In this document: positions 1 to 51,781 of the stretch, piece by piece
How positions within the stretch are numbered: position 1 is the stretch's first letter
Layout of the letters: each line of letters opens with the position of its first letter
From: an uncultured Alphaproteobacteria bacterium
GTDB lineage: Bacteria > Pseudomonadota > Alphaproteobacteria > Rs-D84
Assembly: GCA_905236005.1 (NCBI GenBank)
Contig: CAJONJ010000044.1
Location: 1 to 51,781 of the forward strand
Reading direction: 5' to 3'
Length of the DNA: 51,781 nucleotides
Position numbers and translations under genes: made by a program
The notes under the pieces: generated by a model
Seen by the model: only the letters and a program-made list of their open reading frames with translations
What the model was told of the DNA's origin: nothing
The model's database searches: none

Positions 1-4
1 CGTT

Positions 5-80
5 GGCTAGATAGCTCAGTTGGTAGAGCAAGGGACTGAAAATCCCTGTGTCAGTAGTTCGATTCTACTTCTAGCCACCA
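5..80 (+). tRNA. tRNA-Phe, anticodon GAA, CCA end encoded
   Basis: Cloverleaf folded by eye: acceptor ggctaga/tctagcc, D stem gctc/gagc, anticodon stem aggga/tccct with loop ctGAAaa, T stem agtag/ctact with ttcgatt loop, discriminator a plus cca; 76 nt. Confidence 0.93.
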
Positions 81-92
81 TTTTTTTACCCC

Positions 93-1562
93 TTAATTTC
101 CCATTATTTTGGTTGGGCGATTATCGAATGCAGATGCATCTTCAATGTGTTTAGCCAGTTGTAATACCTGCATATCTGCAAAACGTGGACCAACAACTTG
201 CATACCCAATGGTAAGCCGGTTTGTGTTAGACCACATGGAACGGACACAGCAGGCACCCCCGCCAAATTCATAGCCACAGTGAATAAATCCAAAGCATAA
301 TATTCCAGTGGGGTCAAATCTGAATCCAAAGGCAGAGCAGGGCCACTGCTGGATGGGCATACAATCAAATCACATTGTTCAAATGCTTTGTTAAAACTGT
401 CTGCAATCATACGGCGAACACGTGCTGCCTGCATAAAATATACATCATAAGATTCGCTGGACAATACAGCTGTGCCGATTAATAAACGACGTTTGACTTC
501 TTCGCCAAAACCAGCTGCACGTGTCTTTTTGTATGTGTCGTTCAAATCTGCACCTTCTACACGTAAACCGTAACGCATGCCATCATAACGTGCAAGATTA
601 GAAGAAGCTTCTGCTGGTGCTATAATATAATATGCTGCCAATGCGTTTAATATGTTTGGAATAGAAACTTCTATAATTTCTGCACCCATGGATTTTAAAT
701 CTGCAATACGTTTTTCAAATAAATTTTTCATATCTTCTGATATTTTGACAGAATTAAATTCTTTGATAACACCAACACGTAATTTTTTGCCATCACCCAA
801 AATAGGTTGTAAATTACCGTCTGTATCAAATTTTGCATTTGGGCTGCTGGTAGAATCTTTAACATCATGTCCAGCCATAACAGATAACAACAAAGCTGTG
901 TCTTCTACTGTTCTTGCAATTGGACCGGGGGTGTCAAGGCTTGATGCAAAAGCAATACAACCCCATCTGGAAGATAATCCGTATGTTGGTTTCATACCGA
1001 CCAATCCTGTGATTGCACATGGAAAACGGATAGAACCACCTGTGTCGGTTCCTGTTGCACCGATTGCAAGGCCTGATGCGACAGCACTTGTTGAACCACC
1101 AGATGAACCACCTGCGGTTAAACGTTGTTCAAAATGCCATGGATTTACTGGTGCACCAAAAAAACTGGTTTTACTGAAAGTTCCCATTGCAAATTCATCA
1201 AGATTTGATTTACCCAATAACACAGTTCCTGCGTTAATGAAATTTTGTGAAACAGTAGATTCGTATTGTGGAACAAAATTTTCTAGCATACGTGAAGCAG
1301 CTGTTGTTCTGATTCCACGTGTGGCAAATAAATCTTTCATCGCAATAGGCATACCGTCTAATTTTAATTGATTGCCATTTGCATATCTTTCATCTGATTT
1401 AGCAGCATCACTTAATGCACGTTCAGGTGTGGTTGTTATATAACAATTTAATTGTTTGCCAAATTTTTCAATACGTGCCAGATATGCCTGTGTCAATTCT
1501 ACAGCAGAAATGGAACGGTCTTTTAATTTCGCTAATGCCTGTTTTATAGTTAAATCTATCAT
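93..1562 (-). CDS. gatA: Glutamyl-tRNA(Gln) amidotransferase subunit A
   Basis: 489-aa ORF with amidase signature region (GGSSGGSTSAVASG...GTDTGGSIRFP) and full GatA-like length; lies 18 nt downstream of gatC on the same strand. Confidence 0.97.
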   Translation of the reverse strand: MIDLTIKQALAKLKDRSISAVELTQAYLARIEKFGKQLNCYITTTPERALSDAAKSDERYANGNQLKLDGMPIAMKDLFATRGIRTTAASRMLENFVPQYESTVSQNFINAGTVLLGKSNLDEFAMGTFSKTSFFGAPVNPWHFEQRLTAGGSSGGSTSAVASGLAIGATGTDTGGSIRFPCAITGLVGMKPTYGLSSRWGCIAFASSLDTPGPIARTVEDTALLLSVMAGHDVKDSTSSPNAKFDTDGNLQPILGDGKKLRVGVIKEFNSVKISEDMKNLFEKRIADLKSMGAEIIEVSIPNILNALAAYYIIAPAEASSNLARYDGMRYGLRVEGADLNDTYKKTRAAGFGEEVKRRLLIGTAVLSSESYDVYFMQAARVRRMIADSFNKAFEQCDLIVCPSSSGPALPLDSDLTPLEYYALDLFTVAMNLAGVPAVSVPCGLTQTGLPLGMQVVGPRFADMQVLQLAKHIEDASAFDNRPTKIMGN

Positions 1563-1580
1563 AATTGTTCCCCTTGTATT

Positions 1581-1877
1581 TTAATCGCCGTCCATAACCT
1601 TTGGCACCGCAAAATATCCACGTGATACACCAGTTGTATCTGGGTCGTTTGCCAATATTTCATTACGCATATTTGGTTCGGTCACCACATCTTCACGTAA
1701 AGGTAATTTGTGTTCAGCTGGATTCAACATAGGTTGAACACCAGTTGTATCAATTTGTTGTAATTTATCAATCCATTCTACAACAGAATCTATGTTCATT
1801 TTGTTTAATTGTTCATCAGATACATCAATTTTGATTAAATCTGCAAATTTATGTAATTGTTGCTTGCTAAATGCCAT
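1581..1877 (-). CDS. gatC: Glutamyl-tRNA(Gln) amidotransferase subunit C
   Basis: ORF track gives 121 aa; trimmed to the internal Met (MAFSKQQLHKFADLIKIDVSDEQL...), giving 98 aa typical of GatC; precedes gatA. Confidence 0.85.
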   Translation of the reverse strand: MAFSKQQLHKFADLIKIDVSDEQLNKMNIDSVVEWIDKLQQIDTTGVQPMLNPAEHKLPLREDVVTEPNMRNEILANDPDTTGVSRGYFAVPKVMDGD

Positions 1878-1915
1878 TTGAAATCCTATTATTTTTACAG
1901 CCAAAGGATTATAAC

Positions 1916-2371
1916 ATGATTTTATCAGATTACAAGGATTTTCCACGAATTGGTCGTATTTTAGGACTGGATTGGGGTGCCAGACGGTGTGGTGTTGCTG
2001 TATCAGATGAAAAACACACTTTTGTTTTTGAAAGACCGCAAATAAATATCAAAAATCAACAAGATTTGGTCAAAGCGATTATGCAGCTGATTGATGAAGA
2101 AAAGCCAGTCGGTATTGTGATTGGTTTGCCTTTGCATGTTGATGGTTCAGATTCAGAAACAACTGTTCAGGTCAGGGCATTTGCAGATAAATTGTCTGAA
2201 CAAACAGATTTGCCAGTGATATTTATAGAAGAAAATTTAACCAGTGCTATGGCTGAACAAGAGATGGGACAAAAATCTTGGGTTAAAAAGAAACCAGAAC
2301 TGGATTCTGTATCAGCCAGAATTATTTTAGAAAATGCGATTGCAATGTTGAAAAGACCAACACAAGCATAG
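1916..2371 (+). CDS. ruvX: YqgF/RuvX-family putative pre-16S rRNA nuclease (Holliday junction resolvase-like)
   Basis: N-terminal motif ILGLDWGARRCGVAVSD and a size of about 150 aa; start trimmed to MILSDYKDF to avoid overlap with gatC. Confidence 0.88.
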   Translation: MILSDYKDFPRIGRILGLDWGARRCGVAVSDEKHTFVFERPQINIKNQQDLVKAIMQLIDEEKPVGIVIGLPLHVDGSDSETTVQVRAFADKLSEQTDLPVIFIEENLTSAMAEQEMGQKSWVKKKPELDSVSARIILENAIAMLKRPTQA

Positions 2372-2489
2372 ATAAATATTTTATTATAATCGGTCATACA
2401 AATAAGGTTGAAAACTGAAACAGACAAAACATTATAAAAATTATCATGATTTTTATTTTGCGATTTGTGATGCAAAAACAACAAAAAGA

Positions 2490-2771
2490 ATGCAACAGGT
2501 TATCGATTCCTGTGAAAATATTGATGTAACAGGTAATAAATATGGTTTTACAGCATTGATGTGTGCGGTATATGCTGGAAATAAAAAAGTGGCAAAACTA
2601 CTTATTGAAAGTGGTGCAAATCCAGAAGCAAAGGACATTAGTGGCGACACTGTGTTAGTTCTTGCACCACAAGGTGAGATTAAAGCGATGGTGTTAAGGG
2701 CTATTGTGATAAAATATTGGCAAGAAAAACGTTTAACTCGTATCAATAAATCACGGGATTTATCAAGATAA
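2490..2771 (+). CDS. Small ankyrin-repeat protein
   Basis: GFTALMCAVYAGNKKVAKLLIESGANPEAKDISGDTVL matches the ankyrin repeat consensus (G-TaLh-A...G...vv.lLl..GA); followed by a terminator. Confidence 0.7.
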   Translation: MQQVIDSCENIDVTGNKYGFTALMCAVYAGNKKVAKLLIESGANPEAKDISGDTVLVLAPQGEIKAMVLRAIVIKYWQEKRLTRINKSRDLSR

Positions 2772-2777
2772 TAAAAC

Positions 2778-2804
2778 AAAAAAACTGATTTCATCAGTTT
2801 TTTT
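2778..2804. terminator. Bidirectional rho-independent terminator
   Basis: A-run, stem actgat/atcagt with ttc loop, T-run; lies between convergent genes. Confidence 0.75.
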
Positions 2805-2851
2805 GTTATGTTTTATGTAAAATACATTATTTAATTTTGTAACAAATGATT

Positions 2852-3898
2852 TTAGTCATTTGTGGTTTCGTCTGGAATATTCCCATCAGAAGACAGCAAC
2901 ACTGCAATCCAACGTGTTGATTTGAATTGTGCGGTTGTAATATATATGCCCGCCAAAATTGGAACACTGAAAAACATTCCTGCGATTCCCCAAATCATAC
3001 CCCAAAATACCAAATTGATAAGTATAGCCAAAGTTGAAATATTTAAAGTTTTACCTGTCAGTTTTGGATCTAAAATATTACCGAATATTGTTTCTGTGGC
3101 AACCAAAGCAATCGCTGTGAATACTGGTAAATGCCATGTGTCACCGCTGATGAAAGCATATGCGATTGGCATGGCACAAGCCAAAATAGACCCCAACGTT
3201 GGAATATAATTTAATATGAAAATCATAAATGCCCAAACACTGGCAAATTCCAAGCCTATTATTTTTAAAGCTATGTAAGCAAATATACCAGTTGCAGCAG
3301 AAATAAACGTTTTTATAAATAAATATTTTTTCATGTGTTCATCAATGCTGTTCAAAATGTAGTGTAATTTTTTAGCTTTGATTTTTTGAACTGGTAAAGA
3401 ATCTATTTTTTTCCCAAAAGAATTTTGTTCTATGAACATGAATATCAAATATATGATGACCATACCGGTTGATGTTGCAATACCGGCCAAAGAGGATGCG
3501 ATATATGTAGCAATATGGGGCAGGTTAGGTATTAAATTTAAATCCAAACCAATTCCAATTTTTGTTGAAATGTATTTGCTGAATTCTAACAGTTTTTGTT
3601 GCAAAACGGGTGTCGCACTGTATAGTTCCCAAAACATAGGTTTTATTTGCGTTGCAAACAAAAATATAATTCCACCAATTGTCGCAAATGCCAATATATT
3701 TGATAACCAAGTGTAAATCCTAGGATGAAGTTCACACGATTTTTCATCGGATTTATAACATGGCATTATTCGTCTGTAATAAGAAGCAATAGCATTTAGT
3801 AGATACCATACAAATGCAGCAAACAAGATTGGAATAAATAACGGACGTCCAATCCACAGACAAAATATCAAAGCTAGTAATGTTATAAATCCGTGCAT
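2852..3898 (-). CDS. AI-2E family (PerM/YhhT-like) transporter
   Basis: 348-aa polytopic membrane ORF with the family-typical C-terminal region NILDPKLTGKTLNISTLAILINLVFWGMIWGIAGMFFSVPI. Confidence 0.82.
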   Translation of the reverse strand: MHGFITLLALIFCLWIGRPLFIPILFAAFVWYLLNAIASYYRRIMPCYKSDEKSCELHPRIYTWLSNILAFATIGGIIFLFATQIKPMFWELYSATPVLQQKLLEFSKYISTKIGIGLDLNLIPNLPHIATYIASSLAGIATSTGMVIIYLIFMFIEQNSFGKKIDSLPVQKIKAKKLHYILNSIDEHMKKYLFIKTFISAATGIFAYIALKIIGLEFASVWAFMIFILNYIPTLGSILACAMPIAYAFISGDTWHLPVFTAIALVATETIFGNILDPKLTGKTLNISTLAILINLVFWGMIWGIAGMFFSVPILAGIYITTAQFKSTRWIAVLLSSDGNIPDETTND

Positions 3899-3926
3899 GA
3901 TGTTTCCCTGTTGTTAAAGTTGTTTA

Positions 3927-4817
3927 TTATCTGATAACCATTTTCATAAACACAAGTAATAATCTGATGAACATTACAGACATTACGATGTTCATAATAA
4001 TACCTGTCCAAATATACCAATTGTTCATTTGTTTTGAAAAATTCTTTTGAACGATTGATTTCCAAAACATATAAATAGCAAACAAGAATAAAGTGAACAC
4101 AGATGATTCTATGTGTTTTGAAAATAACATTTGTGCAAATACGAACAATACCAAGAACGTAAATAACGTGTTATTTTGATTTGCTAAAACCCATTTGTTA
4201 AATCTTGCATACCATTTTGATTTAATATTCAAATATGTTTGTTGTTTTGTGTCTGCGGTTATATAACCTGGCATCCATGTCAGCATGAAACAAAATGGCA
4301 TTGTTAAAACAATTTTCCATTTTGAAAAACCCATCGCCACAGCACGTTTGAATTTTACATAAATGTTTGATATCCACAATCCCAGTAAATATACACCAGT
4401 CATATACCAAAGAATTTTCATGCTGTATGTAAACCATGGGGATACGGTAGATTGAGGAACGTTTGTCATCACAGGTGATGTTATGACCCCCATATCAGTG
4501 TGTTTGGTTATTGTTAACCATGCTGCAAATAAAATCAAAGATGTAATTTTGTAGCCATTTATAACAGCAACAAAATCATCGTGGTACATTTTATGATTTG
4601 GTAAATGTTTTATTAAATCCATAACCGCAAACCAAAAAATAACCATAGTAGCAATCATAGTGATTGTATCAAGGTGAGCAAGGTTCATTATTGTTGGAAT
4701 ATATGTTATACCAACCAGTATTGCACCAGTGATTAACATCCATAAAGCGAATCGAACAGGACTTTTAAATAACCAGGTTCTAAGGTTTGTTTTTGAATTA
4801 GAATTTTTTTGTATCAT
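3927..4817 (-). CDS. Polytopic membrane protein of unknown function
   Basis: 296-aa ORF with multiple hydrophobic segments; 25 nt downstream of sufC on the same strand; no recognisable motif. Confidence 0.55.
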   Translation of the reverse strand: MIQKNSNSKTNLRTWLFKSPVRFALWMLITGAILVGITYIPTIMNLAHLDTITMIATMVIFWFAVMDLIKHLPNHKMYHDDFVAVINGYKITSLILFAAWLTITKHTDMGVITSPVMTNVPQSTVSPWFTYSMKILWYMTGVYLLGLWISNIYVKFKRAVAMGFSKWKIVLTMPFCFMLTWMPGYITADTKQQTYLNIKSKWYARFNKWVLANQNNTLFTFLVLFVFAQMLFSKHIESSVFTLFLFAIYMFWKSIVQKNFSKQMNNWYIWTGIIMNIVMSVMFIRLLLVFMKMVIR

Positions 4818-4842
4818 TATAGCATCCTTTCTTTCAATGTTG

Positions 4843-5523
4843 TTATTGTATCACAATTTTCCCATTATCCAAAGTAGTTGTTTTTGTTATTTTAACATTA
4901 TTAGTAAAATTATCTTGGTGAGATATAAACAAAAATGTTGTTTTTGGCATATTGTTTATTGTGTCCGCAATTTGTTTTTGAACATCTTTGTCTGCACCAG
5001 AATCTGGTTCATCTAAGATAGCAAGTTTTGGTTGAGTCAAAATCAATCTCAGTAACATAATACGCTTGCGTTCGCCACCGGAAAAACCAACGTTTACAGA
5101 ACGATTTAACCAATCTTGGGGGATGTTTAATTGTTCACGTGCGGATTCAAGTTTTTCTAAAAATTCACCCATAGATAAATTTTTGCCTGTATTATAATGG
5201 GTGTGGGCAATCATTGAATGTTTTAGAAAACTTAACAATGTTAAACCTGGTATTTCTGGAACATTTTGTGCCCCCAGAAAGATTCCTTGTAAAGCACGAT
5301 TTGTTGCATTTTCATTTGTTATGTCGTTGCCGTTAAAAATAATTTTACCTTTGTCTATTTTGTATAATGGGTTGCCAGCTATGGTGTTTACCAATGTTGA
5401 TTTACCGGAACCATTATGTCCGGCTAATCTGTGACGTTCACCAGATTTAATATTCATATTTATATCTTGTAACAAAATTTTGTTATCCATAGATACACAA
5501 AGATTTTTAATTTCTAATATCAT
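4843..5523 (-). CDS. sufC: Fe-S cluster assembly ATPase SufC
   Basis: Walker A GHNGSGKSTL, ABC signature FSGGERKR, Walker B LAILDEPDSG; 1 nt downstream of sufB. Confidence 0.95.
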   Translation of the reverse strand: MILEIKNLCVSMDNKILLQDINMNIKSGERHRLAGHNGSGKSTLVNTIAGNPLYKIDKGKIIFNGNDITNENATNRALQGIFLGAQNVPEIPGLTLLSFLKHSMIAHTHYNTGKNLSMGEFLEKLESAREQLNIPQDWLNRSVNVGFSGGERKRIMLLRLILTQPKLAILDEPDSGADKDVQKQIADTINNMPKTTFLFISHQDNFTNNVKITKTTTLDNGKIVIQ

Positions 5524-5524
5524 T

Positions 5525-6868
5525 TTACGATTCTTTTTTTAATGCCATTTGTATCAGTTGCTTTGATTCTACCAAAAATTCCATAGGTAATCTAGAAATT
5601 ATGGGTGATGCTTGTGAACCAACAATCAATGCAGTTGCTTCGTCTGTATCTATACCACTTTGTTCCAGGAATAATAAACTGTTTGCATCAATTGCACCAG
5701 TGGTCGCTTCGTGGGATTGTTGATTAGTTGCGTTTGAATGAATAATAGTTGGAATAGTATTAGCTGTGGCGGTACTTCCTATAATTCTGCTGTCGCATTT
5801 GCAAGCATTTATACTGTGTTTACCGTTAAATGAAACCAAACTGCGAAATGTTTGTTTGGATTTATCAGTAGCAACACCATAGGATATTATATTAGATTTT
5901 GTGTTGTTACCAATATGCAGCATTTTTGTTCCTGTGTCTGCTTGTTGTGTGCCACGTGTTATTGTCAGCGAATAAAAATCACTGTGTGAATTATCACCAT
6001 ATAAAATTGTTGATGGGTATTTCCAAGTCATACTGGAACCAATTTCAACTTGTGTCCAATCAAGACCGGCGTTTTTGTAACACTTTCCACGTTTAGTAAC
6101 AAAATTTAATATTCCATTTTTATGAACACCAGATTTGTTGTATACGGCAGAATCTCCTGCGTACCAATTTTGTACAGTTGCATATTTTACATATGCATTA
6201 TCTTTAACAATGATTTCTACGACACCGCTGTGTAATTGATGATTTGGACGACGTGGTGCACTGCATCCTTCCATGTAAGATAAATAAGAACCAGATTCTG
6301 CTATGATTAATGTTCGTTCAAATTGACCAATTTTAGCAGTTTCTATTCTGAAATAACTGGCTAAATCAATTGGACATCGGACATTGTGTGGAATATAAAC
6401 AAACGTTCCGTCGGAAAATACAGCTGCATTTAAAGCGGCAAAAAAATTATCAGTATTAGAAACAACGCTGCCAAGGTATTTACGAATCAATTCGGGATAT
6501 TGAACAACTGCTTCTGATAATGGTAAAAATATAATACCATGTTTTTTTAATTCGTCTGTGTATGATGTATGAACAGATTTGCTGTCAATAACAGTATCTG
6601 TCGCCATACCCAACAAAGCACGCTGTTCAGATTCTGGTAACCCCATTTTTTCGTATGTTGCTTTTAATTCAGAATTATCAATAGGTTTGGATTCGTTATA
6701 ATAATTCAGGTTGTTATAATCAATTGGGGAATAATCTATTTCAGCCCAATGTGGTTCTTTCATTTTTTTCCAAGCTTTGAACGCCGATAACCTCCAATCC
6801 AGTAACCAATCAGGCTCTTTACGCAATTTTGATATTTCACGAATAAGTTTTGCGGTTAATTTTTTCAT
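5525..6868 (-). CDS. sufB: Fe-S cluster assembly scaffold SufB
   Basis: 447-aa ORF with SufB-like C-terminal beta-helix region (ADTGTKMLHIGNNTKSNIISYGVA...) directly preceding sufC. Confidence 0.92.
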   Translation of the reverse strand: MKKLTAKLIREISKLRKEPDWLLDWRLSAFKAWKKMKEPHWAEIDYSPIDYNNLNYYNESKPIDNSELKATYEKMGLPESEQRALLGMATDTVIDSKSVHTSYTDELKKHGIIFLPLSEAVVQYPELIRKYLGSVVSNTDNFFAALNAAVFSDGTFVYIPHNVRCPIDLASYFRIETAKIGQFERTLIIAESGSYLSYMEGCSAPRRPNHQLHSGVVEIIVKDNAYVKYATVQNWYAGDSAVYNKSGVHKNGILNFVTKRGKCYKNAGLDWTQVEIGSSMTWKYPSTILYGDNSHSDFYSLTITRGTQQADTGTKMLHIGNNTKSNIISYGVATDKSKQTFRSLVSFNGKHSINACKCDSRIIGSTATANTIPTIIHSNATNQQSHEATTGAIDANSLLFLEQSGIDTDEATALIVGSQASPIISRLPMEFLVESKQLIQMALKKES

Positions 6869-7405
6869 TTACGATGCAGCTAATGTTTGTGCCTGGGCAA
6901 AAAATGTTAAAGATTGTCCCAACAATCCGTCTGTAAATGTCGTAGATAAAATACCATCTGTATCAGTATTTGCCATGTGTTGTAAAAATTGGTTAGCACG
7001 ATTTAAATAATGTGACACATTGTGTGCGATATTTGAATCCAGTTTAATTGCACGACGTAATTTTTCAAGAACAAATGGATTTTTTGCGTATTCATCCATG
7101 ATTCCGCCCAAGGCACGCCACAATGGATGTTCGGATGTTGTGCGTGGCATGACATCAATGGTAGCCATAATAGGAATCAAATCTTGTAATAAATCTTGGT
7201 AAATAATTTCTGCTTTGTCTGTGGTTTCGTTTACTGAAAATTTGTTTTTTAATACCTGTTGGGTTTTTATTAACAAATTGTATTGCAGAGTCAAATTTTT
7301 AACCATTTGACGTAATTTATTGTTTGTTTGGATTAAAAATACAACAGACACAATGCAACACAAAGTTGTTATTGAAATCAGAATAAAAACAGCAATATTT
7401 TCCAT
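6869..7405 (-). CDS. N-terminally membrane-anchored protein of unknown function
   Basis: 178-aa ORF with one N-terminal hydrophobic helix then a helical or coiled region; abuts the sufB start with no gap. Confidence 0.55.
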   Translation of the reverse strand: MENIAVFILISITTLCCIVSVVFLIQTNNKLRQMVKNLTLQYNLLIKTQQVLKNKFSVNETTDKAEIIYQDLLQDLIPIMATIDVMPRTTSEHPLWRALGGIMDEYAKNPFVLEKLRRAIKLDSNIAHNVSHYLNRANQFLQHMANTDTDGILSTTFTDGLLGQSLTFFAQAQTLAAS

Positions 7406-7509
7406 ATTTAAACCTTAATTGTTTTGTTATCGGATTCAGTATAACACGTTTTTCCGATTCGTGCGATTTTATCTTGATAATTTTTTTATTAAAATCTTAT
7501 TTTTAAGTC

Positions 7510-7538
7510 TTGCACAGATTTGGGCAAATTGTTATAAT
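7510..7538 (+). promoter_or_regulatory. Sigma70-type promoter with extended -10 for the secretin array
   Basis: TTGCAC (7510-7515), 17-nt spacer ending in TG-T, TATAAT (7533-7538); about 30 nt upstream of the 7570 start. Confidence 0.55.
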
Positions 7539-7569
7539 TGAGTATAATAATATAAAGAAAGGAAAAAAT

Positions 7570-8451
7570 ATGTTCCGTAAAATGTTTGTTTTTGTTATCG
7601 CAACAGGTGTTGCTGGTATTGCTCAGGCAGCGGGAAAACTGCCTCAGGTTGTTACATCAGAAGTGTTTTATGATTCTGGAAAACAGGTTGAAGAACGTGT
7701 GGAAGAGGTTGAATATGAACCAATAAAGCAGCAAGTTCCTGTTTGGCCAGAAAGGGGTTCTGATGCTGACGTTGAAATTGCGTGTGGCGATATGGGATGT
7801 TCTGATAATGAACCAAAGGTTGTATCAAAGGTTGGTTCTGGGTTGGTTATTGAAAACAATATAATCACACACGGTACTGGTTGGTCTGGTGGTCCAAATA
7901 TTGATAATGGAATTCAAATACCGGCCGGTTTTGATAATGAATGTGAAAATAATGCAGAGATGCCTTTGTTAAGACGTGAAATGCTGGAAGATGATGGTGG
8001 TTCGGTATTGGCTGTATCACGCAGTCCACGTAAAAAATGCAATAAACGTGCAGATTCTTATGCTGTGTTTGCAGAACGTGCTGGATTTACAGCTGAAAAA
8101 ACTTGCAACAAGGCTAAATCTGATGGTGAAGCAGAAATTGAGATTAATGTAAATGAAGACCAAACAGACGAAGAGGCACCAGTTGTTATGCGTGATCAGG
8201 TTCGTTCTTGGGTTGTTGCTAGTGGGCAAACATTACGTCAGGTTTTGCAATCTTGGTGTGATAAGGAAGGTTGGGATTTGGTATGGACGACTTCTCGGGA
8301 ATATCCAATAGAAGCCAGTGCTGTTTTCAAAGGTCGTTTTGTTGATGTGGCATCTGCATTGATTCGTAATTTTGAACGTGCCACACCTGTTCCATATGCA
8401 AAGTTTTACAAAGGTAATCGTGTAATAGTTGTTTCGACATCAGAAGAATAA
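7570..8451 (+). CDS. Secreted TcpQ/PilL-like protein (candidate secretin partner or pilotin)
   Basis: Start trimmed to MFRKMFVFVIATGVAGIAQA (Sec signal peptide). The C-terminal block VRSWVVASGQTLRQVLQSWCDKEGWDLVWTTSREYPIEASAVFKGRFVDVASALI resembles the TcpQ-type domain found in PilL/TcpQ. Confidence 0.68.
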   Translation: MFRKMFVFVIATGVAGIAQAAGKLPQVVTSEVFYDSGKQVEERVEEVEYEPIKQQVPVWPERGSDADVEIACGDMGCSDNEPKVVSKVGSGLVIENNIITHGTGWSGGPNIDNGIQIPAGFDNECENNAEMPLLRREMLEDDGGSVLAVSRSPRKKCNKRADSYAVFAERAGFTAEKTCNKAKSDGEAEIEINVNEDQTDEEAPVVMRDQVRSWVVASGQTLRQVLQSWCDKEGWDLVWTTSREYPIEASAVFKGRFVDVASALIRNFERATPVPYAKFYKGNRVIVVSTSEE

Positions 8452-8479
8452 TTGTTATCGCACCGTAGGAGATAGAATA

Positions 8480-10093
8480 ATGAGAGTCCGTTTTAACATA
8501 TTATATATAGGATTTTTGTTGGCGGGATTTTTGTCTGGTTGCACGTTAAAAGAATCTGCCAAAGTTTCTGCGGTTGTAGATAATAATTTTGTACAGGCTT
8601 ATGAAGCTTTTGAAATGGCAAAAAATCCACGTGCAAAGGTATCTAGTGGCGATACTGTTTCTATGTCAGAAGGTGTTTGGTTGGGTAATAAATCAACCAT
8701 TTTGGAACATAAAAATACTTTGCCGTCTAAATTTGAAACAGATACAGGTATCACTATATTGTTAAATGAACCTGTAACTTTGCAGGTGTTGGCAAACGAT
8801 ATCAATACTATCACTGGTATTCCTGTAAAAATAGATAATCAGGTTGATGTTGAAAAATTGAAAAAGACAGTGGATGTTGCTTATACAGGTAAATTATCTG
8901 GTTTGTTATCTCAGATTGCAACTGATTTAGATTTATTATGGTATTATGACAAAGATTCCATAGTGTTTTATGAAACAGAGACCAGAACATATACTTTGTA
9001 TGCATTGGGTACAGATGTTTCATATCAATCTTCTGTGCAGACAGACGATGGAAATCAGGTTTCTTTGGAATCTACTTTGAAAGAATGGGACGAAGTTGAA
9101 TCTACTATTACTTCCATAGTATCAGCATCTAAAAATTCTCAATTTACAGTTTCACGCAGTTTGGGAACAATAACTGTGACTGCACCACCATCTGTGTTGA
9201 ATCGTGTTTCTGATTACATTGCAAAACAAAACAAAAGATTATCTCAGTTGGTAACAATAGATGTTAAAGTTTTACAGGTATCTTTGTCTAATGAATCTGC
9301 TTTCGGTTTGAATTTGACTGCGGCTATTAATTCTGCATCTGGATTGAATATTGTTGCAAATCCAAAGAATAATTTAGCCACCACAGAAGCCAGTTCTATG
9401 AATATTGCTGTGTTATCTAATGATGTTGCAAAAGCAGCAACTGGTATTTCAGACACTTATTCAAATGATCAGATAATGAATGGTTCTATGGCACGTGTTG
9501 CAGGCACAGATGCTTTGATAGAGGCTTTGGCAAAGCAGGGTAAAGTGTCTTTGGTAACAAACGTTGGTGTTACAACACGTAATAATCGGGTTGCACCAGT
9601 AACTAATACCAGAACAACTGGATATATAAAACGTTTTGAATCACGTAATTTTACAACTGTTGAATCCAGTACAGTTGACCAAGATAATTTGGAAACAGGT
9701 TTTTCAATGCAGTTGTTGCCAAATATTTTAGAAAACGGTAAAATTTTATTGTTGTTTAAAATGTCAATTCGTGAATTGTTAAGAATGTCCACTCAGACTA
9801 TCGGTGAACAGATGAAGGTTACATTACAATTACCAGAAGTAGAAGAACGTTCTTTTATGCAAGAAGTTATCATGGAATCTGGTCAAATGTTGGTTGTATC
9901 TGGATTTGAAAAACAGAAGAATAATGATACACGTTATGGTTTGGGTGATCCTGATTTTATGGCATTGTCTGGTTCTCGTGAAACAGCTGCATCTCGTGAA
10001 GTGTTGGTTGTTATTCTGACACCACAGGTTTTAGTCAGTCCGATGGATGCAGAAAAGAATATTCAGCAACATTGGGGTGCCCCATTGAATTAG
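8480..10093 (+). CDS. Outer-membrane lipoprotein secretin, PilN (type IVb)-like
   Basis: AGGAGA RBS then MRVRFNILYIGFLLAGFLSGC (lipobox). N-domain-like region (VTLQVLANDINTITGIPVKID). C-terminal secretin domain (VTIDVKVLQVSLSNESAFGLNL ... LLPNILENGKILLLFKMSI ... SGQMLVVSGFEKQ ... REVLVVILTPQVL). Confidence 0.82.
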   Translation: MRVRFNILYIGFLLAGFLSGCTLKESAKVSAVVDNNFVQAYEAFEMAKNPRAKVSSGDTVSMSEGVWLGNKSTILEHKNTLPSKFETDTGITILLNEPVTLQVLANDINTITGIPVKIDNQVDVEKLKKTVDVAYTGKLSGLLSQIATDLDLLWYYDKDSIVFYETETRTYTLYALGTDVSYQSSVQTDDGNQVSLESTLKEWDEVESTITSIVSASKNSQFTVSRSLGTITVTAPPSVLNRVSDYIAKQNKRLSQLVTIDVKVLQVSLSNESAFGLNLTAAINSASGLNIVANPKNNLATTEASSMNIAVLSNDVAKAATGISDTYSNDQIMNGSMARVAGTDALIEALAKQGKVSLVTNVGVTTRNNRVAPVTNTRTTGYIKRFESRNFTTVESSTVDQDNLETGFSMQLLPNILENGKILLLFKMSIRELLRMSTQTIGEQMKVTLQLPEVEERSFMQEVIMESGQMLVVSGFEKQKNNDTRYGLGDPDFMALSGSRETAASREVLVVILTPQVLVSPMDAEKNIQQHWGAPLN

Positions 10094-10134
10094 TTTTTTC
10101 TTTGAAACACAGGATATCAAAAAGAGGACAGAGA

Positions 10135-11100
10135 ATGAAAATATCAATGAAACATTGTTTGGGGTTTCTTTTAGCATTATGTTTGGTATTTCCATTGTAT
10201 GCAGATGATTCTGAATTGATACGCAAAGCAACAGAAATGTATGAAGCGACACGTATAACGTGTTCTGGTATATCTGATGAAATCAGTAAAATTTCCAATA
10301 TATCAAAGGCAAATACGGCTGTGACTGCTGTTGGAACGGTTGCTTCGACTGGTGCATTGGCGGTTGGTATTAAAAAATCAGAAGAAGAAAAAGAAATTGA
10401 AGCGTTGATCGTTGAAATATGTAAAAAAGGGGGCTGTACGAGAGCTGGTGTTGAAAAAATGTCAGATGAACAGTTTTTTAATGAAGTGGTGCTAGGATTA
10501 GAACGCCTGTATGAATTGAAACAAAAGATAGAAAAATCCAAAACGCTTGGTAATTGGCGAACAGGGTTGATGGCTGGAACGATTGGAACAAATCTGGCAT
10601 CAGCGATAATGTCCGGGATAAATATAAAACAATCAGATTTAATACAACATATAACCGCATGTAATAAAATGGTGGAAAGCATACAAGATATAGAACTGGA
10701 AATAAAACGTGCTGGGATAAATCCGTATGAACATCCGGTGGTGACAAAAATCAGTAATATTCGCACATGGTGTAATAAATTAAATACCAAAGATGTAGAA
10801 AAAATAGAAAACCGAATGAAAGGTGTGATGGGAACATCCATAGCAGGTGGTGTAATTGGTATAGTCGGTGTTGGCACCAGTGCCGCTGCGAACAGTGATA
10901 AATATATGGCGATAGAAAAGAAAGTTAGATTATCAGAAAAAGACAAAAAAACAGAACACGCATTAAATACGACAGCAAATGTGATGGCTGGTGCAAACAT
11001 AGCGACAGGTGCTGTTGAAACAGGATTAAATATATCGTTGATAACGTTGACCAAAAAAATGATTAAACAGGCACAACGTTGTGAAGAAATGTTAAAATGA
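10135..11100 (+). CDS. Secreted 4-Cys helical protein with G/A/S/T-rich segments (unknown family, member A)
   Basis: Signal peptide MKISMKHCLGFLLALCLVFPLYA; full-length paralog of 46314-47363; its stop overlaps the next gene start (ATGA). Confidence 0.7.
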   Translation: MKISMKHCLGFLLALCLVFPLYADDSELIRKATEMYEATRITCSGISDEISKISNISKANTAVTAVGTVASTGALAVGIKKSEEEKEIEALIVEICKKGGCTRAGVEKMSDEQFFNEVVLGLERLYELKQKIEKSKTLGNWRTGLMAGTIGTNLASAIMSGINIKQSDLIQHITACNKMVESIQDIELEIKRAGINPYEHPVVTKISNIRTWCNKLNTKDVEKIENRMKGVMGTSIAGGVIGIVGVGTSAAANSDKYMAIEKKVRLSEKDKKTEHALNTTANVMAGANIATGAVETGLNISLITLTKKMIKQAQRCEEMLK

Positions 11101-12188
11101 TGAAACGATTTGTATTATTTTTATTAGTGTGTTTGATGCCTTCTTTATCTTGTGCTGATGACACAGGAAATCTTGATCTAGATGATATAGGAGAGTTAAT
11201 TCTGAAGAAAACGGTAAAGCACGCAATAATAGACGATAGTGTTGATATCGATTCCGGTGTGTTTCATGATCGTTGTGAAAATAATGGGATTTATCGTGAT
11301 GAATATACAATTGATAGACGATGTTATATTACTGATGAACAAAAAAAACAATATCCATATAATGCAGTTGTAGGTTTGGTGGAAGAAGTTCTCTTCTCAT
11401 ACGGTTTAGATGGAGGAATTAAAGAGAATTATGATGATGTATATTGTACAGGTACAATTGTTCAAAATCCACAAGATATGCAGTTATATATGTATACAGC
11501 ATCACATTGTGTAAGCTATTTAACTGGTGATAATGCGGTTGTACAATTGCAAGATGGGGCAAAAATAAAGGTGCGACGAGTTAAAAATAGGGTCGGAGTA
11601 AACCTTGGTGATGTTGCTGTATACAAAATTCCAGATGATTATGTTGACAATGTTCCTTTTGCTACTGTGGATAAGAATGCTGTATTTGAGAATGCACAAA
11701 GTTATAATCTTATCGGTTATGGTACATTATCAATTATGAGTGATAAACAAATACACCAAGCAAAAGAAAAATATGCATCATTTTTTGAGATAACAGAATC
11801 AGAATTATATGCAGATGAGGAACTTATAAATAAATTAGCTTATGAGATATTACCAATGGACAGCAGGCTAAAAGGTTCATTTGATTGTAATTTGTCGCCT
11901 GATTTCCATAGTACAGCTTGTCAGGCGTGGAAAGGAAATTCTGGTGGACCGATTTTTGATAAAAATGGCAATATAGTTGCTGTTCAAGCACAGGGGTGGG
12001 CACCAATAATATCATTGAGAGATGAATTTTATGCATCAACTTTTTTTGATGGTCACGAACCAATATTGCCAGTGATTGATGATTCTGAACAATGGAAAGA
12101 TGTTAAAGACTGTATTAAACTTTGTGATCAAACAAAAAGTTGTAATGTTATGGATTGTTTGGCAAAAATGCCAAAACCAGAAATGTAA
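11097..12188 (+). CDS. Secreted trypsin-like (S1 family) serine protease, paralog 1
   Basis: Signal peptide MMKRFVLFLLVCLMPSLSCA; catalytic His in CTGTIV...YTASHCV, Asp in GDVAVYKIP, Ser in WKGNSGGPIFDKNGNIVAV. Confidence 0.85.
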   Translation: MMKRFVLFLLVCLMPSLSCADDTGNLDLDDIGELILKKTVKHAIIDDSVDIDSGVFHDRCENNGIYRDEYTIDRRCYITDEQKKQYPYNAVVGLVEEVLFSYGLDGGIKENYDDVYCTGTIVQNPQDMQLYMYTASHCVSYLTGDNAVVQLQDGAKIKVRRVKNRVGVNLGDVAVYKIPDDYVDNVPFATVDKNAVFENAQSYNLIGYGTLSIMSDKQIHQAKEKYASFFEITESELYADEELINKLAYEILPMDSRLKGSFDCNLSPDFHSTACQAWKGNSGGPIFDKNGNIVAVQAQGWAPIISLRDEFYASTFFDGHEPILPVIDDSEQWKDVKDCIKLCDQTKSCNVMDCLAKMPKPEM

Positions 12189-12218
12189 TGGCGGGTGCTG
12201 TGTCGAAACAGTATTAAA

Positions 12219-13586
12219 ATGATGAAACGAATTGTATTATTGTTATTAGTGTGTTTGATGCCAGTGTGCATGTTTTGTAATTCAGCCAAAGGAAAACCGT
12301 TGAAAATAAAAATAAGTTATCATGATCAATATGAGTGGGACATTATCGATTTGGTATCGGATAAATCCACCCAAATATCTAATGGGGTATTGATAGATAG
12401 ATGTTTGGAAAACGGCAGATTCCAACAAAATTATACAATTGATAGACGTTGTTATATTACAGACGAACAAAAAAAAGAATTTCCATATAATGCGATTGTT
12501 GGTGTGTCTGTTGATGGGGGGTGGTGTACAGGGACCCTGGTTAAAGATAATGCTGATGAATTATATGTTTATACCGCCACACATTGTGTAAAGAACCCAA
12601 ATGCCCCAATAACTGTAACATTACAAGATGGAACGACATTTTCCGCAACAACAAAATATGATAAAATGGGATCTGATGAGTATAAAGATGTTGCTGTATT
12701 AAAAATTCCATGGAAAAATAAAATATCATTAGAATTTATAAAAAGATTACCATTGGCAAAAATGGGACAATTTAATTCTGATGATATTTTTAATGTCATT
12801 GGTTATGGTTCTTTAGCGATTCTGAATGATAAGACGATACATGATATAAAACAAAAATATGCAAAACATATGGATATTGATGAAAATGAAATAGAATCAG
12901 ATAATGAAATTTATAAAAAGTTTGAAAAATTCCTGCGTGATTATACAGAGCTATTTGAAGATGATAAGAACCTGAAGGGTTCTTTTGATTGTTCTTTACG
13001 TGACAATGCTTCTGTTTGGCAAGGTAGAAATCAAACAGATTGTCAAGTGGCCCAGGGAAGTTCTGGTGGACCTGTTTTTGATAAAGATAATAATTTGGTT
13101 GCTGTTCTGACAAGGGGATATGGATTGCAAAATAATAGATATGCTACAACGTCCCTTGGTGGGGTAGAACCTGTATCTGATGTCCAAAATCAGATATATG
13201 ATTATAAGCTGATGGTGTATTCGGATTACGGCTGTTACATAGAAACAAAAGATGAAAAACACAATATTGTAGGTGACCAATTGTGTGAAGAAAAGAAACC
13301 GCCTAGGAGCTTTGATAATAGTTGGTGGGTAGCCGTTAAGGGTGGCAAGACCACATGGGGTGTTAGCCACTGTTATAACAAGGATAAATATCCCGGTGCC
13401 ACAAGCATTAATTTTTCTATCATTGGTATGGAACGTGGTGAGTATTGCTGGTGTAGATTTATTAATCAGCTAAGTAAAACTCAAGAGCAAATGGCATATT
13501 TTTCAGGTGTTGTTTATGACGATAATCAGACATGTGTAAAAAATTGTGCTTATGCGTGTGCTAAATGGTTTTTGAGTAAAGATTAA
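12219..13586 (+). CDS. Secreted trypsin-like (S1 family) serine protease, paralog 2, with Cys-rich C-terminal extension
   Basis: Start trimmed to MMKRIVLLLLVCLMPV; triad motifs YTATHCV, KDVAVLKIP, AQGSSGGPVFDKDNNLVAV; about 125 extra C-terminal residues containing 8 Cys. Confidence 0.85.
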   Translation: MMKRIVLLLLVCLMPVCMFCNSAKGKPLKIKISYHDQYEWDIIDLVSDKSTQISNGVLIDRCLENGRFQQNYTIDRRCYITDEQKKEFPYNAIVGVSVDGGWCTGTLVKDNADELYVYTATHCVKNPNAPITVTLQDGTTFSATTKYDKMGSDEYKDVAVLKIPWKNKISLEFIKRLPLAKMGQFNSDDIFNVIGYGSLAILNDKTIHDIKQKYAKHMDIDENEIESDNEIYKKFEKFLRDYTELFEDDKNLKGSFDCSLRDNASVWQGRNQTDCQVAQGSSGGPVFDKDNNLVAVLTRGYGLQNNRYATTSLGGVEPVSDVQNQIYDYKLMVYSDYGCYIETKDEKHNIVGDQLCEEKKPPRSFDNSWWVAVKGGKTTWGVSHCYNKDKYPGATSINFSIIGMERGEYCWCRFINQLSKTQEQMAYFSGVVYDDNQTCVKNCAYACAKWFLSKD

Positions 13587-13597
13587 ATATATGGACT

Positions 13598-13625
13598 AAA
13601 AAAACATCCGATCGGATGTTTTTTT
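13598..13625. terminator. Bidirectional rho-independent terminator
   Basis: A-run, palindrome catccga/tcggatg, T-run, between the convergent protease gene and rpsT. Confidence 0.8.
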
Positions 13626-13648
13626 AATTGATAAAAGCACAGCAAGAA

Positions 13649-13909
13649 TTATGCGATTTTTGCAACTTTCTTGGCCAAACGTGAAACCTTTCTGGCTGCT
13701 GTTTTCTTTGGCATTGTTTTGCCAGCCGCTTTCATGATTTTGCTTTCTGCGTTACGTGCAGCAGCAATTGCAGCAGCTTTGTCGCCAGATTCAATAGCAG
13801 TTAATGCCTTTTTAGTTGCAGTTTTAACAGCACTGCGACGTGCAGTATTGATTGCATTTTTCTTTGCTGTTACCAAAATTCTTTTATCACATGATTTATG
13901 ATTTGCCAC
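13649..13909 (-). CDS. rpsT: 30S ribosomal protein S20
   Basis: 86-aa basic ORF MANHKSCDKRILVTAKKNAINTARRSAVKTATKK typical of S20. Confidence 0.95.
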   Translation of the reverse strand: MANHKSCDKRILVTAKKNAINTARRSAVKTATKKALTAIESGDKAAAIAAARNAESKIMKAAGKTMPKKTAARKVSRLAKKVAKIA

Positions 13910-13982
13910 TTTATTTTCCTTTTATTTTATTCAGGTTTCTGTTATTTTATAGAAAACAAACTTAAAATCAAGGAAAAACGAC

Positions 13983-14570
13983 ATGATTTATATTTTTTCA
14001 ATAATTATTTCTTATTTGCTGGGTTCGGTGCCTTTTGGAATCTTGATAACAAAATTGTTTCACAAAGGCGATTTACGCAAAATCGGCAGTGGTAATATCG
14101 GTGCAACAAATGTTATGCGTGTCGGGGGATTGCGTATGGCTGGGTTGGCTTGGTTGTTGGATATGACCAAGGCTGTGCTGGCGGTTTTATTGGGTCACTA
14201 TGTTGGTGGTGAAAGTTTTGCTGTGTGGTGCGGTTTTGCTGCCATAGTTGGACATTGTTTCCCTGTGTGGTTGAAATTTAAGGGTGGAAAGGGTGTTTCT
14301 TGTTTATTTGGGGTTCTGTTGGCTGTAAATCCGATATTGTTTGTAGTTGGTGGATTGGAATGGTTATTGGTTGCGTTGGGGACTGGTTATTCTTCAGCTG
14401 GGGCATTGACAATGTTTTTGTTGATGTTGATATTGGGTTTTTGTATCAGTTTTGATGTTGGAATTGCATTTTGTGCGATTGTTTTGTTGTGTCTGTGGCG
14501 GCATCGGGAAAATGTTCTGCGTTTGTTGTCTGGAAAAGAGTCTAAAATAGAATGGAAATGGAAAAAATAG
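13983..14570 (+). CDS. plsY: Glycerol-3-phosphate acyltransferase PlsY
   Basis: 195-aa membrane ORF with the GSGNIGATNVMR motif. Confidence 0.93.
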   Translation: MIYIFSIIISYLLGSVPFGILITKLFHKGDLRKIGSGNIGATNVMRVGGLRMAGLAWLLDMTKAVLAVLLGHYVGGESFAVWCGFAAIVGHCFPVWLKFKGGKGVSCLFGVLLAVNPILFVVGGLEWLLVALGTGYSSAGALTMFLLMLILGFCISFDVGIAFCAIVLLCLWRHRENVLRLLSGKESKIEWKWKK

Positions 14571-14611
14571 CGAATTGTATGCAGATTGTATTTGTTTTTA
14601 TATTCAATTTA

Positions 14612-14620
14612 TGTTATAAT
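14612..14620 (+). promoter_or_regulatory. Extended -10 promoter element TGTTATAAT
   Basis: Exact TGnTATAAT 28 nt upstream of the 14648 start. Confidence 0.5.
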
Positions 14621-14647
14621 GCGTGACATAAAGAGGGAATTATTATC

Positions 14648-15490
14648 ATGAAATATTTTGTATCCGTGTTTGTTGTGTTGTTGTCATGCTTTGGGGCTGG
14701 GGCGGCACAGCATGGACGTCCTGCGATGGGTAATGGTCGCAGTATGGTTTCTGCACCTCGTTATACTGCGTCTGTTAATCAATTAAATGGACGTGGCAAT
14801 GCTTTGGGAACCAACGTTGTTACAACGGACGATTCGGAACCTGAACCAGAACCAAAACCAGAGCCAAAACCTGAACCAGAACCTGAACCAGAAGTTGATA
14901 TGCGTGAAGCAGAACGCAATGCGTGTATCAGCAATAACATTGGTGTTGGAAATACTTTTGTTTGGGCATCTAGATACAGTGACACGTCTAATTATGCTAC
15001 TATGGTTGAAGATGTTGAACATCCTGAAAATAATGTATGTTTTGTGCGTGTTGAATTGGGATCCAGTAATGAATCTAGAATCAAGGTTGCTGATATTGCA
15101 CCAAAATATTTTATGTGGGATGAAACCATTAAATGCGGTAGTTGGGTCAGTAAAAAAGAAATGGAAAAACGTATTTTGGATGCCAAAAAAGGTGTTCGTA
15201 TTGGTGGTATAGTTGCCAGTACTGTTGGTGGTATGGGACTGGGTGTTGGTGCGATGGAATTGTTTGGAAATAAATTGATTGGTGGTAAAGTAGAAGGACA
15301 AAAATCTCTGAAAGATAAAGATTTATACAAAGCACAATTGTTGGCTATGAAAAAAAAGGGTGGCTCTGATTATGATGAAATAAAAACTGCTTTGGATGTC
15401 ATGGTTGCCGAATGTAAGAGGAATGGCAACACGATTTCAACAGATGATTGTGATTTATATAGGTATTTGCAAACGGAATTGGAAAAATAA
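14648..15490 (+). CDS. Secreted protein with (E/K)P repeat linker and glycine-rich hydrophobic segment (unknown; possible distant member of the 4-Cys family)
   Basis: Signal peptide MKYFVSVFVVLLSCFGAGAA; SEPEPEPKPEPKPEPEPEPE linker; IGGIVASTVGGMGLGVGAMELFG segment; Cys-containing acidic C-terminus. Confidence 0.65.
   Translation: MKYFVSVFVVLLSCFGAGAAQHGRPAMGNGRSMVSAPRYTASVNQLNGRGNALGTNVVTTDDSEPEPEPKPEPKPEPEPEPEVDMREAERNACISNNIGVGNTFVWASRYSDTSNYATMVEDVEHPENNVCFVRVELGSSNESRIKVADIAPKYFMWDETIKCGSWVSKKEMEKRILDAKKGVRIGGIVASTVGGMGLGVGAMELFGNKLIGGKVEGQKSLKDKDLYKAQLLAMKKKGGSDYDEIKTALDVMVAECKRNGNTISTDDCDLYRYLQTELEK
14837..14893 (+). repeat. In-frame GAACCW/AAACCW hexanucleotide repeat encoding (E/K)P dipeptides
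   Basis: gaacctgaaccagaaccaaaaccagagccaaaacctgaaccagaacctgaaccagaa read directly; lies inside the CDS 14648-15490. Confidence 0.9.
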
Positions 15491-15505
15491 AGTAGAGGTA
15501 GGCAA

Positions 15506-16069
15506 ATGAAAAAAATTTTGATAATGTCTTTTATGTTGTTACCAATGATAGCGAATGCTGCACCGGCTGTAAAGTTGTTGGGTAACAATAATCCGTCTGT
15601 TGCTGGAACCAAGACTGTTGTTCCTGCAAAAGTAACACCGGCCAGAGCAGCTGCTTTGGCAAAGACAGGAAACGCAGCACGTGTTGGGACTTTGCGTGCA
15701 AAATCTGCGACAACTAATGCTGGGACTGGTTCTACTGCTCGTTTTCCAGTAATTATTCCAACAAAAGTTTATACTACGAGTAATGCACCAAAAGCAACAG
15801 GTGGCGGTACAACAATTGTTCCAGCAGATACATCTGCAATAGAAGGTAAGTTAGATGATTTAACAGATCGTATAGGTGATTTAGAAAATACTGTTAATGT
15901 GACCCATAACACACAAATAAACAACAATACTAACAATATACGCCAAATAAATACCGATTTGGGAGATGATCCAAGATTTGATTCTGTGGTTGTTGGTGAA
16001 GAACATTTACATACTCGCCAAGGTTTACCAGAACATCGTGCATGGATGTGGATTGAATTACCAGAATAG
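15506..16069 (+). CDS. Secreted protein with Ala/Thr/Lys-rich N-half and coiled-coil C-half (unknown)
   Basis: Signal peptide MKKILIMSFMLLPMIANA; heptad-like EGKLDDLTDRIGDLENTVNV; 15 nt downstream of the previous gene. Confidence 0.6.
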   Translation: MKKILIMSFMLLPMIANAAPAVKLLGNNNPSVAGTKTVVPAKVTPARAAALAKTGNAARVGTLRAKSATTNAGTGSTARFPVIIPTKVYTTSNAPKATGGGTTIVPADTSAIEGKLDDLTDRIGDLENTVNVTHNTQINNNTNNIRQINTDLGDDPRFDSVVVGEEHLHTRQGLPEHRAWMWIELPE

Positions 16070-16090
16070 GTGATATTTAACTTTTTAGTT

Positions 16091-16125
16091 AAAAGGATTG
16101 TAGATTTGTTCTATAATCCTTTTTG
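16091..16125 (+). terminator. Rho-independent terminator
   Basis: 9-bp stem aaaaggatt/aatcctttt followed by a T-run, directly before the dprA start. Confidence 0.6.
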
Positions 16126-16127
16126 TT

Positions 16128-17138
16128 ATGAATGATATGTTATTACAAAAACTTTTAATTTTACGAAGTCCAAAGGTTGGACCTGCAACATATAATAAAT
16201 TGTTGTCACAATATGGTGATGTGTTTTCTGTGGTTGATGCATTACATTTGTCGGCTGATTTTATAGATTCTGTGAAACGTGAAATGGATATTGCGTATGA
16301 TATGGGTATAGAATATATCGCTGATGATGATGTGCGTTATCCCAGTGGATTGTTAAATGTAAAAAATCATCCGATTGTAATCAGTGTGCGTGGTAACACA
16401 GATACTTTGTCAAAACGTAATGTTGCAATTGTTGGAACTAGACACGCTACTGCCAGTGGTATGGAATTTTTATCTGAATTGGCATACGAATTTGCCGAAC
16501 ACAATTTTGCAGTTACGTCTGGTTTGGCAATGGGTGCAGATACTGCTGCACATATTGGGGCATTGCGGGCAAACGGAAACAGCCAAACAATAGCTGTGGT
16601 TGCAGGTGGGGTTGATTATATTTGGCCACTGGAAAACGAATCGTTATATTACGATATTTTAAATCGTGGTGTGATAATCAGTGAAATGCCTGTGGGAATG
16701 AAACCAAATGCTACACATTTTGTTCAAAGAAACCATTGGGTTGCTGCAATATCTGATTTTTTAATTTTAGGTGAAGCAGACGAAAAATCAGGCAGTATGA
16801 CAACTGCACGATTCGCTTTGGATTATAAAAAACAAGTATTTGCGGTGCCTGGACACCCATCAGATCCACGAAGTGTTGGTCCAAATTCTTTGATAAAAAA
16901 TAATCAAGCGACTTTATGTATGTCTGTAAAAGATTTTTTTGATGATGAAAAACAAAAAAATGAAAAAAAAGTTAAAACAGAAAATGAAATTTTAGACAAG
17001 ATAGGAATAATTCCTGTGTCAGAATCTGTATTGGCAAACATTGTCAAAAAAAGCGTTGCGGAAATCAAAGCTGATTTGGTGGTATTGGAATTACAAGGTT
17101 TAATACGAAAACAAGATGGTGGTTACGTTTTAAATTGA
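16128..17138 (+). CDS. dprA: DNA processing protein DprA (Smf)
   Basis: 336-aa ORF with Rossmann-like DprA core (VAIVGTRHATASGMEFLSELAYEFAEHNFAVTSGLAMGADTAAH ... GSMTTARFALDYKKQVFAVPG). Confidence 0.9.
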   Translation: MNDMLLQKLLILRSPKVGPATYNKLLSQYGDVFSVVDALHLSADFIDSVKREMDIAYDMGIEYIADDDVRYPSGLLNVKNHPIVISVRGNTDTLSKRNVAIVGTRHATASGMEFLSELAYEFAEHNFAVTSGLAMGADTAAHIGALRANGNSQTIAVVAGGVDYIWPLENESLYYDILNRGVIISEMPVGMKPNATHFVQRNHWVAAISDFLILGEADEKSGSMTTARFALDYKKQVFAVPGHPSDPRSVGPNSLIKNNQATLCMSVKDFFDDEKQKNEKKVKTENEILDKIGIIPVSESVLANIVKKSVAEIKADLVVLELQGLIRKQDGGYVLN

Positions 17139-17147
17139 TTTAAAAAA

Positions 17148-17168
17148 TGTATATACAGTGTATATACA
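17148..17168. promoter_or_regulatory. Two adjacent palindromic decamers TGTATATACA (candidate operator or origin element)
   Basis: tgtatataca at 17148-17157 and again at 17159-17168, each self-complementary, in the dprA-dnaA spacer. Confidence 0.3.
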
Positions 17169-17432
17169 AACTGCGAAAATCAAGGAAAAAAACGAATCGT
17201 TGTCAAAAAATAAATGTTCAAAAATAAATCAACATTTGATTGCAAATAGAAATAAATCTTATAGATTGTTTGTTGTAGTCGGGTGGTTGATTAAATCAAT
17301 CAAAAACAAAAAGTGAGAGAAGAGTAAGCGGCATAAATATCAATGATGATTGGTGTTTATGTGCAGGGTGTTTTACACACTAAAAATGCCAACGCAGGAA
17401 ACTCTTTTAATACAAGGAAAGGAGCAAACGAC

Positions 17433-18710
17433 ATGCAAGCAGCAACAAAAAAAATTGTAAACACAGAATCAATTAAAGATGCAATTGCAAACAAAATAGA
17501 TTCTGTTGGATTTACCTCTTGGATTGCACCTTTGCAATTCAGTGTTGTTGCGGGATGTTTGAATTTGGTTGCTCATAATCAATTTGCTGCGGATTATGTT
17601 AAAAATTCATATGGTGAAATTCTTGCTGATGTTGCTGCTGGTTTTGGTTTAACTGTAAATATTTCTGTTCGTTCTGCAACACCTGTTGTGAATACAGCTA
17701 ATGATAATGTTGTATGTGAATTTGTGCCTGAAAATAAAAAAGCATTTGTAAAAAAACAAAATGGTTTTGATGCATTTATATGTTCTGATGAAAATATGTT
17801 TGCTGTTGCAGCATGCAAAAAAATTGCATTAGGTGATGCATCTTTTTCACAATTATTTATATATGGACCTGCTGGGTGTGGTAAATCTTTGTTGGCATCT
17901 GCCATTTGTGGCGAATCGGCTGGACGTGTTGTAATGATGTCTGGTGGCCAATTCGTTGCAGATTTTACACGTAGCTTGCGTGATAAAACGATATTTTCTT
18001 TCAAAGATTTTTGTCGTAATTGCGATACTTTTATTTTGGATGATGTTTGTGCGTTGGCTGGTAAACGTGCAACCACAGATGAATTTTTACAATTGATTAT
18101 GGATTTACATAATGCTGGTAAAAATATTGTGTTGACTGCAAATGTTGCACCAAACGCATTAAATGGTTTTGACAGACGTATACAATCTTTGTTTGCATCT
18201 GGTTTGGTTGTAGATTTGGCTGTGCCAAATGCACATGTTCGTAAACAAATGTTGATTCGTGGTGGTGTTGATGCAAATGTGGCAGATGAATTATCTAAAC
18301 GTATTGCTGGTGATGGTCATTTAGTAAATGGTGTAATAAATAAAATAAAAACATATTCTGAATTGATGGGTGAACGTGTAGATATGGATGTGGCTGCTAA
18401 ATTATTGGGCAATACATTGGAAAAGAATAAAACACCAATGGCGATGGTCAAAGCAATGTGTGAAAAAATGTGTGTATCTTATGATGAAATTTGTGGTAAT
18501 TCACGCACACGTCGTTTGGTTCGTGCACGTCAAATAATGATGGCAGCATTAAAACAAGCAACAGGTTTATCTTTGTCTGAAATTGGTAATGTTTGTGGTG
18601 GTCGTGATCATGCAACAGTTGTTTATGCATTGAATCAAATTGAAAATCAGAAAGAATCAGATTTAGTATTGAATGCAGAAATAGATGACATGATAAAATT
18701 GTGCAAATAA
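17433..18710 (+). CDS. dnaA: Chromosomal replication initiator DnaA (divergent)
   Basis: Start trimmed to MQAATKK after the GGAG RBS; AAA+ core (GPAGCGKSLL, FILDDVCAL) and C-terminal DNA-binding domain (RRLVRARQIMMAALKQATGLSLSEIGNVCGGRDHATVVYA). Confidence 0.92.
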   Translation: MQAATKKIVNTESIKDAIANKIDSVGFTSWIAPLQFSVVAGCLNLVAHNQFAADYVKNSYGEILADVAAGFGLTVNISVRSATPVVNTANDNVVCEFVPENKKAFVKKQNGFDAFICSDENMFAVAACKKIALGDASFSQLFIYGPAGCGKSLLASAICGESAGRVVMMSGGQFVADFTRSLRDKTIFSFKDFCRNCDTFILDDVCALAGKRATTDEFLQLIMDLHNAGKNIVLTANVAPNALNGFDRRIQSLFASGLVVDLAVPNAHVRKQMLIRGGVDANVADELSKRIAGDGHLVNGVINKIKTYSELMGERVDMDVAAKLLGNTLEKNKTPMAMVKAMCEKMCVSYDEICGNSRTRRLVRARQIMMAALKQATGLSLSEIGNVCGGRDHATVVYALNQIENQKESDLVLNAEIDDMIKLCK

Positions 18711-18741
18711 TTTTGTGATAAAGTTTCGTCCAAAGGAGAAA

Positions 18742-18775
18742 AACAAAACCCGCATTTTTTGCGGGTTTTGTTTTA
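18742..18775. terminator. Bidirectional rho-independent terminator
   Basis: aaaacccgc / gcgggtttt stem flanked by A and T runs between convergent dnaA and dnaJ. Confidence 0.85.
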
Positions 18776-18823
18776 TTTGGATAGGGTTCTAGGTTATTTG
18801 ATTAAAATGTTGTAAAAAATTAT

Positions 18824-19957
18824 TTAAAACCAGCCTTTCTTTTCTGATTTTTTGCCAGCAAATTCGCTTAGGGCTTTTTTCTGTTTTTCTGTTAATCGTT
18901 TTGGAATTGTTATTCCAATTTCTATGTATAAATCACCAAATCCGCCACGACCATTTGGCATACCATGTGAACGGATTCTTAACCGTTCGCCAACCTGGGT
19001 TCCAGATGGAATCTTTACAGATAATTTTTTATCGTCCAGTGTTTCAATTTCTATTTCGTCACCCATTGCAAGTGTTACGAAATCTAAATCCATGTGCATC
19101 AGCAAATCATCCCCGACACGTTCAAATTTTTTATCTGGTTTGATTCTGATATCAAGATAAAAATCACCAGCACGACCACCGTTTGGACCAGCTTCACCCA
19201 TGCCAGCCAGTCTTAATCTGGCACCGTCTTGGATTCCAGCTGGAATTTTAACATCCAGTGTGCGTTGTTTGTGAACTGTTCCTGTGCCACCACATTCTGA
19301 ACATTTTTTATCAATTTTGTGACCCAATCCGTTACAATCTGGGCACGGGGTTTCCACAGCGAAAAATCCCTGGCGTGCATGAACGTATCCTGTGCCTCCA
19401 CATGTTTTACAAACTGGGGCAGGCTTACCGTCTGCAGTTCCATTACCATTACATTTGTCGCATTTTACAGCACTGGAAAATTTTACTGTGTGGGTTGTGC
19501 CAAAAAAGGCATCTTTTAAATCAATAACAACTTCGTCTAATAAATCACGTCCGGATTGTTGCTGTTTTGTGCCACGATTACCGCCAAAATCGCCACCAAA
19601 GCCGAAACCACGCATGGCTTCACGTAAGATGTCTTCCATACCACCCATGTCGCCACCGCCCATATTGAAATGAAATGCACCATTTCCAAATGGATTACCG
19701 CCAAAACCAGCTCCAGCACTGGCACCATTACCACCAGCAAATGCGGCATCACCAAAGCGGTCATACGCAGCACGTTTTTGAGGGTCTTTTAAAATATCAA
19801 AAGCATTGTTAACTTCTTTGAATTTTTCTTCGGCAGTTTTATCACCTGGGTTTTTATCTGGGTGATATTTCATAACTAATTTATGATATGCTTTTTTTAT
19901 ATCAGCATCGCTGGCATCTTTGGTGACACCTAGCACTTCATACGGATTTTTGTTCAT
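18824..19957 (-). CDS. dnaJ: Chaperone DnaJ
   Basis: J domain with [10 protein letters not shown]-rich linker, four CxxCxGxG zinc motifs. Confidence 0.96.
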
Positions 19958-20060
19958 TTTTTTACCTGTTTAAATCTTTTGTATAGAATATATAGGGCAA
20001 TTATAGTAAAAATCAAGTATATAAAAATACTATTTTTTTTGCTGTTTTTTTGCATTTCAC

Positions 20061-20087
20061 TTGCACCAAAGGCGAAAATGTTATAAT
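20061..20087 (+). promoter_or_regulatory. Promoter with extended -10 (TTGCAC ... TGTTATAAT)
   Basis: TTGCAC at 20061-20066 and TGTTATAAT at 20079-20087 (short 15-nt spacer) upstream of parE. Confidence 0.45.
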
Positions 20088-20102
20088 AATGGTGTAATAA
20101 AA

Positions 20103-22079
20103 ATGGAAAAGATTATGAATAAATACGATGCTTCTGATATTCAAGTTTTAGAGGGTTTGGAACCAGTTCGGTTGCGTCCTGGTATGTATATTGGCGGAAC
20201 CGATGAAAAAGCTTGGCACCATTTGCCAGTAGAAATTATGGATAATTCTATTGATGAAGCGGTGGCTGGATTTGCAAAGAAAATTGTCGTTAATTTAATA
20301 GATTCTAAAACCATAGAAATCACTGATGATGGACGTGGAATCCCAGTAGATGAACATCCAAAATATCCTGGAAAATCTGCGTTAGAGGTTATTTTAACTA
20401 CATTACATTCTGGTGGAAAATTTAATAATAATGTTTATAAAACCAGTGGTGGTTTGCATGGTGTGGGCAGTGCTGTTGTTAATGCTTTGTCGGCTGAGAT
20501 GATTGTTACAATTTCCAGAGATGGTTATGAATGGCATCAGAGTTTTTCTAGGGGCAAAGTAACATCACCAATAAAACGTGGAATTGAAACCAGGGCACAT
20601 GGAACTAAAATCAGATTTACTTTGGATGACGAGATTTTTGGTGAAAATGCTGTGTTTAAACCAGTAAAAATTTATCGTATGGCACGTGCTAAATCATTTT
20701 TATCACGTGGTGTAAAAATTGAATGGCATTGTAATCCGTCTTTGTTAACCGAAGACATGAATATACCGTCTGACCAGGTTTTGTATTATCCAAATGGGGT
20801 TGCCGATTTTGTGGCGGAAAAAACAGATTCTAAACCACGGGTGTTGCCAAAGATATTCAGTGGTTCAGTTGATTTTCCAGATGATGTTGGTCGTGTAGAA
20901 TGGGCTTTGACGGTTTTGACAGATGAAAATGGTGCTGCATCTGACGATGGTTTTTTTGCATCATATTGTAATACAATCGCAACGGTTGATGGTGGTACAC
21001 ATGAAGCCGGTTTTAAAGCTGCAATAACCAAAGGCTTAAAGGCATACGGGGAAAAAGTGAATAACAAAGCCGCTGCGACAATTATTGGTGAAGATGTTTT
21101 TGATTCGGTTGCTGCGATTGTTTCTGTGTTTTATAAAACACCACAATTTTTAGGACAAACCAAAGAAAAGTTATCTAATCCTGAAATTGCAAGGTATACA
21201 GAAAATGCACTGAAAGACCCTTGGGAAATGTTTTTAGCATCAGACCCGAAAACTGCAAATGCATTATTGGATTTTGTTGTGAATCTGGCTAATGCACGTA
21301 TTAAAACAAAACAGGTTAAAGATATTGCACGTAAGACACCAACCAAAAGAATTCGTATGCCTGCCAAATTGGCTGATTGTTCCAAACATGGTGTAGAAGG
21401 CACAGAATTGTTTATAGTAGAGGGTGAATCTGCTGGTGGAACGGCTAAACAGGCACGAGATAGGGCATTACAGGCAATTATGCCTTTGCGTGGCAAGGTT
21501 TTAAATGTGTTATCTAATTCTGATGAAAGATTCAGTGCCAATAAAGAATTAAATGATTTGATAGATATTATTGGTGCAGGAACAGCAAAAGATTGGGATG
21601 ATTCTAAATTAAGATATGAAAAAATTATTATAATGACTGATGCTGATGTGGACGGCAGTCATATTGCATCATTGTTGATGGCATTCTTTTATCAATATAT
21701 GCCACAGTTGATTTATGGTGGTCATTTATATTTGTCTTGTCCGCCATTGTATAAATTAACTTGTGGAACTGAATCAATTTATGTGGATACAGATGAAGAA
21801 TTGGAAGAATTGAAAAACGGTAAATATAAAAACAAACGCATTGAAATATCACGATTCAAAGGTTTGGGTGAAATGATGCCAAATCAGTTGAAAGAAACAA
21901 CTATGTCACCAAAAACACGTCGTTTGATTCGTGTTGATTTACCACCAAAGACCGAAGATGGTTTGGAAGACACAGAAAAAACAAAAGCTTTGGTTTATGA
22001 TTTGATGGGTAAAAAACCAGAATTCAGATTCAAATTTATTACTGAACACGCACAGTTTGTAAAAGATTTGTTTGTGTAA
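20103..22079 (+). CDS. parE: DNA topoisomerase IV subunit B
   Basis: GHKL ATPase N-terminus (LEGLEPVRLRPGMYIGGTDEKAWHHL), Toprim (LFIVEGESAGGTAKQARD, IMTDADVDGSHI). A length of about 658 aa fits ParE rather than the longer GyrB. Confidence 0.88.
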   Translation: MEKIMNKYDASDIQVLEGLEPVRLRPGMYIGGTDEKAWHHLPVEIMDNSIDEAVAGFAKKIVVNLIDSKTIEITDDGRGIPVDEHPKYPGKSALEVILTTLHSGGKFNNNVYKTSGGLHGVGSAVVNALSAEMIVTISRDGYEWHQSFSRGKVTSPIKRGIETRAHGTKIRFTLDDEIFGENAVFKPVKIYRMARAKSFLSRGVKIEWHCNPSLLTEDMNIPSDQVLYYPNGVADFVAEKTDSKPRVLPKIFSGSVDFPDDVGRVEWALTVLTDENGAASDDGFFASYCNTIATVDGGTHEAGFKAAITKGLKAYGEKVNNKAAATIIGEDVFDSVAAIVSVFYKTPQFLGQTKEKLSNPEIARYTENALKDPWEMFLASDPKTANALLDFVVNLANARIKTKQVKDIARKTPTKRIRMPAKLADCSKHGVEGTELFIVEGESAGGTAKQARDRALQAIMPLRGKVLNVLSNSDERFSANKELNDLIDIIGAGTAKDWDDSKLRYEKIIIMTDADVDGSHIASLLMAFFYQYMPQLIYGGHLYLSCPPLYKLTCGTESIYVDTDEELEELKNGKYKNKRIEISRFKGLGEMMPNQLKETTMSPKTRRLIRVDLPPKTEDGLEDTEKTKALVYDLMGKKPEFRFKFITEHAQFVKDLFV

Positions 22080-22097
22080 ATAAAATTTGTAAACGAC

Positions 22098-22126
22098 AAA
22101 AAAATCCGCTGTATAGCGGATTTTTG
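22098..22126. terminator. Rho-independent terminator
   Basis: aaaaatccgct gtat agcggattttt hairpin between convergent parE and pgsA. Confidence 0.85.
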
Positions 22127-22203
22127 TGTTTTTATTAAATATGATATTCGTCAGCTCAACTATCACCCCATTGACCCCAAATAAGCTCATGTCTCTTTTT
22201 TGT

Positions 22204-22803
22204 TTATTTTATTTTCTTTAATTTTTGTGCAAACGTAAATGTATATTGGGTCGCACTCCATAAAGATGCAACCAATGCAAACCATAAACAGAATATACCA
22301 ACATTTGGTAATGTGCTGATTAAATAGAACACTATACGACTGCTGGTGGTCGGAGTGATAGAAGTGAATATTGCAAAGAATAATAAAAACACAACTGATG
22401 CAACCATTTGAATAGTTGTTTTTATTTTACCCATGGAAAAACGTGCCTTTGGTACAGGCATTTCTATTTTTTGTGTTCCCAGAAATTCCCGCAGACCACT
22501 GATATATAATTCACGTGCAATCATCAATATCACAGGAATAACAACTTCCCATGTTGGTGCAATCAAAGCCAGCATAATAAATGTATTACATACTAATAAT
22601 TTATCACCTATGTGATCAAGGACACCACCGATTTTTGAACAACATTTATATTTACGTGCCAAAAAACCATCAAACCAATCTGACATTGCACCTAATAAAT
22701 ATAAAATAAAGGCAAGCCAATACATTTTCATCATGACGGTTGGAATCAATAAAAATGCAACACTAATACGAAAAATTGATAATAAATTTACAAATACTTT
22801 CAT
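22204..22803 (-). CDS. pgsA: CDP-diacylglycerol--glycerol-3-phosphate 3-phosphatidyltransferase
   Basis: CDP-alcohol phosphatidyltransferase motif DWFDGFLARKYKCCSKIGGVLDHIGDKLL in a 199-aa membrane ORF. Confidence 0.9.
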   Translation of the reverse strand: MKVFVNLLSIFRISVAFLLIPTVMMKMYWLAFILYLLGAMSDWFDGFLARKYKCCSKIGGVLDHIGDKLLVCNTFIMLALIAPTWEVVIPVILMIARELYISGLREFLGTQKIEMPVPKARFSMGKIKTTIQMVASVVFLLFFAIFTSITPTTSSRIVFYLISTLPNVGIFCLWFALVASLWSATQYTFTFAQKLKKIK

Positions 22804-22830
22804 GTTTGTTTCTCCTTTGATAATGGTTTA

Positions 22831-24255
22831 TTATAGCATTTCTGAATGAAAATAGGCATAAATTTTTTCAGCAGCAGATTTACCCAATTCTGGAACACGT
22901 AATAAAGATTGTAAATCTGCGTCCATAATTGCATGAACAGAACCAAAATGGTGTAATAATTGTTTTTTTCTGATGGGACCAATTCCTTCTATTTCATCAA
23001 GACATGAAGCTGTTAATTGTTTAGCCCGCACTGAACGATGATAAGTTATAACAAATCTGTGTGCTTCGTCACGAACGGTGCGTAATAATAAAAACAAAGC
23101 TGAATCTTTTGGCAAAGTCCGATTTACAGATCCATCAGGCATAATAAAATGTTCGTCACCATTGCGGACTTCACCTTTGGTAACACCAAGAATTGGGATT
23201 TTTCCATTTGTAACTTTGTTTGCAATATTCCATTGAGCAATTCCACCATCTACAATTATTAAATCCAATTTTATATCATTTGTTGCACGTGTGATGAATT
23301 CTTCCATCATGGCAATATCGTTACCTGCACGTTTCGTGTCACGTAGTTTAAAATGTCTATATGCAGATTTTATAAATCCATCATGACCAAAGGCAATCAT
23401 TGCCCCAACTGGATTTTTGCCAAATAAATGTGAATTATCAAAAACACCAACACAGTCCAGTTTTAATCCCAACCATTGTTCTAATTCTGTAACATTTTTA
23501 TCCCATTGCATGTTTGGTGCATACGTTTTATTCTGCCGTATGCCACGATTTGTAGTTGTGGTTAATGCTGTGATTTTATCACGAACAATTGCAGCATTTT
23601 CGTAATCCATTTTATCTGAAAAATTTTTCATCAATTTTGTTAAATCAGTAATGATTGGTTCGCTGTCCCCAGTTAAAATTCTGCGTGCCAATTGAACATT
23701 TTTATCATAATTGGTTTGTGGAATACAACAGGGTGCACTGCAACGTCCAATTTGATATAATAAACAAGGACGTGAACGATTTTTCATAAAACTATCTGTG
23801 CAGGTTCTTAATTGGCAAACACGTTGAATAGTTTTTATTGTGTCGTTTAATGCGTATACTGATGGATATGGCCCATAAACATCTTTGCGTTGAGATATTT
23901 TGCCACGAAATTTTAATAAACGTGGAAATTCGTGTTTGGTTAATGCCAGCATCGGATACATTTTTCCATCAGTCAGCATAATATTATATTTGGGTTTTAA
24001 AGATTTTATTAAATTCTGTTCCAAAATCAATGCGTCTTCTTCGGTACGGGTGATTTCCCATTCTACACGTCTGACCAAAGTCCGCATAATTTGTTTGTGT
24101 AATTCCAGTTTTGAAATGTCAATATATTGCCGCAGGCGATTTAATATGTTTTTAGCTTTGCCGACATACAACAAATTCCCATCTTTGTCATACATTTTGT
24201 ATATGCCAGGTGACATGGGTGCATTTTCTATTAAATCTCTAAATTGAATAATCAT
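22831..24255 (-). CDS. uvrC: Excinuclease ABC subunit C (compact)
   Basis: Start trimmed to MIIQFRD. GIY-YIG domain (PGIYKMYDKDGNLLYVGKAKNILNRL), Cys cluster, UVR-like helix (MDYENAAIVRDKITAL), endonuclease domain, C-terminal (HhH)2 (LDEIEGIGPIRKKQLL). 474 aa, shorter than typical UvrC. Confidence 0.92.
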   Translation of the reverse strand: MIIQFRDLIENAPMSPGIYKMYDKDGNLLYVGKAKNILNRLRQYIDISKLELHKQIMRTLVRRVEWEITRTEEDALILEQNLIKSLKPKYNIMLTDGKMYPMLALTKHEFPRLLKFRGKISQRKDVYGPYPSVYALNDTIKTIQRVCQLRTCTDSFMKNRSRPCLLYQIGRCSAPCCIPQTNYDKNVQLARRILTGDSEPIITDLTKLMKNFSDKMDYENAAIVRDKITALTTTTNRGIRQNKTYAPNMQWDKNVTELEQWLGLKLDCVGVFDNSHLFGKNPVGAMIAFGHDGFIKSAYRHFKLRDTKRAGNDIAMMEEFITRATNDIKLDLIIVDGGIAQWNIANKVTNGKIPILGVTKGEVRNGDEHFIMPDGSVNRTLPKDSALFLLLRTVRDEAHRFVITYHRSVRAKQLTASCLDEIEGIGPIRKKQLLHHFGSVHAIMDADLQSLLRVPELGKSAAEKIYAYFHSEML

Positions 24256-24306
24256 GTTGAATATGATATTATATAAAATATAATAAATCAAATAAGAGGT
24301 AAAAAC

Positions 24307-24768
24307 ATGAGACAAGAATCCGGACGTTCAATGATTGAAATGATTGGTGTGTTGGCAATTATGGCTATTATAACAGCTGGGGCTTTTGCATTGATTTCAA
24401 CTGCTTTTAATACGCAAAAACGTAGTCGTGTTACTGATGATGTTACAAATATAGTGTCCGGTGTTCGCAGTTTGTTAGGTGAATATGATGATTTTTCAAA
24501 TATAGACAATTCTACCATTTTTGGTGCAATAGGGGTCAGTGATAAAAATCCGTATGGTGGAAAATACGAATTGGCGGTTAATCCGTCTAATCCCAGACAA
24601 TTTATTGTCACTATTACAGGTTTATCAAAATCTGAATGTGATGGTTTGATAACAAAAGCATGGATTGATTCAGTTGGATATAAAGAATCTGGACATAAAG
24701 ATAGTGGTGCAAAAGGCAGTTGTGTTGATGACAAGAAAAACACAATTTCTATCACGTATGGTGAATAA
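24307..24768 (+). CDS. Type IV prepilin-like protein (short leader, Glu at +5)
   Basis: MRQESG/RSMIEMIGVLAIMAIITAGAFALI: Gly at -1, Glu at +5, hydrophobic N-terminal helix, two C-terminal Cys (SECDGL...GSCVDD); AAGAGG RBS. Confidence 0.62.
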   Translation: MRQESGRSMIEMIGVLAIMAIITAGAFALISTAFNTQKRSRVTDDVTNIVSGVRSLLGEYDDFSNIDNSTIFGAIGVSDKNPYGGKYELAVNPSNPRQFIVTITGLSKSECDGLITKAWIDSVGYKESGHKDSGAKGSCVDDKKNTISITYGE

Positions 24769-24771
24769 TTT

Positions 24772-25734
24772 ATGGCTGAATTTGTAAAAATTTCTTCTGT
24801 GGAAGATGGAACACGTTTGTTACGTTGGTTTTTGCGGCATTATCCAGGTATGTTACAACGTGATTTTTATAAATTGTGTCGGGGTGGGCAAATAAGAATA
24901 AATTCATCACGATGCAAGGGTATGGAAATATTAAAAACAGGCGATTTAGTTCGTATTCCACCAACTTTGCGATCTTATCAAAAATCTGTTAAAACCGAAA
25001 ATGGTGACAGATATTCTTTGGGTGATTTAGAAGAATTAAGAAAATGCATTATTCATAACGATAATGATATTGTTGTATTTAACAAGCCGGCTGGATTAGC
25101 AGTGCAGGGTGGAACTGGAATAAAAAAATCTGTAGATAAAATGGTTGCTGCTTTGTTTCCGTATGATAAAACTGCTTTGGTGCATCGTTTGGATAAAGAA
25201 ACTAGCGGATTGTTAGTTGTTGCAAAAAATCAAAAAGCGGCACAGGATTTAGCAAAACAATTCCAGAATAAAACTGCACATAAAGAATATTTGGCTTTGT
25301 TAAATGGAACTGTGTCACACAAATCTGGCACAATAGATAATTATGTTATCAAAGGTCAGGTGTTTGAAGATGTTAATAAAATACCAAAAGATATTCATCC
25401 GCAACGTGCAATTACTGATTATAAAGTCTTAGGTGAAGCATCGGGGTTATTAACATGGGTTTTATTTTGCCCCAAAACAGGTCGCACACATCAATTAAGA
25501 TTGCACAGTGCATATTCTTTGCATGTACCAATTGTAGGTGATGATTTGTATGGTATTACACGTGGAAATCTAGAAGGTGCCTTAGGTGCATTGTTAAAGA
25601 CACAAAAATTGTTCTTGTGTGCATATCGGATAACTTTTAGACATCCTGGTACTGGCAAGATAATTACGTTGTGTGCAGAATTGCCAGATTTTATGCAATC
25701 TGTCGTAAGTTTTTTAGAGTTTAAATTACCATAG
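24772..25734 (+). CDS. RluA-family 23S rRNA pseudouridine synthase with S4 domain (RluC/RluD-like)
   Basis: Catalytic motif HRLDKETSGLLVVAKN, N-terminal S4-like region, THQLRLH motif. Confidence 0.88.
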   Translation: MAEFVKISSVEDGTRLLRWFLRHYPGMLQRDFYKLCRGGQIRINSSRCKGMEILKTGDLVRIPPTLRSYQKSVKTENGDRYSLGDLEELRKCIIHNDNDIVVFNKPAGLAVQGGTGIKKSVDKMVAALFPYDKTALVHRLDKETSGLLVVAKNQKAAQDLAKQFQNKTAHKEYLALLNGTVSHKSGTIDNYVIKGQVFEDVNKIPKDIHPQRAITDYKVLGEASGLLTWVLFCPKTGRTHQLRLHSAYSLHVPIVGDDLYGITRGNLEGALGALLKTQKLFLCAYRITFRHPGTGKIITLCAELPDFMQSVVSFLEFKLP

Positions 25735-25743
25735 GTGGAATAA

Positions 25744-27828
25744 ATGTTTTTATATGCTTTTTACAGACGTTACCTTTGGTTGTTAAGAATTATAGCTGTA
25801 TTCTTTATGGGGTTAATTGTTGCGTTTGTAATTGCTTTGCATCATATGAATCTGGAAACATTACGTGGTAATATATTGTCTGTTTTACGTGATGTAACAA
25901 ATATGCCCATAGAAATAGATGGAAAAATTTCTTGGAAATTTTCTTTAAGACCACAAATAGAATTAAATGATGTGCGTATTCCAAATGCTGATTGGGCAAA
26001 ACAAAAAAATTTATTTTTGGCTGATAAAATAGACGTGCGTTTGGATTTGTTATCGTTGTTAAAATCAAAACCTGTAATCAGGTATATCACTGTACATGAT
26101 GCGAATATATATGTGGAAAAAAATAAAGAAGGTAAAACTTCTGTTGTGTACAATAATACACAAACATCAGATAATCAGCCGGATACAACAAAAACAGAAT
26201 TTGATAAATACCCTGTGGTTGAATTGCCTTTTGCTGGTTTATCAATACATAAAATGCATGTTGTTTTAAATGGTGATAAATATGATTTAAACAGTTTAAG
26301 TTTTCATAATTATATGCATGATGGTAATTTAGAATACAGTGGATGGATTAGACCGCATAAAACCAATATACCATTTGTTATAAAATTTTCTGAATATAAT
26401 GCAGAAAGAAAAATATATCCTGTGCGAATCGCATTTTCAATGGGTGATGATGCTTTGATAGCAGATGTGGCATTAGAAAGAACCAGTAAAATGCCAATAG
26501 ATTTTATTATCCGTGGTGATGTGGTAAATTTAGATGTTTTGGGTAATTGGGTGAACAAAGATGTAGCTGGGTTGCCGAGAATAAAAGTCAATGTAGCGGG
26601 TGGATTAGATGTGCAAAAAATATCGTTCAGAAAATCTTCTGTGGCGATTGGTAATTCTAATATAAATTTTTCAGGAACATATGACTGGTCAAAAAATATT
26701 CCTGCGATTAACGCAAAAATTTCATCAGATAATATTGATTTGTATAAATCTTTTCCACACTGGTATGGAGCAGGACAAGAATATATTCATCCAAATCGTG
26801 AATTAAATGTTTTTCATGATATGCCATTGTATGGGAAATATTTGTATGACAAAGATGTGAATCTTGAAGTAAATTTGACTAGATTTATTGTTTATCGTTC
26901 TTTGAATCTTGGAAATTTAAAAGCAAAGGCAAATGTTAAAAATCATGTTTTAACAATAGATGCTTCTTTGGACATAGCTGGCGGTCATTTGCAATCTGCG
27001 TTGATTGCAGATATAGATGCAAATGGGGTGTATACGGCTAAATGGGCGGCACATGTGGATAAAATGTATATTGGTGATATATTGAAAGAAATACGTGTTC
27101 ATAATATTATTTCTGGTCTACCAGTGAATATTGATTTATATACAGAATCAACTGGTTCAAATATGTCTGAAATTATGCAGACAATTACTGGACCTGTGTT
27201 GTTGCATTCTGTGGACAAAGGTTATGCACATGCTGATTTGGTTGAATATATGTATGGTGGTGATTTCTTGACTTCGTTGCGTCATAATGTAGAAGATTTA
27301 TTCAGTGGTGATAAAAAACACGACATGATTGAAATAGGTGGGGCAATCGCAAATCTGAAATTGCGTAACGGGTCAATTGAAACACAAAATGGTGTTGCGG
27401 TTGAAACAAAAGCAATAAATGTTCGTTTAATTGGTGTGTTAGATTTGGGTAAAGAACAAATTCAGATGTCTTTGGCAACGGTGCCTGTGCGTGGATTAAA
27501 GTTGTCTTTGTCGGGTAATTTGGTAAATGCGTTACAGATTAATGGTAATTTAGCAGAACCAGATTTTAAATTGAACAGTGGTGCATTAGTCGGCAAAGTA
27601 GGGTCTGCTGTTGGTTTGGGATTGTTGCTGGCACCATTAACCGGTGGTTTAAGTTTGGCTGGTGGTTTTGTAGCAGGATTATTGGCGGGCGATTTATTAG
27701 AAGGTTGGTTGTCGGATAATCATCCGTATAAAACTGCGATGAAGAAAGGTGCATCGTTGAAGAAAGGTGATCCTGAATGGTTCAAAATGTCAATGTTTGA
27801 TCTGATTGATGGAATGTTGAACAGATAA
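25744..27828 (+). CDS. AsmA-family outer-membrane assembly protein
   Basis: 694-aa ORF with an N-terminal membrane anchor followed by a long beta-rich region and a glycine-rich hydrophobic C-terminus; architecture typical of AsmA-like proteins. Confidence 0.7.
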   Translation: MFLYAFYRRYLWLLRIIAVFFMGLIVAFVIALHHMNLETLRGNILSVLRDVTNMPIEIDGKISWKFSLRPQIELNDVRIPNADWAKQKNLFLADKIDVRLDLLSLLKSKPVIRYITVHDANIYVEKNKEGKTSVVYNNTQTSDNQPDTTKTEFDKYPVVELPFAGLSIHKMHVVLNGDKYDLNSLSFHNYMHDGNLEYSGWIRPHKTNIPFVIKFSEYNAERKIYPVRIAFSMGDDALIADVALERTSKMPIDFIIRGDVVNLDVLGNWVNKDVAGLPRIKVNVAGGLDVQKISFRKSSVAIGNSNINFSGTYDWSKNIPAINAKISSDNIDLYKSFPHWYGAGQEYIHPNRELNVFHDMPLYGKYLYDKDVNLEVNLTRFIVYRSLNLGNLKAKANVKNHVLTIDASLDIAGGHLQSALIADIDANGVYTAKWAAHVDKMYIGDILKEIRVHNIISGLPVNIDLYTESTGSNMSEIMQTITGPVLLHSVDKGYAHADLVEYMYGGDFLTSLRHNVEDLFSGDKKHDMIEIGGAIANLKLRNGSIETQNGVAVETKAINVRLIGVLDLGKEQIQMSLATVPVRGLKLSLSGNLVNALQINGNLAEPDFKLNSGALVGKVGSAVGLGLLLAPLTGGLSLAGGFVAGLLAGDLLEGWLSDNHPYKTAMKKGASLKKGDPEWFKMSMFDLIDGMLNR

Positions 27829-27883
27829 CATATGTTTTTTTGTCAAATTTTTCGTAAAACGAGACTGATATTATTTACTCTTG

Positions 27884-27902
27884 CACCGAATCGGTGTTTT
27901 TT
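27884..27902 (+). terminator. Short hairpin plus T-run (terminator or attenuator before dnaN)
   Basis: caccg aat cggtg followed by tttttt. Confidence 0.45.
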
Positions 27903-27954
27903 GCTAAACTTTCATTAAATAATAAGAAAACAAAAAAAGAACAGGAGAAATATT

Positions 27955-29067
27955 ATGGAATTTTCAGTGTTTCGTCAGGATTTAATCAGGGCATTGGGAC
28001 ATATGCAATCTATCGTTGAAAAACGTGCTGCGTTGCCGATTTTGATGAATGTAAAAATAGAAGTCGCTGACGATTTAATTTTGTCTGCAACAAATGTTGA
28101 TTTGGAATTGGTTGAACATGTCAAAGCAGATGTTACTTTGTCTGGCAAGACAACTGTACCTGTTCAAATGTTGTATGATATTGTTCGTAAATTACCTGAT
28201 GATGCAGAAATCAGTTTTAAACAATCTGGTGACCAGCTAGTAGTATCCAGTGGTCGTGCGGTATTCCATTTGCCAACGTTACCTGCTGAAAATTTTCCTG
28301 CGATGGCTGGTGGAAACCTTAGTACGAAATTCCAAATGACAACAGGTGATTTGGCACATTTGATAAATCAAACAAAATTTGCAATTCCAACAGATGATGT
28401 TCGTTATCATTTAGGTGGTATCTTTTTCCATATTTCAGAAGATACTGGTAAATTAACTGCTGTTGCGACCGATGCACAACGTATGGCTTTGTGTGCTATG
28501 GCTGCCCCAAATGGCAGTAATGCTATGCCATCTGTGATTTTGCCAAGACGTGTTATTGGTGAATTGTCTAAATTGTTGGAAGATGCAAATGTTGATGATG
28601 TGTTGATTGAATTGTCTGATACCAAGGCTAGATTTACGGTTGGGGTTGCGATTTTGACCAGTAAATTGGTTGATGCACAGTATCCAAATTATCGTGTCGT
28701 TATTCCAAAGGGTAATGACAAGATTGCTGTGATGGACAGAAAGCAATTTATAAATGCTGTGGATTTGGTGTCTGTCGCCAGTGTTGATAAAACTAAATCT
28801 GTTCAGTTGTCTTTTTCTATGAATAAATTGGTCATTAATGCATCCAGTCCAGATGCTGGAACAGCAACTCAGGAATTAGATGTAGAATATAATGGTGACA
28901 CAACATTTACAATTAATTTTAATGTGAAATTCTTGTTAGATGTTGCTGGTCAGGTAGAAGGTGAAAAATTCCAGATGGAAATGCAGGAATCTTTGTCGCC
29001 AACCATTATCAAATCTACTGACAAAAATACAGATGCATTGTTTGTATTGATGCCAATGCGGATGTAA
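27955..29067 (+). CDS. dnaN: DNA polymerase III beta sliding clamp
   Basis: 370-aa ORF, three-domain clamp-like sequence (LPILMNVKIEV..., RYHLGGIFFHI..., ending LFVLMPMRM). Confidence 0.93.
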   Translation: MEFSVFRQDLIRALGHMQSIVEKRAALPILMNVKIEVADDLILSATNVDLELVEHVKADVTLSGKTTVPVQMLYDIVRKLPDDAEISFKQSGDQLVVSSGRAVFHLPTLPAENFPAMAGGNLSTKFQMTTGDLAHLINQTKFAIPTDDVRYHLGGIFFHISEDTGKLTAVATDAQRMALCAMAAPNGSNAMPSVILPRRVIGELSKLLEDANVDDVLIELSDTKARFTVGVAILTSKLVDAQYPNYRVVIPKGNDKIAVMDRKQFINAVDLVSVASVDKTKSVQLSFSMNKLVINASSPDAGTATQELDVEYNGDTTFTINFNVKFLLDVAGQVEGEKFQMEMQESLSPTIIKSTDKNTDALFVLMPMRM

Positions 29068-29075
29068 AAATAAAT

Positions 29076-29104
29076 AAAAATCCGCCAATTTGGCGGATTT
29101 TTTA
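29076..29104 (+). terminator. Rho-independent terminator
   Basis: aaaaatccgcca att tggcggattttt. Confidence 0.85.
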
Positions 29105-29124
29105 TTTTGTGTAAAGGAAAGAAA

Positions 29125-29646
29125 ATGAAGAAAATTATATCTGGTGAAATGCCACCAAAAATAATGAATGCGATTATAGAAATTCCAGAAAATAGTGTTA
29201 CTAAATATGAATTTGATGAATATGCGGGTGTATTGAAAGTTTCACGAATTATGCAAACTCCAGCTGTGTATCCAGCTAATTATGGTTTTTTCCCGGAAAC
29301 ACTGGGCGAAGATGGAGATCCGTTAGATTGCTTAGTTATATGCAGCACATCTTTGTTGCCTGGTTCTTTGATACAAGTGCGTCCAATTGGTGTTTTGGAA
29401 GTAGAAGATCAATCCGGTGGTGATAAAAAAGTTATTTGTGTTCCTTTGGACAAAATAGATGCATACTACAAAAATGTGAAATCTTTGGAAGATATGCCTG
29501 ATATTGTGAAATCAAGAGTTGAATACTTTTTTCAGCATTATAAAGATTTACAGCCTGAATCTTGGTCTAAAGTAATTGGCTGGAAAGATGTGTCAGATGC
29601 AGAAAAATGTATAAATGAAGCAATTGTTAGGTATAAAAATAATTAG
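29125..29646 (+). CDS. ppa: Inorganic pyrophosphatase (family I)
   Basis: NAIIEIPENSVTKYEFDE ... YPANYGFFPETLGEDGDPLDCLVI motifs; start trimmed to MKKIISGE. Confidence 0.92.
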   Translation: MKKIISGEMPPKIMNAIIEIPENSVTKYEFDEYAGVLKVSRIMQTPAVYPANYGFFPETLGEDGDPLDCLVICSTSLLPGSLIQVRPIGVLEVEDQSGGDKKVICVPLDKIDAYYKNVKSLEDMPDIVKSRVEYFFQHYKDLQPESWSKVIGWKDVSDAEKCINEAIVRYKNN

Positions 29647-29677
29647 TGTGAATAAATAGTTGCGAATATCAAAAGTT

Positions 29678-29686
29678 TGTTATATT
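29678..29686 (+). promoter_or_regulatory. Extended -10-like element TGTTATATT upstream of efp
   Basis: TGnTATATT 43 nt upstream of the efp start. Confidence 0.4.
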
Positions 29687-29728
29687 CTTATGCTTATTCG
29701 GTTAATTTTGAAATAAGAGGTAAAAACA

Positions 29729-30298
29729 ATGGCATCTTATATTGCAAATGATATGCGTGTTGGTTGGGTTATTTCCCACAATGGTAAACGTTATTCTGTT
29801 ACTTCTATTACAAAGGTTAAACCAGGCAAGGGTGGCGCTTTTGTTCAGGCAGATTTACGTGATATTGATTCAGGTAACAAAGGTATGGACCGTTGGCGTT
29901 CAGAAGATAAAGTTGAAAAGTTGATGGTTGAAGATTTAGATTGCCAATATTTGTATTCTGATGGAACAGATGCTTTCTTTATGAATTTGTCAGATTATGA
30001 ACAATTTACAATGCCAAATGAAAGTTTGGGCGAACAGATGAAATTCTTGGTTCCTGAAATGACAGTCAAAGCTAATTTTGTAGAAGGACATCCTGTATCT
30101 ATTACTTTGCCAAAAACAGTTATCGCAACAGTTGAAGAAACAGAACCTGCATTGAAAGGGCAGACTGCTACTGGTAGCGGTGGAAAACCAGCTATTTTAG
30201 ATAATGGTGTTCGTGTTCAAGTTCCTGTATTTATTGAACAAGGTGAAAAGATTGTCGTAAATACTGAAACATTAGAATATGTAGAACGGGCGAAATAA
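29729..30298 (+). CDS. efp: Elongation factor P
   Basis: 189-aa ORF with KVKPGKGGAFVQADLRD loop region typical of EF-P. Confidence 0.96.
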   Translation: MASYIANDMRVGWVISHNGKRYSVTSITKVKPGKGGAFVQADLRDIDSGNKGMDRWRSEDKVEKLMVEDLDCQYLYSDGTDAFFMNLSDYEQFTMPNESLGEQMKFLVPEMTVKANFVEGHPVSITLPKTVIATVEETEPALKGQTATGSGGKPAILDNGVRVQVPVFIEQGEKIVVNTETLEYVERAK

Positions 30299-30382
30299 AA
30301 TTTAACAATAATTTGTTTGCCGTTATCTTGTGTGTGTATTGTTTGTGCATTTGCTGGATAACGGCATTATATTTACATTGGT

Positions 30383-31324
30383 TTATATTTTATTATTTGA
30401 ACCCATAATATTTTTAATTTCATTTACGCAATTTTGAGTCATATTTTCCATAGCAGATTGTAGATATATGCGTGGGTTAATTATATCTGGATGTTTTGAA
30501 AACATTTCACGAATGTTTGCTGTAAAGGCTAAGCGAGAGTCGCTGTCTATATTTATTTTTGCGACATGTAAAGATATTGCGTGGCGTAACTGAGCAGGGT
30601 TGATGCCATGTGCATAGTTTATATTGCCACCAAATTTATTGATTTTGTTAATAAATTTTTGTGGAATAGTTGAAGCACCATGTAATACCAGAGGTGTTTT
30701 TGGAATGTTTGTTGCAATTTGTTTTAAAATGTCAAACCGTAGTTTTTCGTTTTCGTTTTTTCTTTTGTAAATACCATGTGTTGTTCCGATGGCAACAGCC
30801 AGAGAATCTGTCTCAGTTTGTTTAACAAAATCAGCGACAATATCAGGATTTGTGTATAAATGCGAATCGGAAAAAGTTTGCTCGTCTTCTATGCCAGCCA
30901 ATATTCCTAGTTCTGTTTCAGTTGATACATTGAATTTATGAGCATAATCGGCAACTTGTTTTGATATTTTAATGTTTTGATTTAATGGCAGGTTGCTGCC
31001 GTCAAACATAACAGACGAAAATCCTAGATTTATTGCTTTTTTACATGAATCAAAACTGTGTCCATGGTCCAGATGCAAAGCAATTTGGTTTTTTTTGTGT
31101 TTAATATTGGCAATCATTCCCATCAATATATCGCTGCCCATATATTGTAAAGCCGATTCGGATATAGCTAATATAACTGGGCTGTGTGTTGTTTCGGCAG
31201 CGTGTAATATTGCCAGCAAAGATTCCATGTTATAAAAATTGAAAGCGGGAACAGCATATCCATGATGCATGGCATGTATCAGTAATTTTTTTGTGTTTGT
31301 TAAACCAAATTCAGAAAAATGCAT
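30383..31324 (-). CDS. fba: Class II fructose/tagatose-bisphosphate aldolase
   Basis: GYAVPAFNFYNMESLLAIL, HLDHGHSFD, VLHGAST motifs of class II ketose-bisphosphate aldolases. Confidence 0.88.
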   Translation of the reverse strand: MHFSEFGLTNTKKLLIHAMHHGYAVPAFNFYNMESLLAILHAAETTHSPVILAISESALQYMGSDILMGMIANIKHKKNQIALHLDHGHSFDSCKKAINLGFSSVMFDGSNLPLNQNIKISKQVADYAHKFNVSTETELGILAGIEDEQTFSDSHLYTNPDIVADFVKQTETDSLAVAIGTTHGIYKRKNENEKLRFDILKQIATNIPKTPLVLHGASTIPQKFINKINKFGGNINYAHGINPAQLRHAISLHVAKINIDSDSRLAFTANIREMFSKHPDIINPRIYLQSAMENMTQNCVNEIKNIMGSNNKI

Positions 31325-31472
31325 ATTTAAAGTCCTTTGTTTTATAATTATATCACAAAAATAGTATTTTTAGGTGTGTTTTTTGCATAATATCTTGACA
31401 ATTGGTGTTTTTATGCAACAATCTGTCTGATTAAACGGGAAGTCGTGAGAGATATAACAAAGGAAACACAAA

Positions 31473-31841
31473 ATGAAAAAAGCATTGTTTGCTATGTTGG
31501 GCTTGGGTCTGTTGGCTGCTTGCACAGGTTATGATTATTACAAAACGGATGTTCGTTATTATCAAGATGATGAAGATTGTATCTATTATTCTAATGAACG
31601 TGGTAAAAGATTTGATTATGACGTTCGTGCATTAAGAGATGGCAATCGTATTGTTTATCGCAATACTCGTTGTGCTGATTTGTTCAAGAAAGATACAGCA
31701 GGTGCTGCTGAACGTAATGACAGACGTGCAATTATCAATGTTCCAGCTGCTGTTGAAGAAACACCAGCACCAAGTTGTGGTTGTTCAAAATGTGGTAAAA
31801 AGACAGTTTTGAAAAATAAATACATCATTATTCCTGCGTAA
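31473..31841 (+). CDS. Small lipoprotein of unknown function
   Basis: Lipobox MKKALFAMLGLGLLAAC; 122 aa; followed by a hairpin terminator (31864-31897). Confidence 0.6.
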   Translation: MKKALFAMLGLGLLAACTGYDYYKTDVRYYQDDEDCIYYSNERGKRFDYDVRALRDGNRIVYRNTRCADLFKKDTAGAAERNDRRAIINVPAAVEETPAPSCGCSKCGKKTVLKNKYIIIPA

Positions 31842-31918
31842 TTACGTTGGAAAAGGTCTTTATAAAAGCACTGTTTGGAAAAAATGGTGCTTTTTTTGTT
31901 TGTTTTTTTGTGAAAATG

Positions 31919-31927
31919 TGGTAGAAT
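31919..31927 (+). promoter_or_regulatory. Extended -10-like element TGGTAGAAT
   Basis: TGnTAGAAT 27 nt upstream of the 31954 start, after the preceding terminator. Confidence 0.4.
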
Positions 31928-31953
31928 AGCAAGCAAAGAAAGGAGTTTTTCAA

Positions 31954-32310
31954 ATGAAAAAAATAGTGAATAAAATAAGTTTTGTTTTGATTTCTGCTAT
32001 GACGTCGGTATCGGCATTGGCGGCTGATAATACAGGTTCGGCAATTCAAGATTGTGCGTTCGTAGACAAATTGCATCAGGTGTTTCGTTTATTACAAGCT
32101 TTTGCGTTTATTGGTGCTGCGTTCTTTATTGCTGGTTGGGCATGGGATTTTATTGCCGGTGGTAAAGCAGAAGTTAAAACTATTAAAGAAAAAGGAACTG
32201 GTTTGTTAGTAGGGTTCCTGTTATTGTTTATGGTTGGGGTGATATTAGGCTTTGTATCCAAAACGGTAAGCAATAATTATGATATAGATTGTGGTCTGGC
32301 AAATTGGTAA
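31954..32310 (+). CDS. VirB2/TrbC-like type IV secretion pilin candidate
   Basis: 118 aa: signal peptide ending SALA/AD, then two hydrophobic helices (AFAFIGAAFFIAGWAWDFIA and GLLVGFLLLFMVGVILGFV) separated by a charged loop GGKAEVKTIKEKG. The topology matches T4SS pilins; there is no sequence-level proof. Confidence 0.4.
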   Translation: MKKIVNKISFVLISAMTSVSALAADNTGSAIQDCAFVDKLHQVFRLLQAFAFIGAAFFIAGWAWDFIAGGKAEVKTIKEKGTGLLVGFLLLFMVGVILGFVSKTVSNNYDIDCGLANW

Positions 32311-32313
32311 AAT

Positions 32314-32342
32314 AAAAAAACCGTCATCTGGACGGTTTTTTT
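32314..32342. terminator. Bidirectional rho-independent terminator
   Basis: aaaaaaa ccgtc atctg gacgg ttttttt between convergent genes. Confidence 0.8.
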
Positions 32343-32356
32343 AATGTGTTATTGTG

Positions 32357-33316
32357 TTACAAAGATTTTTTGTATTCTGTTGACCATAAATATTTGCGAG
32401 CATTTTCAATTCTTCTGACGATTTCTTTGAAATCCGTTTGTGTTAAAAAGTCTTCTGGGTTTTTGTTACCCTCTGTGTGCTTTTGAAATTTGCTGCGTGC
32501 TATTTGAGCACTTTCAGCACACTGTCTGGCTATTCTATCACGTGTTGAATATTCATGTTGTTCAGATACATAATTTACAATATCTTGTAACATATAATAT
32601 ACATATATCCATTGTTCTGGCATTAAATGTGTTGTTGGTGAGTTTGTAATATTGTATTTGTTTTTCAAATTTTGTATATCTGTTGTTGCAAACAGTTCGC
32701 ACCATATAACATTTAATAAATAATCAAAATTTTCTGTTTTGTTTTTTTGTTTCAGCTGCTCTGCTAATAAATTATCAACGTTTTCTGGTGTTGTTTCTTG
32801 TTTCAAACGGTCTGCGACCATGGCATAAAAGATTCTGGTAACATTTTGTATTTTTTTAGATGTCCGATACAGGTTGATTTCGTTTGCATAATTGATTAAA
32901 TCTGTCAAAGATGCATTTGGAAATAAAAAGTACGCCTGAGAAAATTCGGTGTTGTAAAATTTTTGAAAATAAAATTCGCAACCTAAACGGGATATTTGTT
33001 GATCTAGATTGTGTTCTGAATATCCAGTGTCTATACTGTTTAATGTTTTGTTGTTTTGGTTGCAGATAGTTTTTACGTGAACCGGATTTGACATCAGGTA
33101 TTTGTAACCAGGAATTGTTTTTACAATATTGTCTTTTAATTTGGTGTGAAAATAATCAACGATTATCAGTCGGTCTTGTTCCAGTATGTCGGAATGTATT
33201 GCGGCGATGTCAGACCATTTCCAAAATTCAATTTGGTCTTTGTTGAAATGTTTTGCCTGATTTAATAATTCTAATTTTTCTTTGGCATCTTCTAAATTTA
33301 AATCAATCAGATTCAT
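32357..33316 (-). CDS. Unknown 319-aa cytoplasmic helical protein, downstream partner of the RHH gene
   Basis: Intact ORF 5 nt downstream of the RHH gene on the same strand; no signal peptide or TM; no motif I can assign (an RSKFQKH stretch fits Rx4-6H only loosely). Confidence 0.6.
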   Translation of the reverse strand: MNLIDLNLEDAKEKLELLNQAKHFNKDQIEFWKWSDIAAIHSDILEQDRLIIVDYFHTKLKDNIVKTIPGYKYLMSNPVHVKTICNQNNKTLNSIDTGYSEHNLDQQISRLGCEFYFQKFYNTEFSQAYFLFPNASLTDLINYANEINLYRTSKKIQNVTRIFYAMVADRLKQETTPENVDNLLAEQLKQKNKTENFDYLLNVIWCELFATTDIQNLKNKYNITNSPTTHLMPEQWIYVYYMLQDIVNYVSEQHEYSTRDRIARQCAESAQIARSKFQKHTEGNKNPEDFLTQTDFKEIVRRIENARKYLWSTEYKKSL

Positions 33317-33321
33317 GTTGT

Positions 33322-33552
33322 TTAACCTTTTTTTGATTCGTCAACGTTGGCTAATGAAAATAATACAGATGATATTAACGATTGATAGGGGACATGTTGT
33401 GTTTCTGCTAATTCTTTAATTTTATCTAAAACTGGTTTTGGGATACGCATGTTTATAACGCAATCGGATTTATTGAAAGCACGATAAGCAGCATATTCTC
33501 GTAACAAAGATTCTATATTCATAACGAATAATTGTTGCATCACGTTCGGCAT
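33322..33552 (-). CDS. CopG/BrnA-like ribbon-helix-helix protein (antitoxin-like regulator)
   Basis: C-terminal VINMRIPKPVLDKIKELAETQHVPYQSLISSVLFSLA matches the beta-strand/helix/helix pattern and the PYQSLI signature of BrnA/CopG-type antitoxins; strong AGGAGA RBS. Confidence 0.7.
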   Translation of the reverse strand: MPNVMQQLFVMNIESLLREYAAYRAFNKSDCVINMRIPKPVLDKIKELAETQHVPYQSLISSVLFSLANVDESKKG

Positions 33553-33570
33553 ATACTATCTCCTATACAT

Positions 33571-33642
33571 CAGCCATTACAAATGACTATAACATTGTAT
33601 TTACATTTGTCAATACATTTGTGTATATGTTTGTGATGGCTG
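33571..33642. promoter_or_regulatory. Candidate operator: 13-bp inverted repeat enclosing iterated TACATTTGT motifs
   Basis: cagccattacaaa (33571-33583) versus tttgtgatggctg (33630-33642), one mismatch as an inverted repeat. TACATTTGT at 33602-33610 and 33614-33622, TATGTTTGT at 33626-33634 (12-nt period), inverted core at 33578-33585. Confidence 0.45.
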
Positions 33643-33711
33643 GAATATAGGCGTTTGTATGGATTGGTGTGTGGTAATGTTTTTTTATGGTTTTGATTTT
33701 TTATAGTTGCG

Positions 33712-33720
33712 TGTTAAAAT
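33712..33720 (+). promoter_or_regulatory. Extended -10-like element TGTTAAAAT upstream of tolB
   Basis: TGnTAAAAT 42 nt upstream of the tolB start. Confidence 0.4.
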
Positions 33721-33761
33721 TGTTACATTATCATAGTTGGGTAAAAGGAAAGGATTTATAG

Positions 33762-35078
33762 ATGAAAAAATTTCTTTGTGCGTTAGCATTTGTTGTTTTT
33801 GGTTTGTTCCCTGCTGTGGCAGAATTGCATGTTGATATTGTTGCGGGTGGAACAGAACCTATTGCGATAGCTGTTCAAAAATTTGAAACAATCGGTAAAG
33901 TTTCCGCTGCTGATGCAAAAATGTTACGGGAAGTTGTTGAAAATGATTTAAAAAGGACAGGGTTGTTCAGAATTGTAAATCATGATGCTTTTCCGCAGTT
34001 TGTTAAAATGAATGATATGCCTAATTTTAAAAGTTGGGCAGCCATTAAAACTCAGGCACTGGTTCAAGCCAGTGTAAAACCAGATGGCAAAGATAGTTAT
34101 AAATTGGAATTTTATTTGTGGGATGTTGCGGGCAAAGAACAAATAGAAGCACAAAGTTTAATTGCATCTAAGAAATCTGCAAGACGGTTAGCTCATATTA
34201 TGGCTGATGCTATTTATGAAAGATTAACCGGAGAAACCGGTTATTTTGATACGCAGATTATATTTATTGCTGAAACAGGTTCAGTAGATAGCAGGGTAAA
34301 ACGTATGGCTATTATGGATCAGGACGGTTTTGGTATGCGGTATTTGTCTGATAAAAATACTTTTGTAATGTCACCACATTTTTCACCAAATATGGCAACT
34401 GTTGTGTTTTTGTCTTTTCGTAATGATGACCCTATGGTGTGGGTTTTGGATTTAGATACAGGTGACCAAACTAAATTAGGTAATTTTGGTGGAATGAATT
34501 TTGCACCACGTTTTTCACCTGATGGAAACAAAGTAGCTTTGTCTTTGGTCAAAGATGGTATAACAAACATTTATGAATACAATATGGTTACCAAGACTTT
34601 GAAGCAATTGACATTTGGAAATCATATAGATACCAGTCCGTCTTATTCGCCAGATGGTAAATATCTTGCTTTTAATTCAGACAGAACAGGTTCTCAGCAG
34701 ATTCATGTTTTAGATTTGGCCAATGGGACACAAAAACGTATAACTTTTGGAGCAGGGCGATATGCAACCCCAGCTTGGTCGCCAGACGGACAATTTATTG
34801 CGTTTACTAAGATAGCAGAGGATACATTTTATATTGGTGTTATGAATCCGCAGGGACGTCATGAAAAAATTCTGGCTGGTGGTTGGTATATGGAAGCACC
34901 TTCTTGGGCACCTGGTTCCAGACGATTGGTATATTATGAAACAGAGAAAGCTGATAATGACAAAGATCGTATCAGCCATATTCGCAGTGTAGATATCACA
35001 GGACGTAATGTTTATGATATTGATTTACCTGATGGGGTAAATGGAACAGAACCAACATGGTCACCCAAGTTGCCGTAA
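33762..35078 (+). CDS. tolB: Tol-Pal system beta-propeller protein TolB
   Basis: Signal peptide plus repeated propeller blades (SPDGNKVALS, SPDGKYLAFNSDRTGSQQIHVLDL, SPDGQFIAFT). Confidence 0.93.
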   Translation: MKKFLCALAFVVFGLFPAVAELHVDIVAGGTEPIAIAVQKFETIGKVSAADAKMLREVVENDLKRTGLFRIVNHDAFPQFVKMNDMPNFKSWAAIKTQALVQASVKPDGKDSYKLEFYLWDVAGKEQIEAQSLIASKKSARRLAHIMADAIYERLTGETGYFDTQIIFIAETGSVDSRVKRMAIMDQDGFGMRYLSDKNTFVMSPHFSPNMATVVFLSFRNDDPMVWVLDLDTGDQTKLGNFGGMNFAPRFSPDGNKVALSLVKDGITNIYEYNMVTKTLKQLTFGNHIDTSPSYSPDGKYLAFNSDRTGSQQIHVLDLANGTQKRITFGAGRYATPAWSPDGQFIAFTKIAEDTFYIGVMNPQGRHEKILAGGWYMEAPSWAPGSRRLVYYETEKADNDKDRISHIRSVDITGRNVYDIDLPDGVNGTEPTWSPKLP

Positions 35079-35079
35079 A

Positions 35080-35502
35080 ATGAAAAAGATTATTTGTAGT
35101 ATTTTATTTTGTTTTGTGTGCGGGATTGCGTTTGCAACACCAGTGATGGTAACTAGGATTGTTGATGGTGATACTTTCAAAGCGACAGTATTGTTGGCTG
35201 ATGGTATAGAGGTTATGTCTGTCGGTGTACGTTTGCGTAATGTTGATACACCTGAGATACATGGTCAGTGTGATGATGAAATTATGCGTGCGGAAATGGC
35301 AAAACGAAGATTGTCAGAATTGATTCCTGTGGGGTCAGTGATTGAAATTACCAATGTGAAAAATGATAAATATCCTGGTCGTATAGATGCAAATGTTTTT
35401 GACGAACAAAATCGTGATGTTGGTCTAGTTCTTATTCAAGAAGGTCTTGGACGTCCATATTCAGGTGGCAAAAGACAATCTTGGTGTGATGGAATATACT
35501 GA
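35080..35502 (+). CDS. Secreted staphylococcal-nuclease-like (thermonuclease) protein
   Basis: Start trimmed to MKKIICSILFCFVCGIAFA; SNase motifs VTRIVDGDTFKA and VRLRNVDTPE, DKYPGRIDANV. Confidence 0.8.
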   Translation: MKKIICSILFCFVCGIAFATPVMVTRIVDGDTFKATVLLADGIEVMSVGVRLRNVDTPEIHGQCDDEIMRAEMAKRRLSELIPVGSVIEITNVKNDKYPGRIDANVFDEQNRDVGLVLIQEGLGRPYSGGKRQSWCDGIY

Positions 35503-35503
35503 T

Positions 35504-36211
35504 TTAGCAACTGTGACGGTTAATAGCTTTCCAAACGTCTTCTAGTGTTGCAGAAGATGGTAATTCTGGTTCAAAATATAGATTCATAGTGCCAGATTTC
35601 AGTTTACCATGTTTAGGCCAATATAAACCCGCATCTGTGCCGACGGGCATGATTGGTAATTTTAAATGTTCCGCTATAAATAATAAACCACGTTTTAATT
35701 GCGGACGTTGTCCTGGCATAACACGGGTGCCTTCTGGATATATAATCAATGTCATACCATCCATTATACGTTTTGTAACTTTGTTAGATAAATTTTTCAT
35801 ATTTGTCTTGCCGCGTTTTCTGTTCACACCAACCAGACCAATTCTGGCGAATGCCCAACCATAAATAGGAATCCATAATAATTCTTGTTTAATTATAAAA
35901 AATGCGTTTGGAACATGGGTTACTAAAACAGCAACTTCCAAGACAGACATGTGTTTGGCCGCTATAATAGCACGACCATCCAAACGTGTGTTTATGTTGT
36001 GCTGAAAAGGAATACCGTTTTCTGTGATTGGTGGATAATGAATTTTATATTTGATTCCACAAATTAATCTGACCCAAAACAATACCCCCCATGCATCAAT
36101 GAGTATAAAGGTGCGTTCTAATTTTGCAGATATTAATCCCAATATCAGCAAAGGAATCCACAGTATAAACCATACTAATAATATAAATTTGAATAAAATT
36201 GTTCTTAACAT
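35504..36211 (-). CDS. plsC: 1-acyl-sn-glycerol-3-phosphate (lysophospholipid) acyltransferase
   Basis: N-terminal TM, acyltransferase blocks AAKHMSVLE and IIYPEGTR. Confidence 0.82.
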   Translation of the reverse strand: MLRTILFKFILLVWFILWIPLLILGLISAKLERTFILIDAWGVLFWVRLICGIKYKIHYPPITENGIPFQHNINTRLDGRAIIAAKHMSVLEVAVLVTHVPNAFFIIKQELLWIPIYGWAFARIGLVGVNRKRGKTNMKNLSNKVTKRIMDGMTLIIYPEGTRVMPGQRPQLKRGLLFIAEHLKLPIMPVGTDAGLYWPKHGKLKSGTMNLYFEPELPSSATLEDVWKAINRHSC

Positions 36212-36215
36212 TTGT

Positions 36216-36722
36216 TTAACCTTCCTTTATACCAAATAAAGTAGCTATGTATTTTACGTATTCAATTGTCCAACGTTTAACACGAATCGGGGCAGGCATT
36301 CCTGATAATGATGCAGGACATGCGATAATGTCTGTATCTGGTAATTCGTTGCGTAATAAATACAAAGAACGATTCATATGGTCTTCGGTTGTAACAAGAA
36401 CAATACGATTTAATCTTTTATCATTTACAATTTGTTTTATTGCCAAAGCATTTTGATATGTTGATTTAGATAAAGATTCTATTTTGTCGTGTGGAATATT
36501 CAGAATGCTGGTTGCACCAGCACCAATTATATAAATGTTTCCGTATTTTAATGTTTCAAGCTTTTTTAATGCATATGGGATACGACGGACGTCACCAGTT
36601 AATACAAAAATATTATCGTTATCTTGCAAAGTATCGCATCTGGGTGGTGTAACAGATTTAAACATCATTCCACCCAATATGAAACAAAATAATAATATCA
36701 AAGATATAGGAATATATTTCAT
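36216..36722 (-). CDS. YdcF/ElyC-like (DUF218) protein
   Basis: N-terminal anchor, VLTGD..R, STYQNA and VLVTTEDHMNRS motifs characteristic of DUF218. Confidence 0.7.
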   Translation of the reverse strand: MKYIPISLILLFCFILGGMMFKSVTPPRCDTLQDNDNIFVLTGDVRRIPYALKKLETLKYGNIYIIGAGATSILNIPHDKIESLSKSTYQNALAIKQIVNDKRLNRIVLVTTEDHMNRSLYLLRNELPDTDIIACPASLSGMPAPIRVKRWTIEYVKYIATLFGIKEG

Positions 36723-37561
36723 TATTTTTCAGATAATATTCTAAGGGTTGTTTTTTTGGTTATATAAACAGCAAATATCACTATGACAACAGCTAAAATG
36801 AATAAAGCTAGCCATGAACCAGCAGATAAATTTAACGTTGCTAATAATCCAATACGTGCAGAATGTGCGGTTGATAATATCAATAATAATACCGGAATTG
36901 CTATAATAAATCCGATTAAGCATGCCAGACTGCTGATTCTTGCAATAATGATTTGCATTTGTTTAGTTATGAAAGAATCTGTGGCACCAACTTGGTTTAA
37001 TATTTCCAATTCGTGTTTGTGTAACATGGCTATGTTTCGTGAAATGTATGATATACATACACCAATAGAAGCCAATATTATCAATAAAACAAAACAAGTT
37101 ATGCTGACTAATTTCCATCCTGCCGCAACAGAGGGGTTTAATGCAGATGCATGTGTTAATACTTTTGCCTTTGTTCCAATCTGTTCTTTTAATGATGTTA
37201 TATCAGTAGCATTTTTAACACGAATTTCAAACATCTGTGGTAAATAATTGGTTATTTTTGCACCACCAGAAATCCATGGTTGCATCATACGTTCCATTTC
37301 TGATTTTGATATTTCGTTTATGGATTCTATTTTGTCATTGTTATTATTGAAAATTTTCTTTATCGCTGAGGTGTTATCAAGATTCATGATTTGGACAGTT
37401 GCATATCTGTCCCATTGAGTATTCCATTGTATTACACCATTGCTGATAGATAATGCAATACCAAAAGCCAACACAGATAAAAATGTCAAAATAGAGATTA
37501 CAATCGTCATAAATATTGATTGTTCACGAACCAAAGAAAATACAAGTTTATTTTGTTTCAT
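36722..37561 (-). CDS. ftsX: Cell division ABC transporter permease FtsX
   Basis: 279-aa ORF with one N-terminal TM, a periplasmic loop and three C-terminal TMs; its start overlaps the ftsE stop by 1 nt. Confidence 0.85.
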   Translation of the reverse strand: MKQNKLVFSLVREQSIFMTIVISILTFLSVLAFGIALSISNGVIQWNTQWDRYATVQIMNLDNTSAIKKIFNNNNDKIESINEISKSEMERMMQPWISGGAKITNYLPQMFEIRVKNATDITSLKEQIGTKAKVLTHASALNPSVAAGWKLVSITCFVLLIILASIGVCISYISRNIAMLHKHELEILNQVGATDSFITKQMQIIIARISSLACLIGFIIAIPVLLLILSTAHSARIGLLATLNLSAGSWLALFILAVVIVIFAVYITKKTTLRILSEK

Positions 37562-38343
37562 TATGCGTTTCCAATATCTTCAAATTGTTTTGACAATTGT
37601 GTAAAATAATTTTGTGCCTGTGGTTTTGGACCCTTCCATTTACGAGCCGAATCATTTTCTGGGGTAGTTCCAGAAAAAGCAACATGATGGTTTTCAACTG
37701 TAATTATTGGAAAATGGTATGTTTCTAATAATTTTTTATTATGTGTTGCTAAAATGATTGTTGTACCAAAAACCTTATTCATTTGAATAAATAATTCCAT
37801 CAATCTTGAAGCATTTTCGTCATCTAGATTTCCAGTTGGTTCGTCAGCTAATAATATAGCTGGTTGTATAATAATCGCACGAGCCACCGAAACACGCTGT
37901 TGTTGTCCCCCACTTAATTCCAAAGGGTATACGTCAGCATATTTACCCAAACCAACCCATTCAAGAGTTTTTGTTACCAGTTTTTTTATTTTATCATTTG
38001 GAAATCCACGGACCCGTAATGGCAAAGCAACATTTTCAAAAACGGTCATGTGTGAAATCAAAGAATATTCTTGAAACACTATTGCCATTTTATGTCTTAA
38101 GGCGGAAATGTCGTTTCTGGACAATGAATCACATTCTTGTCCGAATAATTTAATTTGACCACTGGCAGGTTTGTGTAACTGATATATTAAACGCAACAAA
38201 GTTGTTTTGCCAGCCCCAGATGCCCCAGTCAAAAAATAAAAAGCACCGCCACTGATGTTAAAAGACACATCTGATAACACATCGTGTCCGTTTTCGTAAT
38301 TTGCGGATACATTTGCAAAAGATATTGTTGTTTTACCTTCCAT
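37561..38343 (-). CDS. ftsE: Cell division ATP-binding protein FtsE (with short C-terminal extension)
   Basis: Walker A GASGAGKTTLL, signature LSGGQQQRV, Walker B LLADEPTGNLD; precedes ftsX. Confidence 0.92.
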   Translation of the reverse strand: MEGKTTISFANVSANYENGHDVLSDVSFNISGGAFYFLTGASGAGKTTLLRLIYQLHKPASGQIKLFGQECDSLSRNDISALRHKMAIVFQEYSLISHMTVFENVALPLRVRGFPNDKIKKLVTKTLEWVGLGKYADVYPLELSGGQQQRVSVARAIIIQPAILLADEPTGNLDDENASRLMELFIQMNKVFGTTIILATHNKKLLETYHFPIITVENHHVAFSGTTPENDSARKWKGPKPQAQNYFTQLSKQFEDIGNA

Positions 38344-38426
38344 AGCAGATTTATCATAATAAAAATTTTTTATCTGGGCAAGGTCTTTGTTGATAACATT
38401 ATTTTTTTGTAATATATGGATTTTGA

Positions 38427-38435
38427 TGATATAAT
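38427..38435 (+). promoter_or_regulatory. Extended -10 element TGATATAAT
   Basis: TGnTATAAT 39 nt upstream of the 38474 start. Confidence 0.45.
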
Positions 38436-38473
38436 AATAGCAATTATTTAATGATTATATGTAGGAGTAGACA

Positions 38474-39175
38474 TTGTTAAAGAAATTTTTTATTGTTTTG
38501 GCGGCTTTATTGCCAACGGTGGCATCTGCAAGCAGTCGTGGTCAGTATTCAATTATTAAAAAATACGATGGGGAAACCAGTATAAATTATGATGGAACAA
38601 GGTATAAACCAAAGTTATGGTATGTATCTGCACATGCTGATTTGTCTTTTTTAAGTTGGAAAAATGAATATACCGCAACAGTTAATGGGACTGATAAGTT
38701 TAATTGGAAACCTGTATATGGTGTTGATATAGCTTTTGGTCGTAAATTGAATCATTTTTGGCGTACTGATTTAGAGCTGGGGTATATGGGACAATACTCT
38801 GAATCTGAAACAGAACAATATGATACTCTGGAACATACTACATTTGATTTAAGAGCTTTTTATACCACATTAAATATGTATTATGATTTTGATAGTGGTG
38901 TGTATTTTGGTTTAGGGGCAGGTGCTGCATTTGTTAATGCTGCGTTGAATTATTCTTTGGCGACAGATGCTGTTTCTAAAAATAATGTTTCACCTATGGG
39001 TGCAGCAATGTTGGGGTTATCGTATGAATTAGATGAACATTTAAATCTAGATTTGCGTTACAGATTTGCAGCTTTTTCTGGTTCAACATTAAATATGAAT
39101 GATTGGAATTTCAAAATGAAAATTGGTTTAATAACCGATAATTCGTTTTCTGTTGGTGTCAGATGTGCGTTCTAA
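38474..39175 (+). CDS. Outer-membrane beta-barrel protein (OmpA-like/Opa-type porin family)
   Basis: Signal peptide LKKFFIVLAALLPTVASA (TTG start), alternating beta-strand pattern, aromatic girdle residues, C-terminal Phe (VGVRCAF). Confidence 0.7.
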   Translation: MLKKFFIVLAALLPTVASASSRGQYSIIKKYDGETSINYDGTRYKPKLWYVSAHADLSFLSWKNEYTATVNGTDKFNWKPVYGVDIAFGRKLNHFWRTDLELGYMGQYSESETEQYDTLEHTTFDLRAFYTTLNMYYDFDSGVYFGLGAGAAFVNAALNYSLATDAVSKNNVSPMGAAMLGLSYELDEHLNLDLRYRFAAFSGSTLNMNDWNFKMKIGLITDNSFSVGVRCAF

Positions 39176-39183
39176 TATAGGTG

Positions 39184-39756
39184 TCATATAATCGTTATAA
39201 TCAGTAATCCCAGTAAAGCAAAAACAATTGCGGCAATTGTCAGTTGCCACGAATATTTTTTTACAATTTTGTTTGCTTGTTCTTGGAATCGCCATAATAA
39301 AAATCCAATTAATGCGAAACGTCCTGTTCTGAATATTGCAGATACACCCAGAAACACTATTAATGGATAATGCAAAAATCCAGCACACAAAGCCAATAAT
39401 TTATAAGGTACAGGTGTGATAGCTGTTAAAACAATAATCAGAATACCGTATGCATTAAATAAAGATTTGGTTAATTCAAATTTATCCATTGTTGCAAAGT
39501 TTTCAATCAACCAAATACCAACTGTATCAAAAAGCCACAATCCGATTAAATAAGTTATTAAGCCACCAATAACAGAACCAATTGCGGCAGCCATCGTTAC
39601 CGGAAATGCACGTTTTTTGTTTGCTACAATAGCAGGAGTCATAAAAACTTCTGGTGGAATAAATAAAAATATAGATTCAAATACAGTCATTATAAAAACA
39701 ACCCATGCATACCAAGGTTGTTCTGATTTGTCCAAGATACGATTTATAATTTTCAT
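39184..39756 (-). CDS. YqaA/DedA-superfamily membrane protein
   Basis: 190-aa polytopic ORF with a YqaA-like N-terminal region (FLFIPPEVFMTPAIVANKKRAF...IGSVIGGLITYLIG). Confidence 0.72.
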   Translation of the reverse strand: MKIINRILDKSEQPWYAWVVFIMTVFESIFLFIPPEVFMTPAIVANKKRAFPVTMAAAIGSVIGGLITYLIGLWLFDTVGIWLIENFATMDKFELTKSLFNAYGILIIVLTAITPVPYKLLALCAGFLHYPLIVFLGVSAIFRTGRFALIGFLLWRFQEQANKIVKKYSWQLTIAAIVFALLGLLIITII

Positions 39757-39873
39757 CAGCTATATAATATGATATTCATAGAAATGACGCAAGTGTTATA
39801 AAATAAAATACTTGTTTTTTTGAATATACGGGTGTATTATTGCCGCATACGGAACCAGCAAAGGATTGGGTTT

Positions 39874-40224
39874 ATGATAAAAAAAGAAAATAATTCTAAT
39901 AGAAGTGAAAAAATAGCCAGTAAAGTTCAGACGTTGGTTGCCGAAATTTTACAACGTGATTTTTCAGAAGATGATTTAATCAGTCGGGTGTCATTATCTG
40001 GTGCTCAGTCTCGAGGTGGAATGCAGTTTGTTAAATTATTTTTTTATACGCCTGATGATGCCAGTGCTGTGCAAAAGCGTTTAGATGAGATAACTAAAAT
40101 GGTGCGTTTTACGTTGGCTCAAAAATTAAATCAAAAATATGTTCCAGAAATAAAATTTATGTATGATGATACATTGGAGCGTGCAGACAGAATTGAAGCT
40201 ATTTTAAACAAATTGGATAAATAA
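39874..40224 (+). CDS. rbfA: Ribosome-binding factor A
   Basis: Start trimmed to MIKKENN; RbfA-like pattern SRVSLSGAQSRGGMQFVKLFF...VRFTLAQKLNQKYVPEIKFMYDDTLERADRIEAIL. Confidence 0.8.
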   Translation: MIKKENNSNRSEKIASKVQTLVAEILQRDFSEDDLISRVSLSGAQSRGGMQFVKLFFYTPDDASAVQKRLDEITKMVRFTLAQKLNQKYVPEIKFMYDDTLERADRIEAILNKLDK

Positions 40225-40239
40225 AATAACGGAAAACTG

Positions 40240-42033
40240 ATGAAGCAAAGTCATATTAGAAATTTTTCCATAGTTGCACATATTGATCATGGTAAATCCA
40301 CTTTATCAGACAGATTGATTGAATATACGGGTGGATTAGAATCTCGTGAAATGAAAGCTCAGGTTTTAGATTCTATGGATATAGAACGTGAACGTGGCAT
40401 TACTATCAAAGCACAGACGGTGCGGTTGAATTACAAAGCTAAAAATGGTGAGGTATATCAATTAAATTTGATGGATACGCCTGGACATGTGGATTTTTCA
40501 TATGAAGTGTCTCGCAGTTTAGCAGCATGTGAAGGTGCAATTGTTTTGGTTGATGCGACCCAAGGGGTGCAGGCACAAACTTTGGCAAATGCATATTTGG
40601 CTTTGGATAATGATTTAGAAATGTTACCTGTGTTAAACAAAATAGATTTACCATCCAGCGATGTTGTTGCAACACGTGAACAAATTGCAGATGTTATTGG
40701 TATGGATGCGTCAAATGCATTATGTGTGTCTGGCAAGACAGGGGCTGGTGTTCCTGAATTATTAGAAGAAATTGTAAATAAATTACCTGCACCCAGTGGT
40801 AATGAAAATGGCCCAACACGTGCTTTGTTGGTAGATTCATGGTATGATTCATATCTGGGTGTTGTGGTCTTAGTTCGTGTTGTTGATGGTGAATTAAAGC
40901 GTGGTCAGAAAATTAAATTTATTGCGACTGGTGCAGAATATGTCATAGAAAAAGTTGGATATTTTACACCAAAAATGGAAAACGTAGATTCTTTAACAAC
41001 TGGTGAAATTGGTTTTATTATTACTGGTATGAAAACGATTCATGATTGCAAAGTTGGTGATACAATTTGTGATGCTAAAAATGTTGTTGAACCGTTGCCT
41101 GGTTTTAAACCATCGGTGCCAGTTGTGTTTTCAAGTTTCTTTCCAGTAGAAGCAAATGATTATCCTGATTTAAAAGAAGGTGCTGAAAAATTGGCACTGA
41201 ATGATGCTTCGTTTGTTTTTACAACTGAAAAATCATCGGCATTAGGTTTTGGGCTAAGGTGTGGATTTTTGGGCTTGTTACACATGGAAATTATCAGCGA
41301 AAGATTAAATCGTGAGTTTAATCTCAGTTTGATAAATACTGTCCCCAGCGTGTTATACAAAATTCATTTGCGAGATGGTTCTGTTATGGATTTGGAAAAT
41401 CCGGCCGATATGCCAGATATTACAAAAATAGAATCTATAGAAGAACCATGGGTGCGTGCTACGATAATGATGCCCGATAAATATATTGGGGCGATTATTG
41501 AATTGTGTTCTGCACGTCGTGGTGTTCAAGAAAATATTTCATATGTTGGTAATCGTGCTGTGTTGGTGTATCAATTACCTTTGTCTGAAATAGTTTTTGA
41601 TTTTTATGACAGGGTCAAATCTTTGTCGTCTGGTTATGCATCTTTTGATTATGTTTTGTATGAATACAGAACATCAGATTTGGTAAAGGTTTCTATTTTG
41701 GTAAATGATGAAAATGTAGAACCCTTGTCGTTTTTATGTCACAGACAATGGGCTGAAAAACGTGGTCGTCAAATCGTTGAAAAATTAAAAGATTTAATAC
41801 CCAGACATCAATTCAAGATTCCTTTGCAGGCTGCTATTGGTGGAAAAATTATCGCTCGTGAAACAATTGCTGCGTATCGTAAAGATGTTACTGCAAAATG
41901 TTATGGTGGTGATATTACTCGCAAAAGAAAACTGCTTGAAAAACAAAAAGAAGGAAAGAAACGTTTGCGGACTTTTGGTAATGTAGAAATACCACAAACC
42001 GCATTTATAAATGCTTTAAAAGTTGGAGAATAA
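40240..42033 (+). CDS. lepA: Elongation factor 4 (LepA)
   Basis: [30 protein letters not shown]-motifs and the LepA-specific C-terminal domain ([24 protein letters not shown]). Confidence 0.97.
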
Positions 42034-42034
42034 A

Positions 42035-42493
42035 ATGACTATTAAACAAGATTGGGAAAATTGGAAACAAGCTCGCAATTCCGTCAAATTAATACAACGA
42101 GAAATGGAAGTTTTTTGTAAAAATGTAGTGAAAGAGTGTTCTGTTGATGAATATGAGAAAAACCGTATCAATACACGTACTTTTTCTGATATCGCTAATT
42201 ATGAATATATATCAAATCATTATTGGAATTGGTTGGCATTAAAGCATCGTTCAACGTCTTGTTTTTACAAAGCATCAGACCCAAAATATGAATTAGCAAA
42301 ATGTATTAATGTGCGTTTGGATGGGACGGTAGCATATTGCTGTAAAAAATGCCTGCATCATTCTACTATGGATGTCTTAGCATCTTTGATTAGACGTGCA
42401 GAACAGGCAAAGCAAGATAAAAGTAAAGCAATGCATAATTTGTTATGTAATGTATTGTTTTGGAAAAAAAGTAAAGAATTATTATCAAAATAA
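42035..42493 (+). CDS. Cys-motif small protein, tandem copy 1 (unknown family)
   Basis: 152 aa beginning MTIKQDWENWKQ; conserved SCF, KC-x-VR-x-DG and CxxC-x-H motifs shared with copy 2; start 1 nt after the lepA stop using the GGAGA inside the lepA end. Confidence 0.6.
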   Translation: MTIKQDWENWKQARNSVKLIQREMEVFCKNVVKECSVDEYEKNRINTRTFSDIANYEYISNHYWNWLALKHRSTSCFYKASDPKYELAKCINVRLDGTVAYCCKKCLHHSTMDVLASLIRRAEQAKQDKSKAMHNLLCNVLFWKKSKELLSK

Positions 42494-42512
42494 AAAATGG
42501 AGAATAAATAAA

Positions 42513-42977
42513 ATGACTATTATACAAGATTGGAATAACTGGCGTAGTGCAGCTGATAATACAAAAAAATTACAAAACGAAATTAAAGAACTAGCGGAAA
42601 AAATGACAAAATCATGTTCACCCGAACAGTATTGGGGGTATTACATGGAAAAATTGGACTATGGTAAATTATTGAAAAACATGAATAGTGCATCTGTTGA
42701 TAAAAAAGCAAAAGAATGTCGGGCTCCGTCTTGTTTTATCAAATTGGTGTATGATAAACCTATAAGAGAAGAAACAAAGTTACGTGATAAATGTGTACAC
42801 GTTCGTTATGATGGCAGTTTAGACGAAAAACATTGTGTTGGTTGTGAACATCGTGATGAAATGAAAGATTATATCGCTTTACAAAATAAGCTGGAAACAG
42901 CCAAGGCAGAACAATATAAATCCAGAGACATATTATTGGGACATTTGTTTTTCTGGAGACAAAAAAGAAGCATATAA
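42513..42977 (+). CDS. Cys-motif small protein, tandem copy 2 (unknown family)
   Basis: 154 aa beginning MTIIQDWNNWRS; same motif order as copy 1; preceded by the same tggagaataaa string. Confidence 0.6.
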   Translation: MTIIQDWNNWRSAADNTKKLQNEIKELAEKMTKSCSPEQYWGYYMEKLDYGKLLKNMNSASVDKKAKECRAPSCFIKLVYDKPIREETKLRDKCVHVRYDGSLDEKHCVGCEHRDEMKDYIALQNKLETAKAEQYKSRDILLGHLFFWRQKRSI

Positions 42978-42986
42978 GGTAAAATC

Positions 42987-43985
42987 ATGGCACATCAATT
43001 CTTTTTTAATGCGTATATTCTTGATAATTTACCATCACCTGAAAAAGGATTTGATGTTGTTCAGGATTTATCTGAACCACGTTTGCGTATGTATATAACG
43101 CAACGTGGTGTCAAAAGTTTTTTTGTACGTAAACGTGTAAACGGCATAGACAAAAGAATTATTATTGGTAAATATCCTGATGTTGATATAGAAGAGGCTC
43201 GTGCCAAAGTCAATGAAGTATTAGATGATGCGTGTAAAAAAATACCTGTGCGAAGAAAAAAAATTTTGTTTCAGGATTTTGTTGGTTTGTATTTAGATAG
43301 CAAAGTCAGACGTAATGAAGATTCTTTGATGAAATTAAAACGTGCTATTAAATTACATTTTAACGAATTGTATAATCATAACATTCAAGATTTAACAGAA
43401 TCAGATTTGCGAAATGTTTTGAATAAAATTTCTGGACGTGCGATGGCTGCCAGAATGCAAGAATTATTACAAAGCATATTTAATTATGCTGTTGTTATGG
43501 GATATATAAAAAATAACCCAACATCTAACATAGAAAAAATAACAGTTGTTCGGCGTGTCAGAACGTTGAAAAAATTTGGATTGCAAAAATTAGTAGAGGC
43601 TATTAACAAAGAAAAAAATTTGAATTTGCGTTCCGCATTTTTAATGTTGATTTATGGTTTTGCACCAAAAAATAAAATATTTAAAATGCGATGGGAAGAT
43701 TTAGATTTTAATCATGACGCATGGGGGGATATGCCTTTGTCTAACCGGGCTGTGTTATTATTGCAAAATATTCCGCAAAATTGTGATTGGGTTTTTACTG
43801 GAATGGGGCGGTCACATTTAACAGATCCCAGAATTGCTTGGAAACGCATAGTAACAGATGCAGGGTTACCAGACGTAACAATGGATGATGTGCATAAATT
43901 TTTGATGCGTTCTTTGGTTTGGGATTCAGACAAAGATAAATTGCGTGAAAATATGAATGATGTTTTGAACGATTTGATGGCATAG
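42987..43985 (+). CDS. P4-type tyrosine-recombinase-like protein, catalytic residues apparently lost
   Basis: N-terminal arm-binding domain typical of P4-like integrases (LRMYITQRGVKSFFVRKRVNGIDKRIIIGKYPDVDIEEARAKV) and a SAM-like core-binding domain. But box I reads LIYGFAPKN instead of LTGxR, the HxxR box is degenerate (DDVHKFLMRS), and no Tyr occurs after LIYGF. Confidence 0.75.
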   Translation: MAHQFFFNAYILDNLPSPEKGFDVVQDLSEPRLRMYITQRGVKSFFVRKRVNGIDKRIIIGKYPDVDIEEARAKVNEVLDDACKKIPVRRKKILFQDFVGLYLDSKVRRNEDSLMKLKRAIKLHFNELYNHNIQDLTESDLRNVLNKISGRAMAARMQELLQSIFNYAVVMGYIKNNPTSNIEKITVVRRVRTLKKFGLQKLVEAINKEKNLNLRSAFLMLIYGFAPKNKIFKMRWEDLDFNHDAWGDMPLSNRAVLLLQNIPQNCDWVFTGMGRSHLTDPRIAWKRIVTDAGLPDVTMDDVHKFLMRSLVWDSDKDKLRENMNDVLNDLMA

Positions 43986-44020
43986 TATTTTTGTACAAAA
44001 GTCAAACTGTTGTTATTGTT

Positions 44021-44029
44021 TGTTATAAT
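44021..44029 (+). promoter_or_regulatory. Extended -10 element TGTTATAAT upstream of acpP
   Basis: Exact TGnTATAAT in the integrase-acpP spacer. Confidence 0.45.
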
Positions 44030-44122
44030 TTCTTGACAGATTGTTCTTAAAATGGTAATTTATAAGGCAAGTCGCCTGTGGAATAACAAATGGCACAAAT
44101 TAACATAAATAAAGGATTTAAA

Positions 44123-44374
44123 ATGACAACTTTTGAAAGAGTGAAGAAAATTGTGTGTGATAAACTGGGGGTTGATGAATCCAAAGTCACAGAAAATGCA
44201 GCTTTTCTAAATGATTTAGGTGCAGATTCTTTGGATGTTGTTGAATTTATTATGGAAGTAGAAAAAGAATTCAATATCACTATTCCTGATGAAGCAGCAC
44301 AAGAATTAGCAACAGTGGGCAGTGCAGTTAAATATATTGATGAACATGTAAGCAAAACTGCAAAAGCTGCCTAG
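44123..44374 (+). CDS. acpP: Acyl carrier protein
   Basis: Start trimmed to [11 protein letters not shown]; phosphopantetheine site [13 protein letters not shown]. Confidence 0.95.
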
Positions 44375-44497
44375 TTCTTTTAAGTTGTTGTATATTAAAT
44401 GTCGTCGTATTGCGGCGACATTATTTTTATGTATTTGCTTTATTTTATAATTTATAGTATGCTGAGTCTCAGGTTTAATACAAAGGATATGTTTATT

Positions 44498-45751
44498 ATG
44501 AAAAAAGTTGTTATTACAGGTATGGGCATTGTTTGTCCGGTTGGTACAGGAATTGATTTTGCCTGGAAAAATATATTAAACGGAAAAAGTGGTATTCGTA
44601 AAATTACTGAATTTGATACGACTGAAATAGCTTCTAAGATTGCGGGTGTTCCTGTTTATGGTAAAGAACCTGGGGAATTTAATCCTGACACAGTGATTGA
44701 ACCCAAAGAACAACGTAAAATGGAAAAAAATATTTGGTACGGATTGACTGCCGCACACGAAGCAATAACAGATGCAGGTTTATTAGAATATGATGGTGAT
44801 AAATATCGTGTTGGTGTATCAGTTGGCAGTGGTGTTGGCGGATTATCAACGATTGCTGATACATACAAAGATATTCTAGAAAGTGGAACAACCAGATTTG
44901 TTAGCCCATTTTTTGTTCCAAAAGCAATTATAAATATGACTGCGGGTTATATTTCCATTAAATATGGTTTTGGTGGTCCGAATATTGCGATGGCTACTGC
45001 GTGTGCGACTGGTTCGCATGCAATTGCAGAAGGTGCAGCAATTATTGAACGTGGTGATGCAGATATCATGATTTGTGGCGGAACAGAAGCAGCAGTTTGT
45101 TCTTTGGGTATGATTGGATTTTCTGCTTTGCGTGCATTAAGTACCAGAAACGATGACCCAGAACATGCTTCACGTCCATGGGATCAAGACAGAGATGGTT
45201 TTGTTTTGGGCGAAGGTGCTGGTATTTTAGTATTGGAAGAATACGAACATGCTAAGGCTCGTGGTGCAAAGATATATGCAGAGGTTGCGGGTTTTGGTAT
45301 GACTGCTGATGCACATCATATTACAGCCCCAGCGCCAAATGGCGAAGGTGGTAAACGTGCAATGCAGATTGCTTTGGACAAAGCAGGATTGAAGCCGTCA
45401 GACATAGACTATATCAATGCACATGGAACATCTACTGGTTTGGGTGATGTTGGTGAATTGGTTGCTGTCAAAGATTTATTCCAAGGAACAAATGTATGCA
45501 TGTCTTCTACTAAATCTATGACTGGACATTTATTGGGGGCAGCTGGTGCAATAGAAGCAATATTCTGTGCTTTGGCGATTCGTGATAATATTGTGCCACC
45601 AACAATGAATCTGGAAAATCCAATACCAGAAGTTGGTGATTTCAATTTGGTGCCGAATAAATCACAACAAAAAACAGTTGATGCAGCATTAAGTAATTCG
45701 TTCGGTTTTGGTGGAACAAATGCCAGTTTGATTTTAAAACGTGTCAAATAA
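44498..45751 (+). CDS. fabF: 3-oxoacyl-ACP synthase II
   Basis: Start trimmed to MKKVVITGMG; active-site Cys in ATACATGSHAI, His motifs in INAHGTSTG and TKSMTGHLLGAAG. Confidence 0.95.
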   Translation: MKKVVITGMGIVCPVGTGIDFAWKNILNGKSGIRKITEFDTTEIASKIAGVPVYGKEPGEFNPDTVIEPKEQRKMEKNIWYGLTAAHEAITDAGLLEYDGDKYRVGVSVGSGVGGLSTIADTYKDILESGTTRFVSPFFVPKAIINMTAGYISIKYGFGGPNIAMATACATGSHAIAEGAAIIERGDADIMICGGTEAAVCSLGMIGFSALRALSTRNDDPEHASRPWDQDRDGFVLGEGAGILVLEEYEHAKARGAKIYAEVAGFGMTADAHHITAPAPNGEGGKRAMQIALDKAGLKPSDIDYINAHGTSTGLGDVGELVAVKDLFQGTNVCMSSTKSMTGHLLGAAGAIEAIFCALAIRDNIVPPTMNLENPIPEVGDFNLVPNKSQQKTVDAALSNSFGFGGTNASLILKRVK

Positions 45752-45775
45752 TAAAGTTTTGACAAATAAAAAATC

Positions 45776-46135
45776 TTGATGCAAAATCAAGCCACGAACA
45801 AAAGGTTGTATATGACATACCAAGAATTATTTGCCGCAATACAAAATCCAGCAAATACTGTTGTAAAGCATGGTATCAAAATGATGGGTGGTGTTGAAAA
45901 TATACAATATTCATTACGTGACAACAAAGGCAAAATATTGTTTTATGTTCGGGGGTCAGAGCTGGGAATGTCTGCACCGGCATGGATAGAAAATGTAATT
46001 TGTGTTGGTGGTCAAAAACAACATTTTTCTTTGGAACAAATTGCAGATGTTTTTAATGCGTTGTCCAAGAAATATGATACAGCAGAACAAAAACCAGAAA
46101 TTGTTTTGCCGAATTTTATACAAAACGTAAAATAG
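45776..46135 (+). CDS. Hypothetical protein
   Basis: 119-aa ORF between fabF and tRNA-Pro; no recognisable motif; start uncertain. Confidence 0.4.
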   Translation: MMQNQATNKRLYMTYQELFAAIQNPANTVVKHGIKMMGGVENIQYSLRDNKGKILFYVRGSELGMSAPAWIENVICVGGQKQHFSLEQIADVFNALSKKYDTAEQKPEIVLPNFIQNVK

Positions 46136-46140
46136 TTTTG

Positions 46141-46217
<77 letters not shown>

Positions 46218-46225
46218 AACAATTT

Positions 46226-46250
46226 AAATCGGTAAAAATGCCGATTTTTT
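46226..46250 (+). terminator. Hairpin plus T-run after tRNA-Pro
   Basis: aaatcgg taaaaatg ccgattt followed by ttttt. Confidence 0.6.
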
Positions 46251-46272
46251 ATTTTGAATCAATCCAGAAATA

Positions 46273-46281
46273 TGATAAAAT
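46273..46281 (+). promoter_or_regulatory. Extended -10-like element TGATAAAAT
   Basis: TGnTAAAAT 33 nt upstream of the 46314 start. Confidence 0.4.
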
Positions 46282-46313
46282 ATTGCACATAAAGGAAAAA
46301 GAAAGGAAACAAA

Positions 46314-47363
46314 ATGAAATCACCAATTATTGCAATTATTCCAGCATTTATACTGGGGTTGGTCAGTTTTCCAGCGAATGCGACTGTGTATGATTTGGAC
46401 ACAGCAATCAGCAAAGTTCGTGAAAATTGTTCGGGGTTGGAATCTAAGATGGATCATCTGAAAATGATGGCTGGTATAAACACAGGTATTAATGCGGTTG
46501 GAACGGTTGCTGGTGGTGTTGCGTTGGGAACCGGTATCGTAAAAGCACAAAAAGACGCAAAAAGTCTGGCTTTAACAAAATTGATAGCCGTAAAATTAGG
46601 AGAATTAAAGATAGATAACAAGTCGACACTAAAATTGGAAGATGCGGATACATCTAAAAAACAAGAGGATTTTATAAACGCATTGCGTGCAAATTATGAA
46701 AAATATACAGAAAAAGGGGATTTTAAACTAGATGAAGATACTTTGTATGGTGTTTTCAGCCCGGGTAGTGGGGTTGTATCGTTTACGGCTGCCACAACGG
46801 GGAAAATTGATTTAAAAGCTGAAAAGGCAAAGGTTGATAAAGAATCCAAGATGTTGGGTAATGTTCGGACTGGATTATTGGCAACAAATGCTGTGACCCA
46901 GGTGGCTGGTGCTGTGATTTCCAGTCAAAACAAAGCAAAGGGTAATTTAAAAGAACAAATAGATAGATGTATAGCGGCAACTGACGATTTAAAAGACAGT
47001 ATGATGCAGGCACGTATTGAAAACCAAGACACAACCCAGGCAAAACAAATTTTGGATGCTTGTGGTGAATACAGATATGCAGATTTATCAAAAATAAATA
47101 ATTTGGCAACAGGTGCAACCGTTTCATCCAGTATTGGTGCAGCCAGTGCTGGTGTTGGAACAGTAACCAGTGCAATGGCAAACACAGATGCAACACGTCA
47201 TGGCAAAGTATCAACTGAACAGGGTTTAAATACAGCGTCTAATGTGTTGTCTGGTGTTTCTACTGCAACGTCAGCAGTATCCACAATATTAAACGGTGTT
47301 CAAATTGCAACAATCAAAAAAGTTGTATCCACAGCACAAAATTGTGAAAAGGAGTTACAATAA
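46314..47363 (+). CDS. Secreted 4-Cys helical protein with G/A/S/T-rich segments (unknown family, member B)
   Basis: Signal peptide MKSPIIAIIPAFILGLVSFPANA; collinear with 10135-11100 including four conserved Cys; its stop overlaps the next start (TAATG). Confidence 0.7.
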   Translation: MKSPIIAIIPAFILGLVSFPANATVYDLDTAISKVRENCSGLESKMDHLKMMAGINTGINAVGTVAGGVALGTGIVKAQKDAKSLALTKLIAVKLGELKIDNKSTLKLEDADTSKKQEDFINALRANYEKYTEKGDFKLDEDTLYGVFSPGSGVVSFTAATTGKIDLKAEKAKVDKESKMLGNVRTGLLATNAVTQVAGAVISSQNKAKGNLKEQIDRCIAATDDLKDSMMQARIENQDTTQAKQILDACGEYRYADLSKINNLATGATVSSSIGAASAGVGTVTSAMANTDATRHGKVSTEQGLNTASNVLSGVSTATSAVSTILNGVQIATIKKVVSTAQNCEKELQ

Positions 47364-48175
47364 TGAAAAAATATTTAACTACATTTTTATTGTTATGTGT
47401 GGGATTTATCCCGGCATTAGCCAATGCTGGTTCATCTGATATTTGTTACCAATATGCACCAAGTGCAAAACAGGATTTGATTCAGACAGCAACCAAATTT
47501 TTTGTAGATGATGGTGACGAAAAAGCTTTTGACTATTTTTTGGATAAAATGAACGAATCTAAGGCTGTAACAGGAATTCCGGGTATAACATGTGGTCAAA
47601 TTGTAGAGGTGTGTTTGGTTGCTAAATGGTCTGGTGCGAAATGTGAAAATTTTGGTAAGGAATTAATCACATTGTGGAAAAAAACAGCTGATAATAATAC
47701 TCTTAAAACAAAATCAAATACATATCAGGAAGGCGACAAAACAGTAACAGAAGTTGAACATCATTTTGTCATTCGTGAATTTTGGCGTGTGTTTGATGAA
47801 AACGATAATGAAATAGATATTTGTACTATTAATGATGCGCAAACCATTGATATAATAGTTAAAAATTTCAATCATATAGAACCTCGTACAGCGTGGAACA
47901 ATTGGCAAAATTGTTTGACGTCTTTTGGTTATTCGTTTGATGGCGATAAAATAACCAAAAATGTCGCACGTAAAAGTGGAAAAATGGAAGCAACATCTGA
48001 TGTATGTAAAGGTATGAATGAACAAACTATACAACAAATGTGTGATCGTTATAATGAAACAGTCAAGAATAGAAATATAGCAGGTAGTACATACTCATTA
48101 GAATATGGAACATACGGAGAATGTTATGAAGCATATGGGTATTCTTTGAGTGCGTTTGGCTGTAAAAAAAGCTAA
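47363..48175 (+). CDS. Secreted Cys-rich protein of unknown function
   Basis: Signal peptide MKKYLTTFLLLCVGFIPALANA; ten Cys in the mature part; translationally coupled to the upstream gene. Confidence 0.6.
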   Translation: MKKYLTTFLLLCVGFIPALANAGSSDICYQYAPSAKQDLIQTATKFFVDDGDEKAFDYFLDKMNESKAVTGIPGITCGQIVEVCLVAKWSGAKCENFGKELITLWKKTADNNTLKTKSNTYQEGDKTVTEVEHHFVIREFWRVFDENDNEIDICTINDAQTIDIIVKNFNHIEPRTAWNNWQNCLTSFGYSFDGDKITKNVARKSGKMEATSDVCKGMNEQTIQQMCDRYNETVKNRNIAGSTYSLEYGTYGECYEAYGYSLSAFGCKKS

Positions 48176-48203
48176 CTAGTAAAGATGTGTTAATATAGTA
48201 AAT

Positions 48204-48232
48204 AAACCGTCCAGATGGGCGGTTTGTTTTTT
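48204..48232 (+). terminator. Rho-independent terminator
   Basis: aaaccgtcc agat gggcggttt (one G-U pair) followed by gtttttt. Confidence 0.75.
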
Positions 48233-48269
48233 ACAGGATTTTATACTTTTATTTTTTGCATGTTTTTTA

Positions 48270-48278
48270 TGTTATAAT
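48270..48278 (+). promoter_or_regulatory. Extended -10 element TGTTATAAT
   Basis: Exact TGnTATAAT 28 nt upstream of the flavodoxin start. Confidence 0.5.
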
Positions 48279-48305
48279 GCCGTTGTTTAACCAAAGGAGA
48301 TTTAC

Positions 48306-48788
48306 ATGAAAACAGCATTAGTTGCATATTTTTCTGCAACAGGTGTCACAAAAAGAATAGGGGATATGTTGGCTGAATCTGTCGGTGCAAAGGTTTTTGA
48401 AATTATTCCAAAACAAATTTATACTAAAAATGATTTAGATTGGACAAATGAAGACAGCCGTTCATCTCAAGAAATGAAAGACAGAACTTGTCGCCCAAAA
48501 ATTGAATCACGTGTTCGTGATATTAAAAAATACGAAGTCGTATTTATTGGCTTTCCAATTTGGTGGTATCGTGAACCTTCTATCATAGATACTTTTGTTG
48601 AAGAACATGATTTGGAAAATAAAATTATTGTTCCATTTGCTACATCTGGTGGCAGTGGCATAGACGATATTTATAAAAATATTCAAGCATTGGCACCAAA
48701 AGCCAAAGTAGAGAAAGGTAAATTATTTGATGCTGGTGTTTCAACAGAAGAATTACGCAAATGGGCAGAAAGGTATTTAAAAAAATAG
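48306..48788 (+). CDS. Flavodoxin-family protein
   Basis: N-terminal FMN-binding pattern LVAYFSATGVTKRIG and the FIGFPIWWY motif typical of short flavodoxin-like proteins. Confidence 0.82.
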   Translation: MKTALVAYFSATGVTKRIGDMLAESVGAKVFEIIPKQIYTKNDLDWTNEDSRSSQEMKDRTCRPKIESRVRDIKKYEVVFIGFPIWWYREPSIIDTFVEEHDLENKIIVPFATSGGSGIDDIYKNIQALAPKAKVEKGKLFDAGVSTEELRKWAERYLKK

Positions 48789-48806
48789 ATTTTTATTTAA
48801 TTTAAT

Positions 48807-48836
48807 AAACCGCCATCATGGCGGTTTGTTTTTTTG
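48807..48836 (+). terminator. Rho-independent terminator
   Basis: aaaccgcc atcat ggcggttt followed by gttttttt. Confidence 0.8.
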
Positions 48837-48843
48837 TTTGATG

Positions 48844-48852
48844 TGTTATAAT
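48844..48852 (+). promoter_or_regulatory. Extended -10 element TGTTATAAT
   Basis: Exact TGnTATAAT 21 nt upstream of the GTG start at 48873. Confidence 0.5.
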
Positions 48853-48872
48853 GTGATAAAAAGGATGCTTGC

Positions 48873-49349
48873 GTGAAACACACAATTCATTTAATGGTTG
48901 GCTTTATGGGGTTTGGCAAATCAACCATAGCAAAACAATTGGAAAAAGATTTGTCTGCTAAGCGTTTTACACATGATGAAATAATGCGTGAACGATATGG
49001 TAGAAATCCTGATGATTTTCAAACTAAATATAAATTGGTTGATGATTTTATTAAACAGCAAACAGAATTGTGTATTGAAAATAATCAAGATGTTATATTA
49101 GATTATGGTTTTTGGAATCATAAAAAGCGTTTGGAATATTATAATTGGGCAAAAACGTTAACGGATAATGTGTTGTTCCATGTTGTAAGATGTGATATGG
49201 ATATTGCAAAACAACGTGTATTAAATAGAACTAAAAATAATCCAGATGAATTATTTATAGATGAAAATATTTTTGATACGTTATCAAAACAATATGAACC
49301 ATGGTCTGATGTCGATGAATTCCCAGTCGTTTTTCATAATTCTAAATAA
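48873..49349 (+). CDS. Small P-loop ATPase/kinase (AAA_33 or zeta-toxin-like fold)
   Basis: Walker A GFMGFGKST near the N-terminus, 158 aa, GTG start; no partner gene. Confidence 0.68.
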   Translation: MKHTIHLMVGFMGFGKSTIAKQLEKDLSAKRFTHDEIMRERYGRNPDDFQTKYKLVDDFIKQQTELCIENNQDVILDYGFWNHKKRLEYYNWAKTLTDNVLFHVVRCDMDIAKQRVLNRTKNNPDELFIDENIFDTLSKQYEPWSDVDEFPVVFHNSK

Positions 49350-49372
49350 TGTTAGACAATGTTTTTTTACTA

Positions 49373-49381
49373 TGTTATAGT
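49373..49381 (+). promoter_or_regulatory. Extended -10-like element TGTTATAGT upstream of mltG
   Basis: TGnTATAGT 35 nt upstream of the mltG start. Confidence 0.4.
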
Positions 49382-49415
49382 TTTCGCATTAGGTGGGAAA
49401 AAATATATATAAACT

Positions 49416-50435
49416 ATGAAAAAACAACAATGGAAAAATATTAAATCATGGATTAAATTTGCACTGGCAATCGTGTGCGTGATTGTTTTTGTTGTTTTTT
49501 ATATTTTTAATCTTTGGTCGCCATTAAAAAAATCTGTCAGTATTGTTGTGGAACGTGGAACGTCTGTAACAGCTGTGACAAATTATATGGTGCAGAACAG
49601 AATTATTAAATCAGCTGATTTGTTTTATTTTTCTGTGCGATTAAATGGTGGAAAAATTCAAGCTGGTGAATATGATATACCACGTGGTGCTGGTGTTTGG
49701 ACAATTGCAGATATGTTGACGCATGGCAAAGTGGCAACGACCACAATTACTATTCCAGAAGGTTATACAATCAAACAAATAAAATCTATGTTGATGGCGA
49801 CACCGTATTTGTCTGGTGATGTTGCTTGTAATACATCTGCATCAGTATGTGCTTTACAAGACGGAGATGTGTTTCCTGATACTTATCGTGTTGCACGTGG
49901 AACACCACGGTTGGCATTGCTGGATTTAGCACGTAAAAAAATGTTGTCTGTCAAAGAACGTTTGTTCAGATACAAATATCCTGAACCGTTAAAAAATTGG
50001 AACGATGTTTTGGTATTGGCTTCTATTGTGCAAAAAGAAACACCACAAATAAAAGAAATGCCGATTGTCGCCAGTGTATATTTAAATCGTTTGAAAAAGA
50101 ATATGCGACTGCAGGCTGACCCGACTGTGGTTTATGTTTTGACAGATGGTTTTGGTGATATGCGTGGTCAACCACTATTACGTGGACATTTAAAAATAGA
50201 CAGTCCATATAACACATATCGCAATAATGGTTTACCGCCAAAACCAATTGCTAATGTTGGGGTGGATGCGATTCGTGCTGTGTTAAAACCAGCTAATACA
50301 AATTATTTATTTTTTGTAGCTGACGGTCGTGGCGGGCATAATTTTTCAACTGAATATTCTGAACATCAGAAAAATCATAGTGTTTGGCGTGATATAAAAA
50401 AAGAAATAAACGGAATTGTTGATTACAATAAGTAG
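49416..50435 (+). CDS. mltG: Endolytic murein transglycosylase MltG (YceG family)
   Basis: N-terminal TM, then PEGYTIKQI, ASIVQKET, LQADPTVVY and SPYNTYRNNGLPPKPIANVG motifs. Confidence 0.92.
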   Translation: MKKQQWKNIKSWIKFALAIVCVIVFVVFYIFNLWSPLKKSVSIVVERGTSVTAVTNYMVQNRIIKSADLFYFSVRLNGGKIQAGEYDIPRGAGVWTIADMLTHGKVATTTITIPEGYTIKQIKSMLMATPYLSGDVACNTSASVCALQDGDVFPDTYRVARGTPRLALLDLARKKMLSVKERLFRYKYPEPLKNWNDVLVLASIVQKETPQIKEMPIVASVYLNRLKKNMRLQADPTVVYVLTDGFGDMRGQPLLRGHLKIDSPYNTYRNNGLPPKPIANVGVDAIRAVLKPANTNYLFFVADGRGGHNFSTEYSEHQKNHSVWRDIKKEINGIVDYNK

Positions 50436-50583
50436 TGTTTGCGAATCGTAAGTTTTCGCAATTATATCATATTTTTGTGTCGGTTTCAAAAATCTTTTTT
50501 CTTGCAGGTCGGCTATATTTGTGTGATAATATTCTTAACAGGAAAAAATCCTGTGAAGTTTAACTTAATGGAAAGGATATAAT

Positions 50584-51405
50584 ATGAAAAAAATCGCTTT
50601 AACTTCTTTGTTAACAGTTTTCGCAGTTTCTGGTGCACATGCTGCAAACGTGATTGATGGTAATCCATTGTATATGCCAAAGGCAGGTCATTTTTACAGT
50701 GTGACATCTGTTGAGTCTCATACAAAATGGACAGGTGGACAAGAAACACCATGGATGTTGGGTGAAGATTTTGGTTATGGTATTTCTGATAAATTGGCTG
50801 TAGAAATTTCTACAAGTGCAACAGAAAATGATAACTTTGATTATATGTCTTGGGATGATGTTGACTTAGGTTTGACATTCCGTGCTTTGGATGCTGGTTC
50901 ATTCAAATTAGACGTTTTGGGTGCATATGGTGTTGGTAATGTTTGGCCAGATCATGCTCCATTCTTGAAAAAAGAATTGACTGATTATATGTGGATGGCT
51001 GGTTTGCGTGCTGGCTTTACAACTGGTAATTTCACACTTGCTGGTACAGCGGCATATTTGTATGCTAATGCAGAATCTTTCAATTGGGCTGATAAAGGTA
51101 TGCATTATTTAGCATTTGGCTTGGATGCACAATTCGTAATCGACAACAACTGGAATTTGGTTGCTAGTGCTGCATACACAGGTGTTGTGAATGATAAATG
51201 GGCTTGGGACGATGTAGAAGGTGGCGATGTTAAGAATGCTGGTACATGGCACGGTGAATTTGGTGTAAACTATAATATTGATACAACTAAATTCGTTGGT
51301 GTATATGTATCTGGTGATATGAACCACCAAGGTGGAACAAATCATGATGAATGGAAATCAGAAGATGGATTTGGCTTTGGTGCTAAATTCGGTATTGATT
51401 TCTAA
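50584..51405 (+). CDS. Outer-membrane beta-barrel protein (porin-like, unknown family)
   Basis: Signal peptide MKKIALTSLLTVFAVSGAHA, alternating amphipathic strands, C-terminal GAKFGIDF with terminal Phe. Confidence 0.7.
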   Translation: MKKIALTSLLTVFAVSGAHAANVIDGNPLYMPKAGHFYSVTSVESHTKWTGGQETPWMLGEDFGYGISDKLAVEISTSATENDNFDYMSWDDVDLGLTFRALDAGSFKLDVLGAYGVGNVWPDHAPFLKKELTDYMWMAGLRAGFTTGNFTLAGTAAYLYANAESFNWADKGMHYLAFGLDAQFVIDNNWNLVASAAYTGVVNDKWAWDDVEGGDVKNAGTWHGEFGVNYNIDTTKFVGVYVSGDMNHQGGTNHDEWKSEDGFGFGAKFGIDF

Positions 51406-51421
51406 TCAAACTAAACGATAT

Positions 51422-51450
51422 AAAAATCCGGCCAATTGGTCGGATTTTTT
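51422..51450 (+). terminator. Rho-independent terminator
   Basis: aaaaatccggcc aatt ggtcggatttttt. Confidence 0.8.
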
Positions 51451-51567
51451 GTTACTTGATTTTATAACTATTTTATTGTTTTGTCATAATTTTTTCTTTG
51501 TCTAGTTGTTGTTGTTTTAAAATATGGAATTTCAGCGGTTTTTCACAGGTAAAATCCCAGATTTTGC

Positions 51568-51596
51568 TTGACAATTGGTGGGGTGGGGGTTATAGT
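51568..51596 (+). promoter_or_regulatory. Near-consensus sigma70 promoter of the rpsL operon
   Basis: TTGACA (51568-51573), 17-nt spacer, TATAGT (51591-51596). Confidence 0.6.
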
Positions 51597-51744
51597 ATAT
51601 GTGCTTTCCGTGTAAGTAAGGAAGGCAAAAAACACAGAAATCTGCATGTTCGGACAGATTTATAATCACGCAATTGCGTTGAAATAAGTCTGATGGCGGG
51701 TTTCGCATAGTCAAAAAAAGAGAATAAAAACAAAGAGATTTTGA

Positions 51745-51781
51745 ATGCCAACAGTAAATCAACTGATTCGGAAACCACGTA
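51745..51781 (+). CDS. rpsL: 30S ribosomal protein S12, 5-prime fragment (runs off the window)
   Basis: atgccaacagtaaatcaactgattcggaaaccacgt encodes MPTVNQLIRKPR, the conserved S12 N-terminus. Confidence 0.85.
   Translation, partial: MPTVNQLIRKPR

Follow-up and report, generated by a model that had tools for sequence, protein, structure and literature searches.

A lineage-restricted family of putatively exported four-helix-bundle proteins translationally coupled to signal-peptide-bearing partners in Ca. Enterousia

Introduction

In the T6SS Eag/DUF4123 and T7SS LXG/Lap pairs, the gene for a conserved helical protein lies directly upstream of the gene for its cargo. The ClyA-family toxins (XaxAB/YaxAB, AhlABC/SmhABC, Hbl/Nhe and MakA) are all-helical, elongated proteins of about 300–350 residues that are soluble yet contain membrane-prone segments; ClyA also has a redox-sensitive Cys pair. 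In Lif/lipase operons an all-helical envelope protein is co-transcribed, and often translationally coupled, with a secreted hydrolase, and Lif binds its lipase in the periplasm. The MIB–MIP system of the Mollicutes, which are reduced-genome, animal-associated bacteria, pairs a binding protein that is not an enzyme with a serine protease (S1-like, DUF31) in multi-copy tandems. Glycine-zipper families, such as SlyB/Rick_17kDa and the N-terminus of VacA, are built on a small-xxx-small residue spacing.

Elements of each of these arrangements are found in a stretch of DNA of 51 781 nucleotides (the window) from an uncultured alphaproteobacterium of the order Rs-D84 (GenBank assembly GCA_905236005.1, contig CAJONJ010000044.1). 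Two genes in the window encode related helical proteins, A and B, each followed directly by the gene for a partner with a signal peptide. The order of the genes is that of the adaptor–effector pairs, as are the presence of several cassettes per genome at varying sites and the architecture of the B-type cargo, in which a conserved N-terminal module is joined to highly variable C-terminal regions in proteins of 204–1118 residues. The all-helical, elongated character and the length of A and B recall the ClyA family, the coupling of A to a secreted hydrolase recalls Lif, and a serine protease in tandem with a non-enzymatic protein, present in multiple copies in a small genome, recalls MIB–MIP. The small-xxx-small spacing of the glycine zippers is present in A (for example, G238, G242, G245, S249 and A252) and implies very close helix packing.

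The Rs-D84 bacteria, including Ca. Enterousia, are an uncultured and widespread gut and rumen lineage, reportedly without respiratory chains; their genomes are smaller than 1 Mb and encode no recognisable amino-acid or peptide transporters, and dependence on a partner organism is suspected (PMC12306168; PMC13196213). Here, we describe the computational analysis of proteins A and B, their family and their partners.

Results

Protein A (321 aa) is encoded at positions 10135–11100 and protein B (349 aa) at 46314–47363, both on the forward strand. The two are paralogues from end to end (29% identity, BLASTP E of 2e-25); the collinearity described in an earlier note on this DNA is borne out, with every aligned block that it quoted being present. 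An AAGAGGA site 6 nt ahead of position 10135, together with the starts of homologues, supports this position as the start of A. B has a promoter-like site of its own at 46254–81, after a tRNA-Pro gene and a hairpin. A Sec signal peptide is predicted at residues 1–23 of A (cleavage after LYA), and a signal peptide spans the same residues of B (cleavage after ANA). The signal peptides of the family have an A-x-A-type cleavage site with Ala at position −1.

The extent of the family was assessed with an exhaustive profile search of 1.84 billion proteins, which gave 479 representatives at 50% identity; species-representative genomes yielded 432 loci. All 79 of the loci that were retrieved belong to Ca. 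Enterousia or to metagenome-assembled genomes that are unclassified (mostly alphaproteobacterial), and nearly all are labelled as being of gut, rumen or faecal origin. Among the genome matches examined, the family is lineage-restricted and present in several copies per genome, despite genome sizes below 1 Mb. No plasmid match was found, and only two 'viral' contigs gave matches, in which the cassette adjoins phage-like genes. A candidate remote relative without a signal peptide (L082:1441-2193) reached an hhalign probability of only 0.9%.

Neither A nor B has a significant match in Pfam, NCBIfam, PADLOC or PHROGs, or in the PDB by sequence profile search, in keeping with the earlier note, which had not recognised the family. 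Across 147 aligned members, Pfam returned only sub-threshold, compositional matches (P5CR_dimer in 56/147, CD20 in 19/147, MotA_ExbB in 5/147 and DUF6944), and it returned nothing for the N-terminal extensions of long members. Searches with Pfam at E ≤ 1 gave no alpha-pore-forming toxin family for A, B or the 147 members. At the same threshold, glycine-zipper models (including Rick_17kDa_Anti) were found neither for A, B or the product of 14648–15490 nor recurrently among the 147. Foldase, ecotin and inhibitor families were likewise unmatched for A and B in Pfam and NCBIfam. A differs from the glycine-zipper families in having no lipobox and in having four long, disulfide-stapled helices rather than a short two-helix hairpin.

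An alignment of 32 sequences shows four invariant Cys residues (C43, C176, C213 and C316 in A), and the four conserved positions reported earlier are occupied in all 438 complete members. The alternation of small-residue and charged stretches was also confirmed: in A, residues 56–80, 135–163, 228–253 and 277–304 consist of 62–80% small residues (Gly, Ala, Ser, Thr, Val and Asn), and the segments with which they alternate are 30–52% charged. B has the same four segments and four Cys. The interval between the first two small-residue segments of A, residues 81–134, is a variable hairpin that carries the subtype-specific residues C97 and C103, for which a disulfide is predicted; the corresponding region of B is 100 residues long and Cys-free. 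This region is the fastest-evolving part of the family, and it is exactly here that long members carry their 300–480 additional residues, including a Cys-rich 480-residue insert in one case; one long member (761 aa) has no partner gene downstream. Next to the variable hairpin is an invariant polar cluster (K81/N140/R142/N253/D255/E274/N278).

To assess the topology, mean-field direct coupling analysis (DCA) was carried out with an effective sequence number of 276. The couplings form antiparallel ladders between segments I/II, II/III, III/IV and I/IV, together with a middle hairpin, and 21 of the top 30 lie on the ladders, compared with two expected. By coevolution, the family is an up–down four-helix bundle. 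The four small-residue segments are in register and form a belt of ~25 residues between two bounding layers made up of invariant Asn together with other polar residues. All four invariant Cys are at one end of the bundle, with C43/C316 and C176/C213 placed in register by the ladders, and the variable hairpin is at the other. Conservation is spread over all helix faces and is highest in the belt and at the Cys.

The helices predicted by AlphaFold (residues 46–97, 111–161, 218–252 and 268–320) agree with the DCA ladders. The two runs, with alignments of 32 and 147 sequences, gave a pLDDT of 71 and a pTM of 0.48–0.53; confidence was lowest in the four segments, where it fell below 50 with the 147-sequence alignment. 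Foldseek searches of the PDB, with both models, and of BFVD gave no significant match, just generic helical bundles and coiled coils. Toxin structures (AhlB, ClyA, MakA, HblL1, PaxB/XaxB/YaxA and SmhB) recur among the best non-significant matches of both models, with E values of 0.03–4 (0.03–0.4 for the best of them), TM-scores of 0.10–0.30 and r.m.s.d. values above 20 Å in the PDB for models of this moderate pLDDT. For the alpha-pore-forming toxins and glycine zippers that the earlier note had raised there is no sequence match, and the fold matches to the toxins are not significant; from the sequence and model searches we see no evidence that A or B belongs to any pore-forming toxin family.

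The segments are only mildly hydrophobic. Their Kyte–Doolittle maxima over 19 residues are 1.0–1.5 in A and B, and their Wimley–White octanol sums are +1.2 to +5.1 kcal/mol, whereas the signal peptides score −5.8 and −7.2. The belt contains many conserved Asn, Thr and Ser residues, is bordered on its lower side by an invariant Arg and has a hydrophobicity below the ordinary transmembrane level. The variable region contains no Cys in 244 members, two in 200 and four in one; a single Cys is present in only 11. Essentially no Cys is found outside the conserved and variable-region sites. Since these sites lie at opposite ends of the bundle and their counts are almost always even, both ends are apparently in an oxidising compartment, with the caveat that Cys parity is indirect evidence on compartment. 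Judged from these sequence properties, the family is probably exported and soluble rather than membrane-integrated.

The coupling of family genes to their neighbours was counted in related genomes over a non-redundant set of 93 family genes, for 91 of which the downstream sequence was available. A same-strand partner gene starts between −8 and +23 nt from the stop codon in 80 of the 91 (88%), and in 69 (76%) its start overlaps the stop codon (by an offset of −4 nt in 53, −1 nt in 13 and −8 nt in three). Signal-peptide-like N-termini are present in 78 of the 80 partners. The remaining 11 genes (about 12%) are solo and include a 74%-identical orthologue of A located between yebC and secB. Both overlaps recorded in the earlier note are present in the window: ATGA at 11097–11100 joins A to an S1 protease gene, and TAATG at 47361–47365 joins B to the gene for a 10-Cys protein, with the ribosome-binding site AAGGAG within the last codons of B. 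The member and partner count that the earlier note had proposed thus strongly supports its two-gene cassettes, although translational coupling by itself proves co-expression only. Cassettes occupy different chromosomal sites in otherwise syntenic genomes, relocating as two-gene units; relatives have one between dnaA and dnaJ, a site that is empty in the window.

The partner of A (11097–12188, forward strand) is an exported serine protease of the S1 (Trypsin_2) type, the His137/Asp172/Ser282 triad of which is intact. It is followed at 12216–13586, on the same strand, by a second exported S1 protease, which has a Cys-rich C-terminal extension and no direct coupling to a family gene, and then by a terminator-like hairpin at 13595–13628. 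The second protease gave sub-threshold matches to DUF31 (E of 0.0023) and to the MIP protease model (E of 0.78). These are far below the curated cut-offs, and the locus also differs from MIB–MIP in that the helical protein is unrelated to MIB and many cassettes have non-protease partners. Among the partner proteases in general, about 40 of 44 retain an intact catalytic triad, and most start right after the signal peptide, with no pro-region. Second and third proteases of the same clusters are not accompanied by a separate helical gene.

The partner of B (47363–48175, forward strand) is an exported protein of 270 residues, 10 Cys being present after removal of the signal peptide, and its ATG overlaps the TAA of B. 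Its N-terminal module (residues ~24–130, motif GI..i..VC.aA.w...KC..F) is common to 13–14 partners of 204–1118 residues across other genomes, 13 of 14 such proteins being encoded directly behind a family gene. The module is limited to B-type partners and is absent from the A-type protease partners; a word-prefiltered profile search of a 5.8-billion-protein set found it in four fragments only. Where the variable region contains two Cys, the members precede S1 proteases (mostly, for the A type) or small Cys-rich partners; where it is Cys-free (B-type), they precede Cys-rich partners with the VC...KC module. Subtype is tightly tied to partner class, though confounded by shared descent. The notion of a constant component with variable cargo accordingly needs amending, as the helical protein comes in two subtypes, each with its own partner class.

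A third gene, at 14648–15490, had been linked to A and B. Its product does have the Gly-rich stretch and the Cys-containing acidic C-terminus described, and a gap of 15 nt separates it from the next gene at 15506. As a family member it was rejected (BLASTP E of 0.12–0.24, hhalign probability of 0.4%, and −1.1 bits against the family HMM over one 27-residue stretch); at the level of sequence, the resemblance is a single low-complexity segment. The core of the earlier observation (paralogy, four Cys and gene coupling) stands without it.

Beyond the two cassette genes no neighbour is conserved, the flanks being housekeeping genes. A secretin link was rejected: none of the 79 related loci has the TcpQ and PilN-secretin genes that precede A, and no secretin or TcpQ homologue, as in a type IVb pilus (TcpF-like) linkage, lies within 6 kb of other family genes. 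As no conserved secretion system adjoins the cassettes, export beyond the periplasm is unsupported. A tRNA-Pro gene lies 97 nt upstream of cassette B and an integrase-like ORF 2.2 kb further; a mobile island was rejected here, as there is no att-like repeat.

Discussion

The interpretation that we prefer, with a probability of about 0.4, is that the helical protein forms a complex with the exported protein encoded downstream and acts in it as a shared carrier or docking subunit. A and B would be Sec-exported, disulfide-stapled four-helix bundles, each translationally coupled with its partner, and the two products of a cassette would meet and pair in the periplasm. The conserved helical body would provide a common function, namely oligomerization and/or conditional association with the membrane or envelope, and the tip of the variable hairpin, by the invariant polar cluster, would be where the cargo is held, be it an active S1 protease or a Cys-rich protein of the polymorphic kind. 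The final location of the complex may be the periplasm, the cell surface, vesicles or a partner cell. In the partnerless 761-residue member, the domain inserted in the variable region looks as if it stands in for a separate cargo, and long members suggest, from their domain layout, a carrier rather than an inhibitor role. Counting against a carrier are the solo members, the low AlphaFold confidence in the belt and the absence of a conserved secretion system. The resemblance to the T6SS and T7SS adaptor pairs is also partial: both cassette proteins carry Sec signal peptides, neither a T6SS nor a T7SS adjoins the cassettes, no immunity gene is recognised nearby, there is no sequence relation, and the cargo is most often an ordinary S1 protease and not a toxin domain. 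The reported lack of respiratory chains in Rs-D84 makes disulfide formation, and with it a disulfide-stapled carrier, harder to explain.

Two alternatives keep the protein in the envelope of the producing cell. It could be a periplasmic steric chaperone or inhibitor, resembling Lif or a pro-domain acting in trans, that binds its cognate enzyme for folding or holds it inactive until release. The helical gene precedes its partner and is translationally coupled to it, subtype matches partner class, and self-protection in the periplasm would be useful because the proteases mostly have no pro-region and have active-type triads. We nevertheless consider this role unlikely, since conservation is highest in the belt and Cys and not in a partner-specific surface, a single subtype serves unrelated partners of very different length, and solo members, a partnerless long-insert member and cluster proteases with no helical gene of their own all exist. 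No foldase or inhibitor family was matched, and Lif itself differs in being encoded in the reverse order, in serving lipases only instead of diverse partners and in having an uncleaved N-terminal anchor helix in place of a cleavable signal peptide, with no homology detected. A free-standing structural protein of the envelope or surface, such as a coat or an oligomeric scaffold, would require the coupling to reflect co-expression alone, with no specific complex. Conservation on all helix faces suggests higher-order assembly, and multiple copies in genomes below 1 Mb, the solo copies and the rapid change of the variable region are all compatible with this; the 88% adjacency, the near-exclusive placement of the N-module behind family genes and the relocation of cassettes as two-gene units exceed operon convenience, however, and make it quite unlikely.

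The remaining alternatives concern membranes. Four in-register segments of ~25 residues with charged flanks could be packed Gly/Ala-rich transmembrane helices of an inner-membrane anchor, channel or immunity protein with its N-terminus outside, a topology that would put all four invariant Cys on the periplasmic side; the weak recurrent CD20 and MotA_ExbB matches, which are noise to membrane families, point the same way. This is improbable because all four segments of both paralogues fall below transmembrane hydrophobicity thresholds and have invariant Arg and Asn within them or at their edges, and because this topology would place the variable region in the cytoplasm, although it has paired Cys in about 200 members and holds the Cys-rich 480-residue insert. 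The helical content, the length and the recurrence of toxin structures in both Foldseek searches might instead indicate a diverged alpha-pore-forming toxin of the ClyA/Hbl/XaxAB type that permeabilises a partner cell and thereby lets the protease act. The fold matches are too poor to carry this, there is no Pfam or PDB sequence match, the partner is an enzyme and not a paralogous toxin subunit, and the bundle body itself is made of four equivalent, semi-polar, in-register segments, unlike the single hydrophobic head on a helical tail of these toxins, so that we regard such an origin as highly improbable.

The preferred carrier model also has a more specific form, which we consider just as doubtful as the inner-membrane protein, in which the helical protein is a conditionally membrane-inserting four-helix module, locked by disulfides in the periplasm and opened outside, that delivers its bound cargo to a partner's membrane. 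Disulfides C43–C316 and C176–C213, predicted from the coevolution register, would keep the module soluble in the periplasm of the producer; it would open in the strongly reducing gut lumen or upon contact with a partner cell, and the small-residue helices would then oligomerize and anchor or deliver the protease or polymorphic effector at the partner's membrane.

Defining a family with no relative in Pfam, NCBIfam or among solved structures would annotate several hundred 'hypothetical proteins', and each cassette offers testable handles in its two proteins, predicted disulfides and conserved polar cluster. If the protein is membrane-active, it would be a new helical architecture among protein delivery systems, and if it is redox-gated, it would give a transporter-poor epibiont with a genome below 1 Mb access to the contents of another cell. 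A multi-copy, fast-diversifying exported family that is firmly linked, in so small a genome, to secreted proteases and polymorphic Cys-rich proteins is a leading candidate for what enables these bacteria to attach to other cells or the host, or to feed on them. As a two-part export module, the cassette may serve the suspected dependence of Rs-D84 bacteria on other cells.

The helical family and its distribution

The products of 10135-11100 (A, 321 aa) and 46314-47363 (B, 349 aa) align end to end with BLASTP (29% identity, E = 2e-25), in agreement with the collinearity described in the earlier note. The four conserved Cys residues that it pointed out (C43, C176, C213 and C316 in A numbering) are invariant in an alignment of 32 sequences, as are many Gly, Ala, Ser, Thr and Asn residues within four segments. 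The alternation of small-residue and charged stretches also holds, with small residues accounting for 62-80% of the four segments and charged residues for 30-52% of the spacers. An AAGAGGA site lies 6 nt upstream of the A start at 10135. Both stop/start overlaps are as previously described: ATGA at 11097-11100 joins A to a Trypsin_2 S1 protease, and TAATG at 47361-47365 joins B, which has an AAGGAG site within its last codons, to a product with a signal peptide and 10 Cys residues in its mature part.

Word-indexed searches returned 525 clusters for A and 550 for B (90% identity), all of them annotated as no more than 'hypothetical'. When 1.84 billion representatives were searched exhaustively with a HMMER profile, 479 belonged to the family at E <= 1e-3, and 432 loci encode a relative when one genome per GTDB species is considered. 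Among the best 79 loci, several assemblies supply two or three, and some loci carry two cassettes (a family gene plus its downstream partner) in tandem. The helical proteins have no significant match in Pfam, NCBIfam, PADLOC, PHROGs or PDB sequences; recurrent matches in a scan of 147 members were compositional and sub-threshold. At one further locus (L082, 1441-5526), a 250-aa helical protein with family-like small-residue segments (KKSEQNLKTGAIITGTGTAIG) and no signal peptide is encoded 4 nt upstream of the gene for a 1109-aa protein carrying the N-terminal module of the B-type partners. It is possibly a relative, though a very remote or degenerate one (hhalign probability 0.9%).

The homologues come from metagenome-assembled genomes labelled Candidatus Enterousia or 'Alphaproteobacteria bacterium', from the rumen and gut of goat, sheep, yak, horse, deer, mouse and human. 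Candidatus Enterousia is a genus within the order Rs-D84, whose genomes (<1 Mb) encode no TCA cycle, respiration or standard transporters and for whose members dependence on a partner organism is suspected (PMC12306168; PMC13196213). The window (G+C of ~35%) carries the housekeeping genes gatA, ruvX, sufBC, rpsT, plsY, dprA, dnaA, dnaJ, dnaN, efp, tolB, lepA and fabF and an AsmA-like gene. It also encodes a class II fructose-bisphosphate aldolase (30383-31324; PF01116, 302 bits), whereas Rs-D84 genomes are reported to lack this enzyme (PMC12306168). dnaA (17343-18710) and dnaN (27955-29067) are separated by 9 kb, and the GC skew is positive across nearly the entire window, without an obvious switch around dnaA.

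Coupling to exported partners

The earlier note had proposed two-gene cassettes with a secreted downstream partner, and a census of 93 non-redundant family genes, 91 of them followed by 300 nt or more of sequence, bears this out. If a partner is any ORF of 150 aa or more on the same strand whose start falls -8 to +23 nt from the family stop codon, 80 of the 91 genes (88%) have an adjacent partner and 11 are solo. The partner overlaps the stop codon in 69 of the 80 cases (-4 nt in 53, -1 nt in 13 and -8 nt in three), and 78 partners have a signal-peptide-like N-terminus.

Profile searches identified 45 of the 80 partners as S1 proteases, and in an alignment of 44 proteases the catalytic His is kept in 42, Asp in 43 and Ser in 43. 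The remaining partners are rich in Cys and have no Pfam domain. The B partner has an N-terminal module of ~60-100 residues containing two invariant Cys residues (VC...KC..F), which is common to partners of 204-1118 aa; at the retrieved loci 14 distinct proteins carry it, and 13 of them directly follow a family gene. The family itself divides into two subtypes, with two Cys residues (A-type) or none (B-type) in the variable region. A-type members precede S1 proteases (41) or small Cys-rich proteins (19), the latter often followed by a protease gene, while all 13 N-module partners lie behind B-type members. The proposal of a constant helical component with variable secreted cargo needs refining, as each subtype has its own partner classes. 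Up to three tandem proteases follow one family gene at related loci (for example, L015 and L004). A second S1 protease in the window (12216-13586), with a Cys-rich C-terminal extension of ~150 residues, is uncoupled to a helical gene.

The cassettes behave as units: two genomes that are syntenic with the window across rpsT-uvrC carry one between dnaA and dnaJ, an interval of only 113 nt without a cassette in the window. On two contigs classed as viral in IMG/VR (L092 and L093, 4995-7297), a cassette adjoins phage-like genes for a baseplate/gpD-like protein, a DNA methyltransferase and a PLD-family nuclease; it is possibly prophage cargo or host flank.

Fold and topology

An AlphaFold model based on 32 sequences is all-helical (pLDDT 71, pTM 0.48), with long helices at 46-97, 111-161, 166-192, 218-252 and 268-320. 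For mature B (147 sequences) the confidence exceeds 90 for the N-terminal helix, middle hairpin and C-terminal helix, and drops to under 50 precisely where the four small-residue segments lie. Mean-field DCA of 436 distinct sequences (effective number 276) gave antiparallel ladders between segments I/II, II/III, III/IV and I/IV (i + j of ~218, ~393, ~528 and ~361, respectively, in A numbering) and an additional hairpin inside residues 164-227. The top couplings fall on the ladders in 21 of 30 cases against two expected, a figure that is only descriptive because the ladders were drawn from the same data. From this coevolution, the protein is an up-down-up-down four-helix bundle in which the four segments lie at one level, forming a belt of ~25 residues. 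Near-invariant polar layers flank the belt, N60/T61/N163/T296/N299 on one side and G78/K81/N140/R142/N253/D255/E274/N278/N282 on the other. All four invariant Cys residues lie at a single end of the bundle, and as C43/C316 and C176/C213 are in register we infer two disulfides, C43-C316 and C176-C213. The opposite end carries the charged 254-276 loop and the variable region (36-296 aligned residues, still longer in a few members). As the four segments are too polar to act as ordinary transmembrane helices, and Cys numbers at both bundle ends are almost always even, we read the helical protein as fully exported and soluble; its tightly packed semi-polar core could serve oligomerization or conditional membrane association.

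Neighbouring genes in the window

The earlier note had linked a third gene (14648-15490) to the family. The Gly-rich stretch on which the link was based is present, but kinship is not supported (BLASTP E of 0.12-0.24, family HMM score of -1.1 bits, hhalign probability of 0.4%). With 15506-16069 it forms an exported pair (14648-16069) that is syntenic and single-copy between plsY and dprA in related genomes, unlike the movable cassettes. Its product has EPEPKPEP repeats and one Gly-zipper-like stretch; that of the second gene is a very fast-evolving secreted protein, judging from its identity of only 33% among relatives compared with 77-95% for housekeeping genes.

B lies directly 3' of tRNA-Pro(CGG) (46141-46217), and no att-like direct repeats were found around its cassette. 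An integrase-like ORF (42987-43985), ~2.2 kb upstream of the tRNA gene, shows arm-binding and central domains; no match to a catalytic domain was obtained. Upstream of A and beside the suf genes, 7510-10093 holds the only pilus genes in the window: one is TcpQ-like (PF10671, 66 bits), and the other encodes a type IVb pilus secretin of the PilN type (TIGR02520, 255 bits, slightly below the cutoff of 288). None of the 79 related family loci has this pair in its flanks, and it was rejected as a conserved cassette neighbour.

Proposed role

Our preferred, though tentative, reading (probability of about 0.4) is that A or B and its partner form a two-component exported module, in which the helical protein would be a common carrier or docking subunit for co-translated cargo. 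The belt would provide a common oligomerization or membrane-association function, and the cargo would be held by the variable tip and the adjoining invariant polar cluster. A cognate steric chaperone or inhibitor is an unlikely alternative. Long members carry an extra 300-480 residues exactly within the variable region, one of them (761 aa) without a partner, and such members speak for a carrier rather than an inhibitor. Rather less probable still is an envelope structural protein acting independently of the partner.

We would give slightly less weight again to a true four-transmembrane inner-membrane protein, given the polarity of the four segments. Foldseek gave no significant fold match to the models (PDB, viral structures). 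The top PDB entries are designed bundles and ClyA-type toxins (E of 0.005-0.4, TM-score of 0.1-0.3), and the top viral ones are coiled-coil tail proteins, all non-significant. The likeness to α-pore-forming toxins is a loose one of shape, and a cryptic ClyA-family toxin seems very improbable.

In proposed function the module is closest to adaptor-plus-polymorphic-effector pairs and enzyme/steric-chaperone operons, but the membership tests run did not place it in any known system. No description of the helical family or of the partner N-module was found in the libraries or literature searched; a helical accessory gene coupled to variable exported cargo is an arrangement already known. With a mechanism that is our own inference, the cassette provides a firm starting point, open to checking, for work on a poorly understood gut lineage with reduced genomes.

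Follow-up and report, generated by a model that had tools for sequence, protein, structure and literature searches.

The window analyzed in this report is a contig of 51,781 nucleotides from an uncultured alphaproteobacterium (CAJONJ010000044.1, positions 1 to 51,781). In it, a small gene for a ribbon-helix-helix (RHH) protein is followed closely by a gene for a protein of 319 amino acids. A preliminary description, made from the sequence alone, suggested that the two genes form an antitoxin-first toxin-antitoxin (TA) module with a novel large toxin, or that the large gene is an RHH-regulated gene of the abortive-infection type. The locus therefore raises two questions: whether these genes constitute one dedicated system, and what kind of protein the larger one encodes.

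Anatomy of the locus

The features of the pair and its flanks are as follows.

33322..33552, minus strand: RHH gene, 76 amino acids, Pfam PF12441 (CopG_antitoxin); core gene of its lineage
32357..33316, minus strand: large gene, 319 amino acids, divergent DinD-superfamily protein (profile-profile alignment to DinD); accessory
33559..33564, minus strand: ribosome-binding site of the RHH gene, AGGAGA, 6 nt upstream of the ATG, as seen in the sequence itself
32313..32343, no strand assigned: bidirectional intrinsic terminator, 13-bp stem with flanking A- and T-runs

The two open reading frames (ORFs) are present as first described, and the large ORF starts 5 nt past the RHH stop codon. The neighbors also agree with the preliminary description, which had placed the pair between a bidirectional terminator and operator-like repeats: tolB (33762-35078, plus strand) lies on one side, and an ORF for a 118-amino-acid protein with a signal peptide (31954-32310, plus strand) on the other. 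Within 32200-33800, the sole terminator-like site is the hairpin at 32313-32343, preceded by an A-run and followed by a T-run; it is common to the operon and the convergent 118-amino-acid ORF. An equivalent hairpin is found 20-45 nt past the RHH stop codon in related loci that lack the large gene.

The sole strong promoter of the region is upstream of the RHH gene, and one terminator serves both genes. A search of sequencing runs for transcripts yielded DNA contigs only. A Shine-Dalgarno-like sequence for the large gene, AAAGG, is contained within the 3' end of the RHH gene. The gap between the genes is 2-5 nt in most loci and 17-37 nt in five; taking the first ATG as the start makes the large ORF overlap the RHH 3' end in five loci. 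The tight operon with an operator-like control region that had been proposed is thus borne out. Two co-oriented, adjacent genes with a 5-nt gap, one strong promoter bearing repeats and one terminator correspond to the layout of a type II TA system, and we infer the autoregulation that also belongs to this layout. As noted previously, no BrnT-like gene adjoins the RHH gene, which has the divergent tolB upstream and the large gene or the terminator downstream. Normal GC content and strict synteny rule out a mobile island as the origin of the pair.

A promoter embedded in seven iteron-like units

Two further features occupy the space between the RHH gene and tolB.

33552..33635, minus strand: control region of seven tandem 12-nt iteron-like units, nACAnnnnGTAwn; presumed RHH operator array
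33586..33613, minus strand: sigma-70-type promoter with TTGACA, a 16-nt spacer and an extended -10 element, TG-n-TATAGT; 11/12 consensus

The promoter is the best site of the region, matching 11 of the 12 consensus positions with a TG ahead of its -10 element, and it is conserved in all loci compared. It is embedded inside the iteron array, which spans from upstream of the -35 element to the RHH start codon. Across 44 loci, the 12-nt register is kept; the outer AC...GTA positions are held, and the centers of the units vary. A core of about 45 nt of the spacer is almost invariant, and the remaining spacer is unalignable between loci. This cross-locus register is what revealed the array, which TRF did not detect. 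The pattern ACAAWTGT-N4-ACAAWTGT has seven matches versus 1.75 expected, four of the seven being in the control region. The operator-like repeat region is thus real and more regular than was first described.

RHH repressors usually repress their own promoters, and we presume that the seven-unit array is the operator of the RHH protein. No LexA box of the E. coli, alphaproteobacterial or Gram-positive type was found in 33552-33762.

Family membership of the RHH protein

The C-terminal half of the RHH protein matches Pfam PF12441 CopG_antitoxin at residues 25-64 (34.7 bits, E = 3.2e-8), above the gathering score of 28 bits, and the same domain is present in 120 of 120 homologs among the matches listed. 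The RHH fold covers approximately residues 31-68, carries the (V)PYQSLI signature, and is preceded by an N-terminal segment of about 30 residues. The earlier assignment to the CopG/BrnA type of RHH protein is therefore correct. Some databases name the orthologs "BrnA antitoxin family protein"; the score against the NCBIfam BrnA equivalog NF047399 is 20.9 bits versus a cutoff of 60. The protein also gives weak Arc-like matches, to Pfam Arc (E = 0.0034; 17.6 bits vs a threshold of 20.4) and to phrog_582, "Arc-like repressor" (E = 0.014). Solved RHH antitoxins have no detectable similarity to it.

The large protein as a divergent relative of DinD

The preliminary description regarded the large partner as unrecognizable. 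When used alone as a query, the 319-amino-acid protein indeed has no family match in Pfam, NCBIfam, PADLOC, PHROGs or PDB sequences, including the DinD, PDC-S13 and Bro-N models, and tblastn searches with both proteins of the pair found no match in phage and plasmid collections. An hhalign comparison of eight close orthologs with the single E. coli DinD sequence also gave nothing. A link to DinD emerged only with deeper profiles. The window protein's clades I and II, without the clade that matches DinD, align with a five-sequence DinD profile over 249 columns (hhalign probability 95.4%, E = 1.7e-8), and all clades together align over about 250 columns (probability 98.2%, E = 4.3e-14).

Searches with the 34 members of the large-protein family, which is small (36-38 clusters), lead to the same superfamily. 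The NCBIfam DinD model PRK11525/NF008573 is matched by 10 of the 34, at best with E = 1.5e-12 over the full length, although the best member reaches 47.4 bits against a curated equivalog cutoff of 242, which no member attains. The PADLOC model PDC-S13 (PDLC04919) is matched by 23 of the 34; among them is a clade-mate 51% identical to the window protein that matches end to end (E = 8.3e-10). E. coli DinD itself matches PDC-S13 with E = 2.4e-121; the DinD superfamily is equivalent to this PADLOC candidate and also to phrog_8036. These comparisons place the 319-amino-acid protein in the DinD superfamily, as a member that is homologous over its full length but has diverged very far. The assignment is made through profiles and clade-mates, the window protein itself having no direct match.

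The alignment suggests two domains.

32924..33253, minus strand: N-terminal alpha/beta domain, residues ~22-131; aligns to the Bro-N region of DinD
32375..32908, minus strand: all-helical domain at the C-terminus, residues ~137-314; homolog of the DinD C-terminal region

The N-terminal domain aligns with DinD residues 1-110, which correspond to Pfam Bro-N in E. coli DinD, although the Bro-N model PF02498 itself matches neither the window protein nor any of the 34 members. Conserved positions in this domain are W32, S35, H80, D105, R110, C113, Q127, Y129 and F130. In the C-terminal domain, the counterparts of DinD R240 and P251-E252 are R274 and P287-E288, and a 17-residue insertion (about residues 171-187) is specific to the window protein. 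The positions invariant in both the family and DinD are D..L(S/T)R.AC, Q.YF, the C-domain arginine and PE.

An AF2 model of the large protein has a pLDDT of 88.6, with secondary structure b-b-a...a-b-b-a in the N-terminal domain. Foldseek searches with this model found no significant neighbor in PDB or BFVD, there being no DinD structure to compare with; the BFVD matches to KilA-N and antirepressor proteins are weak (E 0.14-1.6). An earlier AF2 model built from eight sequences (pLDDT 76) found nothing in Foldseek.

The possibility of a HEPN protein had been raised from a loosely fitting RSKFQKH stretch. However, its histidine is not conserved, being tyrosine in close relatives and other residues in clade II, and its arginine is the one that aligns with DinD R240. 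With no conserved Rx4-6H motif and no HEPN match by sequence or fold, HEPN is rejected, as are the nucleotidyltransferase, Abi and kinase folds, for which sequence and fold comparisons gave no support. The proposed check of remote homology for HEPN, nucleotidyltransferase or kinase identity pointed to DinD instead.

A fixed RHH gene and an optional large gene

The hosts of these loci are uncultured gut and rumen Alphaproteobacteria. Homologs of the large gene occurring for the most part without an adjacent small regulator had been named beforehand as evidence against a linked pair. This is not what the loci show: the RHH gene is directly upstream in 25 of 25 loci carrying the large gene. The converse does not hold. 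Wherever a locus selected through its TolB protein has enough DNA, the RHH gene adjoins tolB in divergent orientation. Of 44 such loci, 11 carry the large gene and 33 lack it cleanly, with no remnant, a count that takes in near-duplicate contigs. Thus, the dedication of an antitoxin to its toxin that is expected of a TA system is not seen.

The large gene is restricted to one chromosomal slot of one lineage, with clades that track host clades, and at least five gains or losses are needed on the TolB tree. The closest pair of an occupied and an empty locus is only 90% identical in TolB, so the patchiness observed is between species, and the sample holds no strain-level polymorphism. In two loci (L078 and L070), the ORFs behind the RHH gene were considered as possible degenerate copies of the large gene; this was rejected, since they are unrelated to it.

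The RHH protein, its promoter and the seven iterons are equally conserved with or without the large gene, and the RHH sequence tracks host phylogeny with no changes associated with the partner. RHH proteins form 346 clusters at 90% identity, and the large protein has 36 clusters. Judged from these comparisons, the RHH gene is a highly conserved, vertically inherited core gene of uncultured low-GC gut and rumen Alphaproteobacteria. Because a gene labeled "BrnA antitoxin" is here a core gene that stands alone and exceeds TolB in conservation, membership in PF12441 alone is no evidence of a TA system.

Rates of evolution

Both ORFs are real genes, because differences between loci in the RHH gene are mostly synonymous (21-30 synonymous vs 0-4 nonsynonymous codon differences) and the large ORF is intact in 25 of 25 carriers, with about 290-320 amino acids in every carrier with enough sequence. 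Their rates differ greatly. Estimates of dN/dS are 0.007-0.04 for the RHH gene, 0.045-0.06 for tolB and 0.12-0.37 for the large gene. The RHH protein, the most conserved nearby and exceeding even TolB, is 96-100% identical where TolB is 87-91% identical, and 72-91% identical where TolB is 70-77% identical. The large protein, the least conserved, is 17-61% identical where TolB is 72-94% identical; it is 88% identical where TolB is 99%, and 54-61% where TolB is 93-94%.

In one pair of loci (L013 and L014), dS is 0.39 for the large gene, 0.014 for tolB and 0 for the RHH gene, with the differences clustered in blocks. This pattern shows the large gene as a mosaic produced by recombination. Its gene-wide dN/dS is below 1 and hence does not demonstrate positive selection; fast divergence and repeated loss also fit relaxed constraint.

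Genomic contexts of DinD relatives

Full-length dinD genes occur between the repressor and integrase genes of Streptococcus phages and satellites, one Shigella phage carries dinD beside an antirepressor gene, and DinD domains are embedded in Type I restriction-modification (R-M) loci. The N-terminal domain of the DinD family is shared with phage antirepressors, and PADLOC lists the superfamily as a defense candidate (PDC-S13). Literature searches on DinD in defense, TA or RHH contexts, and on "PDC-S13", returned nothing specific. DinD is an old SOS gene with an obscure physiological role. According to Uranga et al. 2011, cited in PMC4849656 and PMC4129442, the DinD protein of E. coli takes RecA off post-synaptic filaments.

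Proposed interpretation and alternatives

The best reading of this locus, which we consider probable, is that of a core and probably self-repressing RHH regulator with an accessory, conflict-type DinD-like gene on its 3' flank. The fixed part is the RHH gene, always divergent to tolB, with a near-consensus promoter buried in seven iterons. In the mechanism that we infer, RHH dimers would bind these iterons cooperatively and repress their own promoter. The optional part is the large gene, a passenger fitted precisely into the space that separates the RHH stop codon from the common terminator. Because the large gene appears to have no promoter of its own, its expression would depend on the promoter under RHH control and on translational coupling. 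Since the invariant positions of DinD are retained, the large protein may bind a nucleoprotein target without catalysis, as DinD does. A role in conflicts with phages or other mobile DNA, and not in housekeeping, is suggested by its very fast divergence, mosaic structure and repeated loss, and by the defense-island and prophage contexts of its relatives.

If, instead, the large gene encodes the DinD orthologue of this lineage, a protein that trims RecA filaments following repair and is controlled by the RHH protein in place of LexA, then no conflict with phages would be involved. This housekeeping role would explain the full-length homology and the retained DinD positions, the chromosomal, syntenic and vertically inherited setting, and a dN/dS below 1; the control region lacks a LexA box, so a different regulator would be needed. 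However, most sampled species of the lineage have lost the gene, which is also the fastest-evolving gene of its neighborhood and a mosaic of imported segments, unusual features in a protein whose partner, RecA, is highly conserved. In addition, its relatives turn up preferentially in prophages, satellites and R-M loci. We therefore consider this explanation unlikely.

The proposal of a type II TA system fares somewhat worse, and the pair is probably not one. Here, the DinD-like protein would be a toxin that, for example, blocks RecA or the nucleoid, the RHH protein would both neutralize it and repress the operon, and RHH genes with empty slots would be orphan antitoxins left after toxin loss. 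Several observations are consistent with this proposal: the family and database names of the RHH protein, the coupling within 2-5 nt in most loci behind an operator-laden promoter, the invariable upstream position of the RHH gene in the 25 carriers, and the roughly 30 extra N-terminal residues, which could contact a partner. Moreover, in E. coli, pcsA68, a mutant allele of dinD, causes toxicity at low temperature. However, orphan antitoxins are expected to decay, and the partnerless RHH genes of the 33 loci are under the same extreme purifying selection, with promoter and iterons unchanged. The constancy of the RHH protein while its partner falls to 17-26% identity is hard to square with a specific neutralizing interface. 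The low BrnA score, the missing BrnT, the lack of a match to solved RHH antitoxins, the immobility of the pair, and sequence and fold searches that found no known toxin fold or family in the large protein all point in the same direction. Of the two possibilities originally proposed, the TA module thus agrees poorly with the data, and the RHH-regulated, defense-type gene is possible, as the large protein belongs to the DinD superfamily, listed by PADLOC as defense candidate PDC-S13, and its gene is patchy, hypervariable and mosaic. A defense role is accordingly a candidate function only.

Least probable of all is a decaying remnant of a domesticated prophage, in which an old gene resembling antirepressors or DinD, caught downstream of a core gene, drifts under relaxed selection toward loss with no current function. 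Repeated clean losses, raised dN/dS with very fast divergence, and an N-terminal domain common to phage antirepressors would fit. However, the ORF is intact in its carriers, dN/dS still indicates constraint, and DinD and every clade of the family have the same invariant motif positions. In most loci, the large gene also remains closely coupled to the RHH stop codon (the gap reaches 37 nt in a few), and the AF2 model is confident.

A bolder extension of the preferred reading, a regulator with an accessory conflict-type gene, is speculative, and we doubt it about as much as the housekeeping role. It holds that the RHH gene is a lineage-wide "sentinel" regulator whose 3' flank is a dedicated cargo slot, immediately past its stop codon, for differing accessory conflict genes (in many species the hypervariable DinD-like gene, in L078 and L070 ORFs unrelated to it), and that these genes would be released together once the RHH protein comes off its seven-iteron operator, as might happen during phage infection or DNA damage. 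If true, the locus would be a regulator-anchored defense hotspot of an undescribed kind, and would reveal a natural anti-phage role for DinD-family proteins.

The locus serves as a natural experiment. It holds a branch of the DinD superfamily that is unseen by current models, evolves several-fold faster than its neighbors, exchanges segments through recombination and is repeatedly lost. Conflict genes typically behave in this way, which makes DinD-like proteins worth assaying for effects against phages or recombination. The striking seven-iteron control region belongs to a stand-alone core gene that is publicly labeled as a BrnA antitoxin.

Comparison with known systems

The locus resembles BrnA/BrnT systems through its 76-amino-acid protein, a PF12441 member whose RHH domain is C-terminal and bears the (V)PYQSLI signature. 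It differs in scoring below the BrnA cutoff, in lacking BrnT, in a gene order that is reversed here, and in an RHH gene that is a fixed core gene found mostly alone.

In the immI region of phage P22, the first gene encodes Arc, a small RHH repressor, and the second encodes Ant, an antirepressor of about 300 amino acids; Arc represses the promoter that the two genes share. In the window, too, an RHH gene with weak Arc-like matches is closely followed by a gene for a protein of about 300 amino acids, from a superfamily that shares its N-terminal domain with phage antirepressors, and the strong promoter is overlapped by putative operator repeats. However, the Arc match is below threshold, ANT/KilAC and AntA domains are absent from the large protein, and the locus is chromosomal, outside any prophage, with an RHH gene that exists independently of the large gene. 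We therefore regard the likeness to arc-ant as an analogy of layout, not as family membership.

The closest comparison is with DinD itself. The family studied here falls below the DinD equivalog cutoff, the window protein has no direct match, and its gene has no LexA box and is predicted to be co-transcribed behind an RHH gene, which precedes dinD in none of five canonical or phage loci examined. The gene also occupies a single slot of one lineage and is hypervariable there. Despite these differences, the proteins are homologous over essentially their whole length, are of similar size (about 275-320 amino acids), and share a Bro-N-like N-terminal domain followed by a helical C-terminal domain, as well as invariant positions in both; the relatives' prophage, satellite and R-M contexts and listing as defense candidates complete the resemblance.

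The RHH gene and its neighbourhood

The RHH gene, coding for a 76-amino-acid ribbon-helix-helix protein, and the large gene, coding for 319 amino acids, lie in the window with the following features:

33762-35078, plus strand: tolB, divergent, upstream of the RHH gene
6 nt upstream of the RHH ATG, minus strand: AGGAGA, read from the sequence
33552..33322, minus strand: RHH gene, 76-aa ORF
33316..32357, minus strand: large gene, 319-aa ORF, starting 5 nt past the RHH stop codon
32313-32343, both strands: single terminator hairpin, common to the RHH/large pair and the convergent small118 ORF
31954-32310, plus strand: small118, convergent 118-aa ORF with a signal peptide

The features recorded in a preliminary description (ribosome-binding site, ORF pair, 5-nt gap, terminator, repeats and neighbours) were confirmed in every particular, as was its statement that no BrnT-like gene adjoins the pair. 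The GC content of the pair (0.33) equals that of the surroundings, and gene order is the same in every related contig: PlsC - SNase-like - TolB / RHH (with or without the large gene) / small118 / lipoprotein / FBA aldolase - EF-P - PPase - DnaN. These observations rule out a mobile island; the setting of the pair is core chromosome. The sources of related loci are MAGs labelled 'Alphaproteobacteria bacterium' (UBA1185; goat omasum RGIG2753) and metagenomes of bovine rumen, gut, and human gut.

The tolB region (33762-35502) is outside any tolQRA-tolB-pal cluster, with an SNase-like lipoprotein gene following in place of pal, an arrangement seen in every related locus whose neighbouring genes were examined. 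tolB has its own conserved promoter-like region (about 33693-33735). Locus L072 (TolB 67% identical) lacks the divergent tolB-RHH arrangement: its RHH gene lies downstream of the SNase-like gene, in convergent orientation; the tolB-RHH order, fixed elsewhere, has thus been rearranged at least once. Of 49 loci whose downstream sequence is long enough to judge, 47 have the small118 ORF; it was not detected in L058 and L072.

Distribution of the two genes

The preliminary description coupled the large gene to the small regulator, and this coupling holds for every carrier: no homolog of the large gene lacks the RHH gene directly upstream (14 loci found via the large protein and 11 via TolB). The gap is 2-5 nt in most loci and 17-37 nt in five, and five loci show an overlap if the first ATG is used. 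Because the first loci had been chosen via the large protein, loci were also retrieved by TolB only (79 loci, 58-90% TolB identity). Wherever the upstream DNA suffices, even at 58% TolB identity, the RHH gene stands beside tolB, and only 11 loci carry the large gene. In 33 empty loci (that is, RHH loci without the large gene), the RHH stop codon is followed by 20-45 nt and then by the terminator and convergent small118, and tblastn found no remnant of the large gene there; the 33:11 ratio is indicative only, some contigs being near-duplicates.

A TolB tree of 52 loci requires at least five presence/absence changes of the large gene. The closest occupied and empty loci share 90% TolB identity, so the patchiness lies between species or clades; no strain-level polymorphism was seen in this sample. 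Occupied and empty loci are indistinguishable in RHH protein, promoter and repeats, and the RHH sequence tracks host phylogeny rather than occupancy.

Two distant loci carry other ORFs in the same orientation, 13-14 nt past the RHH stop codon: 152 aa in L078 (segment 254-712) and at least 99 aa in L070 (249-547), where segments are RHH-oriented and counted from the start of the RHH gene's stop-to-stop frame. By hhalign, both are unrelated to the DinD-like family discussed below. Different cargo genes may thus be accommodated 3' of the RHH gene.

The RHH protein and its control region

The RHH protein scores above threshold for Pfam PF12441 CopG_antitoxin (34.7 bits, threshold 28) and far below the cutoff for NCBIfam BrnA (20.9 bits, cutoff 60); it had no match among solved RHH antitoxins. 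It is represented by 346 clusters, against 36 for the large protein. Residues 1-30 (33463-33552) are as conserved as the RHH part itself. The N-terminal ~45 residues weakly match the RNP2/beta1-alpha1-beta2 part of the human RBM7 RRM domain (LFVMNIE... vs LFVGNLE...) at a chance-level E of 0.1, which is probably a coincidence.

The best promoter match in the region (11/12; TTGACA, 16-nt spacer, TG-n-TATAGT) is at 33613..33586, upstream of the RHH gene, and the ~45 nt surrounding it hardly vary, including in loci whose remaining tolB-RHH spacer is unalignable. Seven units in a 12-nt register (nACAnnnnGTAwn), an array not reported by TRF, cover the stretch between 33635 and the ATG at 33552; the outer units retain their AC...GTA positions in 44 loci and vary at the centre. 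The double motif ACAAWTGT-N4-ACAAWTGT occurs seven times in the window (1.75 expected), four of them in the control region. No LexA box of any common type was found in this region. RHH repressors typically bind tandem short promoter-overlapping repeats cooperatively, and from the seven-unit array over the promoter we therefore infer RHH autorepression. The sole other good match to the double motif in the window is palindromic (CAAATTGTTTTGACAATTGT, 37581-37600) and lies near the 3' end of a 260-aa ORF (37561-38343); this may be a further RHH site, or may have arisen by chance.

Homology of the large protein to DinD

Searched alone, the 319-aa protein matched nothing in Pfam, NCBIfam, PADLOC, PHROGs or PDB sequences, and it had been described as unrecognisable. 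Its family comprises 8 clusters by single sequence and 36 by profile (5.8 billion proteins searched), with 38 representatives among 1.84 billion proteins, all members being about 290-320 aa. Scanning members one by one (n = 34) supplied the recognition that was missing. NCBIfam PRK11525 'DNA damage-inducible protein D' was matched by 10 of the 34 (best 1.5e-12; full length in members P0040 and P0043), PADLOC PDC-S13 by 23, and phrog_8036 by 12. Since E. coli DinD matches PDC-S13 (2.4e-121) and phrog_8036 (4.7e-107), the three models represent one family. Member P0009 shares 51% identity with the window protein and has a full-length match to PDC-S13 (8.3e-10).

When the DinD-matching clade was left out, a profile built from the clades of the window protein aligned to a five-sequence DinD profile with 95.4% probability (E 1.7e-8) over 249 columns (7-297 of the large-protein profile, 1-262 of DinD); the full-family profile gave 98.2% (E 4.3e-14). 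Invariant positions also coincide between window protein and DinD: D105/R110/C113 with D80/R85/C88, Q127/Y129/F130 with Q106/Y108/F109, and, in the C-domain, R274 with R240 and P287-E288 with P251-E252.

The AF2 model (34 sequences) is of high confidence (pLDDT 88.6, pTM 0.82) and predicts an N-domain of alpha/beta type (residues ~22-131) together with a long C-domain made of helices. Foldseek found no significant neighbour in PDB; matches in BFVD were weak, with KilA-N, antirepressor and AntA/AntB proteins among them. The N-terminus of E. coli DinD is Pfam Bro-N, and this part of DinD is similar to the N-domain found in many actinophage 'antirepressors'. A 17-residue insertion in the window protein (LKQETTPENVDNLLAEQ, residues ~171-187, 32756-32806) is absent from the 33 other aligned members, and model confidence is reduced there.

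On this sequence evidence, the large protein is a very divergent, full-length DinD-superfamily member. A new fold class is set aside by the full-length homology, and a HEPN identity, loosely suggested earlier from an RSKFQKH stretch, is ruled out because that stretch is not conserved among homologs.

Evolutionary rates

In the six closest full-neighbourhood loci (TolB 87-91%), identity to the window is 96-100% for the RHH protein, 72-77% for FBA and 33-49% for the large protein. Over all pairs, the large protein shares 88% at TolB 99% (RHH 100%), 54-61% at TolB 93-94%, and 17-31% at TolB 70-77% (RHH 71-91%). Nei-Gojobori dN/dS is 0.007-0.04 for RHH, 0.045-0.06 for TolB and 0.12-0.37 for the large gene. 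In a near-identical pair of loci (L013/L014), dS is 0.014 for tolB, 0 for the RHH gene and 0.39 for the large gene, whose differences fall in blocks (codons ~56-90, 117-165 and 266-308); the high dS and this clustering are a signature of imported segments. The three large-protein clades track host clades, consistent with a gene that was present ancestrally, diverged very fast, recombined locally and was lost repeatedly. The small118 protein, which has membrane segments besides its signal peptide, is also fast-evolving (39-65% identity at TolB 70-91%).

These data bear on the earlier proposal of an antitoxin-first toxin-antitoxin (TA) module, with the RHH protein as antitoxin and the large protein as toxin, which we now consider unlikely and keep only as a rival reading. 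A dedicated antitoxin is expected to co-occur with its toxin and to decay once orphaned, whereas the RHH gene is the most conserved of its neighbourhood, fixed across the lineage, and mostly standing alone. Moreover, its sequence shows no co-variation with that of the large protein, which diverges to below 25% identity and has no toxin fold.

Possible role and comparison with known systems

The RHH protein is most likely a core regulator that represses its own promoter. The large gene, located after the RHH stop codon and before the terminator and lacking its own promoter, would therefore be a passenger whose expression RHH controls. Given the homology to DinD, its product is expected to work likewise, binding a nucleoprotein target non-catalytically; E. 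coli DinD is described, in passages of PMC4849656 and PMC4129442 citing Uranga et al. 2011, as stripping RecA from post-synaptic filaments.

In Streptococcus phages and satellites, canonical DinD genes occur between repressor and integrase; in a Shigella phage, one adjoins an antirepressor; one on a Zymomonas plasmid neighbours TA genes, and others are embedded in Type I R-M loci. Because of these contexts, the presence of the DinD family on the PADLOC list of 145 'phage defence candidates', and the hypervariability, recombination mosaic and repeated loss of the large gene, we favour a conflict-type role (anti-phage or anti-recombination) for its product.

E. coli DinD (L008:3761-4582) also matches the N-terminus of PADLOC PDC-S05 and the first ~267 of 717 positions of the PADLOC 'Type I specificity subunit' model (3e-114). 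This points to DinD-HsdS fusions or a contaminated model, and agrees with a passage in PMC9881135 that reports a dinD-domain CDS between hsd genes.

Through its evolution, the locus offers an argument that DinD-like proteins act in conflicts, and it shows that an RHH gene annotated 'BrnA antitoxin' can stand alone as a core gene. Among known families, DinD/PDC-S13 is closest; the large protein is homologous to it, but under the DinD equivalog cutoff. Unlike DinD, the large gene belongs to an RHH operon and has no SOS box, and its evolutionary behaviour differs too. In layout, the locus is similar to the P22 arc-ant operon, a likeness that we would take as analogy only.
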